Positions 1 to 64,000 of a stretch of 64,000 nucleotides of DNA are shown here, in pieces; the first letter of the stretch is position 1; each line of letters opens with the position of its first letter. The DNA is taken from NCBI GenBank assembly GCA_963803705.1, contig CAWDNU010000001.1, positions 429,836 to 493,835 of the forward strand, written 5' to 3'. Below the pieces are notes generated by a model that saw only the letters and a program-made list of their open reading frames with translations, ran no database searches and was not told the origin of the DNA. The translations under genes and the position numbers were made by a program. The DNA comes from an uncultured Pseudobdellovibrionaceae bacterium. GTDB taxonomy: Bacteria > Bdellovibrionota > Bdellovibrionia > Bdellovibrionales > UBA1609.

Positions 1-38
1 AAGCTAAGATAGACAAAATACCCTCTGGTCGAAATACG

Positions 39-935
39 ATGCCAAAGCCGTCTTGGATTAAGATGCGTCCTCCTGCAGGCGAAAAATATCTTGAATTAAA
101 AAAAATGTTTAAAGAGCTTAATTTAGCCACTGTTTGCCAAGAGGCTCAGTGTCCTAATGTTGCAGAATGTTGGTCCGGTGGAACAGCGACAATTATGTTA
201 ATGGGTGACACTTGCACCCGTGGCTGTAGATTTTGTGATGTTAAAACAGGCAATCCAAAAGGTGAGATCGATACAGATGAACCCCAAAAGGTAAGTTATG
301 CCATTTCTAAAATGGGTTTAGATTATGTTGTTTTAACAAGTGTTGATCGTGATGATTTGCCAGACGAGGGCTCGGGACACTTTGCAGAAACCATCGAGTT
401 GATTAAAATGCTAGATCCGGACTTAATTGTGGAAGTTTTAACACCTGACTTCAAAGGTAATAAAGATTTTGTTAAAAAGATAGTTGATTCGAAACCAGAT
501 GTTTTTGCGCATAATATCGAGACTGTAAAAAGGCTTACTCCGGCAGTCAGAGATCCAAGAGCTGGCTATCAACAAAGCATGGACGTTTTAAAAATGGTTA
601 AAGATATAGATCCGAAGCGATATACAAAATCCTCTATAATGTTGGGATTGGGCGAGACTGATGCCGAAGTCCAAGAGTGTCTTGAAGATTTAAGATCAGT
701 TGGTTGTGATGTGATTACATTCGGCCAGTATTTGCAGCCCCAGAAACGCCACTTGCAAGTTCAAAATTATATAACTCCAGAAAAATTTAAACAATGGCAG
801 ACTGTTGCTGAGCAAATGGGATTTTTATATGTAGCCAGCGGCCCTTTAGTTAGAAGTTCTTACCGTGCAGGTGAGTTTTTTATGAAAGGAATTATTGAAA
901 AGCAAAAGCAAAATGAAAAGCAAAATAAAATTTAG
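39..935 (+). CDS. lipA: lipoyl synthase
   Basis: 298-aa ORF with radical-SAM motif CTRGCRFC and auxiliary cluster motif CQEAQCPNVAEC typical of LipA. Confidence 0.95.
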   Translation: MPKPSWIKMRPPAGEKYLELKKMFKELNLATVCQEAQCPNVAECWSGGTATIMLMGDTCTRGCRFCDVKTGNPKGEIDTDEPQKVSYAISKMGLDYVVLTSVDRDDLPDEGSGHFAETIELIKMLDPDLIVEVLTPDFKGNKDFVKKIVDSKPDVFAHNIETVKRLTPAVRDPRAGYQQSMDVLKMVKDIDPKRYTKSSIMLGLGETDAEVQECLEDLRSVGCDVITFGQYLQPQKRHLQVQNYITPEKFKQWQTVAEQMGFLYVASGPLVRSSYRAGEFFMKGIIEKQKQNEKQNKI

Positions 936-996
936 ATTTACGCAAATTTTTTTGTAAAAAGGTTAATATAATTAAATTATTTAGATAGGAGTTTAA

Positions 997-2399
997 ATGT
1001 CTCAAATTGAAGTAGCGTTACCAGATGTAGGCGAAGGCGTCACAGAGGGTGAAATGGTGAAGTGGCTAGTAAGCATAGGTGATTCTGTTGAAGCAGATCA
1101 ACCCATTGCCGAAGTTATGACAGATAAAGCTACCGTTGAAGTTCCGACTGCTCAAGCTGGCGTCGTCAAAGAGTTTAAGGTGAACGAAGGCGACGTAGTT
1201 CCAATCGGTAAAGTGATGTTGGTTTTAGATTCTTCCGCTGAGAGTTCAACTGGCTCAGCAAAAGATGATCAAAAAGCCAAGAGCGATGGTCAAGAAACGC
1301 AAAGCTAAAGACGATGCTGACGATGCTAAAGGCAAAGAAGTTGAAGCAGGTGATTCAAAAAAAGTTGATCAACAAGATTCAAAGAAAAACTCTAAGTCGT
1401 CAATTGTGAGACCAGAAAAAGAGTCTTCTACTGAATCAGATGTGGTGCCTCCGGCAGCTGAATCAAAGGTTTTAGCCACACCGTCAACTAGACGTTTGGC
1501 ACGTGAAATGTCCATCGATATAAACGATCTACAAGGCTCGGGATTAGCAGGTCGAGTGACGAGAGAAGACGTGATGTCTACTTCTAGCGGAAATGCATCT
1601 GATCAAGGAAACGTTCAGCCCTTAAGCTCACCGTCCAAAGCTAAACCGACACTAAAAGATATTCCTAAAGCCGGCTTTTCAAACATTCTCCTCTGGTCAG
1701 GAGGAAAGAGTCGCTATCCGCGGCGTTCGTAAAAAAATTGCTGCAAATATGCAAATGGCTAAGCATGTGATTCCGCATTTTACTTTAATGGATGAGGCCA
1801 ATGTGACTGAACTAGTTAAATTTAGAGAGTCCGCAAAAGCTGTGGGCCAAAAGTATGGGGTGAAAATTACTTATTTGCCTTTTGTTATGAAAGCTTTGAT
1901 TGCAACGTCGAAAGAATTTCCAATGTTCAATGCAAGTATCGATGATCAAGCTGAAGAGATCGTATATAAAAAATACTTTAATCTTGGTTTTGCAGCAGAT
2001 ACGCCAAATGGATTGATGGTTCCGGTTATCCATGATGCCGACCACAAAACTATTCTCCAATTGAGTTCTGAAATCATAGATTTAGCAAATCGTGCTAGGG
2101 ACGGTAAACTTAAGCTAGAAGAGATGAAAGGTGCTACTATTACTATTACAAATATTGGAAGTATCGGGGGCAACTACGCTACTCCAATTATTAACCACCC
2201 TGAAGTCGCTATATTGGGAATGTACAAGATAACCGATAAACCGCTAATGATTAACGGCAAATTTAGACCAGCTAAAGTTATGAATTTAACAGTCACTGCA
2301 GATCACAGATTGATTGATGGCGCAGTAGCTGCAAACTTCTTAGCCTCTTTCATCAAAAAGTTGGAAAACCCAAGCGAGTTAATGTTGAATATGGTGTGA
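997..2399 (+). pseudogene. dihydrolipoamide acyltransferase (E2 of a 2-oxoacid dehydrogenase complex), split into three ORFs by two frame changes
   Basis: ORFs 997-1308, 1265-1732 and 1749-2399 lie in three successive frames. In order they encode a lipoyl domain (EVMTDKATVEVP), a charged linker plus E3-binding domain (ATPSTRRLAREMSIDINDLQGSGLAGRVTREDV), and the catalytic domain (EERVAIRGVRKKIAANM read upstream of 1749, then TVTADHRLIDGA). Frame changes map to 1229-1308 and 1653-1749. Confidence 0.8.
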
Positions 2400-2584
2400 T
2401 GAAGATATTGAAGAAGTGCGGTGTCGACATCAGTAAATTATGCCGTTGCTGCGCAGCTGGATGACCAGTTAAGGTAGTTTTGACAAGCATTTGAATGCTT
2501 GTGAACCAAACAGGTTATGACCGGCGCACGACTGAAAGATGCTAATTGCCTCGAGCCTTTGGAAATTTATTTAGGAGATGTATA

Positions 2585-4060
2585 ATGTCTGTTCAAACAA
2601 AAGATGGTTATGATGTGTGTGTAATAGGTGCTGGGCCAGGTGGCTATGTGGCTGCTATCAGAAGCGCACAATTAGGATTAAAAACTTGTATCATTGAAAG
2701 GGAGTTTTTAGGCGGCGTTTGCTTAAATGTCGGCTGTATACCTTCTAAGGCGATGATTTCAGCAGCAGAATTTTTACACCAAACCCAACACCAAAGCGCA
2801 GCCATGGGTATCATGGTGGGTAATGTTAGACTTGATATGAAAAAATTGAAAGGCTGGAAAGAATCAGTTTCACAAAAGATGTCAGGTGGCGTTTCGCAAT
2901 TATTAAAAGGAAATAAAGTCGAAATTATTAAGGGTGAAGCCAAATTCAAAAGTGCGACAACTTTAAAAGTTAAGTCTGAAAATGGTGAGGACTTAGAAAT
3001 AAATTCGAAGAACTTTATTGTAGCTACAGGCTCAAGACCTATAGAAATACCAGGATTCAAATTTGATGAAAAAACTGTTTTAAGTTCAACAGGTGCATTA
3101 GATTTAGATCAGGTTCCTAAAAAACTTATTGTCATTGGTGGCGGCTATATTGGCTTAGAGATTGGCGGTTATTTAAATAAGCTGGGCTCTGAAGTTACGG
3201 TTTTAGAAGCAGCAGACAAATTGCTTTCAGGTGTGGTGGAGCCCGACCTTGTCGCAGTCGTTGAAAGAAAGCTAAAAAAAGAAGGCGTAAATATTAAATA
3301 CAAAGCCTTAGCAAAAGTTTTTGAGAAAAAAGGATCTAAAATCGTCGTAAAGGCCGAAGTTGCTGGCAAAGTTGAAAGCTTCGAATGTGATAAGATTATT
3401 GTCACAGTCGGAAGAAAACCTAATTCTGACGAGATGGGTTTAAAAGAATTAAAAATGGCTATTGATGAAAAGGGTTTCGTCCTGGTCGATGCTAAAAGAC
3501 GTACTAATATACCTGGCATATATGCTATTGGCGATATTGCTGGTCAACCTATGTTGGCCCATAAAGCTAGCCACGAAGGTGTGTTAGTCGCTGAAAATAT
3601 ATCCGGCAAAAACAGAGCTTACGACGCTAAAACCGTACCTGCCGTCATCTTTACAGATCCTGAAATTGCGTCTGCTGGTATGACTGAAAGCGAATGTCGT
3701 GAGGCCGGTTATAGTAGTCTTAAAATTGGTAAATTTCCTTTTGCAGCTAATGGCAAAGCTGTGTCACTTCAGGCCACAGACGGCTTCGTAAAAATTATTG
3801 CAGATGAAGCTACTAAAATAGTTCTAGGTGTTCATATTGTAGGACCCCAAGCATCCAACTTGATTTCTGAAGCTGTGCTTGCCATTGAAATGGGTGCAAC
3901 ACTAGAGGACATAGCATTATCGATTCACCCTCATCCAACTTTAGGTGAAACTATGATGGAGGCTGCAGAGGCAACTCTTGGACATGCTATTCATATCATT
4001 CAAAAGCCACTTTCTAAGGCCGCCACGTCAGCTCAGGCTGAAAACACGACCAGACATTAA
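2585..4060 (+). CDS. lpdA: dihydrolipoyl dehydrogenase (E3)
   Basis: FAD motif GAGPGGY, redox-active CLNVGCIPSK, C-terminal HPHPTLGE. Start moved from TTG 2546 to ATG 2585, which follows TAGGAG. Confidence 0.93.
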   Translation: MSVQTKDGYDVCVIGAGPGGYVAAIRSAQLGLKTCIIEREFLGGVCLNVGCIPSKAMISAAEFLHQTQHQSAAMGIMVGNVRLDMKKLKGWKESVSQKMSGGVSQLLKGNKVEIIKGEAKFKSATTLKVKSENGEDLEINSKNFIVATGSRPIEIPGFKFDEKTVLSSTGALDLDQVPKKLIVIGGGYIGLEIGGYLNKLGSEVTVLEAADKLLSGVVEPDLVAVVERKLKKEGVNIKYKALAKVFEKKGSKIVVKAEVAGKVESFECDKIIVTVGRKPNSDEMGLKELKMAIDEKGFVLVDAKRRTNIPGIYAIGDIAGQPMLAHKASHEGVLVAENISGKNRAYDAKTVPAVIFTDPEIASAGMTESECREAGYSSLKIGKFPFAANGKAVSLQATDGFVKIIADEATKIVLGVHIVGPQASNLISEAVLAIEMGATLEDIALSIHPHPTLGETMMEAAEATLGHAIHIIQKPLSKAATSAQAENTTRH

Positions 4061-4063
4061 ACC

Positions 4064-4714
4064 TTGGATTTTATAGACTTAGGTTTGGTTGATTTCAAAA
4101 AGGCCTTAACTCTTCAAGAAGGCTTAGTTGAAAAACGTTATGCCAACATCATATCTGATACGATAATAATTTGTAGCCATCCGCCGGTGGTCACATTAGG
4201 GCGATCTACAAAAAAATCAGACTTGCAAGGTTGGAAAGGTGACACGTTTGAGGTTCGCAGGGGCGGTCGTGCAACCTATCACGGACCCAAACAACTTGTT
4301 GTTTATCCAATAGTGAATTTGAACCAACAGAATTTTATAAACCTTAAAATTAAAGACGTGATGTGTTTTCTTAAGTTATTTGAACAAGCTATTCTTAGCA
4401 GTTTGAAGCTGACCGGTTATGACAAAATGGTCCTAAAAGAAGATGTGGATTTTGATGAAAACGGAAAACAGTTGCTTAATCGTGGCATCTGGTGCGATGG
4501 CAAAAAGACAGTAGCATTTGGGATCGCTGTACGAAAATGGGTCACCTATCACGGCTGTGCGATCAATCTGTATGCAGATGAAAAAAGTTTTCAGGGCATC
4601 CAGCCTTGTGGTTACAGTTCGAAAGTCATTGGTAGTTTAGATAAAATACAGAACTTTGATTTGAAGCTGTTGAAGAAAAATTTAAAAACTGAGCTCGCTA
4701 ACTATTTAATCTAG
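4064..4714 (+). CDS. lipB: octanoyltransferase (lipoate-protein ligase B)
   Basis: 216-aa ORF with the RGGRATYHGPKQLVVYPI motif characteristic of LipB. TTG start 3 nt after the lpdA stop. Confidence 0.85.
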   Translation: MDFIDLGLVDFKKALTLQEGLVEKRYANIISDTIIICSHPPVVTLGRSTKKSDLQGWKGDTFEVRRGGRATYHGPKQLVVYPIVNLNQQNFINLKIKDVMCFLKLFEQAILSSLKLTGYDKMVLKEDVDFDENGKQLLNRGIWCDGKKTVAFGIAVRKWVTYHGCAINLYADEKSFQGIQPCGYSSKVIGSLDKIQNFDLKLLKKNLKTELANYLI

Positions 4715-4953
4715 GGCCTGTGGAAGATTCATCTAGGTTTTACATGCTTTAGATTCAATTGAGGTTGTTTTAAGCGCAGACTGAGGTTTTTGAAGTGTAG
4801 CGCCCAGCAGGTCAGTGCGAGTCTTATTTCGAAGGTCTGTAGCAACATTTGTCTTAAAAATTAAACATTTGAAGATCCAAGGGGGAATTTTGCGGTGAAG
4901 ATTTCAAATATAATAATGTCAAATGTTGAAAAAATATATTAAAGGAGATTTGA

Positions 4954-5274
4954 ATGAAAGAAAGATCGAGTAATGAAATAATTAATGTTGAAAACCGTGA
5001 GCTAGTCTCGCAACCGAACTCAGAACAGATATTGCCAAGTAATCTGAAGGCCAAGTTCCAGGAAGCCAAACATTGGGCTTTGGATAATCCGATACAAGCT
5101 ACAGGTCTGACCCTAGTAAGCTTGTTATTTTTAAGAACTCGCCTGACTCGCAAAGCACTATACTGGGCAGCGACGACTGTAGCATCTTCAGAGCTCCTAG
5201 GGGTTTTGGGCAATAGCTTTAAGGACGAAGTAGCGAAAAGTAAAAACCTAGACGAAACATCTGAGTTACATTGA
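4954..5274 (+). CDS. hypothetical protein (106 aa, one predicted hydrophobic segment)
   Basis: ATG preceded by AAAGGAG at good spacing. No family recognised. The antisense ORF 4854-5213 lacks an RBS. Confidence 0.45.
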   Translation: MKERSSNEIINVENRELVSQPNSEQILPSNLKAKFQEAKHWALDNPIQATGLTLVSLLFLRTRLTRKALYWAATTVASSELLGVLGNSFKDEVAKSKNLDETSELH

Positions 5275-5315
5275 TTTTATGGATGGTACGCTGGTTTAAA
5301 GCTTGAAACCTAAGT

Positions 5316-5440
5316 GGGCCTGTTGAAAAAGCATCATCTTCGTTGTTGCCTTCGCTTAAATCTCATTCGACGTAGATAAACTACGACTCATTCGATCTTA
5401 AGCTTGGACGCCTAGAATCTAATACTTTTTCAACAGGCCC
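5316..5440. repeat. nested inverted-repeat element (16-bp perfect outer arms, inner stems and a 9-nt direct repeat)
   Basis: gggcctgttgaaaaag at 5316-5331 is the reverse complement of ctttttcaacaggccc at 5425-5440. Inner pairs are gcttaa 5354-5359 with ttaagc 5398-5403, and cgtag 5371-5375 with ctacg 5381-5385. The direct repeat ctcattcga occurs at 5362-5370 and 5387-5395. Confidence 0.7.
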
Positions 5441-5595
5441 AAGTGATACTTCCAAAACATTATAAAAACAGATAATCGTAAATCTTATATTAGATTGACC
5501 CGTGTTAGCAGCTTCAGAATTGACACAATTTGGCTCAAATTAGTTTAGACAGGATATTGGTCATCACTGTTTTTAATTTCTGATATAACTTTGGA

Positions 5596-6333
5596 ATGAC
5601 TAAAAACTTTGATAAAATTTTAGTATTCACAGATGGAGCTTGTTCAGGCAATCCTGGGCCGGGTGGCTATGGAACTGTCCTAGTTTATCCGGAAGGTAGG
5701 ATTGAAGAGCTTGGCGGAGGCGAAAAGAATACCACTAATAATCGTATGGAAATGTTGGCTACAATTCGTGGCCTAGGAAAAGTTTCAGGTTCGAAGATCA
5801 TAGTGTTGGTGTTAACGGATTCAACGTACGTGATTCGAGGTATAAGCCAGTGGATCTTCGGTTGGAAACGAAAAGGCTGGAAGACTGCTGCGGGAAAGGA
5901 AGTTTCTAATAAGGACTTGTGGCAAAGGTTAGATCAGTTAGTTTCTGACTTAAAAAGCACCACTACTATCGAGTGGGGCTACGTAAGAGGCCATCAGGGC
6001 ATTCCTGGAAACGAAAGATGCGATGAAATCGCTGTGGCTTTTTCAAAAGGAAAATATATTGAGCTTTACCAAGGAGACTTATTTAACTACCAGTATGCTA
6101 TTCATGATATTCCAGAAGACATTTCAATTCCAGCTAGTAAAGGCACAGATTCAGAAGTCGGACACAAGGTCAAAAAGAAAGCTTATTCTTACGTCAGTCT
6201 AGTTGATGGGAAAATCTACGTAGATAAAACTTGGTCAGAGTGTGAAGCCAGAGTTAAAGGGCGTTCTGGCGTAAAATTTAAAAAGTCGACGTCTGGCGAC
6301 GACGAAAAACAAATTATAAAAAAGTGGTCATAA
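5596..6333 (+). CDS. rnhA: ribonuclease HI with C-terminal hybrid-binding (Cauli_VI-like) domain
   Basis: N-terminal RNase H fold motifs (FTDGACSGNPGPGGYG, NNRMEMLA, LTDSTYV, GHQGIPGNERCDEIA). C-terminal AYSYVSLVDGKIYVDKTWSECEARVKGRSGVKFKKS resembles the RNase H1 HBD. Confidence 0.85.
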   Translation: MTKNFDKILVFTDGACSGNPGPGGYGTVLVYPEGRIEELGGGEKNTTNNRMEMLATIRGLGKVSGSKIIVLVLTDSTYVIRGISQWIFGWKRKGWKTAAGKEVSNKDLWQRLDQLVSDLKSTTTIEWGYVRGHQGIPGNERCDEIAVAFSKGKYIELYQGDLFNYQYAIHDIPEDISIPASKGTDSEVGHKVKKKAYSYVSLVDGKIYVDKTWSECEARVKGRSGVKFKKSTSGDDEKQIIKKWS

Positions 6334-6342
6334 CATTTTTCG

Positions 6343-6750
6343 TTATTGGTTTCTGATGCTTAAGCCAAGTTTCTTAACGCCACCCAACTTAATCTGATCT
6401 AATATCGATATTACATCTCCGTGTGAAACGTTTTCATCAGCGGATATTACGGCCTGTCCAGCTGGATTCTCAGAGATAAACCCTGCAGCTAAAGCTTTTA
6501 AATTTTCGAATTGGATAGGTTCGCCATTTAAAGTAATTTCTTCCTTCGATGAAACCATTAGTTGAAAAGGAGTAAACTTTGTTTTGTCACCCGTGGTAGC
6601 CTCGGGCAGTTGAATTTTTAGGGAAGGTCTCATCACAACTGGTGCTGTTACCATAAAGATTATCAATATAACTAATAATATATCTACAAATGGTACTATA
6701 TTTATATCCGAGATTAGATCATCATCGTCGTTCTTTGCTCTTTGTCCCAT
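6343..6750 (-). CDS. ExbD/TolR-family biopolymer transport protein
   Basis: 135 aa with a single N-terminal TM (INIVPFVDILLVILIIFMV) and a periplasmic domain typical of ExbD/TolR. Confidence 0.8.
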   Translation of the reverse strand: MGQRAKNDDDDLISDINIVPFVDILLVILIIFMVTAPVVMRPSLKIQLPEATTGDKTKFTPFQLMVSSKEEITLNGEPIQFENLKALAAGFISENPAGQAVISADENVSHGDVISILDQIKLGGVKKLGLSIRNQ

Positions 6751-6777
6751 CTTAAAACCTTTTGTTAAACCAGCAGA

Positions 6778-7413
6778 TTAAATTTTCTTTTTGTGCGCCA
6801 CACACAAGTCACGAATAGTATCAATGTGATTTAGCACGGATTTTGATTTTTTATTAAAAGTGTTGAAAGCAAAAGTGGCGGGTATGGCGACAAATAATCC
6901 GATCGCTGTGGCCATCAACGCTTTCGAAATTCCAATCATTACAAGACCTGGGTCACCTTGATTTGTTGCTAGACTCTGAAAGGCCTCCATCACTCCAAAT
7001 ACTGTACCTAGTAAGCCTATGAAAGGCGCATTTGATCCAATAGAAGCAAGTGGGCTTAAAAATTTATCTAGGGTGGGTCGAATATTTTGTTTATAGCTGT
7101 CCAGGTATTCTTGCAGTCCATCAGTTCCTGCATCTTTGATATAGTTGAAACCTAACTTTATAGCCTCTGCCTCGTATCCTGTATTCATATCAGTGAACGA
7201 TCTTAAAGAGCTTAAATCATTCTGATAAACCGAGTCGTGAGAAGCCTTTCTAAACTGGTCCTGAGTTTTTTTAATTTTGTTAAAAAATAAAATTCGCTCT
7301 ATAATAAAACTCACGCTTACAATACTTAGAACGATTAACAAATAAAGAGTCAAATTGTGTCCAAATTGAGCAATTATAAAAAACTGTGCAGTAAAAAAAT
7401 CCAAATTTTGCAT
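6778..7413 (-). CDS. MotA/TolQ/ExbB-family proton channel
   Basis: 211 aa, three TM segments, conserved GLLGTVFGVMEAF block; directly upstream of the ExbD-like gene. Confidence 0.8.
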   Translation of the reverse strand: MQNLDFFTAQFFIIAQFGHNLTLYLLIVLSIVSVSFIIERILFFNKIKKTQDQFRKASHDSVYQNDLSSLRSFTDMNTGYEAEAIKLGFNYIKDAGTDGLQEYLDSYKQNIRPTLDKFLSPLASIGSNAPFIGLLGTVFGVMEAFQSLATNQGDPGLVMIGISKALMATAIGLFVAIPATFAFNTFNKKSKSVLNHIDTIRDLCVAHKKKI

Positions 7414-9198
7414 GTAAAACCTCTGTTATCGAAATCAATAGTAAAGCTTACTTTAAACTTTACTCTTATCGCAACTTCTACTCTAAGTCTTTTTAGTTGT
7501 TTTTCAAACACCAAGGGCTCGCCATCATACGTCATAGTGGCAATTGATAGATTCGGAGCAGGAACCGTTTCCTGCCCGGAATATCTAGAAAAAGGAGATG
7601 GTGGATTTTTTATATTATGTAATGATTTTGTTCGAATGGCTAACGCTTACACCACATCATTACAGTCGCCAGCAGCCCTAGCAAGTCTCGTGACTGGTGA
7701 GTACCCCTTGAATCATGAGCTTAGACATCCAGATAGTTTTCTGTCCTTTAAGAACCCAACCCTAGCCCAAATATTACTGACTGAAGATTATAGGACTGGT
7801 TTTTTTTCAGAAGGCGATCCAGTTAAAAGCTACCAGGGTTTGAACAGGGGTTTTGAAACTTTCTACGATTTTTCAACTTCAACGGGTCAGGACGGCTTAA
7901 AGCAGGTTTTCAAATCAGCAACAAATTTTATCATGGAAAATAAAACGCAGCATCTTTCTTTGATCTATGTATCATCTTTAAAAAAATTAGAAGATGGCGG
8001 TGATGTTGTCGATGCATTAGAAATTCATCTGAGCGAATTATTTGATAAGCTTAAAAAAAACAAGAAGTGGCACAACACCCATATATTGATAGTTGGGTTG
8101 CAAGGATCGTTGAAACAATCTGTAGGAAATAAATGGCCAATAGTTAATTTAAATGAAAAAAACATCAAAGTGGAAGCGTTTTATAAACCTGCCACAAAAC
8201 CCAGAGACAGCGAGCTGAGTTTTCAGATAGATCGCAACATCACACTTGCGGATTTAGGCCACACACTTATTAATTCTGCCGACCCTAACCTTGCAAAAAA
8301 AGGATACAATCAAAAATTACCAGAGTTAACTTCGCCAAAATCACTAGAGTCTTACTTTAAGAAAAAAAGTGAAACAACAATGAATTCAAGTCCAGTTATG
8401 ATCGAAAGCTCTTGGCCAGACTGGCGGTACGGTTACGCGCCAATATATTCAATACTTGATGATCAATACCGGGTTTTTTTAAATAAGGATATTAAGGTTT
8501 TCAACACTTTACTAAATCAGGAAATGCCTCTTGCAGAAAGTGACCAAATAACTGATGAAAGGAAGTATTTTTATTTGGCAACCGCTTCAAAACTTAACTC
8601 TGAAGGTAAAGATCAATTCAAAGACTCTGACATTGATAAGTTTGCTTTAGGATATAAAATCTGGGGCGTTAAAGATTACAAGTACCCCGATATCTTAACA
8701 GAGCTAGAAGCTGTAACTAAATCTGAATTAGAAAGCTCTTTTGAGATTGATAATTGGATGGCTAAGCTAAGCGTATTGCACCAAGACTGTAAAAAATTGC
8801 TAGAATTAGCAGTTCGAAATAAGAATAAAAAATGGGAGCTAGCAGCCAAATCATGCTTGAATATCAAAACAAGCTTTACTAATGATTATAGAATAGGTTG
8901 TTTAAGAGTTTTTTTTAAAAAGATTAAGACTTGGTCAAATCAATGTCAAAACGATCTTCTATATCACGCATGGAAATATATTAGTTTTGAACAATCTGAT
9001 GCTCAATTTAATAATTTCAAAACCTACTATAAACAATACGCGATTAATAACGATCGGATACAAAATAATTGGAAAACTTTTTTATCCAGCGCTTTGGCCT
9101 ATGAAACTGCGATAGAGCCTACAGATTTTGAACTATACTACCTTCAGCTTTCTGATCGTCAGAAAAACTTAATCGACCAAGCCAAGAGCCCTCACTAG
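7408..9198 (+). CDS. putative lipoprotein with N-terminal sulfatase/alkaline-phosphatase-superfamily-like region
   Basis: Lipobox-like LSLFSC. The block AYTTSLQSPAALASLVTGEYPLNH resembles PF00884-type enzymes. Start uncertain (TTG 7408 or ORF-track 7357, which would overlap divergent exbB). Confidence 0.5.
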   Translation: MHVKPLLSKSIVKLTLNFTLIATSTLSLFSCFSNTKGSPSYVIVAIDRFGAGTVSCPEYLEKGDGGFFILCNDFVRMANAYTTSLQSPAALASLVTGEYPLNHELRHPDSFLSFKNPTLAQILLTEDYRTGFFSEGDPVKSYQGLNRGFETFYDFSTSTGQDGLKQVFKSATNFIMENKTQHLSLIYVSSLKKLEDGGDVVDALEIHLSELFDKLKKNKKWHNTHILIVGLQGSLKQSVGNKWPIVNLNEKNIKVEAFYKPATKPRDSELSFQIDRNITLADLGHTLINSADPNLAKKGYNQKLPELTSPKSLESYFKKKSETTMNSSPVMIESSWPDWRYGYAPIYSILDDQYRVFLNKDIKVFNTLLNQEMPLAESDQITDERKYFYLATASKLNSEGKDQFKDSDIDKFALGYKIWGVKDYKYPDILTELEAVTKSELESSFEIDNWMAKLSVLHQDCKKLLELAVRNKNKKWELAAKSCLNIKTSFTNDYRIGCLRVFFKKIKTWSNQCQNDLLYHAWKYISFEQSDAQFNNFKTYYKQYAINNDRIQNNWKTFLSSALAYETAIEPTDFELYYLQLSDRQKNLIDQAKSPH

Positions 9199-9823
9199 GT
9201 CTGCTCTTAAAGATACTTCTAATCAAACTCTCGTTATCACTACTCTTTGGATGGTAAAAGCTTTGGGGAAGTGTTTCGCTTTTTACGAATAATAACTCTT
9301 CATCTTTTTTCAAATTTGAACTTTCAACTCTAAAATTTAAACTGTTTTCCACACCCAAAAGCGCATGTGGGAGGGTCGGTGCGCCTTTAGATTTAAAAGA
9401 TCTTTGACCCATGCTATGATCTAAACCAGAAATTCCGCTTTTGGCTATTATAAATATGTGAGGCCAACCGATCTGAACCCAATATATTTTCTGATTTACT
9501 TTTTGTAACATTAAAAATTCAAATCCCTCTGAATATGAAGTTTTATTATAATTGCTGTAGATCATGTCGTTTAGGAATAATGTGGTGGTGTAGATGCGAT
9601 TTGCCATACCGCTTAAGCAAGTCAGTTTTGGAAACGGAGAGGTGACATCAAAATCTTGATTTGCAGCTAAGTATTCATTTTCACACTCGTCAAAAATTTT
9701 TTCTGTGAGTGAAGGGTCCCCGTAGCTGGTGGCCATCATAAAGAAGTTAGATTCAGCTACAAGTCGATGAGCAGGAGCAATCTGAACAAAATCCCCCCTG
9801 TAACCAATTTCAGTAAACTTCAT
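9119..9823 (-). CDS. hypothetical protein, last gene of the FHA operon (possible degenerate PP2C-like fold)
   Basis: 234-aa ORF 12 nt downstream of the preceding FHA gene; no confident family. Its 3' end overlaps the convergent gene by 80 nt. Confidence 0.5.
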   Translation of the reverse strand: MKFTEIGYRGDFVQIAPAHRLVAESNFFMMATSYGDPSLTEKIFDECENEYLAANQDFDVTSPFPKLTCLSGMANRIYTTTLFLNDMIYSNYNKTSYSEGFEFLMLQKVNQKIYWVQIGWPHIFIIAKSGISGLDHSMGQRSFKSKGAPTLPHALLGVENSLNFRVESSNLKKDEELLFVKSETLPQSFYHPKSSDNESLIRSIFKSRPSEGSWLGRLSFSDDQKAEGSIVQNL

Positions 9824-9835
9824 AAATTTTTCCTG

Positions 9836-11731
9836 TTAAATTTCTGTTTCATAGCTTTTTAATTTACTTTCGGCTTTCTGAAAATATTCTTCTTCTGGGA
9901 TGTCTCGCTCTACAATCTGTTTCCATTTTGATATAGCAGTGTGGATCTTACCTAAGTCCTCCATTAAAATGCTGTCTTGATACAAGGATCTTATTTCTAT
10001 GCGCAATAGACCTCTCGCCTCAGATTCTATTTTCACAAGTTGGGCATCAAATTCGTCAATCTTTAATCCTTTTCGTGCTGCAAGGACTGCCTCTCTGTAA
10101 TTTTCTTTCGCAAACTGTAGTTTTGATTCATCAAGAGCTTTTTTTAAAGTGCTTTCTAGGGCCGATTTGATCGAAGCTATTTCCCTAGAGGCCTTAACCC
10201 TATCATTTCCTTTGGGATCAGGGTATTTACCTTTTAAATACATACCGTACCACTTAAGAGCATCTTCCCAGTACTGCTGTTCTTTAAATTTATCACCTTT
10301 TCTTATAAGGGCTCGTCCTCGGTTAAGTCGGTCAGCGTATTTCTGCTGTCTAAGCCTAATCTCATCATTTTTTCTGTCGACTGCGTCTGCTTGATCGAAG
10401 AGCTTCGCGATCTCTTCATTTTCTGGTGAAAGTTCAATCGCTGGCTGTAAGCATAATTTTATGACATCACTTCCTTCTGTAACCTTGTCTTTGCAAGACT
10501 CTATAATTGCACTCACTTTTTCTATAATAGCCAAGCGATCTCTTTCTTGAGCTTCCATTTGGCTCTGTCTTTCCAACATCTCTAGTGCTGTTTGACATTT
10601 AACTCCGATTTCAGCAGCGTCTTGGTCATCAGGTCGTAAATCTTGGATGCGCTGGACTTCCGATAAACATAGTGACCACCTAGCCTCACCAATATATTGG
10701 ATAGCAGCAACTTTTGCGTTATCTATAATTTTGTTCTCTTCCGCACGCTGCCTCAAAGCTGCTATTTCCCTTTGAGCAGCTGATTTGTTGGAAGTTCCTG
10801 CTGGCATAAATGCAAATAGGGCAGCCAACAGAATAAAACCCGCTGTTATGCCGACTCTGACTTTCTTTTGAGGACTCCATTCGTTTAGATTAACCCAACC
10901 GTCTTTGACTTTTTTGACACCCATACCGCTATTAGTAATAGGACCATTAGCAAGATGTCCCATATCAATCGGCTTGTAGTTTTCTGGAAGATTATAAATT
11001 TGTTTTTCAACGATACTATCTTTGATTTCAAATAGTAACTTGTAGTCGTGAATTGAAATGATATCACCAGATTTGAGTTCAATTTCATTATTGGCAGGTA
11101 GTTGGTGACCATTTAAAAATGTACCATTCGAGCTTCCCAAGTCTTTAATTAAAAATTTATCATTAAGCTTGTAGACTTCGAAATGCTGTCTACTTGATTT
11201 ATCGTGATCGATAAATACATCACACGTCTTTGCTCGACCAAAAGTCCATTTATGGGCATCCATCTTGAGCTCATCAACTACACTGCCGAATTCAATTTTT
11301 TTAAAAGTTGCGACTAAATCTTGAGTACTCAAAGAAGTTTTTTCGAAATTTCCAGCATAAGTTTCTTCGGGCTGAAACTCATTAACCTGATCGTTGTCAT
11401 CTTCTTCATTTTCCAACGACTGTATTTCTATATCTTCAATTTCTTGAAGAACTTCAAAATTGTAGGGCGGTATCGAAAAGTGACCTTGCCCGATGACCTC
11501 GATGGACTTTTCACTTAGGCCGTTTACCACTAGCTTTCCTGCTTGTGATAAACGCTCCACTAGAAGCTTGTCACCCAAGTGAACTATTTTTAAATGCTGC
11601 CTAGAAATGCCGGGGAAAGATTCTAGTTTAACGTCACAAGAATCATCTCTTCCGATAACAATTTCATCACCGCTGGTAATTTTTAATTCTTGATGTGTTT
11701 CACCATCAATAAAACATTTGAGCTGAAACAT
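9836..11731 (-). CDS. membrane protein with two N-terminal FHA domains and a long C-terminal helical/TPR-like region
   Basis: FHA signatures IVIGRDDSCDVKL..SRQHLKIV and WTFGRAKTCDVFI..SSRQHFEV..DLGSSNGTFLNG. TM segment VRVGITAGFILLAALFAF. Confidence 0.8.
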   Translation of the reverse strand: MFQLKCFIDGETHQELKITSGDEIVIGRDDSCDVKLESFPGISRQHLKIVHLGDKLLVERLSQAGKLVVNGLSEKSIEVIGQGHFSIPPYNFEVLQEIEDIEIQSLENEEDDNDQVNEFQPEETYAGNFEKTSLSTQDLVATFKKIEFGSVVDELKMDAHKWTFGRAKTCDVFIDHDKSSRQHFEVYKLNDKFLIKDLGSSNGTFLNGHQLPANNEIELKSGDIISIHDYKLLFEIKDSIVEKQIYNLPENYKPIDMGHLANGPITNSGMGVKKVKDGWVNLNEWSPQKKVRVGITAGFILLAALFAFMPAGTSNKSAAQREIAALRQRAEENKIIDNAKVAAIQYIGEARWSLCLSEVQRIQDLRPDDQDAAEIGVKCQTALEMLERQSQMEAQERDRLAIIEKVSAIIESCKDKVTEGSDVIKLCLQPAIELSPENEEIAKLFDQADAVDRKNDEIRLRQQKYADRLNRGRALIRKGDKFKEQQYWEDALKWYGMYLKGKYPDPKGNDRVKASREIASIKSALESTLKKALDESKLQFAKENYREAVLAARKGLKIDEFDAQLVKIESEARGLLRIEIRSLYQDSILMEDLGKIHTAISKWKQIVERDIPEEEYFQKAESKLKSYETEI

Positions 11732-12681
11732 TAGAAGTTACCTCGTTTTTTTAAATCACATTCTAGCAGCACTTTCTTTGCTTCTCTGTAGCGCGCATTG
11801 GTCGGATCATTAAGTAGATTCATAATATTTTTCATTGATGACTTGCACACCTCAAACCGACCAGCCTGTTTATTTGCTAGCCCTCCTTTAAATTGTTTTT
11901 CCAACAGATCGTCTGAAAATTGTAAAGAAAGCCTAAGTAGTCTTCTTGCCTCTGAATGTGCAGGTTCGATTGACAAGACAGCCACAAATGCATCTCTAGC
12001 ATAGAAAAACTGCCCCCGGTCAAAGTCTCTGCGTCCTTGCACAAAAATTGATTGAGCATTACGCCCATTTTCAGTCGAAAAAATAGAGTCTTTATATTTT
12101 CTATCTAATTCTTTTATAATATCTTCAATACTGTTGATTCTTCGCTCGCTTTTCTCATTATTATCAAACGACTCGATTTTCACGCTACTACTCTTTTTTT
12201 TCACAGGCGGGGTAGTAAAGTAGTAGCCAGAACCCATAACCACTATAAACAATAGTACGTATCTGAGCCTATTTGTACCTGGTCGCAAATTATTGTCTTT
12301 CAGCTTAGGCGCTGCTTTAGGACCGTTTTCAACAAACTGCAAAACGTGATCGCCAATTTGGATCACTTCATTTTTTTTTAGCTCTACTTGCTTTGTTTTT
12401 ATCCCATTCACAAGAATAAAGTTATTTTTAGTTAGATCTTGAATAATATAAGATTGGTCTTGAAAAATTAATCGCACATGCTGTCGACTAACTTTAGAGT
12501 CATTTTTTAGTTGGATATGGTTTGATGGGTCTCTTCCAATTAAAACTTCACTAGATGATATTTGAAAAACTGCACCTCGCTCATATCCTTTATTAATTTT
12601 GATAAAGAATCGTTTTTCACTGTTATTTTGAACAATGGTGTTATTGTTTAGCTCTGAGTTTTTATGGCTTATGTTGTTCAA
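11731..12681 (-). CDS. FHA-domain membrane protein
   Basis: VLIGRDPSNHIQL..VSRQHVRLIF..DLTKNNFILVNG; TM segment LRYVLLFIVVMGSGYYF; 1-nt and 4-nt overlaps with neighbours. Confidence 0.8.
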   Translation of the reverse strand: MNNISHKNSELNNNTIVQNNSEKRFFIKINKGYERGAVFQISSSEVLIGRDPSNHIQLKNDSKVSRQHVRLIFQDQSYIIQDLTKNNFILVNGIKTKQVELKKNEVIQIGDHVLQFVENGPKAAPKLKDNNLRPGTNRLRYVLLFIVVMGSGYYFTTPPVKKKSSSVKIESFDNNEKSERRINSIEDIIKELDRKYKDSIFSTENGRNAQSIFVQGRRDFDRGQFFYARDAFVAVLSIEPAHSEARRLLRLSLQFSDDLLEKQFKGGLANKQAGRFEVCKSSMKNIMNLLNDPTNARYREAKKVLLECDLKKRGNF

Positions 12682-14249
12682 GCGTCATGCTCCACGGGGA
12701 TAAACGAAACTATATAATATGCTACTTCATGACTTCCATAAACGGCTTGCATCGCCAACTCGAAGGTGTCCCCAGAAAAATCTAGTTGATTTGATATAAT
12801 TTGGTCAGGACTCAACTTAAGTTGATCTATTAGGTCTCTTAAACTCATTTTTAAAGACTGGTCTGAAATTTGAAAAACTGTTGTTCCCTGGATATTTATT
12901 AAACCTGTACGCTCTTCGAAACCAGCATTAAATGCAGTGATTGTTTCATCGTTAGCTCGAATTGCGACTGCGGGGTAGCCAATGAGTTCGACCATATTTT
13001 GCATTTCAAAATTACGGTCTCGCTCGAAAACCTCTTCCTGTGCGGTGTCACCAACTTGTCTGTTTAAGGCGCTATTTAGGTTTGAATACAACTTTTGTAA
13101 AACAGGAAACTTAAGTTTTGTTTCCAGTTGTGCTGTTCCATTTCTTAAGTATAGGTCGACTTGTCTATTTAAAACTCGAATTGGGTAGCTTATTAATCTA
13201 GAAACAAAGAAATAAAGAATCAGTGCTACTATTAAAGACAAAGCTAGGGTTTGAACAAATAAACTTAAAGTTCTGTTAAAATCCATCATACGAGTGTCTA
13301 CGTCGTATAATACCACACCGTAATATCTAGTAGACTCAATTGATTTTTTTGGATCGTAATACTTAAAAGCTTCTATAGCTAAAATGTTCTTACTACTTAT
13401 GAATTCGATAAAAGTTTTATTATCAGCTATTTGCCGCCCTTTATGAAAGCCTTTAATTTTCGGCATCTGTCCAGCCATTCGTGCTGGAGCTACAATTTCG
13501 CCTCGAATATCCGTTATATAAGCCTGAATAACTCCCGGTTTTTGGTAAGTTGAATCAAGGTCAATTGCAGAGAAAAGACGCTTAAATAGAGGATCTTTAT
13601 TTTGGGTAATTACTTCATGAACGATATTTTGAACGTTTCTTAAACTAGACTCTTCTATACTTTCCCTTAGAATTTTCAATAAAGGTATTACAGATAGGCT
13701 TGTCGACAATACCACTACCAGTATAAAAAATAGTCCAACCACCCATTGAAAATCCATATACTCTGTCATTTTATAGATGCCTGGTAGAACGGTATTTTCA
13801 AAGTAATGATTTGTTTTTTTCTTAAAAATTTCTACTGGCGGGTCATAGGGCTGGATAATATCTGCATCATCTATATGTAGAGCTAAATCCGATACAACTT
13901 CTTCTGAATGGGTTGCTAGTTCATTTTTACCTTGAAAAAGCGCCAGCCCACCGCTCTTAGCATTTTGATCAACAACTTCTGTAACTGTATCATGAAAGCT
14001 TAACTTATCGCCGGTGTAGACTTTTGATTCGGCTATTTTAACACCGTTGATGTAGCTTCCATTTGTAGATTTTAAATCTTTCAAAATTAGCAGGTCGCCT
14101 TTTTTTTCAAGGCTTGCATGTTTCTTCGACACATTGTTGTTAGCGATAATAATATCACACTCTGGCGAGCGGCCAAGTACCGAAAGACCATCTTTTAATT
14201 GGATGACTTTACCCATTTGCTGTCCAGTTAAGATTTTAAGCGCTAACAC
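12678..14249 (-). CDS. FHA-domain sensor-like membrane protein (FHA, TM, extracytoplasmic region, TM/HAMP-like, PAS-like; no output domain)
   Basis: LSVLGRSPECDIII..VSKKHASL..DLKSTNGSYINGV; two hydrophobic segments; the C-terminal ~110 aa are PAS-like by pattern only. Confidence 0.75.
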   Translation of the reverse strand: MLALKILTGQQMGKVIQLKDGLSVLGRSPECDIIIANNNVSKKHASLEKKGDLLILKDLKSTNGSYINGVKIAESKVYTGDKLSFHDTVTEVVDQNAKSGGLALFQGKNELATHSEEVVSDLALHIDDADIIQPYDPPVEIFKKKTNHYFENTVLPGIYKMTEYMDFQWVVGLFFILVVVLSTSLSVIPLLKILRESIEESSLRNVQNIVHEVITQNKDPLFKRLFSAIDLDSTYQKPGVIQAYITDIRGEIVAPARMAGQMPKIKGFHKGRQIADNKTFIEFISSKNILAIEAFKYYDPKKSIESTRYYGVVLYDVDTRMMDFNRTLSLFVQTLALSLIVALILYFFVSRLISYPIRVLNRQVDLYLRNGTAQLETKLKFPVLQKLYSNLNSALNRQVGDTAQEEVFERDRNFEMQNMVELIGYPAVAIRANDETITAFNAGFEERTGLINIQGTTVFQISDQSLKMSLRDLIDQLKLSPDQIISNQLDFSGDTFELAMQAVYGSHEVAYYIVSFIPVEHDA

Positions 14250-14595
14250 GTAACAGATCTCCTACTTCCAAATCACCTGCTAATGATTCGGATTTAAATT
14301 CGAAGCAAGATTTAGATGTAAAACCACCCCAATTTAGTTTCCAGGGTTGAATGTTTCTCTGAATACTGGTTACTTTCAAATTTTTGTCTACGTATAAAAT
14401 ATCAATTGCAAACCTCATAAAAAAAGTGTGCACACTGTTACACCTATGAATCCATAAGCACTGATTTTTTTCTAAACTAGATCTACCAAGTAGACCTTTA
14501 GATCTTTTATAAAAAGACTTTGCGATTTCAACTTGGCTCGAAATAACACAATTCTTACTTATATTAAAAAGCGAAGCATCGGAATTCAAAGTCAC
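14236..14595 (-). CDS. DUF192 family protein
   Basis: 119 aa; CLWIHRCNSVHTFFMRFAIDILYVDKNLKV..IQPW matches the DUF192 (COG1430) pattern. Confidence 0.7.
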   Translation of the reverse strand: MTLNSDASLFNISKNCVISSQVEIAKSFYKRSKGLLGRSSLEKNQCLWIHRCNSVHTFFMRFAIDILYVDKNLKVTSIQRNIQPWKLNWGGFTSKSCFEFKSESLAGDLEVGDLLRVSA

Positions 14596-15504
14596 TTAAC
14601 CTCCACTCGAGAAACTAAGTGCTACTGGTGCAAGCACCATGATGAAAACTGCAGGCACAATAAATAGCATAATTGGAATAAGTAGGGCCTGCGATGCTTG
14701 TGCTCCTGCTTTTTCTGCCCTTACAAATCTTTCAAGTCTCATCTGAATTGACTGATCTTTTAGAACTTTTGCTATCGAAATTCCTGATTGGTCAGCGTCA
14801 GTAATAACAGCCACAAAACTTGTAATTTCTGTCAGATCAATTCTATTAGCTAAACCTTTTAGAGCATCTGATCTTGAACTTCCTAAATTGATATCTCGTA
14901 GAACAACTTGAAGTTCCATAGCTAAAATGCTTCCTTTAGCTTTTTCAGATATTCTTTGAATTGCACCAATGAAGTCCAAACCTGCTTCTGTACATAAGGC
15001 AAGAAGATCTATGAAAAATGGTAAATCCAATTGGACAGCCATATTTCTTTTCTTCTTTTCAGAGCTTGCATAAAGATGAGGAAACATAGCGCCAAAAGCT
15101 ACAACAAAGATAGCGCTGTAAAAGGGCAGTCCTAAGGCCAAAGCGAAATTTAGAGCCATTACTAAAATTGGAAAGAAGATGCCCCAGAAGATTTGAAGTC
15201 CTATAAACTCTTCGACGGTCAGCTCGTCTGCTAAACCTGAGGTGATTAATTTTTTTTCAATATTTTTTCTGTAGTTTTCGCTTTTAATTTTTTTTGTATG
15301 TTGCATAGCAAAGCTATGCACTAAGGGGCGCGAAAAATTAATAAGTGGTGATTTAGAAACTTTTGGTTCATCACCAGAGGCCCAGGCTAATGAAGAGCTC
15401 TGATCATCTGTTTTTAGAATAGTTCTGACAATAAGGTAAACACTGAAGCCAGCTAACAGTAGACCCAATATAAGAAATATGAGATTCATTGATAAACCAT
15501 CCAT
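14596..15504 (-). CDS. TadB/TadC-like type II secretion system F-domain protein
   Basis: 302 aa. N-terminal TM, central TM pair, T2SSF-like block (LDLPFFIDLLALCTEAGLDF..ISIAKVLKDQS) and C-terminal TM. No tadA or tadB neighbour. Confidence 0.75.
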   Translation of the reverse strand: MDGLSMNLIFLILGLLLAGFSVYLIVRTILKTDDQSSSLAWASGDEPKVSKSPLINFSRPLVHSFAMQHTKKIKSENYRKNIEKKLITSGLADELTVEEFIGLQIFWGIFFPILVMALNFALALGLPFYSAIFVVAFGAMFPHLYASSEKKKRNMAVQLDLPFFIDLLALCTEAGLDFIGAIQRISEKAKGSILAMELQVVLRDINLGSSRSDALKGLANRIDLTEITSFVAVITDADQSGISIAKVLKDQSIQMRLERFVRAEKAGAQASQALLIPIMLFIVPAVFIMVLAPVALSFSSGG

Positions 15505-15519
15505 AAAAGTAAGGTCCCC

Positions 15520-16137
15520 ATGCAGCTAGTTCTTGTTTCTGCTTCACCAAGACGAAGAAAAATCTTAGACAGTGCAGGTCTTAGTTTTCATACTGAGACA
15601 GTAGAAATATCGGAAATTGTTGATGAAAACCTGAATTGGGAAGACGCAGTGTCTCGAATTGCTACGGATAAACTTCAAACTTTTTTAGTTTCAGATAAGT
15701 CGTTGAAATACATAGAGTATTTGGCAATTACAGCGGACACTATGGTGTTAGTAGACAAGCAGATCTTAGGCAAACCGCAGTCTGTTCAGCAAGCCAAGGA
15801 TTTTTTAGGTCTTTTGTCTGGTCGAGAACACACGGTTATAACCGCGCTTAGCCTATATAATTCAAGATTAAAGTCTATTGATCAAATCCTTGAAAAAACA
15901 AAAGTGACTTTTTATCCCTTAAGTGACGAAGTGGTCGATACCTATATCTCTTCTGGTCAACCAATGGACAAAGCTGGGGCCTATGGGCTTCAAGATTCAG
16001 ATCACGACTTTGTTCAAAAAGTAGAGGGGTCTATCAGCAATGTAATTGGTTTTCCTATTGAAACTTTTTTAGTTTACTTAGAAAAACGTGGATTACTGCC
16101 ACTTTTCAAAAAGGATCAAGTTGGAATTAAAAAATAG
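15520..16137 (+). CDS. maf: Maf-like nucleoside triphosphate pyrophosphatase
   Basis: VLVSASPRRRKIL N-terminus and KAGAYGLQD block typical of Maf. Confidence 0.9.
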   Translation: MQLVLVSASPRRRKILDSAGLSFHTETVEISEIVDENLNWEDAVSRIATDKLQTFLVSDKSLKYIEYLAITADTMVLVDKQILGKPQSVQQAKDFLGLLSGREHTVITALSLYNSRLKSIDQILEKTKVTFYPLSDEVVDTYISSGQPMDKAGAYGLQDSDHDFVQKVEGSISNVIGFPIETFLVYLEKRGLLPLFKKDQVGIKK

Positions 16138-16813
16138 ATATGAAAAAGTGAAAGGCGAATTGGAAAAAACTTGCTCTGAAATGGCTTGTGTTAATCATAC
16201 CGATACTAAATTAATTGCGGTTTCAAAAAAGTTTTCAACTGAGAAAATTGAAGAACTTTTTAATTTTGGACAAATTAATTTTGCTGAAAACTACGTGAAT
16301 GAATTTACTGAAAAAGTTGAAAAATTAAAACACTTAGGAATAGCGTGGCATTTTATCGGCCACTTACAAACAAATAAAGTTAACAAGGTTGTGGGTTTAG
16401 CGGATTACATTCATTCTGTAGATAGTGAAAAGCTGCTGAAAAAGATTATCAGCGAATGTAAAAAAAAAGTGGTGCAACAGAAAGTGCTCTTGCAGGTAAA
16501 ATTTGGAGATGAGGAAAGCAAGCGAGGTTTTGAAATAGACCAAATTGAAAACATAATTTCTGAGTATATAAGTGATAGTAGAGTTTCAATATGTGGACTT
16601 ATGTGTATTCTTCCACTGAACATAAATGATCTAGAGAAAAAAAAATTTTTTTTACTTTTACAGAAAAAGTTTGAAACACTAAAGCTAAATTTAAATCTAC
16701 CAACTCAATTCAGAGAGCTCTCAATGGGAATGTCAGATGATTTTAGGTTGGCCATATCGGCCGGTTCGACTATGATACGTGTGGGAACTGCTATATTTGG
16801 AGCAAGACAATGA
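16121..16813 (+). CDS. yggS: YggS-family pyridoxal phosphate homeostasis protein
   Basis: LIAVSKKF (PLP lysine), HFIGHLQTNK, LSMGMSDD, RVGTAIFG motifs. Start uncertain (TTG 16121 or GTG 16088). Confidence 0.8.
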   Translation: MELKNRYEKVKGELEKTCSEMACVNHTDTKLIAVSKKFSTEKIEELFNFGQINFAENYVNEFTEKVEKLKHLGIAWHFIGHLQTNKVNKVVGLADYIHSVDSEKLLKKIISECKKKVVQQKVLLQVKFGDEESKRGFEIDQIENIISEYISDSRVSICGLMCILPLNINDLEKKKFFLLLQKKFETLKLNLNLPTQFRELSMGMSDDFRLAISAGSTMIRVGTAIFGARQ

Positions 16814-17676
16814 TCAGTGAGGTACGCGCTAAGGTGACTATCAGCCCCTTTTTGAATTCAAAAAGATTAGGCTTTATAGGGGCAGGAAATATGACTTCGG
16901 CAGTAATCTCTGGATTAACGGCTTTGGGTAAAATTTCACCTGGAAAGGTGTTAGTTGCTAGTCGCACTCAGGGTAAAGTTACGGCATTAGAAAAAAAACT
17001 AAAAATTATCGGCTGTTCGAATGTAGATGAAGTAACAGACACTGCAGATATAATCTTTCTGTCCGTTAAGCCTCAAGACTTAGGTAGCTTGCTCGACAAT
17101 ATCGGCAAAAGTATAGACGAAACACAAACAGTGGTAAGCTTCGCGGCTGGATTTAATGTTAAACTTTTAAGAAGTTACATACCGCGAGCAGGTTCAATCA
17201 TTAGAGTGATGCCGACCACAGCTGCCAAAATCAATCAAGGAATTTTAGGTTATACTTTTGAAACCAGTGAGGGACAGGTTAAGCACGAGTCTATGATTCG
17301 GGAGATCCTTTCAGTATTGGGAACGCCAATTTACGCAGCTGATGAAGAATTATTCGACGCGTTAATGGTTGGGTGTAGTAGCGGTATCGGTTTTATTTTG
17401 GAATTTATGCAAATCTGGTCTGAGTGGTTAGAAGAAAAAGGATTTTCATCGGAAGAGTCAGCTATTATGACTTCAGAAACTTTTTTAGCAACGTCCATGT
17501 TAGCAAGCTCTTCACCTGAAACCTTTGCTAAGCTTCAAAACCAAGTGTCATCAAAAAAGGGGGTAACTGGTCAGGGGCTAGAGTCTTTTAGGGAAATGGA
17601 CCTAGACCGAACACTTAGGATCGGCTTTGAAAACGCCTTGCTTAGAAGTGCAAAGCTTACTCAAAAACCTAAATAG
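16810..17676 (+). CDS. proC: pyrroline-5-carboxylate reductase
   Basis: GFIGAGNMTSAV Rossmann motif, VKPQD, and the C-terminal SKKGVTGQGLE block typical of ProC. Confidence 0.85.
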   Translation: MISEVRAKVTISPFLNSKRLGFIGAGNMTSAVISGLTALGKISPGKVLVASRTQGKVTALEKKLKIIGCSNVDEVTDTADIIFLSVKPQDLGSLLDNIGKSIDETQTVVSFAAGFNVKLLRSYIPRAGSIIRVMPTTAAKINQGILGYTFETSEGQVKHESMIREILSVLGTPIYAADEELFDALMVGCSSGIGFILEFMQIWSEWLEEKGFSSEESAIMTSETFLATSMLASSSPETFAKLQNQVSSKKGVTGQGLESFREMDLDRTLRIGFENALLRSAKLTQKPK

Positions 17677-17843
17677 ACCTCAAGTTTTATTGCAAGCGCT
17701 AGTGATGTGATTTGCTCTATTGAATCAAAGTTTATTAGTTAAAAAAATCTTTACAGTTCATAGCGCTGACTTTACGATAGTAATAGGGACACTTGATAAT
17801 TTATTTAGGTAATTTATCAGCATCTACCATAGGTTGGTCACAT

Positions 17844-18413
17844 ATGAGATTTAATTCTGTTGATATAAACGAGAAAACTTTCAGAAAAAAGATGTTTGGA
17901 CTTGATCCTGACCAAATTTTTGATTTCCTAAGAAAACTATCTGTTGAAATGGATTTAATCACCAAAGATAAAGCGGATTTAAAAAAGCAGTGTAAAAAGC
18001 TTGAGACCGATCTTGATGAGTACCGACAGCGTGATGAGTTACTTAAAAATACGATTGCTAATGCGACCAAAATGTCTGATCGAATCAGATCGGACTCCGA
18101 CCGCGAGGCTAAGTTAATAATTAATGATGCTCACCAAAAAGCCGAAATGATTATAAGGGACGCAAAAGATTCTTTAAAAAATATTTATCATGATGTGGCA
18201 GATTTGAAGCGTGTACGCATGCAGTTTGAAAATAATTTGCGGGCGCTTATTCAATCTCATATCGCTATGCTTGAGCAAGGCAAACAAATGATGCCAGATC
18301 CCCAAGTGGACGCAGAATCTTTAAGAGCTAGAATGAGCAGCGTTGGGATGAACACTAAATCTCTGTCATCAGAAGCAGGTCAAATTATTAAAAATCATAA
18401 TTTAGACCTCTGA
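17844..18413 (+). CDS. divIVA: DivIVA-family protein
   Basis: MRFNSVDINEKTFRKKMFGLDPDQIFDFL matches the DivIVA N-terminal lipid-binding domain and is followed by coiled coil. Start moved to ATG 17844. Confidence 0.8.
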   Translation: MRFNSVDINEKTFRKKMFGLDPDQIFDFLRKLSVEMDLITKDKADLKKQCKKLETDLDEYRQRDELLKNTIANATKMSDRIRSDSDREAKLIINDAHQKAEMIIRDAKDSLKNIYHDVADLKRVRMQFENNLRALIQSHIAMLEQGKQMMPDPQVDAESLRARMSSVGMNTKSLSSEAGQIIKNHNLDL

Positions 18414-18416
18414 TAT

Positions 18417-18467
18417 CTAGGTACCAGGTTCTCTAGGTGCCAGGTTCTGCTCTAGGTGCCAGGTTCC
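18417..18467. repeat. three tandem direct repeats CTAGGTRCCAGGTTC
   Basis: ctaggtaccaggttct 18417-18432, ctaggtgccaggttct 18433-18448, ctaggtgccaggttcc 18452-18467. Confidence 0.85.
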
Positions 18468-18592
18468 GAACGCTGGTCACGCTGTGTCTATTAGAGTTAG
18501 ATTCTTAGTTTTAACTTGGTCGCTGACTAATTAGTATTTCAAATGATCAACGCTTATGCAATGAACACGTAAAAAATAAGGCCTACCCGTAT

Positions 18593-18994
18593 ATGAAGAA
18601 TGTAGCTTATGTGGTTTTTTTTGATGGCTTCTGCGGGTTGTGTAGTGGAGCAGTTGATTTCTTAATTGCAAGAGACACACAAAAAAAGTTTAAATATAGT
18701 CCTCTTCAGGGTGAGTATATAAAAGCCTTAAATGTAAATATTGATACCAATAACTTAGACACTTTATACGTGTATGATGGTTTCAAAATTTTTGAGAAAA
18801 CCAAAGCCTGGACACTTCTAGCTTACGAGCTTGGTGGATTTTGGAAGTTCTTATCCATTTGCTCAAAGATCGTTCCTGTTTTTATCTTAGACTTTTTTTA
18901 TGATTTAATAGCCAGATATAGATACAAGATTTTTGGGAAGAAAGAAACCTGTCGTTTACCGAGTCCAGAACAACGCGACCTATTTTTAGATTGA
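18593..18994 (+). CDS. DCC1-like thiol-disulfide oxidoreductase (DUF393)
   Basis: N-terminal FFDGFCGLCSGAVDFL motif (FDGxCxxC) typical of the family. Confidence 0.75.
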   Translation: MKNVAYVVFFDGFCGLCSGAVDFLIARDTQKKFKYSPLQGEYIKALNVNIDTNNLDTLYVYDGFKIFEKTKAWTLLAYELGGFWKFLSICSKIVPVFILDFFYDLIARYRYKIFGKKETCRLPSPEQRDLFLD

Positions 18995-19016
18995 CTCAGT
19001 AAACTAAAATTTATTT

Positions 19017-19298
19017 TTAAAGCGCTCTGCAATTGGTTGGCTTAGTAAATGGAAAACGATCTTCACACAAATCTTTAAAGTTAGACTCTGCGGTTCCAGT
19101 CACTTGGCCGTCAATAAACCCAGCAAAGTGTCTACAATTACATACAACACTTTTAAATGAATCCTCTTGGTCGCCTCTACATATAACTAATATACTTTTA
19201 TCTTCTAATCCAGCCATACTTGTTACATATGTGGAATATCTAAAATTAAACACAAGGATTATTACTGAATAGAAAATATAGTTTTTTTTCTGAAACAA
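19017..19298 (-). CDS. hypothetical small Cys-containing protein with N-terminal hydrophobic segment
   Basis: 93-aa ORF; competing antisense ORF 19033-19272; no homology recognised. Confidence 0.3.
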   Translation of the reverse strand: MFQKKNYIFYSVIILVFNFRYSTYVTSMAGLEDKSILVICRGDQEDSFKSVVCNCRHFAGFIDGQVTGTAESNFKDLCEDRFPFTKPTNCRAL

Positions 19299-19345
19299 AT
19301 TATTGGTGCGTTAAATAATTAAGCTCCAATCCTAAATTTATATAA

Positions 19346-20560
19346 TTATCTACTTAAGATTAAATATAAACTAAAAATAGTTAGTAAGCTTGAGATATAA
19401 AAAGGTCCAACGGTAAGTGTGCTGGCGTAGATGCTACCAGCAATAGCTGGGCCAATGATCCGACCTAAAGCGCTTAGTGATTGGGTAACGCCCATAACCT
19501 GGCCCTGGTGGTCTTGGTCCTCGTTTAAACTTATACTTCCCGTTAAGGCTGGAGATAACAAGCCTTGAGCAACACTTAAAATCGTTACTGGAATTATGAA
19601 TAGGACAAGCGTAGGTGCCAAAGGAATAGAGCCTACTCCAAAAGCAAATAGCACTAAAGATGCCTTGATAAGTTTAGCTTCACCATACTTAGGTAGCATT
19701 TTTCTTACCAAAAACCCTTGGGTAAAGACTAAGATTAATCCTATATATGCAAAGCCCATCGAGGCTTGTTCAAGGTTAAGCTCGAACTTGTCTTTAACGT
19801 ATAAAAATAAGCTCACTTCAATTAAAGCCATAGCTAAAGAGTTCAAGCCATAAGTTAAAAGCAAATTTCTTAAATTACTTTTTTTAAAATACTGAAAAAT
19901 AACAAGTATCTTTTTGTGGGCTGGTAAAGGTGTGGTAGTTTTTAGGTTTGGATAAATACCTTTGTTTATAATTTTGGGATTAGTTTCCGGTAAGTAAAAA
20001 ATTGCAAAAACAAAATTCAGAAAACATAAAAAAGCAGCGGCTAGCGCTGCAGTCCACAAACCGAAAGGAGCTTCTAGCGAAATTTTAGCTCCTTGTGAGC
20101 TAATAAAGCCGCCAAAAAAAGGTCCTATTGTAAAGCCCAAACCAAAAGCAGCGCCAATAAGACCCATCCGTTTTGATCTTTCGGACTCTTCGCTAATATC
20201 AGCAACCGATGCCATGGCTGCCGATATATTAGCGGCAAATGTACCTGCAAATAAGCGGGCCATAAACATGGTCCAAAAAGTTGTGCTAAACGCAAATCCT
20301 AGGTGACTAATCGAGGCTCCTAACAGGCTGAGCAAAAGAATAGGTCTTCGCCCATATTTATCACTTAATTGTCCCCAGAAAGGGTTAAAAATAAATTGCA
20401 TTAAAGAGTAGATTGACATCAATATGCCGGCTTTGAAAGCGCTCTCGCCTAAGCTTCTGCCAAGATAGGGAATCAACGGGATTATCATCCCAAAACCAAC
20501 TAAGTCTATAAAAACAGTAAAAAACAGTAGAATTAGAATACGTCTTGGTTTTCGAGTCAT
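19346..20560 (-). CDS. MFS transporter (drug/H+ antiporter-like)
   Basis: 404 aa, ~12 TM segments, GQLSDKYGRRPILL (MFS motif A). Confidence 0.85.
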   Translation of the reverse strand: MTRKPRRILILLFFTVFIDLVGFGMIIPLIPYLGRSLGESAFKAGILMSIYSLMQFIFNPFWGQLSDKYGRRPILLLSLLGASISHLGFAFSTTFWTMFMARLFAGTFAANISAAMASVADISEESERSKRMGLIGAAFGLGFTIGPFFGGFISSQGAKISLEAPFGLWTAALAAAFLCFLNFVFAIFYLPETNPKIINKGIYPNLKTTTPLPAHKKILVIFQYFKKSNLRNLLLTYGLNSLAMALIEVSLFLYVKDKFELNLEQASMGFAYIGLILVFTQGFLVRKMLPKYGEAKLIKASLVLFAFGVGSIPLAPTLVLFIIPVTILSVAQGLLSPALTGSISLNEDQDHQGQVMGVTQSLSALGRIIGPAIAGSIYASTLTVGPFYISSLLTIFSLYLILSR

Positions 20561-20612
20561 GATTTTAATTTACACCTGTTCAATTACAAAATGAATTTAT
20601 ATGATAAATATA

Positions 20613-21671
20613 ATGAAACTTTATATTTTAATTTTTCTAATGCTAGCATTTTATTCATCAAAAGTCTTAGCAGACTTAGCACACAGAAATTTACCATATT
20701 TCAGCCCTCAGAGATTGCAGTTAGGTATTGAGTTTCAAAGCTTTAGTGCTGATTCAAACTTTCTAAGTGACGGCAGTAAAGAGACGCTGCCTGCTGGGTT
20801 TAAATTTTTGACTTATGACATAGTTCTTTCAACAATGTATGACCTAAATGATTTATGGGCTATATCGGCAGACTTAGGTCTTGGATATGCTGAAAGTTTT
20901 GACAATACAGATTTTAGAAATAGCCGCGAAATCAAGGACCTGAAGCTAGGGTTATGGCGCTTATTTGATAAAAAAGAGTACGGAAGATTTACAGTAGACG
21001 GGTTTTATTTATTTAACTTTATTGAGAATAATATATCCAAAGATGAGGTATCCTTAACCGACGGAGTTTCCTGGCTTCAACTTGGAGTCTGGTGGGAGCC
21101 GGATCTAGGTCGCTCACAGGCTAACTACGATAAATATAAAAATCGTTCTGCCAACAAGTATTTAATTCGAACATACTTAGGCTTTAGGACCAGGCCAGGG
21201 TATTCTGATGTCATAATTTATAAAATCCATCCACAGTTTTCATATAAAAAATTTATTTATGGGGCAGAATTAAATGGATTAATCACTGTGATTAAAGAAA
21301 GTGAGGCGGCCCGAATTGATAAAGAAGTGCTAAATGTTGAGTACAATGCATCGGTCTTCAGATACAACGCTTGGAATCCAAACACAGTCGAGGCTATGGC
21401 ATGGGCTGGCTACCAAACCAGCCCCTACAGTCAAATTCGTTTTGGGGCTTCTCAGGTTGTTGGCCTCAAAAATGTAGCAGAGGGTTTTGGCTTCTTTTTT
21501 GAGTGGCAAACGTCTATGACTATTACGCCTTCCGGACTTTTCTTTTCAGATATTTTTGAAAATTCCCAAAAATCGAATCCTAGAAAGAATAATATGGAAA
21601 TTAAGAACTATGGTAAGGATCTTAATGAAGGCACACCAAAAGTTAAACCTTCGAGCCTTCAAGATCTGTGA
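20613..21671 (+). CDS. hypothetical secreted/outer-membrane protein
   Basis: Signal peptide MKLYILIFLMLAFYSSKVLA; aromatic-rich alternating pattern; no family recognised. Confidence 0.5.
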   Translation: MKLYILIFLMLAFYSSKVLADLAHRNLPYFSPQRLQLGIEFQSFSADSNFLSDGSKETLPAGFKFLTYDIVLSTMYDLNDLWAISADLGLGYAESFDNTDFRNSREIKDLKLGLWRLFDKKEYGRFTVDGFYLFNFIENNISKDEVSLTDGVSWLQLGVWWEPDLGRSQANYDKYKNRSANKYLIRTYLGFRTRPGYSDVIIYKIHPQFSYKKFIYGAELNGLITVIKESEAARIDKEVLNVEYNASVFRYNAWNPNTVEAMAWAGYQTSPYSQIRFGASQVVGLKNVAEGFGFFFEWQTSMTITPSGLFFSDIFENSQKSNPRKNNMEIKNYGKDLNEGTPKVKPSSLQDL

Positions 21672-21807
21672 GCCTGACGTCTAAGGCATGAAAATGTCTT
21701 TATTGAGTTTTGCAAGTTCAAGAAGATTAACTAATAAAATTGTTTTAGGCTGATTTTTTGACCGAAGTGTTTTATATCCACTGTACTAGATTAGAAGGGG
21801 AGCAATT

Positions 21808-24513
21808 ATGTTAGAAAGTGTTTCTGAAGTAGATTTTGAAAAACAGTACGATCCTACCCACGTTGAATCCAAAATTTATAAAAAATGGATGGATAAGGGC
21901 TGTTTTCACGCAGAAGACCAGTCCACCAAACCTCCTTTTTCGGTGATTTTACCGCCACCAAATATTACTGGCTTTTTGCATTTAGGGCATGCTTTGGATC
22001 ATACAATCCAGGATGTTTTAGTCAGATGGAAAAGGATGTCTGGTTACAACACTGTCTGGTTACCAGGAATTGATCATGCGGGGATCTCTACTCAAAGTGC
22101 TGTTGAAAAAAATTTAGCTAAAGAATGTTTGTCTAGAATTGAAATGGGCCGAGAAAAATTTGTCGAAAAGGTATGGGACTGGAGACACCAATTTGGAAAT
22201 CGCATTGTTGACCAAATGAAAAGACTTGGAAACTCTTGTGACTGGGATCGTTTAACATTTACGCTTGATGATGGTGTATCTAATGCGGTTCGAAAAGTTT
22301 TTGTAAATCTTTATAAGAAAAAAAGAATTTATAAAGGTATGAAGCTTGTAAATTGGAGCCCAAAACTTGAAACAGCCATTTCTGATATTGAGGTAGAATA
22401 TAAAGAGGTCAAAGGCAAGCTTTACCATTTGGCCTATTCGCTGGAAGATGGTTCTGGAGAGCTTATAGTTGCAACCACCAGACCAGAAACTATGCTAGGT
22501 GACACCGCTGTTGCCGTTCACCCTGATGACAAAAGGTATAAGTCTTGGGTGGGAAAGTCGTTGGTACTACCTTTAACAGGTCGAAAAATTCCTATAATTT
22601 CTGATAGCTATGTTGATCAGGAGTTTGGCTCTGGTGCCGTTAAAATTACACCGGCGCATGATTTCAACGACTATGAGATGGGCTTGCGACACGAGCTTGA
22701 AATGATTAACATTTTGAACTCTGATGGAACTATTGTTGAAGGCTACGGGGACTTATCGGGTTTAAAAGCCCAAGAGGCGCGAAAAAAAATTGTTGAAACA
22801 TTAGAAAAAAACAACGTAATAAAGAATATTGAAAATCACACACATTCGGTGGGTCATTGTAGCAAGACAGGCGCTGTGGCTGAGCCGTTCTTATCAGAGC
22901 AGTGGTTTTTAAAAATGTCAGATTTGGCAATCCCTGCCATTAAAGCCGTAGAAAATGGGACAACAAAGTTTATTCCTGAAAATTGGACGAAAACTTATAT
23001 GCACTGGATGCACAACATAGAAGACTGGTGCATATCCAGGCAGCTTTGGTGGGGACACCAGATACCAGTATGGTATTGTAAAGACTGCGATCAAGTGAAT
23101 GTTTCTGAAAACGATGTAACAAAATGTGAAAAGTGTGGCTCTGACAATATTTTTCAAGATCCAGATGTGCTTGATACTTGGTTTAGCTCTGCCCTATGGC
23201 CTTTTTCGACTTTGGGGTGGCCCGAAGACACTGAAGCTTTAAAAACATTTTATCCTACTAATGTTCTGGTAACCGGCCACGATATTATATTTTTTTGGGT
23301 GGCTAGGATGATGATGCAGGGTTTAGAGTTTCAAAAAGATGTTCCATTTAGAACGGTTTATATTCATGGTTTAGTTCGGGATTCACAAGGACGTAAGCTG
23401 TCTAAGTCTTTAGGCAATTCAACTGATCCTGTCGAGACTATCGATCAAGTAGGGGCGGATGCCTTAAGAATCACTTTAATGTCCCAGCTCAATACAGGTA
23501 AAGACTTAAAGTTTTCCGAGCAACGCTTGGAATCCAATAGAAACTTTATAAACAAAATATGGAATGCAACCCGATTCGCGTTTGGATCCGCAGATTTAAA
23601 ATCTATAGAGCAAAAAGCTTTTTCTGAACTTAGTGCTAAATCCAAGATATCCGTGTTTGACCAATGGATTATATATAAACTTGGAGAAGTTATAAAAAAC
23701 GTAAACGATAATTTGGAAAGTTATAAATTTTCAGAAGCCGTTCAAGACTTGTACTCATTTTTATGGAACGATTTCTGTGACTGGTATTTAGAGTTCTCAA
23801 AACCTAGCCTATATAATAAAGAAGCTAGTTTCGCTAGCGAGCGCGCCGCCACTTCGCTTATTTTATTTCAAACTTTGGGACGGGCTTTGCAGCTGATGCA
23901 TCCCTTCATACCTTTTATTACTGAAGAGCTTTATGAAAAGTTGCCGGTCAAGGATACCGAAATGATCGTGGACTCTGACTTCCCTAATCAAAAAAATAGT
24001 AAAGAATGGTTATCTATGGGAAGCGTAGAAGCTTGGGAAGAGGTTGAGCTTTTAAAAAAAGTAATTACAGCAATAAGAAATATCAGAGGTGAAAACTCTA
24101 TCCCATTAAGCTTAGAAATCGCTGCCTATGTTGTTCCAAAAGACGAGGTTTCACAAAAAATTCTAACTTTTCATTCGGATTTGATACAAAAGTTTTGTAA
24201 ATTATCTAGTATTATCTTTGAAGCCAAAAAGGATCTATCAAAGTGTGCTGTGACACCCGTTCACTTCCAAGGTTCAAGTGTCGATGTGATCATCCCTTTA
24301 GAAGGTATTGTAGACATTGACGAAGAAATAAAACGCTTAAAAAAATCAATCGAAAAAGTAAATAAAGACATATCTATTTTGTCTAAAAAACTGAAAAACG
24401 AAAGTTTTATCAGAAATGCACCCAAGGAATTAGTCGAAACAGATAAAAGCTTGTTAAAAGATGCAGAAATGAAATTTAGGACTCTGCAAGACAGCTTAAA
24501 TCGGTTAAGCTAG
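21808..24513 (+). CDS. valS: valine--tRNA ligase
   Basis: 901 aa; class I HIGH (PPNITGFLHLGHAL) and KMSKS (KLSKSLGN) motifs; C-terminal coiled coil; RBS GGGGAG. Confidence 0.97.
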   Translation: MLESVSEVDFEKQYDPTHVESKIYKKWMDKGCFHAEDQSTKPPFSVILPPPNITGFLHLGHALDHTIQDVLVRWKRMSGYNTVWLPGIDHAGISTQSAVEKNLAKECLSRIEMGREKFVEKVWDWRHQFGNRIVDQMKRLGNSCDWDRLTFTLDDGVSNAVRKVFVNLYKKKRIYKGMKLVNWSPKLETAISDIEVEYKEVKGKLYHLAYSLEDGSGELIVATTRPETMLGDTAVAVHPDDKRYKSWVGKSLVLPLTGRKIPIISDSYVDQEFGSGAVKITPAHDFNDYEMGLRHELEMINILNSDGTIVEGYGDLSGLKAQEARKKIVETLEKNNVIKNIENHTHSVGHCSKTGAVAEPFLSEQWFLKMSDLAIPAIKAVENGTTKFIPENWTKTYMHWMHNIEDWCISRQLWWGHQIPVWYCKDCDQVNVSENDVTKCEKCGSDNIFQDPDVLDTWFSSALWPFSTLGWPEDTEALKTFYPTNVLVTGHDIIFFWVARMMMQGLEFQKDVPFRTVYIHGLVRDSQGRKLSKSLGNSTDPVETIDQVGADALRITLMSQLNTGKDLKFSEQRLESNRNFINKIWNATRFAFGSADLKSIEQKAFSELSAKSKISVFDQWIIYKLGEVIKNVNDNLESYKFSEAVQDLYSFLWNDFCDWYLEFSKPSLYNKEASFASERAATSLILFQTLGRALQLMHPFIPFITEELYEKLPVKDTEMIVDSDFPNQKNSKEWLSMGSVEAWEEVELLKKVITAIRNIRGENSIPLSLEIAAYVVPKDEVSQKILTFHSDLIQKFCKLSSIIFEAKKDLSKCAVTPVHFQGSSVDVIIPLEGIVDIDEEIKRLKKSIEKVNKDISILSKKLKNESFIRNAPKELVETDKSLLKDAEMKFRTLQDSLNRLS

Positions 24514-24518
24514 TAAGA

Positions 24519-26822
24519 ATGAGTTTAAATATATCTAATAAAAATCATGGTTTTATAAAAAGGCACCCGGATGGGTACGCTTTTTTTATTTCAAAAAATG
24601 ATAGTCAAAGTGATGTTTTCATATCAGCTGACGATTTGAATGGAGCTATGTCGAATGACTTGGTTGAAATTCAAATATTTAGCAATTTTAAAGGGGAAAA
24701 GCCCAGAGGGCGTGTTCAAAAAATTATTGAGCACCATTTCACAACTGTTGTTGGTCGCATGGATGCCGACGGAGATCATTATATTTTAAAAGATCTTTCT
24801 TCAGTTTGGGGTGACGATCTGTTAGTGCCAAGTAACCATGTGGGCGTTGCAAAGCCGGGTGAGCTTGTACTGGTTGAAATTCTATCTTATCCGGGTACGA
24901 AGAAAGGTTTTGTCGGAAAAGTTATATCAAGTTTAGGCCAACCAAGTGATCCTGCTGTAGATATTAAGCGGATTGCAATGACCCAAGGTATTCCGATGCA
25001 ATTCCAAAATGCATCTTTGGTAGATGTCGATAAATTTGGAACTGACATACCACAAAGTGAAATAAAGAAAAGAAAAGACTTAAGATCCTTAGAGCTAGTT
25101 ACTATAGACGGAGCGACTGCAAAGGATTTTGATGATGCTGTGTTCGTTGAAAAAAAAGGTAGCAACTTTCGTCTTATTGTAGCAATTGCTGATGTTAGTT
25201 TCTATGTCCAAGAGGGAATGAGCGTAAATACAGAAGCTTATGAACGTGGCACCAGCACTTATTTTCCTAATTTTGTTATTCCTATGCTTCCAGAAGGTTT
25301 ATCAAATGAACTTTGTTCTTTGAAACCAGATGTTGATCGATTGGCAATGGTTGCAGATATGGTCATAGATTCTTCAGGTCGTTTTTTAAATTATGAATTT
25401 TACGAGGCCGTCATAAAGAGCCATGCACGGCTGACTTACGGTGATGTTCAAAGAGTTCTTGATGGCTCAGATGTACCTGAATTAAAACATTTAGAGGATC
25501 GCTTAAAGCTTTCTGAGACCCTAGCAAACATTCTAAAAAAGAAGCGATTTGATGAAGGGTCATTGGATCTAGATATCCCCGAGGTGCTTGTCGAGGTGGA
25601 TGATCAAGGACAAGCCGTTGATATTCATCTGTCTGAACGAATTTTTGCTCATCGTTTGATTGAAGAATTTATGCTGAAAGCCAATATCGCTGTAGCTGAG
25701 TTTATCGATAAAAAAGGAAAAGCTCAGCTTTACAGAGTACATGAAGAACCAGATATTTTAGCCTTAGATACTTTTATGAGATTTTTTAATCAATTTACAA
25801 ATTTTAAGCACCAATCACCTGACCCAAGTGAAATCTGCGCAGTGTTATCTAGCATTGAAGGCAAAGAAAAAAATATTCTACAGACACTTTTTCTAAGGTC
25901 GATGAGACAAGCAAAATACAGCCCAGAAGACATTGGTCATTTCGGTTTAGCTTTTTCTCATTATGCCCATTTTACTTCACCAATTAGACGCTACCCTGAT
26001 CTGATCACACACCGTATTTTAAAAAGCATAGTGAAGGGAACTGGTGCAGTGTCTTATACCGAATCTGAATTGACTGAAAAATCTGAATACTTAAGTCAAT
26101 GTGAACAGCGCTCTGTTAAAGCCGAAAGAAAAGTTAAGTCTATAAAAAAAGCGCGCTTCGCGGAAAAACTGTTAGGTAGCGAATTTGAAGGTTCGATCAC
26201 ATCAGTTGCTCGCTTTGGAATTTTTATCACCCTAGATCAGTATCCACTTGAAGGTATGGTTAGAATCGGTGATCTGGGCTCGGATTACTTTGTCTTTAAT
26301 GAAGAGCAAATTAGTTTAGTTGGGCAGCGCTCGGGTAAGCAGTTTAAATTAGGAGACCGGGTTAAAGTAACATTGGCCCAAGTTAATATTGAAGATGGTT
26401 TTATTGACCTGACTCTTGAAGAACACCAGGGGCGTGCACAATCAAAAGCTATTTCTTCATGGCTGAGTAAAGATGGGGCCAAAAAGAAGAATCCTAAATT
26501 TAAAGGTAAAAGGTCTAGATCAAAGTTCAGTCGAAAGTCTACAGCAAAGTCATCGGATCGCTCTGAAAAGAAAGTCCCCGAGCACCACAAAAAAAGATTT
26601 TTAAATAAACTAGATTCCGAAAGCGAACAGAAAGGCTCGGCTGGCTCTAAGGAAAGATCTGCTAATAAGTTTGCGAAAAAATCAGGATCAAACAGTAGCT
26701 CTAAAAACAATTCTAACAAAGAAGATGAAAGTAGATCTAAAAAAAGCGGTGGCAAAGTTAAAGCTAGTGATCTATTTAGTTCGTCTCATCGACGAATTGG
26801 CTTCGGAAAAAATAAAAAATAA
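24519..26822 (+). CDS. rnr: ribonuclease R
   Basis: RNB domain motifs (TIDGATAKDFDDAV, HFGLAFSHYAHFTSPIRRYPD), S1 domain, lysine/serine-rich C-terminal tail. Confidence 0.93.
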   Translation: MSLNISNKNHGFIKRHPDGYAFFISKNDSQSDVFISADDLNGAMSNDLVEIQIFSNFKGEKPRGRVQKIIEHHFTTVVGRMDADGDHYILKDLSSVWGDDLLVPSNHVGVAKPGELVLVEILSYPGTKKGFVGKVISSLGQPSDPAVDIKRIAMTQGIPMQFQNASLVDVDKFGTDIPQSEIKKRKDLRSLELVTIDGATAKDFDDAVFVEKKGSNFRLIVAIADVSFYVQEGMSVNTEAYERGTSTYFPNFVIPMLPEGLSNELCSLKPDVDRLAMVADMVIDSSGRFLNYEFYEAVIKSHARLTYGDVQRVLDGSDVPELKHLEDRLKLSETLANILKKKRFDEGSLDLDIPEVLVEVDDQGQAVDIHLSERIFAHRLIEEFMLKANIAVAEFIDKKGKAQLYRVHEEPDILALDTFMRFFNQFTNFKHQSPDPSEICAVLSSIEGKEKNILQTLFLRSMRQAKYSPEDIGHFGLAFSHYAHFTSPIRRYPDLITHRILKSIVKGTGAVSYTESELTEKSEYLSQCEQRSVKAERKVKSIKKARFAEKLLGSEFEGSITSVARFGIFITLDQYPLEGMVRIGDLGSDYFVFNEEQISLVGQRSGKQFKLGDRVKVTLAQVNIEDGFIDLTLEEHQGRAQSKAISSWLSKDGAKKKNPKFKGKRSRSKFSRKSTAKSSDRSEKKVPEHHKKRFLNKLDSESEQKGSAGSKERSANKFAKKSGSNSSSKNNSNKEDESRSKKSGGKVKASDLFSSSHRRIGFGKNKK

Positions 26823-26833
26823 CTTCGACAACT

Positions 26834-28114
26834 TTATTTTATTAGATTAGACGCAAAGTCCTTTTGCTCTGGAGACACATAGATACGTTCGATCATTCTT
26901 ATCTTTTCGTAACGGCTGAAGATTTCAGTGGTGTCTTGAATTTTAGTGGGAGCAATAGATTTATCATATTGTTCCAGTACATAAATATTGTAAGCCAAAT
27001 CCTGATTTGTAGCGCCGTGATACTTACTTAGGCGGGCTTCAGAGCTTACGTAGATTAAATCAACGTCTTTGCTCTTCAGCGTTTTTTTAATTTGTTCTAT
27101 TTTTTCACTACCATCGTCGGAATGAGTTTCATATAGCACTTTATAGGGCTCACGATTAGCGATTCGTTTAGCCCATATACTTTTATTTTGCGCTTCATTT
27201 AAATGTTCATACAAAGAATAATCAGTGCATTTTATATATTTGTCCAAAATAGCAGGAAGTTTAAAGGTGCAATCTGGCGAATCTAAATACCTAGTTAACA
27301 TTTCTTCGTAAATAATAGCTTTGTGGTGAAAATAGACCATCAGGTGCATATGGTGTCGGGATAATAAAAAATCATCAAATGTATAAAGAGCCCTACGATT
27401 TATTGCAAGATGCAATTTATCTTTAACCTGAGTGTAGGTCAGATTTGCAATCAACCATGAAAGCTCAATATTTCCATAGTTTGTGCCGCAGAAATAAGCG
27501 TCTCTTAGCAAATAGTCCATACGATCTACGTCTAATTCAGAACTGACAAGTTGACTTAGAATCGGTCTGAAATCAACACCATCAATCACGAAGAAATCAT
27601 CGCCGGCTATGATTTCTGAATCCACGAGTGCAGCTACATGTTCAGGTTCAAATTCTCCGTAGGCTTTTATAATATTGGCAATTTCTGATTCAGTGACAAA
27701 AGCAATTGTGTAATCTTCATGATTAGCTTTTCTATCCTGATTGCGTTTTTGTAAATTAAAAATTTTAATATTCAACTCTGATAACTGCGGCATTACAACT
27801 TCAGTGGTGTGACTAAGCGGACCATGGCCAATATCGTGCAGTAAAGCAGCAAGCTTCACGCACTGTCGAAGACTATCTTTTGTTTTAAAATCCTTAAATG
27901 GATAGTTTCTGAATATTGTGTCAAAAGCGACTCCGGCCAAATGGCTAACCCCTACAGAATGTAGAAATCGATTATGAGTGGCCCCTGGAAAACTAAATTC
28001 AGCAAACCCTAATTGCTTGATGGCTCTTAGACGTTGATATTCTAGGGAATCACAAACTTTAACCTCGATGGGTGTTAGTGCAATTGAGCCATGAATCGGA
28101 TCACGAATTTCCAT
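26834..28114 (-). CDS. HD-domain phosphohydrolase (dNTP triphosphohydrolase-like, COG1078)
   Basis: RFLHSVGVSH and LLHDIGHGPLSH HD motifs; DVDRMDYLLRD block. Confidence 0.85.
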   Translation of the reverse strand: MEIRDPIHGSIALTPIEVKVCDSLEYQRLRAIKQLGFAEFSFPGATHNRFLHSVGVSHLAGVAFDTIFRNYPFKDFKTKDSLRQCVKLAALLHDIGHGPLSHTTEVVMPQLSELNIKIFNLQKRNQDRKANHEDYTIAFVTESEIANIIKAYGEFEPEHVAALVDSEIIAGDDFFVIDGVDFRPILSQLVSSELDVDRMDYLLRDAYFCGTNYGNIELSWLIANLTYTQVKDKLHLAINRRALYTFDDFLLSRHHMHLMVYFHHKAIIYEEMLTRYLDSPDCTFKLPAILDKYIKCTDYSLYEHLNEAQNKSIWAKRIANREPYKVLYETHSDDGSEKIEQIKKTLKSKDVDLIYVSSEARLSKYHGATNQDLAYNIYVLEQYDKSIAPTKIQDTTEIFSRYEKIRMIERIYVSPEQKDFASNLIK

Positions 28115-28223
28115 AGCCTAAGTTTTAGGAAGCGCAGCCCCAAAGGTCAATCTTTAGGCTTTGCATTGCACTGCAAGGCACCTTTTAGGCCAATTTAAGA
28201 AACATTGTTAAATGAATTCCAGG

Positions 28224-28362
28224 AAATATTTGTCTTAATTTATATTCAATGTCAGCATGAAAAGTGAGTTCGGATTGGGACCTTTGGTGTTAGCTAAAAA
28301 AGACCAGCCGTATGTTCGAGCCTTTTCATGCTGACATTGAATATAAATTAAGACAAATATTT
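28224..28362. repeat. long hairpin element: 41-bp perfect inverted arms around a 57-nt spacer
   Basis: aaatatttgtcttaatttatattcaatgtcagcatgaaaag at 28224-28264 is the exact reverse complement of 28322-28362. The spacer ends (tgagttcgg ... gttcgagc) resemble, in reverse orientation, the core ends of the elements at 37301 and 49587. Confidence 0.85.
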
Positions 28363-28407
28363 GCTACAAACTGTTTTAATAACAAGTTTAAAAAATGGAG
28401 ATTTTAT

Positions 28408-29202
28408 ATGAAGTCATATTTAGATCTTATGGAAAAAGTTTATGTCCAAGGGTTGGATCGAAAAGATAGAACCGGCACTGGCACGCGCAGCCTTTTTGGT
28501 CATCAACTTCGTTATGATCTTAAGGAAGGCTTTCCGCTAGTAACGACTAAAAAGGTACATTTGAAGTCGATTATTTATGAGCTTCTTTGGTTCTTAAAAG
28601 GTGACACTAATGTTAAGTATCTTCAAGAAAATGGGGTTCGCATCTGGAATGACTGGGCTGACCAAACCGGAGATCTTGGCCGGGTTTACGGAGCCCAGTG
28701 GCGATCATGGCAAGGACCAAACGGCAAAGTAGTAGATCAAATTACTAATGTAATTGAGTCTATTAAAACTAATCCATCTTCTAGAAGACACTTAGTGGTT
28801 GCTTTTAATCCTGGCGAGATTGACCAAATGGCACTTCCTCCGTGTCATGCGTTTTTCCAGTTCTATGTTGGTGATGGAACCCTTAGTTGTCAGCTTTATC
28901 AAAGAAGTGCTGATATTTTTTTAGGAGTTCCATTTAATATTGCAAGTTATGCCTTACTTACTCTGATGATGGCACAGGTCTGTGATTTAACCCCGGGTGA
29001 CTTTGTTCACACATTTGGAGACGCACATATTTACCACAATCATTTTGATCAGGTTAAAACTCAACTTCAAAGACAGCCTAAGCCACTACCTAGAATGATC
29101 TTAAATCAGTCAGTAAAAGATCTGTTTGAGTTTGATTTTAATGATTTCACCTTGTTGGATTACAAGCCAGATCCAGCAATAAAAGCTTCAGTGTCTATAT
29201 AG
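28408..29202 (+). CDS. thyA: thymidylate synthase
   Basis: [20 protein letters not shown].., [11 protein letters not shown] active-site Cys. Start moved from 28312 because the extension is encoded by the hairpin arm. Confidence 0.95.
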
Positions 29203-29219
29203 GTCGACGGGAATATATA

Positions 29220-29729
29220 ATGATATTAAGTCACATAGTTGCTGTTAGTGAAAATCAAGCCATCGGTGTAAAAAATGGTCTTCCGTGGAATGTACCGGAA
29301 GATTTAAAGTTTTTTAAACAAAAAACTTTGAATTCAATCCTACTTATGGGTCGAAAAACTTTTGATAGTATTGGACGCCCCTTGCCTAAAAGAACCACGA
29401 TAGTTATCTCTAGATCTTCAAAGCCTGATAACTACCCCCAAGACTTGTATTGGGTGTCTTCTATAGAAGCAGCTCTTGAAAAGGCAAACTTGCTTGCTAA
29501 AGAAAAAAATAAACAAGAGATATTTATCGCGGGTGGCGGTGAAATATATAAGCAATCTATGTCTTTAATTAATAAAATTTATCTGACAAAAATACATATA
29601 AGTGTGGACGCAGACGCTTACTACCCTGAGGTTCCAGAAAAAGACTTTAAAATTGTATCTAAAAAATCATCAAGTGATGACAAACACTCTTACACATTCT
29701 ATGAATACGAACGTGAAGTTAAGGTTTAG
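29220..29729 (+). CDS. folA: dihydrofolate reductase
   Basis: GLPWNVPEDLKFFK, LMGRKTFDSIGRPLP, IFIAGGGEIY motifs. Confidence 0.9.
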   Translation: MILSHIVAVSENQAIGVKNGLPWNVPEDLKFFKQKTLNSILLMGRKTFDSIGRPLPKRTTIVISRSSKPDNYPQDLYWVSSIEAALEKANLLAKEKNKQEIFIAGGGEIYKQSMSLINKIYLTKIHISVDADAYYPEVPEKDFKIVSKKSSSDDKHSYTFYEYEREVKV

Positions 29730-29785
29730 TGTGCGTAAGCCATTCTGGACCATACCTTAATATATAATTGAATCGAGGTTCTTTT

Positions 29786-31039
29786 TTGAATGTAGCAATA
29801 TTAGGCTCTGGTGGGCGAGAGCACGCCCTTTTAAAAGCCTTAAGTCAAAGCTCCAAAGTAGAAAAAATTGTGTGCGTACCAGGTTCAGATGGTATCGCCC
29901 TAGAGTTTGAATGTAAGAACATTTCTTTAGAAGCCGAAAACGAGTTGATTGAATTTTTTAACAATGAAAAAGTCGAATTCGTAATTATTGGCCCAGAAGA
30001 TCCTTTGGTTTCTGGTCTTGCAGATACCCTACGAAAAAATGGATTTAAAGTTTTTGGACCAGGGGCAGAGGGTGCACGCCTTGAAGGTAGTAAGATTTAC
30101 TCTAAAAATTTCATGCGAGCAGCAAACATACCGACAGCTGGTTTTGCTATTGCTCGGACAAAACTTGAGTCCATGCAATGCTACAAAAATTTTAAGTTTC
30201 CACTGGTTGTTAAAGCAGATGTCTTAGCCGCTGGTAAAGGTGTTTACATCTGTCAGTCAGAGGCAGAATATTTTGCTGCCATCGAAGTAATCTTTGATCA
30301 AAAAAAATTTGGTGTTTCCGAGGTGTTGATTGAAGAGTATATCTCAGGTTGGGAATTGAGCTACATTTGCATAACTAACGGTTTAGATTATCAAGTTTGC
30401 CCCTTAACACAAGATCATAAAGCATTAAGAGATGCCGGGGTTGGACCCAATACGGGTGGCATGGGTGTTTTTGGTCCTGTGGACATAGGTAAAGAGCTAG
30501 AAGATAAAATTAACAGCACAATTGTAGAGCCAACTTTAAAAGAACTTAGACAGAGAAAAATTGATTTTTCTGGTGCCTTATTTATAGGTCTAATGATTGA
30601 AAACCAAAACCCTTATGTTCTTGAATACAATGTCCGATTTGGTGATCCTGAAACGCAGATCATAATGCCCCTTATAGACGGTGATATTTTCGAGATCTTA
30701 TACTCTAGCGTCGTGGGTCCCCTTATGACCGTCAAAAAGAAGAAAGATGTGTACGCCGCATGTGTTGTGCTCGCAGCCGAAGGTTACCCTGACAACGCGC
30801 TTAAAGGTAGTAAAATAGAGCTTCTTGATCTAAGCCAAAACTTAGAACAATACTTTATTTTTTCTGGCGTAAAATCGCTCGCAAATAAGTTAGTCGTTAA
30901 CGGTGGACGGGTGATGGGCGCTGTGGGCATTGGAAATTCAAAAACAGATGCCATTGATAAGGCTTATGCTCAAAGCGAAAAAGTCATTTGGAAAGGTCTT
31001 CAAAAGCGTTCAGATATTGGTAACTATTTTAAAAAATGA
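29786..31039 (+). CDS. purD: phosphoribosylamine--glycine ligase
   Basis: NVAILGSGGREHAL N-terminus and ATP-grasp blocks. TTG 29786 preferred (GAGG upstream) over TTG 29768. Confidence 0.93.
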   Translation: MNVAILGSGGREHALLKALSQSSKVEKIVCVPGSDGIALEFECKNISLEAENELIEFFNNEKVEFVIIGPEDPLVSGLADTLRKNGFKVFGPGAEGARLEGSKIYSKNFMRAANIPTAGFAIARTKLESMQCYKNFKFPLVVKADVLAAGKGVYICQSEAEYFAAIEVIFDQKKFGVSEVLIEEYISGWELSYICITNGLDYQVCPLTQDHKALRDAGVGPNTGGMGVFGPVDIGKELEDKINSTIVEPTLKELRQRKIDFSGALFIGLMIENQNPYVLEYNVRFGDPETQIIMPLIDGDIFEILYSSVVGPLMTVKKKKDVYAACVVLAAEGYPDNALKGSKIELLDLSQNLEQYFIFSGVKSLANKLVVNGGRVMGAVGIGNSKTDAIDKAYAQSEKVIWKGLQKRSDIGNYFKK

Positions 31040-31058
31040 TATTTATTTGAGTGAAGGT

Positions 31059-32459
31059 CTAACCATTTAAATCGTTGTCCTCTTTTAATCCTTTCTTTTT
31101 AATTTTTTCTACAAGAGTGGTGCGATTTATCTTAAGAAGATGGGCAGCTTTATTTCTATTCCAACCGGTTTTTTCCAAAGCTTTTGTAATAAGTCTATTT
31201 TCGAACTCTAGGACTAAAAGATTATAGTCTACCCCAGAGTCAGGGATCTCTATATCATTATTAGTTCTTTTTACGACTATGTTGGAATATCTAGAAGGTA
31301 GGTCTGATAGCTCAATGACTCCTTCTCCGATAATAATCGTCAGCCGCTCTACTAAGTTTTCAAGCTCCCGTACGTTTCCGGGCCAAGAATAATTTTGTAA
31401 AGCTTCAAAAGCTTCAGCCGAAAAGCCTGAAATTCTTTTTTTCTTTTCCTGATTATACTTTTGGACAAAATAATTCACCAAAATTGGTAGATCAGATTTT
31501 CTATTTTTTAAGGAAGGAATATGAAGGGGTATCACATTTAACCTGAAGAATAGGTCTTCTCTAAATAGACCTTTTTTTATCAGTTGTTCTAGATTTTTAT
31601 GTGTAGCAGCTATCACTCGGGTGTCGATCGTGATGGGTTTGGATGATCCGACACGTTCAATACGTTTTTCTTGCAAAACTCTTAATAATTTTACTTGAAG
31701 CTTAGGACTCATGTCCCCAATCTCATCAAGAAATATGGTGCCATTGTGCGCAAGCTCAAAACGACCTTTTCGCTCTTGGTGAGCCCCGGTAAAAGATCCC
31801 TTTTCATGACCAAATAGCTCGCTTTCCAGCAAATCTTCAGGAATGGCTCCACAGTTGACGGCTATAAAAGATTTTTTAGAGCGATCGGAAGCAAAATGGA
31901 TTCCTTTAGCAACAAGCTCTTTTCCTGTGCCGCTATCACCAGAAATTAGCACTGTGGAATTTGAAGGTGCTATTCTCTCTGCTAAATCAATCACTTGTCT
32001 CATTTCTCTACTTTTACCGATGATCTGATGAAGGCCAAAGTGCTTATTGAGCTCAGATCTAAGGCGCTCATTTTCTTCTTTGATTTCCTTATGGGTTAAG
32101 GCTTTATCAACCAAGGTTATCATTTCACTGAGTTCAAAAGGTTTAGTTAAAAATTGAAAAACCCCTCGGCGAGCTGCTGTTAAAGCCACTTCAATGGTTC
32201 CAAAGCCAGTTAGTATAATAACTTCACAATCTGGTTGTTCATTTTTTATTTCGGTAAGCAGATCTAATCCGCTGCCATCTGGTAGCCTAAGGTCAACTAT
32301 GGCCAAATTAAGTTTCAATTGACTGGCCACTATAGATTCGGCTTCTCTTTTTGTCTGAGCAGTAATCACCATGTGATCATATCGTTGTAAAACTTTAGAT
32401 AAACTCTTTCTAACAATCGAATCGTCATCTACTACAAGAATCTTATAATTACTTTTCAA
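31059..32459 (-). CDS. sigma-54-dependent response regulator (NtrC family)
   Basis: Receiver domain (DLRLPDGSG), AAA+ Walker A GDSGTGKE, GAFTGA variant GSFTGA, C-terminal Fis-type HTH. Confidence 0.9.
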   Translation of the reverse strand: MKSNYKILVVDDDSIVRKSLSKVLQRYDHMVITAQTKREAESIVASQLKLNLAIVDLRLPDGSGLDLLTEIKNEQPDCEVIILTGFGTIEVALTAARRGVFQFLTKPFELSEMITLVDKALTHKEIKEENERLRSELNKHFGLHQIIGKSREMRQVIDLAERIAPSNSTVLISGDSGTGKELVAKGIHFASDRSKKSFIAVNCGAIPEDLLESELFGHEKGSFTGAHQERKGRFELAHNGTIFLDEIGDMSPKLQVKLLRVLQEKRIERVGSSKPITIDTRVIAATHKNLEQLIKKGLFREDLFFRLNVIPLHIPSLKNRKSDLPILVNYFVQKYNQEKKKRISGFSAEAFEALQNYSWPGNVRELENLVERLTIIIGEGVIELSDLPSRYSNIVVKRTNNDIEIPDSGVDYNLLVLEFENRLITKALEKTGWNRNKAAHLLKINRTTLVEKIKKKGLKEDNDLNG

Positions 32460-32570
32460 TAAATCCCCTTACCTTTGCTACTAGAGCCTCTTACACTTCT
32501 AATCATAAAGATTTTAAAAATGTCCGTCAAATTTTTAACAGGACTAAAGTGTAGCGACATAACAACGAAG

Positions 32571-33977
32571 TTATAAATCTAGATTTAAACTTTTATTATT
32601 TCGGACGCTTATTAGAATTGACTCTATGACTTGTTTACAGTCCAGAGCCGCATCTAGAAGATCCTGAATATCAGCAAGAGCGTTTGCTGGGGTGCTATCT
32701 GGCTCACTAAGTATCAGTTGCAAAAAAGTAATAATGCCTGCAAGGGGATTGTTTAGCTCATGAGCCAGACTACCAGCCAAAATACCGAGGTCAGATAATT
32801 TGGCTTTTTCTAGAATCTTTAATTCTATTGATTTTCGTTCAGTGATATTCTCATAGATATTGATAAAAGTATCGTTTCTATGATCATGAGTCTTAATTTT
32901 TTGACTTGTTACACTGATCCATTCTGATTTGTTTTTTAGCTCAAAATTTTTCCCTAGTTGGCAACCTTCGCATGGTCTTTCAGCTTTAAATAGAAGTTCA
33001 TAGCATTTCTTTGGTGCTTCATCCGTATCGAAGTTGCTATTGAGCAAATTAAATTTTGAATCCACAATTGTGACCTGATGCTTGATGGCTTTAAAGGTTT
33101 GCTGCCATTGAGACTGTGTAACCAAAAGGTCAGCGTAATTTGTGACTTGGTTTATTTTAATACTTACAATTTCGCTCAGCTGAAGCAAAAACGATTCCTC
33201 TTTTTTCATAAAATTTGAATTCATTTTAGCGAAGTAAATGTGACCAATACTCTTTTGGCTAAAATGTAATGGAGTTCCAAATATTCTATATTTCTTTTGG
33301 TTTTCTATTATAAATGTTTCGCTATAAACCTCTTTGGATCCAACCAAGATTCTAATCCACTTCGTTTTAAAGTAAGGTTCTAGTTTCAGAGTCAGAAAAT
33401 CTTCAATTTCGGGTATATTCTTTGAATCTTGTACTCCAAGGATACATTCATAAAGTAGGTTTAATTGCTCTTGAATTGAGATAAGCCTATCTTGTGACCT
33501 TCTAAGGCTTTTGTTTTTTATGACAACACGGTCTTCAAGCTCTTTGTTAAGCTCTCTTAGTTTTACACCTTGCTCTTGAAATAATAAATAAAAGTTGTTG
33601 TTTTGCTGGTGATAATCGTACTTTCTTAATGCAGTTAAAATTGATTTTTCTACATCTTGAATATTATAGTTTTCGGTCTCGTAAATCGCGTGGGGATTGA
33701 GAGTAGAAATCAAAGTATTCCTTAATTCAGTTTCAAAATTATCGATTATAACAATAACTTCTGTTTGAAGGGTTTGAACCTCCAGGGATCTAAATAGTAG
33801 CTCTAAATCATCAGCGCTTAGATCTTGAGTATTGATGATCAGAACTTTGGCGATTTGATCATCAAGGTAAGGTAAAACAAACTTTAACTCTAAGTGTTTC
33901 GTAAGCTCAAAATCATTAGATAAATCAAGCTGTTTTCCCCATAGTAAAATATTTGAAAAGCCTCTAGTTTCAGCCAT
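32571..33977 (-). CDS. sensor protein with GAF-like, Cys-motif PAS-like and HisKA (DHp) domains but no HATPase_c domain
   Basis: H-box SLAHELNNPL about 60 aa from the C-terminus. The ORF stops about 55 aa after the H-box. CYELLFKAERPCEGC motif. Confidence 0.7.
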   Translation of the reverse strand: MAETRGFSNILLWGKQLDLSNDFELTKHLELKFVLPYLDDQIAKVLIINTQDLSADDLELLFRSLEVQTLQTEVIVIIDNFETELRNTLISTLNPHAIYETENYNIQDVEKSILTALRKYDYHQQNNNFYLLFQEQGVKLRELNKELEDRVVIKNKSLRRSQDRLISIQEQLNLLYECILGVQDSKNIPEIEDFLTLKLEPYFKTKWIRILVGSKEVYSETFIIENQKKYRIFGTPLHFSQKSIGHIYFAKMNSNFMKKEESFLLQLSEIVSIKINQVTNYADLLVTQSQWQQTFKAIKHQVTIVDSKFNLLNSNFDTDEAPKKCYELLFKAERPCEGCQLGKNFELKNKSEWISVTSQKIKTHDHRNDTFINIYENITERKSIELKILEKAKLSDLGILAGSLAHELNNPLAGIITFLQLILSEPDSTPANALADIQDLLDAALDCKQVIESILISVRNNKSLNLDL

Positions 33978-34119
33978 ATCTTATCTTCCATAAAAACTTC
34001 ATAGAGTTAAATAGCAAATAGACTAGTTTGTTGTGAATTAGCTACAAAAAGTGTTAGATTTGACCGTATATAGCTAGTTGCTAAAGTCGTCACTTACAGT
34101 TTGTCAGGGGAGTTATTCA

Positions 34120-35472
34120 ATGAATTGGGATTCAATTATCTTAGCAGCTGGTGAAGGCACTCGGATGTTATCGAAGACTCCGAAGGTTATGCAAAAAGTT
34201 GCCGGTCAGCCGATGATCGTAAGGATAATAGAGGCCCTGAACTCTGCAGGAACGAAGAACATCCATGTGGTCATTTCAAAGAAGATCGAGAAGGAAATTA
34301 TTCCTTTGAAATCAATTTACAATAATATATTTTATCACATCCAAAAGGAACCCAATGGGACAGCGGATGCGGTAAGTAGTGTAGATTCAGAACTTAGTGA
34401 TTATGTTCTTGTCTGTAATGGTGACCACCCGCTAGTGAATCAACAAGATATAAAGGCTTTTATTCTTGAAGCAGAGTCATCAAATTCAGAGTTCAGTGTA
34501 GCAACATTAGATATCGCAGAGCCTGGGGTATTTGGGCGGGTACTTTTACAAAATAAAAATTTTGCTACAGAAATTATAGAAGCGAAACATTGTAACGAGG
34601 ATCAACTAAAAGTTAAATCAGTTAACTCAGGATTTTACTATGGAAAGTCCAGCCTTTTATCTGATTTTTTAGATACTAACCCCAGTGATGCAACAAAAGA
34701 GTTCTACTTAACAGATATAGTTAAATATTTGACCTTGAAAAATATAAAAGTATCAGCGGTCAAAGTCTCAGAAGATATAGGTTTTGGTGTGAATGATCCC
34801 GTGGCACTAAGCTTAGCGAACCAAAAAGCTTATTTGCAAATAAACCAAACTTTGATGAAAAAAGGCGTAAGGTTTATTAATCCAAGTCTTAGTTTTATTG
34901 ATCAGAATGTCGAAGTAGAAAATGATGTAACAATATTTCCTAATGTTTTTATCAGCGGCGCCTCTAAAATTCAATGCGGGACTACCATAGAAGCCGGTGC
35001 TCATATTATAAATAGTTTGGTTGGCCCTGATTCAGTAATTAAAGCAGGCTGTTACATAGAGCATGCAGAAATTTTGGGTGGATCTAGTATAGGACCTTAC
35101 GCACATCTGCGGAAAGGTAGTACAATTCATCCCAACGTAAAGGTTGGAAACTTTGCCGAAATTAAAAACTCGGTATTGTATCCCGGTGTAAAGGCTGGCC
35201 ATCAATGCTACCTCGGAGATTCAGAAGTCGGAGAAAACACGAACATAGGCGCTGGAACGATCACTTGTAATTTTGCAGCAGACGGTAAAAAGCATAAAAC
35301 TATTATCGGTAAAAACGTGTTTGTGGGTAGTGACACGCAAATAGTTCCCCCGGTCACCTTAGAAGATAACTGTGTGATAGCCGCTGGTTCTACCGTTACT
35401 AAAAATGTTGAAGCAAAAAGTTTGTACGTAACTCGCGCTAAGTCAGTCATCAAATCAAATTATAGGAAGTAG
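34120..35472 (+). CDS. glmU: bifunctional UDP-N-acetylglucosamine pyrophosphorylase / GlcN-1-P acetyltransferase
   Basis: LAAGEGTRM nucleotidyltransferase motif and C-terminal left-handed beta-helix hexapeptide repeats. Start moved to ATG 34120 behind AGGGGAG. Confidence 0.9.
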   Translation: MNWDSIILAAGEGTRMLSKTPKVMQKVAGQPMIVRIIEALNSAGTKNIHVVISKKIEKEIIPLKSIYNNIFYHIQKEPNGTADAVSSVDSELSDYVLVCNGDHPLVNQQDIKAFILEAESSNSEFSVATLDIAEPGVFGRVLLQNKNFATEIIEAKHCNEDQLKVKSVNSGFYYGKSSLLSDFLDTNPSDATKEFYLTDIVKYLTLKNIKVSAVKVSEDIGFGVNDPVALSLANQKAYLQINQTLMKKGVRFINPSLSFIDQNVEVENDVTIFPNVFISGASKIQCGTTIEAGAHIINSLVGPDSVIKAGCYIEHAEILGGSSIGPYAHLRKGSTIHPNVKVGNFAEIKNSVLYPGVKAGHQCYLGDSEVGENTNIGAGTITCNFAADGKKHKTIIGKNVFVGSDTQIVPPVTLEDNCVIAAGSTVTKNVEAKSLYVTRAKSVIKSNYRK

Positions 35473-35474
35473 AT

Positions 35475-37316
35475 ATGTGTGGCATAGTTGGGTACTTAGG
35501 CGCAAAAAGCACTAAGAATATATTGTTCGACGGGTTGAAAGCTTTAGAGTACCGAGGTTATGACAGTTCAGGGCTTTGTATTTTGAATCAGGGTCAGTTT
35601 ATAAAGTTTAGGGCACCAGGTAAAATTGTCGAACTTGAAAAAAAAGTTATTGGTAAAAATCTGGAAGGTCATGTTGGCATAGCGCATACCAGATGGGCAA
35701 CACATGGTCCGGCTGTTGAAAAAAATGCTCATCCTCATGAGGTCGGTGACATATGTATTGTCCACAACGGTATCATTGAAAACTACCATACTATTCGGCA
35801 ACAACTTATTAAGCGCGGGGCCAAGATAAATTCAGACACAGACTCTGAGCTTGTAGCACATCTAATTAACGAACAACTAAAGATAAAGGGCGACTTTTAC
35901 AAAGCAGTGGTTGAGGCGCGCAAAATGCTTGAAGGCGCATTCGCTGTACTCGTGATTTCGAAAAAAAATCCAAATGAGTTGATTGCATTTAAATCGGGTC
36001 CCCCAATGATTTTGGCAAAAGGAGAAGACGATTTTTATATAGCCAGCGATGTTCAGGCGGTTATTAAGTACACTAAAACTGTGTACTATTTAAACGACCA
36101 TGAAATGGTACACATCAAAAATAAAGACGCAAGCGTCACTGATATTCAGGGACAAGAAATACCAATTGAATTTGAAACGATTATTTGGAACGCGGAGCAA
36201 GTCGATAAGAATGGCTTTGCTCATTATATGTTAAAGGAAATTTATGAACAGCCGAATGCCGTAAGCTTGGCTTTATTACCACACATTGATTCCGAAACCC
36301 AAACATTAAAGATAAGTGGATTTTACGATTCACTAGATCAAACTAATGAATTTTTAAAAAAAATAAAACGTATTCAAATTATTGCTTGTGGAACAAGTTT
36401 TTACGCAGGTATGTACGGGGAATACGTTTTTGAAAAGTTGGCCGGAATTAGTGTCGATATCGATATTGCTAGCGAATATCGATATCGAAGTCCAATTATA
36501 GATTCTGACACCTTAGTTATTTTTATATCTCAAAGTGGTGAAACTGCGGATACTTTGGCAGCCCTTCGCTTAGCTAAGTCTGCCGGAGCAAGAACTTTAA
36601 GTGTCTGTAACACTTTCAAATCCAGCATAGACCGTGAAAGTGAATTTTCAATTTATATGAACTCAGGCCCAGAAGTAGGTGTCGCAAGCACAAAAGCTTT
36701 TACGTCTACTTTAGCTATCATGGCAACTTTAGGTGTGGCTATAGCCAAAGCCAGGGGTAAGCTATCAGAGCAAGACGAAAAAAAGTGGGTTGAAAGTTTA
36801 CTTAGCCTGCCATTGAAAATGGAGAATGTGCTGGCTTACGACAAATTTTTTAAAAAGGTCAGTCATTCACTAAAAAGTAAAAAAGGATTTTTATACATGG
36901 GGCGCGGGGTGAATTTTCCAATAGCAATGGAAGGAGCGCTAAAGTTAAAAGAACTTGCATATATGCATGCAGAAGGCTTTGCTGCTGGTGAGTTAAAGCA
37001 TGGGCCCATGGCCCTAATTGATGAAGATATGATGATCGTAATTCTATGTCCTGAAGATGACTTGTACGATAAGACAATGAGCAACTTAGAAGAGGTAAAA
37101 GCTAGGAAGGGCTTGGTAATAGGTTTGGGTGATTTGGGTGACACCAAGCTAGAATCTATGTGTGAACATTACCTAGGATTACCGGCGGCGGACTGGATCA
37201 CCTATCCAATACTGGAAACATTACCCCTTCAACTTTTAGCTTACCACGTAGCCAATAGTTTAGGTCATGACGTTGATCAACCAAGAAATTTAGCCAAATC
37301 CGTAACCGTCGAATAG
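35475..37316 (+). CDS. glmS: glutamine--fructose-6-phosphate aminotransferase
   Basis: MCGIVGY N-terminal nucleophile, two SIS domains, canonical C-terminus NLAKSVTVE. Confidence 0.96.
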   Translation: MCGIVGYLGAKSTKNILFDGLKALEYRGYDSSGLCILNQGQFIKFRAPGKIVELEKKVIGKNLEGHVGIAHTRWATHGPAVEKNAHPHEVGDICIVHNGIIENYHTIRQQLIKRGAKINSDTDSELVAHLINEQLKIKGDFYKAVVEARKMLEGAFAVLVISKKNPNELIAFKSGPPMILAKGEDDFYIASDVQAVIKYTKTVYYLNDHEMVHIKNKDASVTDIQGQEIPIEFETIIWNAEQVDKNGFAHYMLKEIYEQPNAVSLALLPHIDSETQTLKISGFYDSLDQTNEFLKKIKRIQIIACGTSFYAGMYGEYVFEKLAGISVDIDIASEYRYRSPIIDSDTLVIFISQSGETADTLAALRLAKSAGARTLSVCNTFKSSIDRESEFSIYMNSGPEVGVASTKAFTSTLAIMATLGVAIAKARGKLSEQDEKKWVESLLSLPLKMENVLAYDKFFKKVSHSLKSKKGFLYMGRGVNFPIAMEGALKLKELAYMHAEGFAAGELKHGPMALIDEDMMIVILCPEDDLYDKTMSNLEEVKARKGLVIGLGDLGDTKLESMCEHYLGLPAADWITYPILETLPLQLLAYHVANSLGHDVDQPRNLAKSVTVE

Positions 37317-37494
37317 AATTTGTAAGATATGTTTTTTAAATTTAATTGTATCATTTATGTATTAAAAAACTCAAACAAACCTTGTCATTTGCCTTGCATA
37401 CGCAAGGCTTCATGCCAACGAACTCGTTTTTAATACATAGATGATACAATTAAATTTAAAAAACATATCTTACAAATTCTATTCGACGGTTACG
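37301..37494. repeat. long hairpin element: 68-bp arms (67/68) around a conserved 58-nt core
   Basis: Arms 37301-37368 and 37427-37494 are reverse complements with one mismatch. The left arm includes the last 13 coding nt and the TAG of glmS. The core 37369-37426 is ~80% identical to the core at 49643-49704. Confidence 0.9.
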
Positions 37495-37507
37495 ATTGGT
37501 CTTTATT

Positions 37508-38866
37508 TTAAATATTTAGCCATTGGAAAAAGCTCTTTTTGGCGACGGCAAGTTGGGTGTCTTTTCTTAAGCGCTTTAGGTCAGCCTTTTTGATTTTCTT
37601 TGGCTTTACTTTCGCCAGTGACTCTTCGCTTAATTTTGGTAATAAACTAAAATTTATATTCATAGGTTGATAATTTTCTTTTTCTTCGCGAAGAAAATTA
37701 TACAATGATCCAAAGGCAGACGCACGAGGTGGCGAAGAAAACGTTTGGTCGCTTAGTTTTTGATGAATAAATTTCGCAACTAAAAGTCCAATGCAAGTTG
37801 AATCAAAATATCCTTCTACACCAGTGATTTGTCCTGCAAAAAATAAGTTGGAATTTTTTTTAGAAGATAGATCATCGTTCAGTAACTTTGGCGAATTGAT
37901 ATACATATTTCTATGAATGCTGCCAAGTTTAACAAATTCTGCATTTTCAAGTCCTGGGATCATTGAAAAAATTCTTTTTTGTTCTGGGTAAGCCATTTTA
38001 GTCTGAAAGCCAACCATATTGTAAGCAGTGCCTTCCCTATTATCTTGTCGTAATTGTACTACGGCGTAGCATCCGTGATTTGTATGGGGGTTTCTTAGGC
38101 CTTTATAACTTAGGGGACCAAACCTTAATGTGTTATCACCACGCTCGACGATCTCTTCTATAGGCATACAATTTTCAAAGTAAGGGGTGTTTTTTTCAAA
38201 TTCTTTGGGCTCAATCTTTCGCGCTTGTTTTATTTCATCAATAAGCTTCAAGTACTGTTCGCTGTCCAAAGGGCAGTTTATATAATCACCACCTTTTTCG
38301 CCGTCACCCCACCGATCGGCCTTCCAGCATATGTCCATGTTAACGCTATCTGTAGCTATTATTGGTGCAATAGCATCAAAGAAATAAAGTGAATTCAAAC
38401 CGAAATGTTTTTGCAAATTTTTAGCTAAATCTGATTCAGTAAGTGGGCCAGTGCATACAACAGTAATATCTTTCATATCCTCGATATCTGTTACAATTTG
38501 ATCGATACATTCAATGTTTGGGTGTGAAGTCATAATTTTAGTTAACTGCTTGGAAAATTTTTCTCGGTCTACGCTTAACGACATTCCAGCTGGGACGGCG
38601 TAATCTTTAGCTATTTTTAGAATAATAGATCCAGCCTGTTCAGCTTCCCACTTAAGCTGGCCTGAAGCCGAATAGTTGGTTTGACTGCCAAAAGAGTTTG
38701 AACAAACAAGCTCGCCGAAGTCGGCGCTCTTGTGCGCAGGAGTAAGCTTGATTTTGCGCATTTCAAATAGCTTAACCTTGTAGCCTTGCTCGGCTAACTG
38801 GTAAGCGCATTCAGAGCCAGCTAAGCCTGCGCCAACAACATTTATAATAGGTTTTAAATGACTCAT
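37508..38866 (-). CDS. trmFO: methylenetetrahydrofolate--tRNA-(uracil-5-)-methyltransferase
   Basis: VVGAGLAGSECAYQLA FAD motif; full-length Gid/TrmFO pattern, 452 aa. Confidence 0.9.
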   Translation of the reverse strand: MSHLKPIINVVGAGLAGSECAYQLAEQGYKVKLFEMRKIKLTPAHKSADFGELVCSNSFGSQTNYSASGQLKWEAEQAGSIILKIAKDYAVPAGMSLSVDREKFSKQLTKIMTSHPNIECIDQIVTDIEDMKDITVVCTGPLTESDLAKNLQKHFGLNSLYFFDAIAPIIATDSVNMDICWKADRWGDGEKGGDYINCPLDSEQYLKLIDEIKQARKIEPKEFEKNTPYFENCMPIEEIVERGDNTLRFGPLSYKGLRNPHTNHGCYAVVQLRQDNREGTAYNMVGFQTKMAYPEQKRIFSMIPGLENAEFVKLGSIHRNMYINSPKLLNDDLSSKKNSNLFFAGQITGVEGYFDSTCIGLLVAKFIHQKLSDQTFSSPPRASAFGSLYNFLREEKENYQPMNINFSLLPKLSEESLAKVKPKKIKKADLKRLRKDTQLAVAKKSFFQWLNI

Positions 38867-38969
38867 CTGGCCTCATATCTATGTGAATAAACGAACCTAT
38901 TCAAGCTTGTATAGATCTTTTTGTTAAAGACTTTGACAAGGGCCACCCTAACCCTGTTTTAATCTAAGT

Positions 38970-39356
38970 GTGAAAAAAAAACCTAAACTAAGCACTGCAA
39001 CAGAGGTGTTGCAAAGCTTGCTCACTAAAAGCTCGATGCCAATATCTAATGAATATAATCGTTGGCGAGTGATTCAAAATTGGTCGGAAATCATCGGTCC
39101 ACAATTAGCATCTAGAACCTTCCCTATAAAATATTTCAAAGGCCACCTTTACATATGGGCCTCATCATCATCGGGTCTTCAGCAGTTTTATTTTATATCA
39201 GATATCATTCAAAAAAAAATTAACGACTACATGGATAAGAATTGGGTTCACAAAATAACCTGGACCCAGAACAAAGGTTTGCTGGATAAAATATCTGATC
39301 AAGATAAAAAAGTTTTGGACGGGTTAATTAAAGGCAGTGAATCTAAACGTCCCTAA
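38970..39356 (+). CDS. DUF721 (DciA-like) protein
   Basis: 128 aa; W..IIGPQLASRT.P..F..G.L.I block typical of DUF721; GTG start. Confidence 0.6.
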   Translation: MKKKPKLSTATEVLQSLLTKSSMPISNEYNRWRVIQNWSEIIGPQLASRTFPIKYFKGHLYIWASSSSGLQQFYFISDIIQKKINDYMDKNWVHKITWTQNKGLLDKISDQDKKVLDGLIKGSESKRP

Positions 39357-39526
39357 ATTACTTCCAGAAGCAGTTCTTTGCCTTAAGTTTGCAACCGCCA
39401 ACAGACCAAACAACAGACTAAAAAACAGTCGGGTTTCATATCCTGAACTGCATTCCGCAGGATTCAACGCCTTGAACTGTTTTCAGCTCGTTTGCTGTCT
39501 AGCTTCGCTGGCGCTTTTCATTATTT

Positions 39527-40312
39527 TTACTTTTGCTTGTTTTCTTTTGCTTGGATGCTTCGTCTCATTAGAGATTTGATGTAGCTGTCGTCTTTTTCTT
39601 CGCCTAGAAATCTCATAACTTTGGTGTGTAAAGTTGGATCGTAGATAAGTTGGCCTAAAGTTCCCTTGCGATCGTTTATAGCATCAAGAGATTGATTTAG
39701 CCTATCAAGAGTGGGTTTGATTTGAGCTTGAGATTTTATTTGTTTTGCAGCACCTGCAATATTTTCTATGGCTTTGTCAGCGTTTCTTCCCATACGTTCA
39801 AAATCAGCTCCGTTGGAAAACTGTGTGATAATAGTGTCGATTTTTTTAAGTGTTAGACTAACCTGTTCAAAGTCAGAAAGCTTATTACTAATTTGGTCCA
39901 TTAAGTCAGGGGTATCATCAGCTTTGATCACTGATTCATTCGCCAAGGGTTTGCCGCCCTCGCCTTGAGAGATAAATATATACTTATCCCCAAGCGCACC
40001 TTGGGTCTTCATGGAAACCAAACTCTTATCGGTAATTAGGTTTTCATAACCTTTGTTAACTCTGACTTCAATTTTGATCTTACTTTTTTTGTTATCAAAG
40101 GAAATATCTGAAACGTGACCAACATCAATTCCAGAAAAGGACACAATAGATCCGAACATAATACCCTGTGAATTATTCACATACGAATAATAGGTATTTT
40201 TTCTTCTAAATAAAGATTCATCACTAGTTAAGGCTGTAAATGCGATAATAAATAGTGCAAAACCAATTATCACAAAGGCGCCCGACCATAGTTTTTCTTT
40301 ATTTTGTTCCAT
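39527..40312 (-). CDS. mlaD: MCE/MlaD-family lipid transport substrate-binding protein
   Basis: N-terminal TM followed by an MCE domain; downstream of ABC ATPase and permease genes. Confidence 0.75.
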   Translation of the reverse strand: MEQNKEKLWSGAFVIIGFALFIIAFTALTSDESLFRRKNTYYSYVNNSQGIMFGSIVSFSGIDVGHVSDISFDNKKSKIKIEVRVNKGYENLITDKSLVSMKTQGALGDKYIFISQGEGGKPLANESVIKADDTPDLMDQISNKLSDFEQVSLTLKKIDTIITQFSNGADFERMGRNADKAIENIAGAAKQIKSQAQIKPTLDRLNQSLDAINDRKGTLGQLIYDPTLHTKVMRFLGEEKDDSYIKSLMRRSIQAKENKQK

Positions 40313-40326
40313 AAGCTAATCCTTTT

Positions 40327-41064
40327 TTATAATTTAAGTGTACCATCCATAAATTTTCTTAAACTGCTATTAGAGCTTTCTATATCATCGGGCAAAGCCT
40401 CTTCCGCGATGCGACCATCTTTTATTAGTAAAATACGATCGCAAACAGCCAATGCTGTAGGCATATCATGGGATACAAAAACAGAAGTAAATCCTAAGTC
40501 TTTCATCTTCATAATAGTTTTTTGAATATTTAAAGTATTAAACGGATCTAGCCCGGCCGTTGGTTCATCAAACAAAATTATTTCAGGCGAAAAGATAATA
40601 CTTCTAAGTAGGCCAACGCGCTTTTGCATACCTCCAGATAATTCTGCAGGAAATAGCTCTTCAGTATTTTCAAGTCCAATATCTTTTAAAAGTTTGGCAA
40701 TTTTTGCTGTAATCTGTTCTTCAGAAAAGTTAAAGTGTTCCCTTAAGGGGTAAGCCAAGTTTTCTTTAACTGTTAAAGAATCAAACAGAGCACCGTTTTG
40801 GAACACATATGAAATTTTTTTTCGAACTTCAGCCCATTGGTCTTCGTCGTAATCTTGTATTTGAGTGCCGTTGAAGATAATCTGACCTTCATCTAATTTT
40901 TCAAGTCCAATTAGAGCCCTTAAAATTACGCTTTTTCCCGTTCCAGATCCACCTAGAAGTCCTAAGCATTCTCCCTTCAGAAGTCTAAAATTGATATCGT
41001 TATGCACAGCTTTGCCGCTAAAACTTTTCTTTAAATTTTTTACTTCAAGTATTACATCTTTCAT
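40327..41064 (-). CDS. mlaF: ABC transporter ATP-binding protein (MlaF-like)
   Basis: Walker A GGSGTGKS, signature LSGGMQKRVGLL, Walker B ILFDEP. Confidence 0.85.
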   Translation of the reverse strand: MKDVILEVKNLKKSFSGKAVHNDINFRLLKGECLGLLGGSGTGKSVILRALIGLEKLDEGQIIFNGTQIQDYDEDQWAEVRKKISYVFQNGALFDSLTVKENLAYPLREHFNFSEEQITAKIAKLLKDIGLENTEELFPAELSGGMQKRVGLLRSIIFSPEIILFDEPTAGLDPFNTLNIQKTIMKMKDLGFTSVFVSHDMPTALAVCDRILLIKDGRIAEEALPDDIESSNSSLRKFMDGTLKL

Positions 41065-41079
41065 AAATCACACAGGCAG

Positions 41080-41849
41080 TTAGGCGTAGGGATAGATCAT
41101 CCAGTAAATTTTAGTCATAAAATAATCGCTGATAAAAATTAAAATTGAACCAGTTACAACTGACATCGTAGTGGCTTTTCCAACACCTTTAGTGCCTTCA
41201 GTAACATTCATTCCAAAATAACACGCAGGCAATGCAACACAAAGAGCAAAACCAAAAGGTTTTAGAAAGCCCGAGATAAATTCCCACGGGGTGATAGTAG
41301 TTACTATTCTTTGATAGGTAAATAGCCAAGGAAGACCCAGTTCGACGTTGGCTATTACAGAGGTCGCAAGAAGTGCTAAAAAAGAAGTCAGCAGAGTCAA
41401 GATAGGAAAAGAGATTAGACAAGCCATAATTCTGGGTAAATAGATCTTTTGATAAGGTGAAGCCCCTAAAGCCCTTATAGCGTCTATTTGTTGGGTGACT
41501 TTCATAGAGCCGATCTCAGAAGCTACACCAGCGCCAACTCTTGCTGCACACATCAAAGCTGTGAACACAGGGGAGAGCTCTAAAAATATAGCTAATGACA
41601 TAACTTTTGGTACATAAGGCTTACCACCGTACTTTTCTAGGCCTAATCCAAATTGTAAAGTCATTACAAAGCCAGAGCTAAGTGCAGTTATCGCAATCAA
41701 CGGAATTGAACATATGCCTAAGTTGTAAATCTGGGTGTAAACATCTTTAGCTTTTGGTCTTTTTTTTTTAACTCGCGAATGGATTGCGCAAATACCTCGG
41801 CCAGTCCTCCCATCGTTGCCAAAGAAGTCTTAACTATTGGAACTACCAT
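41080..41849 (-). pseudogene. mlaE: MlaE-like ABC permease, apparently frameshifted in a poly-A tract
   Basis: The ORF track gives only the C-terminal 206 aa (41080-41700). Manual translation upstream reads on as PKAKDVYTQIYNLGICSIP. A further N-terminal piece, MVVPIVKTSLATMGGLAEVFAQSIRELKKK, starts at an ATG overlapping the upstream stop (ATGGTAG). The two parts are out of frame across the homopolymer at ~41760-41769. Confidence 0.65.
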
Positions 41850-42328
41850 GCTTTAAAGCCTGTCAAAAACTTATCATAGACAGATAAATCTTTTTCAAAA
41901 TTTGAAGGCTGGGCGGTTAAGACCAGTATATACTGGCAAGAGTTTTTGATAAAACTAGTAACGGCTAGCTTATTTTCGAAACCTTCTAGAGTTGCATCTA
42001 TCTTGCCCCTTAAGGCCTTACGATTATTAAACTTAAAGCGAATTGGATCACTGGTTTCGCTTGCTTTAAAATTAGAAGCTAATTCCATAAACCAATTTTC
42101 AAGATCAAGCTCTATGCTTTTAATGCATTTGGATTTAACGGATATAGTTGAACTGGTAGAGCTTGACAGCCAAGCGTGATCCACAGATTCATTTTTGATT
42201 CTATAAAAATCATTACTAGGATATTCGTATGAGTATCTAGTGGATTTCTTGGCAGTTTGATCTCCGATCTTTACAGACACACAGCCAGACACAAAGTAGA
42301 GAAATACTAAAGCAATCAATTTATCCAT
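41843..42328 (-). CDS. hypothetical lipoprotein, first gene of the mla-like operon
   Basis: Lipobox LYFVSGC; 161 aa; stop overlaps the mlaE start. Confidence 0.55.
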   Translation of the reverse strand: MDKLIALVFLYFVSGCVSVKIGDQTAKKSTRYSYEYPSNDFYRIKNESVDHAWLSSSTSSTISVKSKCIKSIELDLENWFMELASNFKASETSDPIRFKFNNRKALRGKIDATLEGFENKLAVTSFIKNSCQYILVLTAQPSNFEKDLSVYDKFLTGFKAW

Positions 42329-42544
42329 AGAAGTCTATCATACTGACACAGGTTCGAATGACTCACAATAAAAACTCTTCTAAGTCTTTAAGTTAAGCTA
42401 CCCGTAAGTGGCTTGTGTAGAAAGCCACACATCTAGAATTTTCGAAACCACCCGTGCCACAGTTTCACAGATCGGCATTCTGAAGTAAAAAAAAAGGCCA
42501 GCACTTGAGGCCAGCCTTTTTATTTATATAAATTTAAGAACTAA

Positions 42545-42820
42545 CTATTTTTTTAGCATAGATTTAAATTCGCTACCTGGGCGAAATTTTGGATACCAAG
42601 CCGCAGGAATTTTAATTGCTTTTCCTGTTTGTGGGTTTCTTCCTGTTCTAGCTTTTCTTTTTGATTTTGTGAAAGTTCCAAAACCAACTAATTTAACTTC
42701 GTCACCTTTTTTAACTGAAGTTCTTACAGTGTGTATGAAAGCATCAAGTACTCTCTCAGTGTCAGCTTTTGTAAGTTCTACTTCTTTAGACAACTTTTCA
42801 ATTAATTCTGCTTTATTCAT
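42545..42820 (-). CDS. hup: DNA-binding protein HU
   Basis: 91 aa; MNKAELIEKL..GFGTF....RKARTGRNPQTG..I.IPA pattern. Confidence 0.92.
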   Translation of the reverse strand: MNKAELIEKLSKEVELTKADTERVLDAFIHTVRTSVKKGDEVKLVGFGTFTKSKRKARTGRNPQTGKAIKIPAAWYPKFRPGSEFKSMLKK

Positions 42821-42938
42821 TTATATTCCCCCATGGAGTGATCATTTGTTGTTGTACATTTACAATTGAAACTGCATTTCAAATCTGGGTCAATACTTTT
42901 TTAAAAGAAAATTTTAGTGGTCTAAGTTTTCAAGATGA

Positions 42939-42985
42939 AAAAGCTTACTGGTGGCAAGTTTAGTGCTTGATACCAGTAAGCTTTT
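42939..42985 (-). terminator. rho-independent terminator candidate for the 43009-43731 gene
   Basis: 14-bp perfect stem (aaaagcttactggt 42939-42952 with accagtaagctttt 42972-42985) and a 19-nt loop. On the minus strand it is followed by TTTTT. Lies 24 nt downstream of the stop. Confidence 0.6.
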
Positions 42986-43008
42986 ATATGATTTTCAGTT
43001 TATTAAAA

Positions 43009-43731
43009 TCAGTTTTGTAAAATGAAAAAATCAGACTTGCCAATGGAACCGTTTTTGTAAAAGACCTCAGCACGCAGCCTTTCAGAGTTTTTGTTGCCTT
43101 GATAAATGTTAACTCTAAATTGTGAGCCGTAATTAGGTTCAAAGTAGATTACGGTCTTATCAGATTCCCTGCAGTCAATCTCGGCACTTGGTAAACTGAT
43201 GCGTTGCACGTCATAGCACTGACCTTGCAGGCCATCGGGGCATCCAGACATAGTGGCATCAACAACTAAATGTGCCCTATCTGAACTATTTCTTGGAAAG
43301 ATAATCCACAGTTTAAAAAAATCATCCCAATTACTACAGTTAGAAACTCCTCTGGACCAGCTATAAGCGTATTCCCAGCGACCAGTATTTTGGTTGAACT
43401 GCCATTTGAATCCGTCACCATTGTTCGTGCAGAAAGTTGCAAAATCACCAAGAAAGCTTCGATAAATACCTTGAGGACCGCTATTTCGGTCTAACCTAAA
43501 TTCACCTAAGTAGATATGTCTTTGAGCAGAGTCTAAAGCACCTGAAATGGGTGTATAAGAATCACATGACTTGCCTGAACCACTGGTACCTCCGCCGTTT
43601 CCTGGGCGTCCCCCGTTGTATCCATTGTTGTTACCATTGTTGCTATTACCTGAATCGGATTCTGAACAGCCGAAAGCAAAACAGATTAGTAAAGCTGTAA
43701 ATACTTTTCGTATATAAAGTGTGTTTTCCAT
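43009..43731 (-). CDS. hypothetical lipoprotein with Gly/Asn-rich linker and Cys-rich domain
   Basis: Lipobox LICFAFGC; ATG 43731 preceded by GGGGGA; no family recognised. Confidence 0.6.
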   Translation of the reverse strand: MENTLYIRKVFTALLICFAFGCSESDSGNSNNGNNNGYNGGRPGNGGGTSGSGKSCDSYTPISGALDSAQRHIYLGEFRLDRNSGPQGIYRSFLGDFATFCTNNGDGFKWQFNQNTGRWEYAYSWSRGVSNCSNWDDFFKLWIIFPRNSSDRAHLVVDATMSGCPDGLQGQCYDVQRISLPSAEIDCRESDKTVIYFEPNYGSQFRVNIYQGNKNSERLRAEVFYKNGSIGKSDFFILQN

Positions 43732-43804
43732 GTCATCCCCCACAACTACTTATTCACTAAATATGCCACTTTGAGAGCCAAAATAATGACGTTTAACGGT
43801 CTAT

Positions 43805-43827
43805 AACTGTCAACAAAGTTGACAGTT
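43805..43827. promoter_or_regulatory. 23-bp palindrome AACTGTCAAC-AAA-GTTGACAGTT (candidate operator; contains TTGACA on both strands)
   Basis: Perfect 10-bp arms with a 3-nt spacer, ~75 nt upstream of the lipoprotein ATG at 43731. Confidence 0.4.
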
Positions 43828-44285
43828 GTTGATGGCATATAGCTATCTGGTTTTATAAAACTGTGAAAATTTTCAGGACATCATCGGGTCTAGGAGTATA
43901 AAATTGGTGTAATTACAAAGCGATTCTGTGTTTAGTCATTTCCCAAGGCAAACTGACTACAAAGATGTATCCATTTGATACGATCTTGTGTCTTAGATCA
44001 AAATCAGAAGGCGCATCAATCAAAGGTGGGGTTTATTTCAAAAGTAAGCGATCAATTAAAACTTGAGACAATATTTAACTTCTCAAAAGGTGAAATAAGA
44101 AATTTAGATGCAATTCTATATTCAAAGTTTCAGAAAGAGGCGTGAAAATAAATATCTTTAATTACTTCTATTGGAGAGCGAGCTTTACTGAGCGGCTTTG
44201 AGGTAATTAACAGATATCGTTGCGCTCAACAATACCTAGTAGAACGAAAAACTTTTTGATCGATGACTTGTGTTTTGTCCTGCGC

Positions 44286-45038
44286 TCAAACAAGCTTATT
44301 TTTAAGAGCTTTCAATTCACTACGTGTAAGTCCATTTTCTAAAAGCATGTTGTCTATATCTATAGATTCTAAAATTTCATCAAAAATTTGCTGCGTATTT
44401 TTACCTTCATTGAACAGAAGCTTTTCTATCAAAATTTTTTGATCGACTTCCTTTTTACTAGCGTACAGTTTGGAGAGGTTTTTATGACTCAGACTGTGAT
44501 CTTTAGCTGACTCTAATGTAGATACATTAGCTAAACATAAAAGTATGAAAGTGATTAGACCAGTTCTATCTCTGCCAGAGGCGCAGTGGAAAAGAACTGC
44601 TCCGGTAGAACAATTTGCTATTTGAGATAAAACAGATGTTGTGATTTCAGGGAACCTCTCTAGATGCGCCTTATAATACAATGGAGTTGACCACTTACCA
44701 GTTTCTCTCCATTTTTTCCAGAAAGGTGGGTCATGCCCACCATCAAGTGAGATATGCACCGTCTTGATTCGCTCGGGACGAGGAAACAAATCTCCTTTAA
44801 TTTCATGTTTAAAGCGGAGGTCGATAACGGTGCGAACACCATAGTCTTCGATATTTGCCCAGTCATTTTTTGTGAAAGCTTCAACTGAATCCGACCTGAT
44901 GATTCTCTTCATTTTAGTGGGTTGTCCGTTTTGGGTTCGAATGCCACCAAGATCACGAACATTAACAGATCCTTCAAACGTAAGTTCTCGTATAGAGGTT
45001 TTCTCTGAAAGCATAACCCATAATAGGTGTTTGCCCAC
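44286..45038 (-). CDS. protein tyrosine/serine phosphatase (CX5R family)
   Basis: Active-site HCASGRDRTG; NVRDLGG N-terminal block. Start GTG 45038 or ATG 45014. Confidence 0.75.
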   Translation of the reverse strand: MGKHLLWVMLSEKTSIRELTFEGSVNVRDLGGIRTQNGQPTKMKRIIRSDSVEAFTKNDWANIEDYGVRTVIDLRFKHEIKGDLFPRPERIKTVHISLDGGHDPPFWKKWRETGKWSTPLYYKAHLERFPEITTSVLSQIANCSTGAVLFHCASGRDRTGLITFILLCLANVSTLESAKDHSLSHKNLSKLYASKKEVDQKILIEKLLFNEGKNTQQIFDEILESIDIDNMLLENGLTRSELKALKNKLV

Positions 45039-45370
45039 CTAACTGTCATTAACCCAATGCCATAAGCGAGTTAACTCATACTTGAGCATATTAGAACTGA
45101 TTAGCATTTTTTCTCAGGGCCGTAGAATGTCGCTCAAAAAACCTAGCATTTTAAGCAGGGTGCTAGATTCAGTACTAGATTTCCTATTCAATACCAAAAT
45201 AAATGGTTATGATGCCGATAGGCTGACAGAATCATTTGGGACTAATTAGATCAATTTATCCCGGGGTAGAAAGCTTTTAGAAAGCTTGGTTTCAGTGATA
45301 TCTAATTTAGTTTTCAGAAGAATCTAGCTTCATTGCCCGACTTATGAGATGAAGAATAAAGGTGGTTAAA

Positions 45371-46252
45371 ATGACTGTTTTCAAAATTGAAGGCGCTAAA
45401 AACAGTTTTGCTTTAGCTTCATTATTGGACTTGGATTCCACTAAGAACAGTAACCTCAAAAATATGAATAAAAATGATCTGGCCCAATGTGCAATTAAGA
45501 TTTGTCAACATTCAGAGCTAAACGTAGATGGCTGCGTTTTTATATTGCCAAGTAAAAAATTGGACTTTGCTTGGGAGTTTTTTAATTCTGATGGTAGCGA
45601 AGCTCTGATGTGTGGCAATGCAGCCAGGGCCGTCTCATTGTGGTTTAATACTTTCATCAATGCAAAAAAAACTATTTCATTTTTCACCCCAGCCCAAAAT
45701 GTCCGAGCAGAGATAATTGATTCTACGGTTATGGATAAAAACACTGACTTAGATATTCTTGCTACTGGTCGTGTAAAAGTTTGGCTGAAAAAAGTAAAAT
45801 TCGTCGTCAATGAAATGGATTTCAAGATATTTGATTCTGGAGTGCCACACCTGTGCGTGTTCTTGAATGTCCAAGAACATAAAGATAGAGATTTCGTTGA
45901 ACTTGGCGTCCAGTTTTTTGAAATAGCCAAAAGCTTACGTTTTCCTAAAAGCTTAGATGCTAAAGGTACAAATGTTACTTATATTTGGTTAGATTCATCA
46001 TCTACTCAAAAAAAACCCTTGGTGCGAGCGATGAGTTTTGAAAGAGGAATTGAAAATTGGACTGAAGCCTGCGGTACTGGTGCAATGGCCGCGGCCTACT
46101 GTGTAAAAGAAGAGTTAAATTATCAGTTCCCAATCAATGTTCAAATGCCGGGTGGTTTGCTTGAAATTGGTGAGTCAAATTTAGAAGCAGAAGTAACTAC
46201 CACATTATTGGGCCCTGCACTTATTTCAAAAACGGTGGATATATTGATTTAG
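45371..46252 (+). CDS. dapF: diaminopimelate epimerase
   Basis: GAKNSFAL N-terminus, two catalytic Cys blocks (EALMCGNAAR, EACGTGAMAAA). ATG 45371 behind AAGGTGG. Confidence 0.85.
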   Translation: MTVFKIEGAKNSFALASLLDLDSTKNSNLKNMNKNDLAQCAIKICQHSELNVDGCVFILPSKKLDFAWEFFNSDGSEALMCGNAARAVSLWFNTFINAKKTISFFTPAQNVRAEIIDSTVMDKNTDLDILATGRVKVWLKKVKFVVNEMDFKIFDSGVPHLCVFLNVQEHKDRDFVELGVQFFEIAKSLRFPKSLDAKGTNVTYIWLDSSSTQKKPLVRAMSFERGIENWTEACGTGAMAAAYCVKEELNYQFPINVQMPGGLLEIGESNLEAEVTTTLLGPALISKTVDILI

Positions 46253-46335
46253 GGGACAGGACAGTTTAACGCTTGAAAACTTATTGTTTTTTAGGCCATT
46301 AAGCTAGTGAAGTTACAAATAAAAGGAGCAACAAA

Positions 46336-47397
46336 TTGAGTGAATATAAAGTAAAAATAATAGAAAAAAAGATAGTGGCACTAGATTCAGTTTCGCTAAG
46401 ATTTGAAATTCCTAAAAAAGCTAAGTCTGCCTTCCAGTATAAGGCCGGCCAATTCATTGGAATCCAAGCTGAAGTTAAAAAAGAAAAAGTAGTGCGCAGT
46501 TACTCTTTAAGTTCTAGCCCCGAGCAAGAGGACTTTATTGAAGTGACTTTGAAAAAAGTTTTAGAGGGTAAAATGTCAAGTTTCTTGGTTGACGAAATTC
46601 AAGAAGGTGATGATTTGATTATCACCCCTCCGGTAGGGCAATTTGTTTGTGCTCCGTTGCAACACCATCATATTTTATTTGCTGCTGGTAGTGGCATAAC
46701 GCCAATTTATTCGATGATAAAAAGCCTGCTTTCCAGAGAAGCCTCGAAAGTAACTTTAGTATATTCAAATAAAAATTTGGCCACCACGATTTTTTCTGAT
46801 GAACTAAAAAAACTTCAGGAAGATCATTCGCAATTTACTGTGAAATGGATTTTTACCCAGGAGGCCCCAGACTGGGAAGACGTCTCAGAGGGAAGACTTT
46901 CTTCAATCTTACTTAAAAGTCTTCATTTGCTTTGGCAAAGCGCCCATGATCCCGTATTTTACATGTGCGGTCCCGAAGGGTTTATGGAATCTATAGAGGC
47001 ATTCTTAGGTCAAAATGGCTACGACAGTTCACAAATTAAAAAAGAGAGCTTTGTAACTTCAGTTGCTAGCTTAGACGCCGATGAAGTTATTGTGGGCGAG
47101 TTCAACGGAAAAGTTGAACCATGTCAGGAAATAGTAGCCGAGATTGATTTTGCAGATTGCACAGTTGTCCCTAATGATGGTGAAACAATTGTCGAGGCTT
47201 TATTACGAGACGGTTTTGATCCCCCGTATTCATGTCTAGATGGAAATTGCTTAGCTTGCCAGTGTGTGTTGAAAGAAGGCGCGGTGCAAGTTCGCGATAC
47301 GGGAATCTTAAATTCTGATGACTACAAAGAGGGCCGATTGCTATCTTGCCAGGCGAAGCCCTTGACCAAGAAAATTAAAGTAGTTTATGAATTTTAA
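46336..47397 (+). CDS. ferredoxin-NAD(P)+ reductase-type oxidoreductase with C-terminal 2Fe-2S ferredoxin domain
   Basis: RSYSLSS FAD-binding motif, GSGITP NAD-binding motif, C-terminal CLDGNCLACQC..C cluster motif. Confidence 0.85.
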   Translation: MSEYKVKIIEKKIVALDSVSLRFEIPKKAKSAFQYKAGQFIGIQAEVKKEKVVRSYSLSSSPEQEDFIEVTLKKVLEGKMSSFLVDEIQEGDDLIITPPVGQFVCAPLQHHHILFAAGSGITPIYSMIKSLLSREASKVTLVYSNKNLATTIFSDELKKLQEDHSQFTVKWIFTQEAPDWEDVSEGRLSSILLKSLHLLWQSAHDPVFYMCGPEGFMESIEAFLGQNGYDSSQIKKESFVTSVASLDADEVIVGEFNGKVEPCQEIVAEIDFADCTVVPNDGETIVEALLRDGFDPPYSCLDGNCLACQCVLKEGAVQVRDTGILNSDDYKEGRLLSCQAKPLTKKIKVVYEF

Positions 47398-47439
47398 ATT
47401 TATTACTTGCAGCCTTGTTCAGATCCAATTTCTAGGTTT

Positions 47440-48141
47440 TTAATTATTAGGGACTCTTTCTAAACTTTTTAGAAAATCTTTGCACTTTGTTAGAATTTCT
47501 ACTGGGATTTCATGACCTCCGTTGAATAGGTGAAGCTCATGACTTTTTGATTGGGTCAAAGAGCGAAAGTGTTTAGCCCCCTGTGCAGGCAGCACAGGAT
47601 CTTTATCGCCATGAGATTGAAAAATTTTTAAATCTTTAAGCATATTAGATTCAATCCATTTATGCTGTCGTATGACAGTGCCTGACATAAAGATTAATGC
47701 TCTGGGTTTGTACTTGGCCGAGCAAATAAAGTCCGTGCAGACCATTGCCCCTTGACTGAACCCTGCTAAAATAACGTCCTTCTGGTCAAGTTTCATCGAA
47801 TCTAAAAATAGACTGATTTTTTTATGAAGCAAATCAATATTTTCTGGTTCTCTAGAATAATATTCTTTGAATTTATTTTCAGCCACAAGACGCTGAAAAT
47901 GTTCTATATCTACATTGAACCAGGCCCGACCTCCAAATGCAGCAATCTGTGGGGGGGCCTCTGCACCCTCTAAAAATAACCAGTTATAATTCAAACCTTT
48001 GATTGAGACCAGTTCAGAAATCGAGTAAAGGTCTGCGGCGTTTGCTCCATACCCATGAAAAATAACTACGGTAGGTTTATCTGGGTTACCTGGGTTAAAC
48101 ATATATTTTAGGCCAGACTTTTTATCAGTTTGTAATTTCAC
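47440..48141 (-). CDS. alpha/beta hydrolase (phospholipase/carboxylesterase family)
   Basis: GFSQGA nucleophile elbow; HGDKDPV and GGHEI blocks. Confidence 0.8.
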   Translation of the reverse strand: MKLQTDKKSGLKYMFNPGNPDKPTVVIFHGYGANAADLYSISELVSIKGLNYNWLFLEGAEAPPQIAAFGGRAWFNVDIEHFQRLVAENKFKEYYSREPENIDLLHKKISLFLDSMKLDQKDVILAGFSQGAMVCTDFICSAKYKPRALIFMSGTVIRQHKWIESNMLKDLKIFQSHGDKDPVLPAQGAKHFRSLTQSKSHELHLFNGGHEIPVEILTKCKDFLKSLERVPNN

Positions 48142-48142
48142 T

Positions 48143-49060
48143 TTAGTAAATCTCCTTCGCTGCTTTTTTAAGTCGATTCAGAATTGCAGACCAATTTGGA
48201 TCATCAGCATCTTTATCCCACTCAATAATTAGAACATCAAAATTTTTCGAATTTTCAATTAGATTTTTATACAGAAACCGTGAAGCTATCTGAGGGTCAG
48301 GATTTAATTTTATCTCTTTGAATCTGGTGTCTTGAAACAAATTATAATCAATTTTACAGGATTGAAAAAGATGAAGAGGAGCATTTGGCTGATAGTGATC
48401 TTTCATGGAGCCTGGACCAGATAGGTCAAAGTTTTCAACAACTTCAAAAATTAGGCCTTGAGCTTTCAGAAACTTTCTCAGCTCGGCACAAGATATTTGA
48501 CCAGGACGAAGCACTTCTAATTTTTTATTACTTATTCTAACAATCGTGGACTCTAAACCCACTTTGCAGGGCCCGCCGTCAACAATATCTAGATAAGGAA
48601 AATATGTTCTTACGTGGATCGCATCTGTTGGACTTGTCTTTTTAAATGGGTTAGCGCTGGGGGCTGCAATAGGAACTTTGATTATAGTAATAATATCTTG
48701 AAGGACAGGGTGATCCGCCCATCTTATGGCCACCGTATCAGCACCAGCGGTGACTAGATCAGAAACAGAGTTAGGGTTCTTTTGAAAAACGATTGTCAGA
48801 GGACCTGGCCAAAATTTTTTAGCTAACGCTAGCAACAATGGGTCTGGCTTTGAAATATAATTATTTATCATTTCAATAGAATTGACATGGACGATCAACG
48901 GATCAAATAAAGGACGATCTTTTGTTTCAAAAACTTTTTTTAAACCGATTTCACTGTTAATTTTCGCAGCTAAACCATAAACAGTTTCAGTTGGTACTGC
49001 AACAACTCCACCGGCATTGAGAACATCAGTGGCTTGGTGGGTAGTTATAAAATCTTTCAT
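48143..49060 (-). CDS. tsaC: L-threonylcarbamoyladenylate synthase (YrdC domain plus Sua5 C-terminal domain)
   Basis: GGVVAVPTETVYGLA, KDRPLFDPLIVHV, SANPF blocks; 305 aa. Confidence 0.9.
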   Translation of the reverse strand: MKDFITTHQATDVLNAGGVVAVPTETVYGLAAKINSEIGLKKVFETKDRPLFDPLIVHVNSIEMINNYISKPDPLLLALAKKFWPGPLTIVFQKNPNSVSDLVTAGADTVAIRWADHPVLQDIITIIKVPIAAPSANPFKKTSPTDAIHVRTYFPYLDIVDGGPCKVGLESTIVRISNKKLEVLRPGQISCAELRKFLKAQGLIFEVVENFDLSGPGSMKDHYQPNAPLHLFQSCKIDYNLFQDTRFKEIKLNPDPQIASRFLYKNLIENSKNFDVLIIEWDKDADDPNWSAILNRLKKAAKEIY

Positions 49061-49122
49061 TGCTCTGCCTTGATCTGCACAGTGGGTGACAGAAGGGGAG
49101 TTATATATGTAAAGTTAAGCTT

Positions 49123-49602
49123 ATGAAAGTTTTATTTGTTTGTTTAGGAAATATTTGCAGGTCACCTACTGCTGAAGCGGTTCTTAAATTTAAAATTGCA
49201 GAGAAAGACATGGGTGATTTAGTTCAGTGTGATTCTGCTGGGACCTCTGCATTCCACGAAGGGTCTAAAGCAGATATTAGGTCCTCTAATCACGCCAAAC
49301 TAAGGGGATACAACTTAACAAGTGTATCTAGACAGTTACAAACTGATGATTTTTTTGAGTACGATCTAATATTTACAATGGATGATTCTAATTTTGATAA
49401 TGTTCGTGAGCTTGGTGATTCGATCAAAGCCGATCTTTCAAAAGTTAAAAAGTTAACAGATTTTTGCGTTAAGCATGAAATAAACCATGTGCCCGATCCC
49501 TACAAGATGGGTGACGAAGGGTTCGAACAAGTTTTGGATATTATAGAAGATGCTTGTGAACAGATCCTGAAAACAGTGATATTGCCAAACTTTAAAAATT
49601 AA
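49123..49602 (+). CDS. low-molecular-weight protein tyrosine phosphatase
   Basis: VCLGNICRSP P-loop and DPY motif. Confidence 0.88.
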   Translation: MKVLFVCLGNICRSPTAEAVLKFKIAEKDMGDLVQCDSAGTSAFHEGSKADIRSSNHAKLRGYNLTSVSRQLQTDDFFEYDLIFTMDDSNFDNVRELGDSIKADLSKVKKLTDFCVKHEINHVPDPYKMGDEGFEQVLDIIEDACEQILKTVILPNFKN

Positions 49603-49760
49603 TTGTTACATTTTATGTTCAAATAGATATACATCTTAATAGGCTCAAACAAGCATTGGCATTTGACCTGCAAAATAAGGCAGGCCTTCATGCCAAAGAA
49701 CTCGCTATTAAGATGTATATCTATTTGAACATAAAATGTAACAATTAATTTTTAAAGTTT
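49587..49760. repeat. long hairpin element: 56-bp perfect arms around a conserved 62-nt core
   Basis: Arms 49587-49642 and 49705-49760 are exact reverse complements. The left arm includes the last 13 coding nt and the TAA of the LMW-PTP gene. The core 49643-49704 is homologous to 37369-37426. Confidence 0.9.
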
Positions 49761-49767
49761 AGCGATA

Positions 49768-50562
49768 CTATTTTTGACAATTTGGACAGTAGTAAGTCGA
49801 TCTGCCCGCGATTGTTTTATTTAAGATTAATGTTTTGCAATCAAAACAAGGTTTACCAGCTCTAGCGTAAACTCGCCAGAAGATTTGCATTCCGCCAGAT
49901 TTGCCATCAACATTTTTATAATCTTTCAATGTGCTGCCTTTTAAGGTGATTGCTTGATTTAAAACTTTAGTAATTTCAGTAAAAATTTTTATCCAATGAC
50001 TTAGCTTTAGTCTATTGACGACCTTAGATGGTTTGAGGCCAGCTCTAAACAAGATCTCTGAAGCATAAATATTGCCTATTCCAAGAATATTGTTCTGGTT
50101 CATTAAAAAGTTTTTGATATTGGTTTTTGAGTGCTTATGTTTTCGAAAAAAATCAGAAACATCAATTCGATCTTCGATTGGATCGGGACCAAACTTTTCA
50201 AAAATTTTTGATGTATAATCCAAAATATAGCCAAAGCGTCTTGGATCGTTATAAATCAGTTTCTTGTCAGTCCAGGAAAATACTAAATGGTCGTGTTTTA
50301 CAGGCTTGTATTCACTTTCAAAACGCCAGTGTCCGGTCATACCCAAGTGGGATATAAAGCTTAGTCCAGTGGTTTCAAATATTAAAAATTTACCGCGCCT
50401 TTTAACAGATATGAAAGACATACTTTCTATCGCCTTCAAAGTTTTGACGGGCATTAGAAATCGCAGGTCTTTTCTATTAAGTTTAACGTCAATAACTTTG
50501 GACTTGGACAAACCTTTTGTAAGTCCTCGCCTGACTGTCTCTACTTCTGGTAATTCGGGCAT
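49768..50562 (-). CDS. mutM: formamidopyrimidine-DNA glycosylase
   Basis: MPELPEVETVRRGL N-terminus and C-terminal zinc finger CFDC..CPNC. Confidence 0.92.
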   Translation of the reverse strand: MPELPEVETVRRGLTKGLSKSKVIDVKLNRKDLRFLMPVKTLKAIESMSFISVKRRGKFLIFETTGLSFISHLGMTGHWRFESEYKPVKHDHLVFSWTDKKLIYNDPRRFGYILDYTSKIFEKFGPDPIEDRIDVSDFFRKHKHSKTNIKNFLMNQNNILGIGNIYASEILFRAGLKPSKVVNRLKLSHWIKIFTEITKVLNQAITLKGSTLKDYKNVDGKSGGMQIFWRVYARAGKPCFDCKTLILNKTIAGRSTYYCPNCQK

Positions 50563-50650
50563 AAGTTCAATCCAGGTATAAGATCAACTTCTAGCTCTTT
50601 TAAGCAAACTAGTCAGGTAGTTTATTAGCACTGACCATTAGATATATGAT

Positions 50651-50872
50651 TTAATCTTCAAACAGATGATACTGCTGATCTAAAGAATCAAAATATAATT
50701 TAACGTTTTTTCCGTTTCTACTTTGAACTCGGATTATATTACGCCCTCTGGTAGAATCCCATGGGTCAAAGGCTGAATTATCAAAGCCAGAATTAGACCT
50801 TTGATTAGAAGAGTCTTCATAAAAAAGATCAATCTGATCGTAGTTATAGGCTTGAATTTTATTTTTATTCAT
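50651..50872 (-). CDS. hypothetical 73-aa protein co-oriented between lexA and mutM
   Basis: ATG 18 nt after the lexA stop, preceded by AGAGGAG; no family recognised. Confidence 0.5.
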   Translation of the reverse strand: MNKNKIQAYNYDQIDLFYEDSSNQRSNSGFDNSAFDPWDSTRGRNIIRVQSRNGKNVKLYFDSLDQQYHLFED

Positions 50873-50890
50873 AAATCTCCTCTTTGTTTT

Positions 50891-51541
50891 TTAAGATCTC
50901 GAGTAAGTTCGAATTAGACCGACTACTAATCCTTGTAAAGTAATTTGATGAGGCTCATACCACATTGATTCCATCTCTGAATTAGCAGGTCGAAGTTCAA
51001 CTTGACCTTTTTTATAAAAAATACGCTTAACAGTGGCAGACTCGTCGTCTGTCGAAATGACTGCAAGACTGCCATCGGGCGCAAAGGATCTTTTTTCGAT
51101 AATAACAAGATCCCCACTGTTGATGCCTTCGTCGATCATAGATTCACCTTCCACTCTAAGCACAAAGCTTTCTTTTGGCTTGTGAACTAAGTTCATTGGA
51201 ACTTCGACCCATTGATCAAAGTTTTTTTCTTCCAAAGGGAGGCCGGCCGCCACCTTCCCAAGCAAAGGAAGAGTGACGGCTACGGAGGGTTTCTCCATCA
51301 GATCTGCGAGATAATCTGATGAAGTCTTCAAAAGTTTTAGTGATCTTTTTTCGTTAGCTTGGCCTTTTTTTACGTAGCCTTTTAGTTCCAACTGCTGAAT
51401 GTAGCGCTGGACAGAATTGATACTTGCAAATCCAAAATTATTTTGGATCTCTGTAAAAGTTGGCGAAATACCATGATTTTTAACATAGGACTCAATATAT
51501 TCTAGAGTCGCTTTTTCTTTCGAGGTGAGTGATCTGGCCAT
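50891..51541 (-). CDS. lexA: LexA repressor
   Basis: N-terminal winged HTH (SPTFTEIQNNFGFASINSVQRYI), cleavage site VAAGLP, S24 peptidase Ser (GESM) and Lys (VKR) blocks. Confidence 0.93.
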   Translation of the reverse strand: MARSLTSKEKATLEYIESYVKNHGISPTFTEIQNNFGFASINSVQRYIQQLELKGYVKKGQANEKRSLKLLKTSSDYLADLMEKPSVAVTLPLLGKVAAGLPLEEKNFDQWVEVPMNLVHKPKESFVLRVEGESMIDEGINSGDLVIIEKRSFAPDGSLAVISTDDESATVKRIFYKKGQVELRPANSEMESMWYEPHQITLQGLVVGLIRTYSRS

Positions 51542-51569
51542 CCTTAAAGTCCTTTTTTCTTAAATTCAT

Positions 51570-51612
51570 TATGTGTAAGTTTGATTGGTATATATGTAAG
51601 TTATATGTAAGT
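51570..51612 (-). promoter_or_regulatory. three direct repeats ACTTACAYATA in the lexA leader (candidate operator/promoter)
   Basis: Plus-strand TATRTGTAAGT at 51570-51580, 51591-51601 and 51602-51612. Spacing is 21 and 11 nt. Located 29-71 nt upstream of the lexA ATG. Confidence 0.4.
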
Positions 51613-51846
51613 TTAGAAATTGGGAAGAACTTTCTGACATGGGTAACACTTTGGGCCAGGGACATAGGTAATTGCTATAATTCAGGGTTTTTGAGGAACC
51701 GGTGCCTTGGAAGGGTGTTTAAGCAAAGTGCCAGCTCGATTGTTTTACTTAGTGTAATACATAAGTAGCGATCCGCTGATTTCAGGATCTGAATTGATAT
51801 CAACTCTTTGAAAGGATCCTGTAAGTTGTAAGCTTGTTGAAAGAGT

Positions 51847-52155
51847 TTATGCACCAGTATTTGTTTCGCAGGCGTTTCTAGCTGGCCCAGCATTTACCTT
51901 ATCAATGCAATCATAAATACTAACAAAGCTTTGTTTGAAATCTGAAGCCAAAAAACTACCGATACTTTCAAAGATTTGCTCTCCTATACCCAGAGAAGAC
52001 ATATCCACTGTTGTTTGAAGGTGGAGAGGTCCCACGGTCATTACAGCTTTCTTACACTCACTGACTCTACGTGGGGGCAATGGCTGCATAACATTGAGAA
52101 TATAAGGAGTAAGTTGGCTCACGTTTGCAAAATTTGTCACATCAAGATTAAGCAT
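51847..52155 (-). CDS. hypothetical protein (102 aa), doubtful
   Basis: Longest ORF in the 736-bp gap between lexA and ung; no obvious RBS; no homology recognised. Confidence 0.25.
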   Translation of the reverse strand: MLNLDVTNFANVSQLTPYILNVMQPLPPRRVSECKKAVMTVGPLHLQTTVDMSSLGIGEQIFESIGSFLASDFKQSFVSIYDCIDKVNAGPARNACETNTGA

Positions 52156-52277
52156 TGAAGCGAAAGTAATAATTACTTTAGGGCAGCCCTAATTTTTGCA
52201 CCATGGAAGGAACAACAATTGATCTTCTCTAGAATTTAATGAAGACAAAAAACTAGATAAGTATTAGGGTCTTTTCC

Positions 52278-53030
52278 ATGAGTCAGGACTTAACTGCGCA
52301 AGATCAAATAGACTTATTTAAATCTCAAAATAAAGCTATAAACTTTATTAAAACTTTATTTGGAGCATCTGAACTATGGTTTAAAAAACTCAGAACTGAG
52401 TTCGACAAACCTTACTTCCTAAAATTACAAGATTTTTTGAAAACCGAACGAACCAAAGGTACAAAAATTTATCCAGATTCAAAGAATTATTTTGAAGCTT
52501 TTAGGCTTTGTTCTTTCGACTCGACTAAAGTTATCATCTTGGGTCAAGACCCTTATCATGGACCAGGTCAAGCCCATGGACTTAGTTTTTCAGTTCCAAA
52601 AGGACTAAAAATTCCCCCTTCTTTAGTAAACATTTTTAAAGAGCTTTCCTCTGATTTGAACGTCACTATCCCAAAGTCTGGGAACTTATCTAGTTGGGCA
52701 TCAAGCGGCGTTTTGCTTTTAAACACAGTTTTGACTGTAGAGGCACATAAGCCGGCTTCACATAAAAATCTAGGTTGGCAGTTATTTACTGACAAAGCTA
52801 TAAGACTTTTAGTCGAAGATAACCGTCCTAAGGTTTTTATTCTTTGGGGATCTCATGCACAAAACAAGAAAAAAACTATAGATTTCAAAAACCATTTAAT
52901 ACTTGAAGCTCCGCACCCATCGCCGTTATCAAGCTACAGAGGTTTTTTTGGCAGTCGGCCATTTTCAAAAGCCAATGAGTATCTTGTTCAGTCCAATAAA
53001 AAACCTATTGATTGGGACTTGGCTGACTGA
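52278..53030 (+). CDS. ung: uracil-DNA glycosylase
   Basis: GQDPYHGPGQAHGLSF and HPSPLS motifs. Confidence 0.93.
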   Translation: MSQDLTAQDQIDLFKSQNKAINFIKTLFGASELWFKKLRTEFDKPYFLKLQDFLKTERTKGTKIYPDSKNYFEAFRLCSFDSTKVIILGQDPYHGPGQAHGLSFSVPKGLKIPPSLVNIFKELSSDLNVTIPKSGNLSSWASSGVLLLNTVLTVEAHKPASHKNLGWQLFTDKAIRLLVEDNRPKVFILWGSHAQNKKKTIDFKNHLILEAPHPSPLSSYRGFFGSRPFSKANEYLVQSNKKPIDWDLAD

Positions 53031-53083
53031 AATTAAAAAGGACTACTCGCAAGCGCTGAATCAATCTATAGTAGCATCTAAGC

Positions 53084-54112
53084 ATGATAAAGAAATTCTT
53101 AGGTCCATTCAAAGAAAAAATTCTTATTGTTGATCACCTTAAGCCTAGCCTTTTTGAATCAAAACACAGTTTGCTTTTTATTGATGAAAATTTAAAGAAT
53201 TTTGACGAGATCAAAAGATTGAAAGCAAAACATCAGATCTTCTGGTTAAAAGCCGGGGAAGATCTAAAGTCAATCGACGCTTTGAAATCTGTATTATCCT
53301 CTATTGAACCTTCATTGAATAAGCTTCAACCTCCTTACTGCTTTGTTGCCATTGGCGGAGGAAGTCTTGGCGATTTTTGCGGATTTTTAGCAAGCGTCTA
53401 CCACAGAGGTGTGGATTTTGTTCAGTGTCCAAGCACGTGGCTTGCCGCTATAGATTCGTCTCATGGCGGGAAGACGGCTTTAAATGTCTTGAATTTCAAA
53501 AATCAGATCGGAACATTTTATCCAGCAAAACAGATTATCGTTTCGAAATCCTTATTGGCTAACCAAAGCCCTTCTGAAGCTATGGGCGAAATCACGAAAA
53601 CTATTTTATTATCTAGCCAAAACTCAAAGTTAAGAAATTTTGTAAAAAAAGCTTGGCAGACTGATACTGATAATGTCTGGGCGTCTATTACGGATTTTAT
53701 TAAAGTTAAAAATTCTTACGTTAAAAAAGACCCCACAGAAACAAAAAAAGAACGCTTTAAATTGAACTTGGGTCACACTGTGGGCCATGCTTTAGAAAAG
53801 GTATATGGCTTATCTCACTCAGAAGCCGTTCTTAGAGGAGTGATTTTTGCTGTCACCTGGAGCGTTAAAAAAAAATACTCACACAGCAGAATTTTGCAGG
53901 TGCTTATACATTTTATAGAGGCCAACCATTTTTTTCTTAAATCTTTGCCCCAAAAACCCATGGCTATTTTTGAACAAGCATTGTTGAAGGATAAAAAAAG
54001 AGCAGGCCAAGATATTAATTTTGTCTTTTTAAAGAACTTTAAAGCCGTGGTAAAAAAAGTTAAAGTGAATGATATAATCAAAGAGATGAAAAATCAGGAC
54101 CTAATTAAATAA
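53084..54112 (+). CDS. aroB: 3-dehydroquinate synthase
   Basis: GGGSLGDFCGFLAS nucleotide-binding block and metal ligands in GHTVGHALE. Confidence 0.85.
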   Translation: MIKKFLGPFKEKILIVDHLKPSLFESKHSLLFIDENLKNFDEIKRLKAKHQIFWLKAGEDLKSIDALKSVLSSIEPSLNKLQPPYCFVAIGGGSLGDFCGFLASVYHRGVDFVQCPSTWLAAIDSSHGGKTALNVLNFKNQIGTFYPAKQIIVSKSLLANQSPSEAMGEITKTILLSSQNSKLRNFVKKAWQTDTDNVWASITDFIKVKNSYVKKDPTETKKERFKLNLGHTVGHALEKVYGLSHSEAVLRGVIFAVTWSVKKKYSHSRILQVLIHFIEANHFFLKSLPQKPMAIFEQALLKDKKRAGQDINFVFLKNFKAVVKKVKVNDIIKEMKNQDLIK

Positions 54113-55521
54113 TGAACTCAACTGGTGCGTTTCGATACTCGGGTCCTCTAGAAAGCTCGAAGTCTATTGTTAACCGAGCATTAATACTGCAGGCCATACA
54201 TCCATCGCTTGAAATAAAATATTCAAGCCACGCACAAGATGTACTTGACCTGAAAAAAGCGGTTGAAAATTTTAAAAATTTTCAAAATAAGAAACCTGAC
54301 ACTGACATTACTATTTGTTTTGACGCTGGAAGCGGCGGGACTACTTTTAGGTTTTTCGTGATTTACTTGTCAAAATATCTAGGTCGATGGTCTGTCAAAT
54401 TATCAGAGTCTTTAAAAAAAAGACCCATGGAAGACTTAATACAGCTTTTAGAGCAGCTAGGCTCAACTGTGTCGCCATGTTTTCTTATGAACAAAAATAC
54501 AGATGTTAAAATAAATCAGAATATTGAAATAAAGGATATATCAAAAACAGGTCCATCATTTTTTCAATTTCAATCAAATTTTTGGAACACTCAAGAGGTA
54601 TCGGTAGATTTTTCAAAGTCGTCACAATTTTTTTCAGCTTTAGCATTGGCGGCCTCAGACTCAACCTCTACCTTTCTAATTAAGTGTCTAAATAGAGATC
54701 AAAGTTCGGGTTACGAAAACATAACTCTAGAGCTATTAAAAAAAGTTGGGGTTGATGTAAAAGATAACATAGACACAGTAGAGATCCGAAAAAATTCTGA
54801 CCAACCCGCAGTAGAATTAGATTCAAAACATAGACAGATTTATGAACCAGCCCATAAGTCAATTATTGAATCAATTCGTGAACCCAAACGTAAACCCGCT
54901 CATATTAAAACGATAGACGTTGGTGCAGATTGGTCTTCCATTATATATCTGCTTAGTTTTTGTTTTTCAGGATCTACGATTGAAATTACAAATGTCGACC
55001 TTGATTCCAAAGAGCCTGATCTAAAGGGTCTTAAATTTTTAAAGGACCTGGGTCTAAATTATAAGATAAAAAAATCTAGTTTGTTTTCAGTTTTAAGCTG
55101 TGAACCAAGCTGTTTAAAGCCGGATATTCTAAGCTTTAATTTAAAAAAGAATCCTGATCTATTTCCAGTGATAGTTGTTTTATTAAGCCAGTTGTCGTTG
55201 CAATATTCTAAAGAAGTCTTCATAGAGTACCCAGAGCAGCTGATATTTAAAGAATCTGATCGCCTAAACACCATGGTTTCAGCCTTGAAAAAACTAGGTT
55301 TCACCATTAAAGCTAAAGATTCTAAACTATCCCTTATAGCTGGCACATCTGATCAAGAAATAACAAAAGCAACAGATTATATTCTTGATTCCAAACTGGA
55401 TCATAGAATTATTATGGCCTACGAGCTGTTAAAATCTTTCGGTTACAAGATAAAGTACGAAAACAAAAAGGAAGTTCAAAAGAGTTTTTCAAACTTTTTT
55501 GCAATTATTAATGGATCCTAA
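54112..55521 (+). CDS. aroA: 3-phosphoshikimate 1-carboxyvinyltransferase (EPSP synthase)
   Basis: SSKSIVNRALIL, GSGGTTFRF, RPMEDLIQLLEQLG, DHRIIMAY blocks. The ATG overlaps the aroB stop (TAATG). Confidence 0.85.
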   Translation: MNSTGAFRYSGPLESSKSIVNRALILQAIHPSLEIKYSSHAQDVLDLKKAVENFKNFQNKKPDTDITICFDAGSGGTTFRFFVIYLSKYLGRWSVKLSESLKKRPMEDLIQLLEQLGSTVSPCFLMNKNTDVKINQNIEIKDISKTGPSFFQFQSNFWNTQEVSVDFSKSSQFFSALALAASDSTSTFLIKCLNRDQSSGYENITLELLKKVGVDVKDNIDTVEIRKNSDQPAVELDSKHRQIYEPAHKSIIESIREPKRKPAHIKTIDVGADWSSIIYLLSFCFSGSTIEITNVDLDSKEPDLKGLKFLKDLGLNYKIKKSSLFSVLSCEPSCLKPDILSFNLKKNPDLFPVIVVLLSQLSLQYSKEVFIEYPEQLIFKESDRLNTMVSALKKLGFTIKAKDSKLSLIAGTSDQEITKATDYILDSKLDHRIIMAYELLKSFGYKIKYENKKEVQKSFSNFFAIINGS

Positions 55522-57460
55522 TACTAACAAGTTTCTTATTATAGGGCACAGGGGGGTTGGCAAAAGTTCAATCATTAAGGACCTGAAAGCAAGCCAGAAG
55601 AGCTACCTATGTTACGACTTAGACGAGCAAGTAGAGCTGCGTAGGAAAGTTAAAATTCAAGAACTTTTTCGAGATGGAAAAATTAAAGAATTTCGAAAAT
55701 TAGAACACGAAATTTTAAATGAGATAATCTCACAGTTCGAGCAAGATACTTCATCTAAAGAAAAAAATAGAATTAAATTTAAAAAATTATTTGTTGCACT
55801 AGGCGCTGGATTTGAAATAGAGAAACTAAATAAACCAGATGATTCGTCTATCTTATGGGTGCGACGCAAAACCGATGAAGCAGGCCGAATATTCTTTGAT
55901 AGACCAAGCTTGACTGGAAACTTAAATCCGCTGAAAGAGTGGGCCGAAATTTTCTATAAAAGACAAAAAAAATATTCTGACTTTTCCACAGCACAATTTT
56001 ACATACCCGAAAACTTAGAATCAGTATTAGAATTCTTTTTAAAGTTTTTAGAACCAAGAAAAATAAAAACTGGCTACGTGACATATATACCCAATGAAAA
56101 TGACTTTATCATTCACAGCGGCAGGCACAATATAGAGCTTCGAACTGATCTGGTGCCTTTTGACAAAATACTAAATATTTTAGGTTCAAAATTAAATAAT
56201 AATTTTAATATAACTTATATTTTAGCCATTAGGGGTCGCGATCAGGTTGCCAAACTGTTAAAAGCTTTGAAAACTAAGCTCAATAATCGAAGTACCAAAT
56301 TGCTAGTTGATTGGGATATGTCGCTGGACTACCCACCTTCAGCTATAGGTAAAATTATAGATATTTATTCGTCTCATAGCCAAACCCCGGTAGCAGATGT
56401 GCTTAATTTTCAGCATCATTTAACTGAAAAATTTAAGTCAAAAAACAAAAAAAAAGTCCACTATAAACTTTGCCCAAAGGTTGCTAGCCACGAAGCCGCT
56501 GTAGAATTGGACTTAGAATTAGAAGACCTTCTGGTCGACTTCAGCTACTCATTTTTGCCTAGGTCTGAAGTTGGATTTAATCTGTCATACTTTAGACAGC
56601 TTAAGTCTTACCGACAAAAAATTGGATTTTACCGATTTGGTGATGGATCTTCATCCGACCAACCCCTGTGGTTTGAATGGCCAGATCGCAAACCCAAAGG
56701 CTTTTATGGCATATACGGCAATAATATTAGTCACAGCTTAACACCGGCTTATCACTTTAAATTTTTTAAGTCTAAAAGTTTGTGGCCAATTTCGATAGAC
56801 GGATTTGATCGTTTTTTTGACTATGTGCCTTACTTTAAAAACCTGGACTTAAAGACTTTAGCCGTCACTTCGCCTTACAAGAAAACAGCTTATCTAAACA
56901 CAGTCTTTAAAGACAAAGCAAAATTAAAAAAAGAAGTAGATTTTAATCTTAGTTCAGGATCGAGAGGTACTTTAGGACTGAAAAATCCAAGCCATTTGAA
57001 AGATTTTAAATCTGCCAATACTGTTGTTTTAAACATCGAGACCGAGTCTTTTAACACCGACTATATGGGGCTTTGCTTATTTTTGAAAAGGTCTTTGACA
57101 AAAAACCTACCAATTCTAGTTTGGGGTGGGGGATCGCTCTTGGAACAATTAAAAGATCTGCATCCACAAGCATTTTTTTATTCTGCTCGCACAGGCAAAC
57201 CAAGAGATTCTAGCAGCGAAATCAAAACAACAGCTGGAACAGACATTCAAATAATTTGGGCAAGTGGTGAAAGGGGTCTAGACCCGTGCGTACTGCAAAA
57301 TAAAATTAATATCAAAAAAATTATAGATCTAGATTATCGAAAAAATTCCAAGGCTAGGCTTTACAGCTTTTTAAATTCCATTGACTATACAAGTGGTTAC
57401 AATTTTTTTACCGAACAAGCGCTACTACAGCAAAAGGTATGGGACACTTATGAGTTTTAA
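55511..57460 (+). CDS. trifunctional shikimate kinase / type I 3-dehydroquinate dehydratase-like / shikimate dehydrogenase fusion
   Basis: N-terminal GHRGVGKSS Walker A plus FRKLEHEIL. Middle IELRTD, YSSHSQTP and HYKLCPKVAS (type I DHQase-like His and Lys blocks). C-terminal GIYGNNISHSLTPAYH, AVTSPYKK, SANTVV and VWGGGS (AroE). Confidence 0.78.
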   Translation: MDPNTNKFLIIGHRGVGKSSIIKDLKASQKSYLCYDLDEQVELRRKVKIQELFRDGKIKEFRKLEHEILNEIISQFEQDTSSKEKNRIKFKKLFVALGAGFEIEKLNKPDDSSILWVRRKTDEAGRIFFDRPSLTGNLNPLKEWAEIFYKRQKKYSDFSTAQFYIPENLESVLEFFLKFLEPRKIKTGYVTYIPNENDFIIHSGRHNIELRTDLVPFDKILNILGSKLNNNFNITYILAIRGRDQVAKLLKALKTKLNNRSTKLLVDWDMSLDYPPSAIGKIIDIYSSHSQTPVADVLNFQHHLTEKFKSKNKKKVHYKLCPKVASHEAAVELDLELEDLLVDFSYSFLPRSEVGFNLSYFRQLKSYRQKIGFYRFGDGSSSDQPLWFEWPDRKPKGFYGIYGNNISHSLTPAYHFKFFKSKSLWPISIDGFDRFFDYVPYFKNLDLKTLAVTSPYKKTAYLNTVFKDKAKLKKEVDFNLSSGSRGTLGLKNPSHLKDFKSANTVVLNIETESFNTDYMGLCLFLKRSLTKNLPILVWGGGSLLEQLKDLHPQAFFYSARTGKPRDSSSEIKTTAGTDIQIIWASGERGLDPCVLQNKINIKKIIDLDYRKNSKARLYSFLNSIDYTSGYNFFTEQALLQQKVWDTYEF

Positions 57461-58466
57461 AAATACATTTGGTGCACTTTTCAGGGTGCATAGTTTTGGT
57501 GAAAGCCACGGTCCATCAATAGGAGTTGTGATAGACGGCTGTCCAGCAGGGCTTGTCTTAGATGAAAAAAAAATCAACAAATTTCTTGAACGTCGTCGTC
57601 CTGGTCAAAATGAATTTGTGACTTCAAGAAATGAGCCTGATCAATTTAAGATCTTAAGCGGACTGTTCGAAAATACAACTTTAGGAACACCGCTGGCGTT
57701 TGAAGTTTTAAACTTAGATAAGCAATCTAAAGATTACGATAATTCAAAACCTAGAAAAGGGCATGCAGACTCTGTATGGAAGCTTAAATTTGGACTGGCT
57801 GATCATAGGGGCGGCGGAAGGTCTTCTGGCAGAGAAACCCTAAGCCGTGTTTTAGCTGGTGCAGTTGCACGCATGCTTCTTGAAAAACTTTGTCCAAAGC
57901 TGTCAGTGATGGTTTGGATTGACAGTGTGGGTCCAATAAAAAACAGCTTAGAGTTTTCTGATTTCAGATCCACTTTTAAGATTTATGAAGGGTTAGCTGC
58001 GGATTTGGGATTTCCAGATTGTTTAAGAACTAATGATCTAAAAGCTTTATTAAAAGATGCCAAAGAAAATGGTGAAAGCTACGGTGGGGTAATCAAGGTA
58101 AAAGTTCAAAACTTATTGCCTGGTTTAGGTCAGCCTGTTTTTTCTAAGCTAAAATCCGATCTTGCGTCAGCTATTTTTTCAATCGGAGCTGTGCAGGGAA
58201 TGAGCTTAGGTGAAAAAAATGTCAATTTGAAAGGCACAGAATTTCACAGCCTTGATGCTCCATATGGAGGTATTCAGGGTGGCATATCAACAGGTGCAGA
58301 TATTGATCTTGAAATATTGTTGAAACCAACATCTAGTATACTGGACACTGCTAAACTCGGCCGACATGACCCTTGTATTCTACCGCGCGCGCTAGTGGTG
58401 ATAGAATCCATGATTTGCCTTGTTTTAGCTGACCATTTGCTTTTGTCCCGCGTTGATCGCATTTGA
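57450..58466 (+). CDS. aroC: chorismate synthase
   Basis: [50 protein letters not shown] blocks. Start moved to ATG 57450. Confidence 0.93.
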   Translation: [338 protein letters not shown]

Positions 58467-58473
58467 GGGTTTA

Positions 58474-59850
58474 ATGAAATGCTTCTTAGTCTTATGTTGC
58501 TTTAGTCTATCCAGCTGCGCTTTCTTTTCTTCTGATTTAAATAAAATTAAAAATGACCATAAGGTCGAGTTGCTTCGGCATCAAGAAAAAGATCTTCATC
58601 CATTTGCTATAATTCAGGGGCTAACAACTGAGTCATCAACAGAAATCAAGGTTATTGCTAAAACAGTAAAAGAAATAAGTTTTAAGCTTTTTTACAACGA
58701 AAAAGAAATTAAAACGATAAAAGTGGTAGATACCGAAGCCGGCAAAACTGGATATACAATCTACAACTTAATTATTTCAAGCTTAAAAATCGACACCAAC
58801 TACACATTGCAGGTTATAGAAAAAAATATGATTGCAGATCAGCGTAATTTTCAAACTGTAAATTTGGAAATGGTGCATCCTAACATTGGTGTTGTGTCTT
58901 GCATGCATGACAAATATAAAACGACCCAGTTTAAAATGTGGAATGATTATCTAAAACAAAATCCAACTTATACCTTTATGATTGGTGATAACGTTTATGC
59001 GGACACACTTATTCGGTCGGGCCAAAAAAAGTTTATTTTTAAATATGCAACGGAAGCAAATTTGTGGAAAAGATATATTCAGACCTTTAAAACATTGTCT
59101 TACTACCGTGCATCCAGATTAGTGCCAACTTTAGGCATTTGGGACGATCATGATTACGGGTACAATAATGGAGACGAGTCTTATCCATACAAAGCAGAAT
59201 CTTTAAAAGTCTTTCAAGCTTTCTATGGCTTCAGCTCAGAGGCCTTAAAGTCTAAAAAACCCGTGGTGAGTCCACTTGAAGGTGCTGGATACGTTTTTAA
59301 AGCTTTCGGTCAAAATTTTGTTTTTATAGACAATAGAACATTTAGATCCAAGTCTTTAAAAACTGAAAAAAAGAATGAGACTCATCTTGGCCCAAAACAA
59401 ACTGCAGAAATAATAAATATTTTGAAATCAAAGATACCTACCTGGCTTATTAAGGGTGATCAGTTTTTCGGAGCTTATCATAGATTTGAATCATTTGAAG
59501 GCGATCATCCTAATGACTTTTCAAATTTCTTGAGCGCGATCAAAAAAAGCTCTTCCAGGGTGCTATTTGTAAGTGGAGATCGCCACTTAAACGAGTTGAT
59601 GAAAATTGAAGAAGAGCTTTTGGGATACGAGACCTTCGAACTTACTTCAAGCGCCATACACGCGGCTATTTTTCCAAACGCTTGGAAAAAAAACCCAAAC
59701 AGCAGGCAAGTTCAGGGTTTTTCTGGAATTCACAATTACTCTGTTGTCAAAATACAAAGTGTTTCCCCCTGGGCGCTTACTGTGACTTCATATGGTCCTG
59801 ATCTAAAAGTATTATTTCAAGAAAATTTAGAAATAGGACAAAAAAAATAG
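58474..59850 (+). CDS. PhoD-like phosphatase/metallophosphoesterase lipoprotein
   Basis: Lipobox LSSC; GDNVYAD, WDDHDYGYNNGD and SGDRHLNE metallophosphatase blocks. Confidence 0.8.
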   Translation: MKCFLVLCCFSLSSCAFFSSDLNKIKNDHKVELLRHQEKDLHPFAIIQGLTTESSTEIKVIAKTVKEISFKLFYNEKEIKTIKVVDTEAGKTGYTIYNLIISSLKIDTNYTLQVIEKNMIADQRNFQTVNLEMVHPNIGVVSCMHDKYKTTQFKMWNDYLKQNPTYTFMIGDNVYADTLIRSGQKKFIFKYATEANLWKRYIQTFKTLSYYRASRLVPTLGIWDDHDYGYNNGDESYPYKAESLKVFQAFYGFSSEALKSKKPVVSPLEGAGYVFKAFGQNFVFIDNRTFRSKSLKTEKKNETHLGPKQTAEIINILKSKIPTWLIKGDQFFGAYHRFESFEGDHPNDFSNFLSAIKKSSSRVLFVSGDRHLNELMKIEEELLGYETFELTSSAIHAAIFPNAWKKNPNSRQVQGFSGIHNYSVVKIQSVSPWALTVTSYGPDLKVLFQENLEIGQKK

Positions 59851-59873
59851 TTTTATTTTTTCTGCCCTATTTC
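59830..59873 (+). terminator. AT-rich hairpin terminator candidate overlapping the PhoD-like stop codon
   Basis: gaaataggacaaaaaaaa at 59830-59847 pairs 16/18 with ttttttctgccctatttc at 59856-59873. The loop tagtttta contains the TAG stop. Confidence 0.45.
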
Positions 59874-59936
59874 GTTGTTGGAAATGAAATTTTATTCTAA
59901 CATTAAAATTTGCTCACTTAAAGGCAGGTTATTTCT

Positions 59937-60332
59937 ATGGAAAGTGTGTTTACTAAAATTTTAAACAATGAGCTTCCATCTTTTAAAGTCTTCGAAGATG
60001 AACATACATTTGCGATCCTGGCTTTAAACCAAATCCAGCTTGGGCACACTCTGGTGATATCTAAGCGGCAAGAAGACCATTTTTTTGAACTAAACGATGA
60101 AGAGTACATTGCCTTAATGAGAACTACAAAAAAGTTAGCTATTGCCATAAAGAAGGCAACAGGTTGTCATCGTGTCTGCACTTTTTTTCAAGGTTTTGAA
60201 GTTCAACATGCTCATCACCATCTAGTTCCAACTCAATCGGCAAAGGATTTTAATTTGTCGATGCAGACTCAAAGGTCGACTGAGGATATGAAATTTATTC
60301 AAGCTAAAATTATCTCGGCTCTGGAAAATTGA
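59937..60332 (+). CDS. HIT-family nucleotide hydrolase
   Basis: Histidine triad HAHHHLVP; GHTLVISKR block. Confidence 0.85.
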   Translation: MESVFTKILNNELPSFKVFEDEHTFAILALNQIQLGHTLVISKRQEDHFFELNDEEYIALMRTTKKLAIAIKKATGCHRVCTFFQGFEVQHAHHHLVPTQSAKDFNLSMQTQRSTEDMKFIQAKIISALEN

Positions 60333-60336
60333 TCTG

Positions 60337-60801
60337 ATGAGGTCAGCTGTAATCCTTAGTTTTTTGGTAATCTGTTCTACATCGCTTGCAGGAATCGTAG
60401 TCAGACCATCTTTTGGAATAAGCGCTGGGGAATATCAAGAACAAACTTTTAGTGAGATTAAAATTGGTGGTGCGATTCATTTTATTCAAGCGCCTTTTGC
60501 AATTCAACTTCACGGCTTTAGAAGATTTGCCAGGCAAGCTGATGATTTTTACGGTTTAGAATTAGACTTGAAAATTAAAAGGCAGTTTAAGGTTTCGAAC
60601 GATTATTTATTTGGAACTTATTTTGGTCCCGGATATAGGTACGTTAGCCGAGATCTTGATGCCCCAACTTTGGATTTCTCCTTTGTATTATCTAAAGCTA
60701 AAATATATAGTATATTCTTGGGCTACAAAGTGATTATGTTAGACTGGATGAGCAATGATTTCCAAAATGACAGTCTAGTATATTTGGGCGTCCAGCTTTA
60801 A
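60337..60801 (+). CDS. hypothetical secreted protein
   Basis: Signal peptide-like MRSAVILSFLVICSTSLAG; no family recognised. Confidence 0.45.
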   Translation: MRSAVILSFLVICSTSLAGIVVRPSFGISAGEYQEQTFSEIKIGGAIHFIQAPFAIQLHGFRRFARQADDFYGLELDLKIKRQFKVSNDYLFGTYFGPGYRYVSRDLDAPTLDFSFVLSKAKIYSIFLGYKVIMLDWMSNDFQNDSLVYLGVQL

Positions 60802-60814
60802 GCAGGAGAATTAA

Positions 60815-61366
60815 ATGATCCATATTATAGTAGGCACTGATAGACCTGGTTCAAACTCTTTAAAGGTGGCCCAGATAGCTAAGAAAAGATTTTCAGATTT
60901 GAATATCAAAACTGATATTGTTGAGTTAGAAAAACTACCCTTGAATGAGCTATCTGGTTCAATGTATGGCTCTAAAGACAAATACCCGAAGGCTGTTGCC
61001 AATGTAATCGATTCTTTAAACGAGAGCGACGGTTTTTACATCATTTGTCCCGAATATAATGGGTCGATGCCTGGCGTTCTAAAGCATTTCATTGATTTTT
61101 GGGAGTATCCAAAAACATTCGAGAATAGACCAGTTGCTTTTGTAGGCTTAGGTGGCCGTTTTGGCGGACTAAGGCCTGTGGAACATTTACAGCAAGTATT
61201 TGGTTACAGAAATGCTTATATTTTTCCCGAAAGAATTTTTATTAGCAATGTTTGGGAAGGTCTAAATCCTGAGGGTTTGTTAGATGAAGTGGTAGACAAA
61301 TTGTGGCTTACACAGATCAAAAGATTTTCTAAATTTGTCGGTGTGGGCAAACTGGTTGATTTTTAA
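60815..61366 (+). CDS. NAD(P)H-dependent FMN reductase-like flavoprotein
   Basis: IVGTDRPGSNS and PEYNGSMPGVLKHFID blocks of the flavodoxin-like FMN_red family. Confidence 0.75.
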   Translation: MIHIIVGTDRPGSNSLKVAQIAKKRFSDLNIKTDIVELEKLPLNELSGSMYGSKDKYPKAVANVIDSLNESDGFYIICPEYNGSMPGVLKHFIDFWEYPKTFENRPVAFVGLGGRFGGLRPVEHLQQVFGYRNAYIFPERIFISNVWEGLNPEGLLDEVVDKLWLTQIKRFSKFVGVGKLVDF

Positions 61367-61383
61367 TTAGTAGGAGAAAAAAA

Positions 61384-62184
61384 ATGGATACTAAAAATTT
61401 TTTTGATCAAATCTGGAAACAGTATATCAGTTTAAACCCTGACGCTTTAAAAATTCATCAATTGTTAGAGGCTAAGGGTGAAGATGTCATAAACGATCAT
61501 GTTGCTTACAGAACTTTAAAACATGACAAACTAGGTATTGGGTCCTTGTCAAAATTTTTTGAAGACCGCGGCTACGAACAGAAATCAGACTATCATTTTG
61601 AATTAAAGAAACTTTACGCCATCCACATGGAGCACAAAACAGACCCCACCTTACCTAAAGTTTTTATTAGTGAACTGTTGTTGGAAAAATTTTCAGATGA
61701 ATTGCAAGCTATCCTCACAAACGCGGTAGATCAAATACCATCCAATCTTATTCAAAATGAGTCTTTGTGCATAGCAGGGCGTCCTTGGACCGCTAATTTT
61801 AAGACTTACGAGAAGCTTTACGACGAAAGTGAATATGCTGCTTGGTTTTACGCTTATGGGTTCTGTGCTAATCATTTTACTGTAAATGTTAATAGTTTAA
61901 AATCCTTTCAGAACATCAATCAGCTTAACGAGTTTCTGATAAAAAGTGGATTTTCTATGAACAGCAGCGGAGGGCTTATTAAGGGTTCTCAACAGGATTA
62001 CCTGGAGCAAAGTTCAACAATGGCATTTGAAAAAGAAGTCTTATTTTCGGATGGGGCACACACAGTGCCATCATGCTATTACGAATTTGCCAAAAGATAT
62101 AAGATGGATAATGGTCAGATTTATCAAGGTTTTGTGGCTAAATCTGCCGATAAGATTTTTGAGAGTACTAACAAGAGAAACTAA
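61384..62184 (+). CDS. DUF1338 (HglS-like 2-oxoadipate dioxygenase/decarboxylase family) protein
   Basis: NDHVAYRTL metal-binding block and overall length typical of DUF1338. Confidence 0.65.
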   Translation: MDTKNFFDQIWKQYISLNPDALKIHQLLEAKGEDVINDHVAYRTLKHDKLGIGSLSKFFEDRGYEQKSDYHFELKKLYAIHMEHKTDPTLPKVFISELLLEKFSDELQAILTNAVDQIPSNLIQNESLCIAGRPWTANFKTYEKLYDESEYAAWFYAYGFCANHFTVNVNSLKSFQNINQLNEFLIKSGFSMNSSGGLIKGSQQDYLEQSSTMAFEKEVLFSDGAHTVPSCYYEFAKRYKMDNGQIYQGFVAKSADKIFESTNKRN

Positions 62185-62271
62185 ACCTGTTGTGCGATTA
62201 AATTTTAATTTCACGAAGACCGAATATAACAAAATTAGATTAAAAAAATAGATAGAAAAAGGAATCTTTTA

Positions 62272-62967
62272 ATGAAAAAAATTGCTGTTATTATCACCTT
62301 AATAAATCTAATGTTATTTTCTCAAAAGGCTATGGCCCTTGCAGAATTTGGCACCCTTCATTCTTCTGATCCTGGAACTGTTGTAATCACTGTGGATGAC
62401 GGTAACCCGATAAAACGTTACTGCATCATAGAATTAACTGTAAATGACAAAAAGATAAAGTGGATAAGTCATCCCCTAAGTGAAGCCTTCGTAAAGCGAA
62501 CTCCTAAATTTATATATAACTTCAATGATAAAAAACTGTTAATCGGATCTACTGGTAAAGATAAAAAAGACAACACCAATGCTCAGTTGCATATTTACAC
62601 AAAAGAAGAACAAACCTTAGATATGATAGCCGGTACACCGTGTACGGATAGAGCTGAAATTACTGTTGAAAACAAATTTGCTAAGTTTTCCTGTGCGGAT
62701 AAATTAAAAACAGTTAAATTTAAAACTTCAATTAGCGACAAAGTAGGAGTGCCATTTCCACCTGAGGCTATAAAGTTTGTTGATCGGGTTTTTGAGTCAA
62801 AAAATGATGATTGGCGTTTTGAAATAGCTGAAACAGATGATTACTTTAAAGATCGATTGCTTATAGTAGAAAAAAATCAAGTTTTAAAAGAGTACAAAGC
62901 AAAGGATTTTATGCGCTGTTTTGAGTATGAAACTTTAAAAGGGTCTCAAAATAAGTTTTCAGAATAA
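62272..62967 (+). CDS. hypothetical secreted protein
   Basis: Signal peptide MKKIAVIITLINLMLFSQKAMA; RBS AAAGGAA; no family recognised. Confidence 0.5.
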   Translation: MKKIAVIITLINLMLFSQKAMALAEFGTLHSSDPGTVVITVDDGNPIKRYCIIELTVNDKKIKWISHPLSEAFVKRTPKFIYNFNDKKLLIGSTGKDKKDNTNAQLHIYTKEEQTLDMIAGTPCTDRAEITVENKFAKFSCADKLKTVKFKTSISDKVGVPFPPEAIKFVDRVFESKNDDWRFEIAETDDYFKDRLLIVEKNQVLKEYKAKDFMRCFEYETLKGSQNKFSE

Positions 62968-62970
62968 CTA

Positions 62971-63005
62971 GTTTTGACAGTATCAAAACAGGTCCGAAAA
63001 TCGGA
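62971..63005. terminator. two small hairpins between convergent genes (terminator candidates)
   Basis: gttttga-cagta-tcaaaac at 62971-62989 and tccga-aaa-tcgga at 62993-63005. Confidence 0.4.
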
Positions 63006-63039
63006 TTTGAGATTTAAATTTTTAGGCGAAATTAGAAAC

Positions 63040-63531
63040 TTACTTCCAAATAGAAAGCTTGTGCGGCCACAGTCTTGGGACTGTGCTCATATATTCTATA
63101 TACTTTTGACCGAACTGTTTTTTTAAAAAGTGTTCTTCAAATTTAATTTTTACTATAAGAATCATAAGCAATGTTAGGCCTAATGAAAAAGCTAAAATTG
63201 AATCGAAAAATAATGCCCAGCCCGAGGTTAGAACAAACCCAGACAAATACATTGGATTTCTGACCATTGAAAAAGGCCAGTTGGTTACTAATCTTGAAGA
63301 TTTCCGTTGTTCAGCCCTAATTTCAAAATTTGATTTCATAGTAAAAATCGATGATAAAAATAAATGCGCGCCAAAACCACAGATAGCGGCACCTAAAAGC
63401 TGAGAATAAGTCAAAGACCAAAAATTAATTTTTAAATATGATCCGTTATATATTGGAAGATAAAAGATAAGTCCAATTAGAAGCAACTGAACACATAAAA
63501 TTGTATGAGCTAATGTTCTTTTAATCTTCAA
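63040..63531 (-). CDS. isoprenylcysteine carboxyl methyltransferase (ICMT)/phospholipid methyltransferase-family membrane protein
   Basis: 163 aa, 4-5 TM segments, LVTNWPFSMVRNPMYL block typical of the family. Confidence 0.7.
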   Translation of the reverse strand: MKIKRTLAHTILCVQLLLIGLIFYLPIYNGSYLKINFWSLTYSQLLGAAICGFGAHLFLSSIFTMKSNFEIRAEQRKSSRLVTNWPFSMVRNPMYLSGFVLTSGWALFFDSILAFSLGLTLLMILIVKIKFEEHFLKKQFGQKYIEYMSTVPRLWPHKLSIWK

Positions 63532-64000
63532 TAGAATACTCGAACGGGTAATCCATTCTTGGAATCATTGCCTGTTTAACTTCCGAAAACCATTGCTTTT
63601 TCTGAGGATCCCAGCGGAAACCAATTCTGCGGGCTTTGTCTCTGTCATCATAGCCTACATGAGCAAGAACTCTTACCAAGGGTGATTTTTGTAAAGAGAC
63701 TATTTCATCTATATCGTAGCTTGCCAGCAGCTTTAATGTCGTTAAAACATCAAAAAGTGCTCTGTGTGAAAAGGGATTAATAAATCCGTGTTCAGCAGCT
63801 AGGTAAGATAGCTTTCTTGTTTTAATATCCTGAGCATATGGAACATCTGTCATAGTATCAATCCATGGTTTTTTAATTTTAGACATTTGATAACTTGCGT
63901 AGGCTTGGCTTAAAAACTCAGAGTCAAAATTAACAGCATTGTGTCCAACTAAATATTCGGCTTGCACTACAAGCTCGTTTAAAATTTTAAGAGCGTCACT
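63521..64000 (-). CDS. DEDDh 3'-5' exonuclease (DnaQ-like), 5' end beyond the window
   Basis: LVGHNAVNFDSEFL (Exo II) and SHRALFDV (Exo III with His). The reading frame stays open to position 64000. Confidence 0.7.
   Translation of the reverse strand, partial: SDALKILNELVVQAEYLVGHNAVNFDSEFLSQAYASYQMSKIKKPWIDTMTDVPYAQDIKTRKLSYLAAEHGFINPFSHRALFDVLTTLKLLASYDIDEIVSLQKSPLVRVLAHVGYDDRDKARRIGFRWDPQKKQWFSEVKQAMIPRMDYPFEYSIED

Follow-up and report, generated by a model that had tools for sequence, protein, structure and literature searches.

Why the domains of the pentafunctional AROM protein stand in the order that they do, and by what route its five enzymes came to be assembled, are to our knowledge unsettled questions. 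They are raised again by a locus in a 64,000-nucleotide stretch of DNA from an uncultured Pseudobdellovibrionaceae bacterium, the whole of which is referred to here as the window. Between positions 53084 and 58466, the list of open reading frames places aroB, aroA, a 649-aa gene, and aroC in that order on the plus strand (Table 1). It had been predicted from the sequence that the 649-aa gene is a fusion of shikimate kinase, dehydroquinase, and shikimate dehydrogenase, and that the genes and domains are thus collinear with those of AROM in an order, B-A-K-D-E, that is not that of the pathway. The order of the AROM domains is indeed DHQS-EPSPS-SK-DHQase-SDH (PMC6851490), and it agrees with that of the window. 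In all probability the locus represents a chorismate-biosynthesis operon, aroB-aroA-aroKDE-aroC, of a Bdellovibrionota bacterium of predatory type, and six steps of the route to chorismate are predicted to be encoded in it. The question considered here is whether the shared order reflects common descent.

Table 1. Features of the aroB-aroA-aroKDE-aroC locus in window coordinates, with predicted functions and pathway steps
Feature	Positions	Strand	Description
aroB	53084..54112	+	3-dehydroquinate synthase, 342 aa, step 2
aroA	54112..55521	+	EPSP synthase, 469 aa, step 6
aroKDE	55511..57460	+	predicted trifunctional fusion, 649 aa, steps 5, 3, 4
Shikimate kinase domain, aa 1-170	55511..56020	+	Walker A GHRGVGKS 55544-55567; DLD 55616-55624
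Type I 3-dehydroquinate dehydratase domain, aa 185-395	56063..56695	+	ELRTD 56135-56149; H289 codon 56375-56377; K319 codon 56465-56467
Shikimate dehydrogenase domain, aa 396-649	56696..57457	+	ISHSLTP 56726; TSPYKK 56867; NTDY 57053; WGGGS 57122
aroC	57450..58466	+	chorismate synthase, 338 aa, step 7

As read directly from the sequence, aroB and aroA share a single nucleotide within the TAATG at 54110-54114. The start codon of aroKDE (ATG, 55511) lies upstream of the aroA stop codon (TAA, 55519-21), which gives an overlap of 11 nt, and an overlap of the same length is observed between aroKDE and aroC (ATG, 57450; TAA, 57458-60). Both the gene coordinates and the overlaps of 1, 11, and 11 nt are as originally predicted. 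Window positions 52511-60460 are also covered by a second assembly (Logan ERR12040027), from which they differ by one mismatch and no gaps over 7950 nt. A protein identical to the window AroKDE is on record (P0001), and the same gene call was made in a second assembly. A matching 338-aa aroC gene call is found at L081. Overlapping junctions, including the 11-nt overlap of aroKDE with aroC, are also present in relatives at just 46-50% identity. Given the match to the second assembly and the recurrence of the overlaps in relatives, the gene boundaries are not the result of frameshift artefacts. Other frameshifts in the window, to which attention had been drawn earlier, might have suggested that the fusion or the overlaps arose in assembly, but the same architecture is present in hundreds of independent genomes, and such an origin is scarcely credible. 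A scan for promoters and terminators from 51500 to 60500 yielded no more sites than did shuffled sequences.

The assignment of aroC is straightforward, with 310 bits to Pfam Chorismate_synt and 286 bits to TIGR00033, the cut-off of which is 212; AroC is the only window protein to reach an NCBIfam cut-off. AroB matches the Pfam families DHQ_synthase (98 bits) and DHQS_C (69 bits), and its best relatives in the PDB are bacterial dehydroquinate synthases such as 3okf (111 bits). Its score on TIGR01357, 198 bits, lies below the cut-off of 305. AroA is unusually long and very divergent in sequence, scoring 91.6 bits with Pfam EPSP_synthase and 141 bits with TIGR01356, again below the cut-off (287). 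Its translation displays the motifs SSKS, KKRP, SSQF, NPDLFP, KESDR, DHR, and KSF.

The N-terminal domain of AroKDE displays the features expected of a shikimate kinase, namely a Pfam SKI match above threshold (33 bits for aa 18-79, cut-off 22.1), a Walker A motif, a DxD shikimate-binding motif, and the lid arginines. SKI matches all 43 members of the family, and the family profile finds the shikimate kinase structures 2pt5 (65 bits) and 1kag (61 bits). Invariant among the 43 homologues are G12, G15, G17, K18, D36, D38, R62, R131, and R151. The C-terminal domain is likewise characterized by the elements of a shikimate dehydrogenase: a substrate-binding N domain, a Rossmann domain, the catalytic Lys/Asp pair, and a glycine-rich NADP loop. 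With Pfam Shikimate_dh_N the window domain scores 25 bits, 2 bits short of the cut-off of 27, and 42 of the 43 family members are matched. Alignment of the profile extends along the entire length of AroE structures such as 2hk9 (89 bits), and no variation is seen among the 43 homologues at S409, K457, N503, D517, G539, or Q636 or in the WGGG loop. Note that alignment profiles were required for these comparisons; the fusion as a single sequence gives only weak matches to shikimate kinases in the PDB. A model of the whole of AroKDE (pLDDT 89.9) aligns from end to end with Chaetomium AROM and, in Candida Aro1, with the fragment that comprises SK, DHQase, and SDH. The domain assignments of the original prediction are thus upheld by Pfam, profiles, and structure models, and the motifs that it quoted were all found, each mapping to a family-invariant residue: SSHS to H289, HYKLCP to K319, TSPYKK to K457, and GHRGVGKS to the Walker A motif, with ISHSLTP and WGGGS likewise accounted for.

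In the Pfam scan the middle domain of the window protein gave no match, the gathering threshold of PF01487 not being reached, and that family (DHquinase_I) matches just one of the 43 homologues (E=0.009). A profile of the middle domain, however, matches the type I dehydroquinase 2ocz (E=0.008) with the ExRxD, R, SxH, and K positions aligned. The AlphaFold2 model of the domain has a pLDDT of 88.5, and its ten top Foldseek matches in the PDB are all type I dehydroquinases, with TM-scores of about 0.6; the enzymes matched include 2yr1, 6sfh, 1sfj, 6hqv, and 2egz. Identity to known dehydroquinases is 12-16%. Residues E209, R211, R241, H289, K319, R362, and Q384 are invariant across the 43 homologues, the mean identity of which is about 29%. 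We map K319 to the Schiff-base lysine, H289 to the general-base histidine, and the other five to the Glu, Arg, Arg, Arg, and Gln ligands of the substrate. We take K319 and H289 to correspond to K170 and H143 in the Salmonella numbering. The profile and the predicted structures thus identify this domain as a highly divergent member of the type I dehydroquinases, with a (β/α)8 fold, and the fold whose absence would have refuted the original prediction is recovered.

Both the low identity to known dehydroquinases and the near absence of DHquinase_I matches could also be accommodated if the middle domain were a catalytically dead spacer or scaffold and another gene performed the dehydration. There is a precedent in Aro1 from C. 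albicans, in which the dehydroquinase domain is inactive and its catalytic lysine has been lost (PMC9074039). AroKDE, in contrast, retains K319, and all seven of the mapped catalytic and substrate-binding residues, the Schiff-base lysine and general-base histidine among them, are invariant. Additionally, incidental inspection of the window and of the 8-kb flanks revealed neither aroD nor aroQ. A dead domain is considered unlikely.

In the pathway proposed here, the genes of the operon are probably translationally coupled via their overlapping stop and start codons. AroB would provide dehydroquinate, upon which AroKDE, which we infer from its sequence to be an active type I dehydroquinase, shikimate dehydrogenase, and shikimate kinase, would carry out steps 3, 4, and 5, and AroA and AroC would then complete the pathway. 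The DAHP synthase required for step 1 would be encoded elsewhere; it is not in the window, although 38 of 80 related loci have it in their flanks. Within the phylum, further fusion of adjacent genes has occurred on repeated occasions, leading to the A-K-D-E and B-A forms.

At least 184 species genomes encode the K-D-E fusion; among the 80 genomes listed all of the informative titles are Bdellovibrionota or Oligoflexia. A word-indexed search yielded 170 proteins. At 50% identity and E≤1e-30 there are 1204 clusters, in which architectures are pooled, and the best 150 all belong to the K-D-E family. The family is old and highly diverse within the phylum. A B-A-KDE-C arrangement is observed in 49 of 80 loci and a contiguous B-A-KDE in 56, and in 12 aroA is placed elsewhere, so that the order is not fixed even inside the phylum. 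Thirty proteins of 968-1056 aa are A-K-D-E tetra-fusions with several types of junction. A single origin for them was considered and rejected, given that their junctions differ and that they are scattered across the KDE tree, a rough neighbor-joining one. In the one B-A fusion of this kind, P0300, the KDE gene begins 3 nt downstream. No penta-fusion of 1100 aa or more was found among the relatives searched. The sole B-A-K protein found, P0338, comes from a contig of 3x coverage and proved to be eukaryotic, a truncated AROM rather than a bacterial fusion.

It had been allowed that the order and the fusion might turn out to be common and already catalogued. Common they are, within one phylum only, but a literature search revealed no account of bacterial proteins fused as K-D-E or A-K-D-E. 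Nor was a curated NCBIfam model found that covers a K-D-E, A-K-D-E, or B-A architecture; aroC apart, no model reached its cut-off with the window proteins or with P0080, P0078, P0300, and P0320. In the databases the fusions bear automatic names, "shikimate kinase" for example, and no others. On the best reading, the operon itself is of the ordinary chorismate type.

By chance, five units would match exactly in order with a frequency of 1/120; with D-E counted as a single pre-existing unit, the figure becomes about 1/24. The agreement with AROM is thus notable but not beyond chance; it would be unlikely for a single lineage, yet many bacterial lineages exist in which it could have arisen. For P0338, a genuine fragment of a eukaryotic AROM, identity is 40-45% with E. 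coli AroA and AroB but only 25-32% with the Bdellovibrionota enzymes. In bootstrapped neighbor-joining trees, built with few bacteria from outside the Bdellovibrionota and with that truncated metagenomic fragment as the one AROM and no protist AROM, AROM groups with E. coli at 90% (EPSPS) and 91% (DHQS) and with the Bdellovibrionota at 0%. The SK and SDH fragments of fungal AROM are nearer to their counterparts in E. coli and Aquifex than to those in the Bdellovibrionota, and when the bacterial domains are ranked singly against the PDB, AROM is never the nearest relative. The comparison covers four of the five domains, DHQS and EPSPS by trees and SK and SDH by identities. These results lend no support to the suggestion that the locus is a prokaryotic precursor, or a recipient, of AROM, for which a lack of phylogenetic affinity to the AROM domains had been named in advance as refuting. 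Since the enzymes are not specifically related to the AROM domains, the shared order is best read as convergent assembly. We place at about 0.75 the probability that, as the sequence comparisons suggest, the AROM-like order and the stepwise fusions arose independently and convergently, by chance or by selection, and not by descent.

An alternative to convergence is the idea that one ancient bacterial B-A-K-D-E operon, kept in the Bdellovibrionota, was passed to the eukaryotic stem and fused there into AROM, with later divergence erasing the signal. Exact collinearity in a non-pathway order would then be explained, and the phylum does hold the intermediate states of such a history, B|A|KDE, BA|KDE, and B|AKDE. 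Moreover, the family profile runs colinearly from the SK domain into the ELRxD motif of the AROM dehydroquinase with a spacer of similar length, and the AroA of the Bdellovibrionota shares with that of AROM a class I-like character. If the Bdellovibrionota enzymes have evolved fast, a true relationship could be masked. The bootstrap values and the identities nevertheless place the DHQS and EPSPS of AROM with those of E. coli, SK and SDH follow the same pattern, a penta-fusion is missing among the relatives searched, and aroA lies elsewhere in 12 of 80 loci. That such an operon seeded AROM is accordingly regarded as very unlikely. The reverse transfer, in which an AROM gene of eukaryotic origin entered the Bdellovibrionota and was there divided into three genes, has the shared order in its favor and nothing else. 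The closest relatives of the bacterial domains are found among bacterial enzymes rather than in AROM, their DHQS and EPSPS cluster with a clade of Bacteroidota B-A fusions (bootstraps of 74% for AroB and 100% for AroA), and the age and diversity of the KDE family inside the phylum tell against a borrowed gene. This proposal is already largely refuted.

Whether convergent or not, one bacterial phylum displays the AROM order with bi-, tri-, and tetra-functional forms side by side, and the fusions recur at overlapping stop/start junctions. A natural and genetically tractable series is thereby provided in which functional constraint on the order and the benefit of fusion can be tested. Structural work on C. 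thermophilum AROM is summarized as having revealed no gain in metabolic throughput in vitro over the isolated domains (PMC9074039). In a weaker variant, the order would be an adaptive order of assembly reached twice, which would imply that AroB, AroA, and AroKDE form an AROM-like complex in these bacteria. Hundreds of proteins labeled only "shikimate kinase" are predicted to be trifunctional, and pathway reconstructions in which the Bdellovibrionota lack both aroD and aroE are probably mistaken, because the D domain escapes Pfam.

Of the known systems, AROM/Aro1 from fungi and protists (PDB 6HQV, 7U5S, 7TBV) shares with the window all five of the activities predicted there and their order. In both, SK, DHQase, and SDH are fused, and the AlphaFold2 model of AroKDE aligns over its whole length with the Aro1 fragment (E about 1e-19). 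The relative orientation of the domains differs, however (TM 0.27), and whereas AROM is one chain of five domains, the window contains three open reading frames with their own stops and starts, and relatives have at most four fused domains. The two are also phylogenetically distant, and the window has a bacterial host and aroC as the next gene of the operon. In plant DHQ-SDH (PDB 2GPT/2O7Q) and bacterial AroDE (NCBIfam NF006802), a type I dehydroquinase lies N-terminal to SDH as in AroKDE. The AroKDE model superposes on both domains of the Arabidopsis enzyme (TMt 0.62, about 527 columns), and the family profile covers D and E of DHQ-SDH in one stretch (79 bits). These proteins are without the N-terminal shikimate kinase, and the D domain of AroKDE is far more divergent; indeed, NF006802 gives 13-35 bits here against a cut-off of 598. 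Bacterial AroK-AroB fusions (NF010556, NF010627) also join shikimate kinase to another enzyme of the pathway, but as K-B rather than K-D-E, and both models score far under their cut-offs here.

The DHQS-EPSPS fusions from Bacteroidota metagenome-assembled genomes (P0301-P0337) display the B-A order of the N-terminal half of AROM and of P0300. Unlike the Bdellovibrionota genes, the Bacteroidota fusion at L083 stands alone, with no adjoining K, D, or E gene. The name "pentafunctional AROM polypeptide", assigned automatically to these fusions by JGI, is misleading.

Shown in the table below are the features of the aro operon and its surroundings. The four open reading frames were placed in the original prediction exactly where the ORF check and the Pfam matches put them, and its overlaps of 1, 11, and 11 nt are confirmed by the junctions as read from the sequence. 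The aroB and aroA genes overlap at TAATG (54110-54114), the ATG of the aroKDE fusion at 55511 lies within the last codons of aroA, which terminates with the TAA at 55519-55521, and the ATG of aroC at 57450 is positioned ahead of the fusion TAA at 57458-57460. A second assembly (Logan, run ERR12040027) differs from window positions 52511-60460 by one mismatch and no gaps, and contains four gene calls of identical sizes (342, 469, 649, and 338 residues). In relatives of only 46-50% identity the 11-nt KDE/aroC overlap is kept, and the aroA/KDE overlap is 8 nt. Because the second assembly is gap-free and the overlaps recur in these relatives, the gene boundaries are genuine.

Features of the aro operon and its neighbourhood (window positions)
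Feature	Position	Strand	Length	Assignment
TsaC/Sua5-like ORF	48143-49060	-		presumed, sequence motifs
Low-molecular-weight phosphotyrosine phosphatase-like ORF	49123-49602	+		presumed, sequence motifs
Fpg/MutM-like ORF	49768-50562	-		presumed, sequence motifs; N-terminus MPELPEVE
LexA-like ORF	50891-51541	-		presumed, sequence motifs
Uracil-DNA glycosylase gene	52278-53030	+		
aroB	53084-54112	+	342 aa	Pfam DHQ_synthase, DHQS_C
aroA	54112-55521	+	469 aa	Pfam EPSP_synthase
aroKDE fusion	55511-57460	+	649 aa	Pfam SKI, Shikimate_dh_N
aroC	57450-58466	+	338 aa	Pfam Chorismate_synt
PhoD-like phosphatase gene	58474-59850	+		
Hairpin	59830-59873		20-bp stem	candidate bidirectional terminator

Synteny of the window with L001, a related locus, covers the stretch bounded by the uracil-DNA glycosylase and PhoD-like genes, and it supports the view of these aro genes as an ordinary chorismate operon from a member of the Bdellovibrionota. 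Both flanking genes are separated from the aro genes by short gaps. The glycosylase is also a neighbor in L001, L005, L012, L016, L033, L079, and others, and the PhoD-like gene in L001, L002, L012, L016, L041, and L079; the transcription unit may reach beyond the aro genes. Flanked by T-rich sequence on either strand, the hairpin sits where the PhoD-like gene ends and is a candidate for closing the cluster. The four ORFs upstream of the operon (48143-51541), as judged from their sequence motifs, presumably form a small DNA-repair neighborhood together with the glycosylase gene. At 10626-11462 in L082, and in the flanks of 38 of 80 related loci, there is a gene of the DAHP_synth_1 family, of the DAHP or KDO8P synthase type. 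Many Bdellovibrionota also encode a chorismate-binding enzyme and a UbiE-like methyltransferase in the vicinity of the aro operon; the 64-kb window has no match to any of the three.

The interval between the kinase and dehydrogenase domains of the fusion matches neither a Pfam nor an NCBIfam model, and PF01487 is touched by only one of 43 homologues. A profile of 28 middle-domain sequences, however, matches the type I dehydroquinase 2ocz (E=0.008), with E-x-R-x-D, the next arginine, S-x-H, and a lysine falling on the corresponding motifs. The ten best PDB matches to the AlphaFold model of this domain (pLDDT 88.5) are all type I dehydroquinases, from Geobacillus, S. aureus, Aquifex, and the AROM DHQase domain (TM about 0.6), and unrelated TIM barrels start only at E>0.1. 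The model of the entire fusion (pLDDT 89.9, pTM 0.89) aligns full-length, at E 1e-20 to 1e-19, with Chaetomium AROM and with the SK, DHQase, and SDH fragment of Candida Aro1, and its D and E domains together superpose on Arabidopsis DHQ-SDH (TMt 0.62). These several independent results identify the middle domain as a type I dehydroquinase, as originally proposed.

Across 43 aligned members of the family, with a mean column identity of 29%, Glu 209, Arg 211, Arg 241, His 289, Lys 319, Arg 362, and Gln 384 of the DHQase domain are invariant. By our own mapping, we take these to be the Glu/Arg/Arg/His/Lys/Arg/Gln set of type I enzymes, with the Schiff-base lysine and the histidine that acts as general base among them. 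Likewise invariant are the Walker A motif GHRGVGKS, Asp 36/Asp 38, Arg 62, and the lid arginines of the kinase, and Ser 409, Lys 457, Asn 503, Asp 517, the WGGG loop, and Gln 636 of the dehydrogenase. From this conservation, activity is predicted for each of the three domains. The fusion would then account for steps 3-5 of the pathway, and four genes, probably translationally coupled, would carry the activities needed for all six of steps 2-7. The window AroA is unusually long compared with its relatives (about 385-430 residues) and very divergent (55 bits, 20% identity to E. coli AroA). Its Pfam match is split into two stretches, with additional sequence near residues 225-270, KHRQIYEPAHKSIIESIREPKRKPAHIKT, and its catalytic motifs look present.

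Among 80 species-representative loci, B-A-KDE-C is found in 49 and contiguous B-A-KDE in 56; another seven are A-KDE, ended by a contig edge. In 12, aroB lies immediately ahead of KDE with aroA elsewhere (B-KDE-C-A, A-C..B-KDE), and thus the AROM-like order is dominant but not obligatory. Further fusions occur. P0078, a 971-residue protein from the KDE search, is an EPSPS joined in frame to K-D-E, and a two-protein A-K-D-E profile retrieved 30 such proteins (968-1056 residues, down to 35% identity), some of them encoded on 2-3 Mb contigs. Their junctions are of several types (KSFPEFW plus about 10 residues plus IGHRG; ...VEGDxxRxAxIGHRG; ...MEQMSIHPRIPAWIFIGHRG), and the proteins fall into at least 12 groups scattered on a neighbor-joining tree of the KDE region, a pattern that points to fusion or fission having occurred more than once where stop and start overlap. 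A concatenated AroB and AroA profile revealed P0300, a 731-residue B-A fusion whose gene is followed, after a 3-nt gap, by a KDE gene. The states B|A|KDE, B|AKDE, and BA|KDE accordingly all exist within the Bdellovibrionota. No five-domain protein of at least 1100 residues was seen among the matches listed (the best 150 of 1204 clusters in the profile search, the word-indexed searches being non-exhaustive).

The K-D-E family comprises 170 proteins by word-indexed search and 1204 clusters at 50% identity by exhaustive profile search (E<=1e-30), the latter count taking all architectures together; the best 150 are K-D-E proteins of 540-680 residues, save one of 975. The fusion is present in at least 184 GTDB species genomes. 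Apart from three generic or legacy labels, those titles of the 80 loci that give a lineage all name Bdellovibrionales, Pseudobdellovibrionaceae, Bdellovibrio, Bdellovibrionota, or Oligoflexia, and the loci include Bdellovibrio sp. HCB complete genomes. The proteins are named "shikimate kinase" or "hypothetical protein" by NCBI and "shikimate kinase" or "shikimate 5-dehydrogenase/shikimate kinase" by JGI. P0282, from an Oligoflexia MAG, carries the odd NCBI name "shikimate synthase," which suggests that an annotator noticed its multi-domain nature. Whereas the arrangement that the original prediction singled out is thus common within the Bdellovibrionota, it appears not to be catalogued: NCBIfam, which curates other aro fusions, holds no K-D-E model, and a full-text literature search found no description, although an earlier mention is possible. 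Multifunctional shikimate enzymes are already known (AROM, plant DHQ-SDH, AroK-AroB); the bacterial K-D-E, A-K-D-E, and B-A plus KDE forms, which follow the AROM order, seem to have been neither described nor curated. The observation is well founded and useful for work on AROM evolution and Bdellovibrionota metabolism.

The shared order had been read as possibly marking a precursor, or a recipient, of AROM. In domain-by-domain PDB searches with the family profile and the window AroB and AroA, AROM is never the nearest relative. The kinase scores 65-50 bits with bacterial enzymes versus 47-51 with AROM (linker included), the dehydrogenase 89 bits full-length with Aquifex versus 41-53 over the N-terminal half only, and DHQS 111 bits with Vibrio versus 64-77; only bacterial dehydroquinases were detected, and AROM ranks 19 of 24 for the window EPSPS. 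The best match of the less divergent P0078 is Chaetomium AROM, at 125.6 bits with two domains summed, followed by single class I EPSPS (121-90 bits) and class II enzymes (38-50 bits), a ranking that shows no more than the class I-like character of Bdellovibrionota AroA. P0338, a 1028-residue DHQS-EPSPS-SK protein from the B+A search (L085, 1245-4331; a 4.9-kb, 3x-coverage ENA metagenome contig), might be taken for a bacterial tri-fusion but is not one; it matches the AROM structure 6hqv with 817 bits, colinear with residues 81-1010, and is a genuine AROM of eukaryotic origin whose sequence breaks off after the kinase domain.

With the E. coli K-12 proteins AroA, AroB, AroK, and AroE as blastp references, P0338 shows 40.5% identity (278 bits) to E. 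coli AroA and 44.5% (218 bits) to AroB, versus about 25% (111-114 bits) and 30-32% (85-86 bits) to the Bdellovibrionota proteins, which themselves are 20-35% identical to those of E. coli (55-112 bits). Fungal AROM SK and SDH-N fragments, transcribed from printed profile-versus-PDB alignments, score 54-70 bits with E. coli/Aquifex and 22-55 bits with Bdellovibrionota KDE. In neighbor-joining trees of 38 EPSPS and 25 DHQS sequences (200 bootstrap replicates; one AROM sequence, few outgroup bacteria, no protist AROM), the grouping of AROM with E. coli has 90% and 91% bootstrap support and that of AROM with Bdellovibrionota 0%; Bdellovibrionota itself is monophyletic at 74% and 99%. Within this sampling, and for the DHQS, EPSPS, SK, and SDH domains that the AROM comparison covers, the identities and trees clearly oppose a recipient role and lend no support to a donor. 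A Bdellovibrionota precursor of AROM is very improbable.

The common order is best explained, from these sequence comparisons, by independent origin. With genes in B-A-K-D-E order and overlapping stops and starts, single indels would fuse neighbors, and the several junction types argue that this happened repeatedly. The order itself may match by chance, the probability for any single lineage being about 1/24 to 1/120, with many bacterial lineages to set against it. It could also have been selected, for example via complex assembly, but the 12 loci with a relocated aroA argue against a strict selective constraint.

A family of DHQS-EPSPS (B-A) fusions of 724-770 residues (P0301-P0337), auto-named "pentafunctional AROM polypeptide" by JGI, was also observed in MAGs labeled Bacteroidota. 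The neighbors of one such gene (L083, 7001-9313) encode M16 peptidases and a glycosyltransferase, and no other aro genes adjoin it. The AroB and AroA domains of the family group with those of Bdellovibrionota (bootstrap 74% and 100%), which hints at a transfer between the two phyla.
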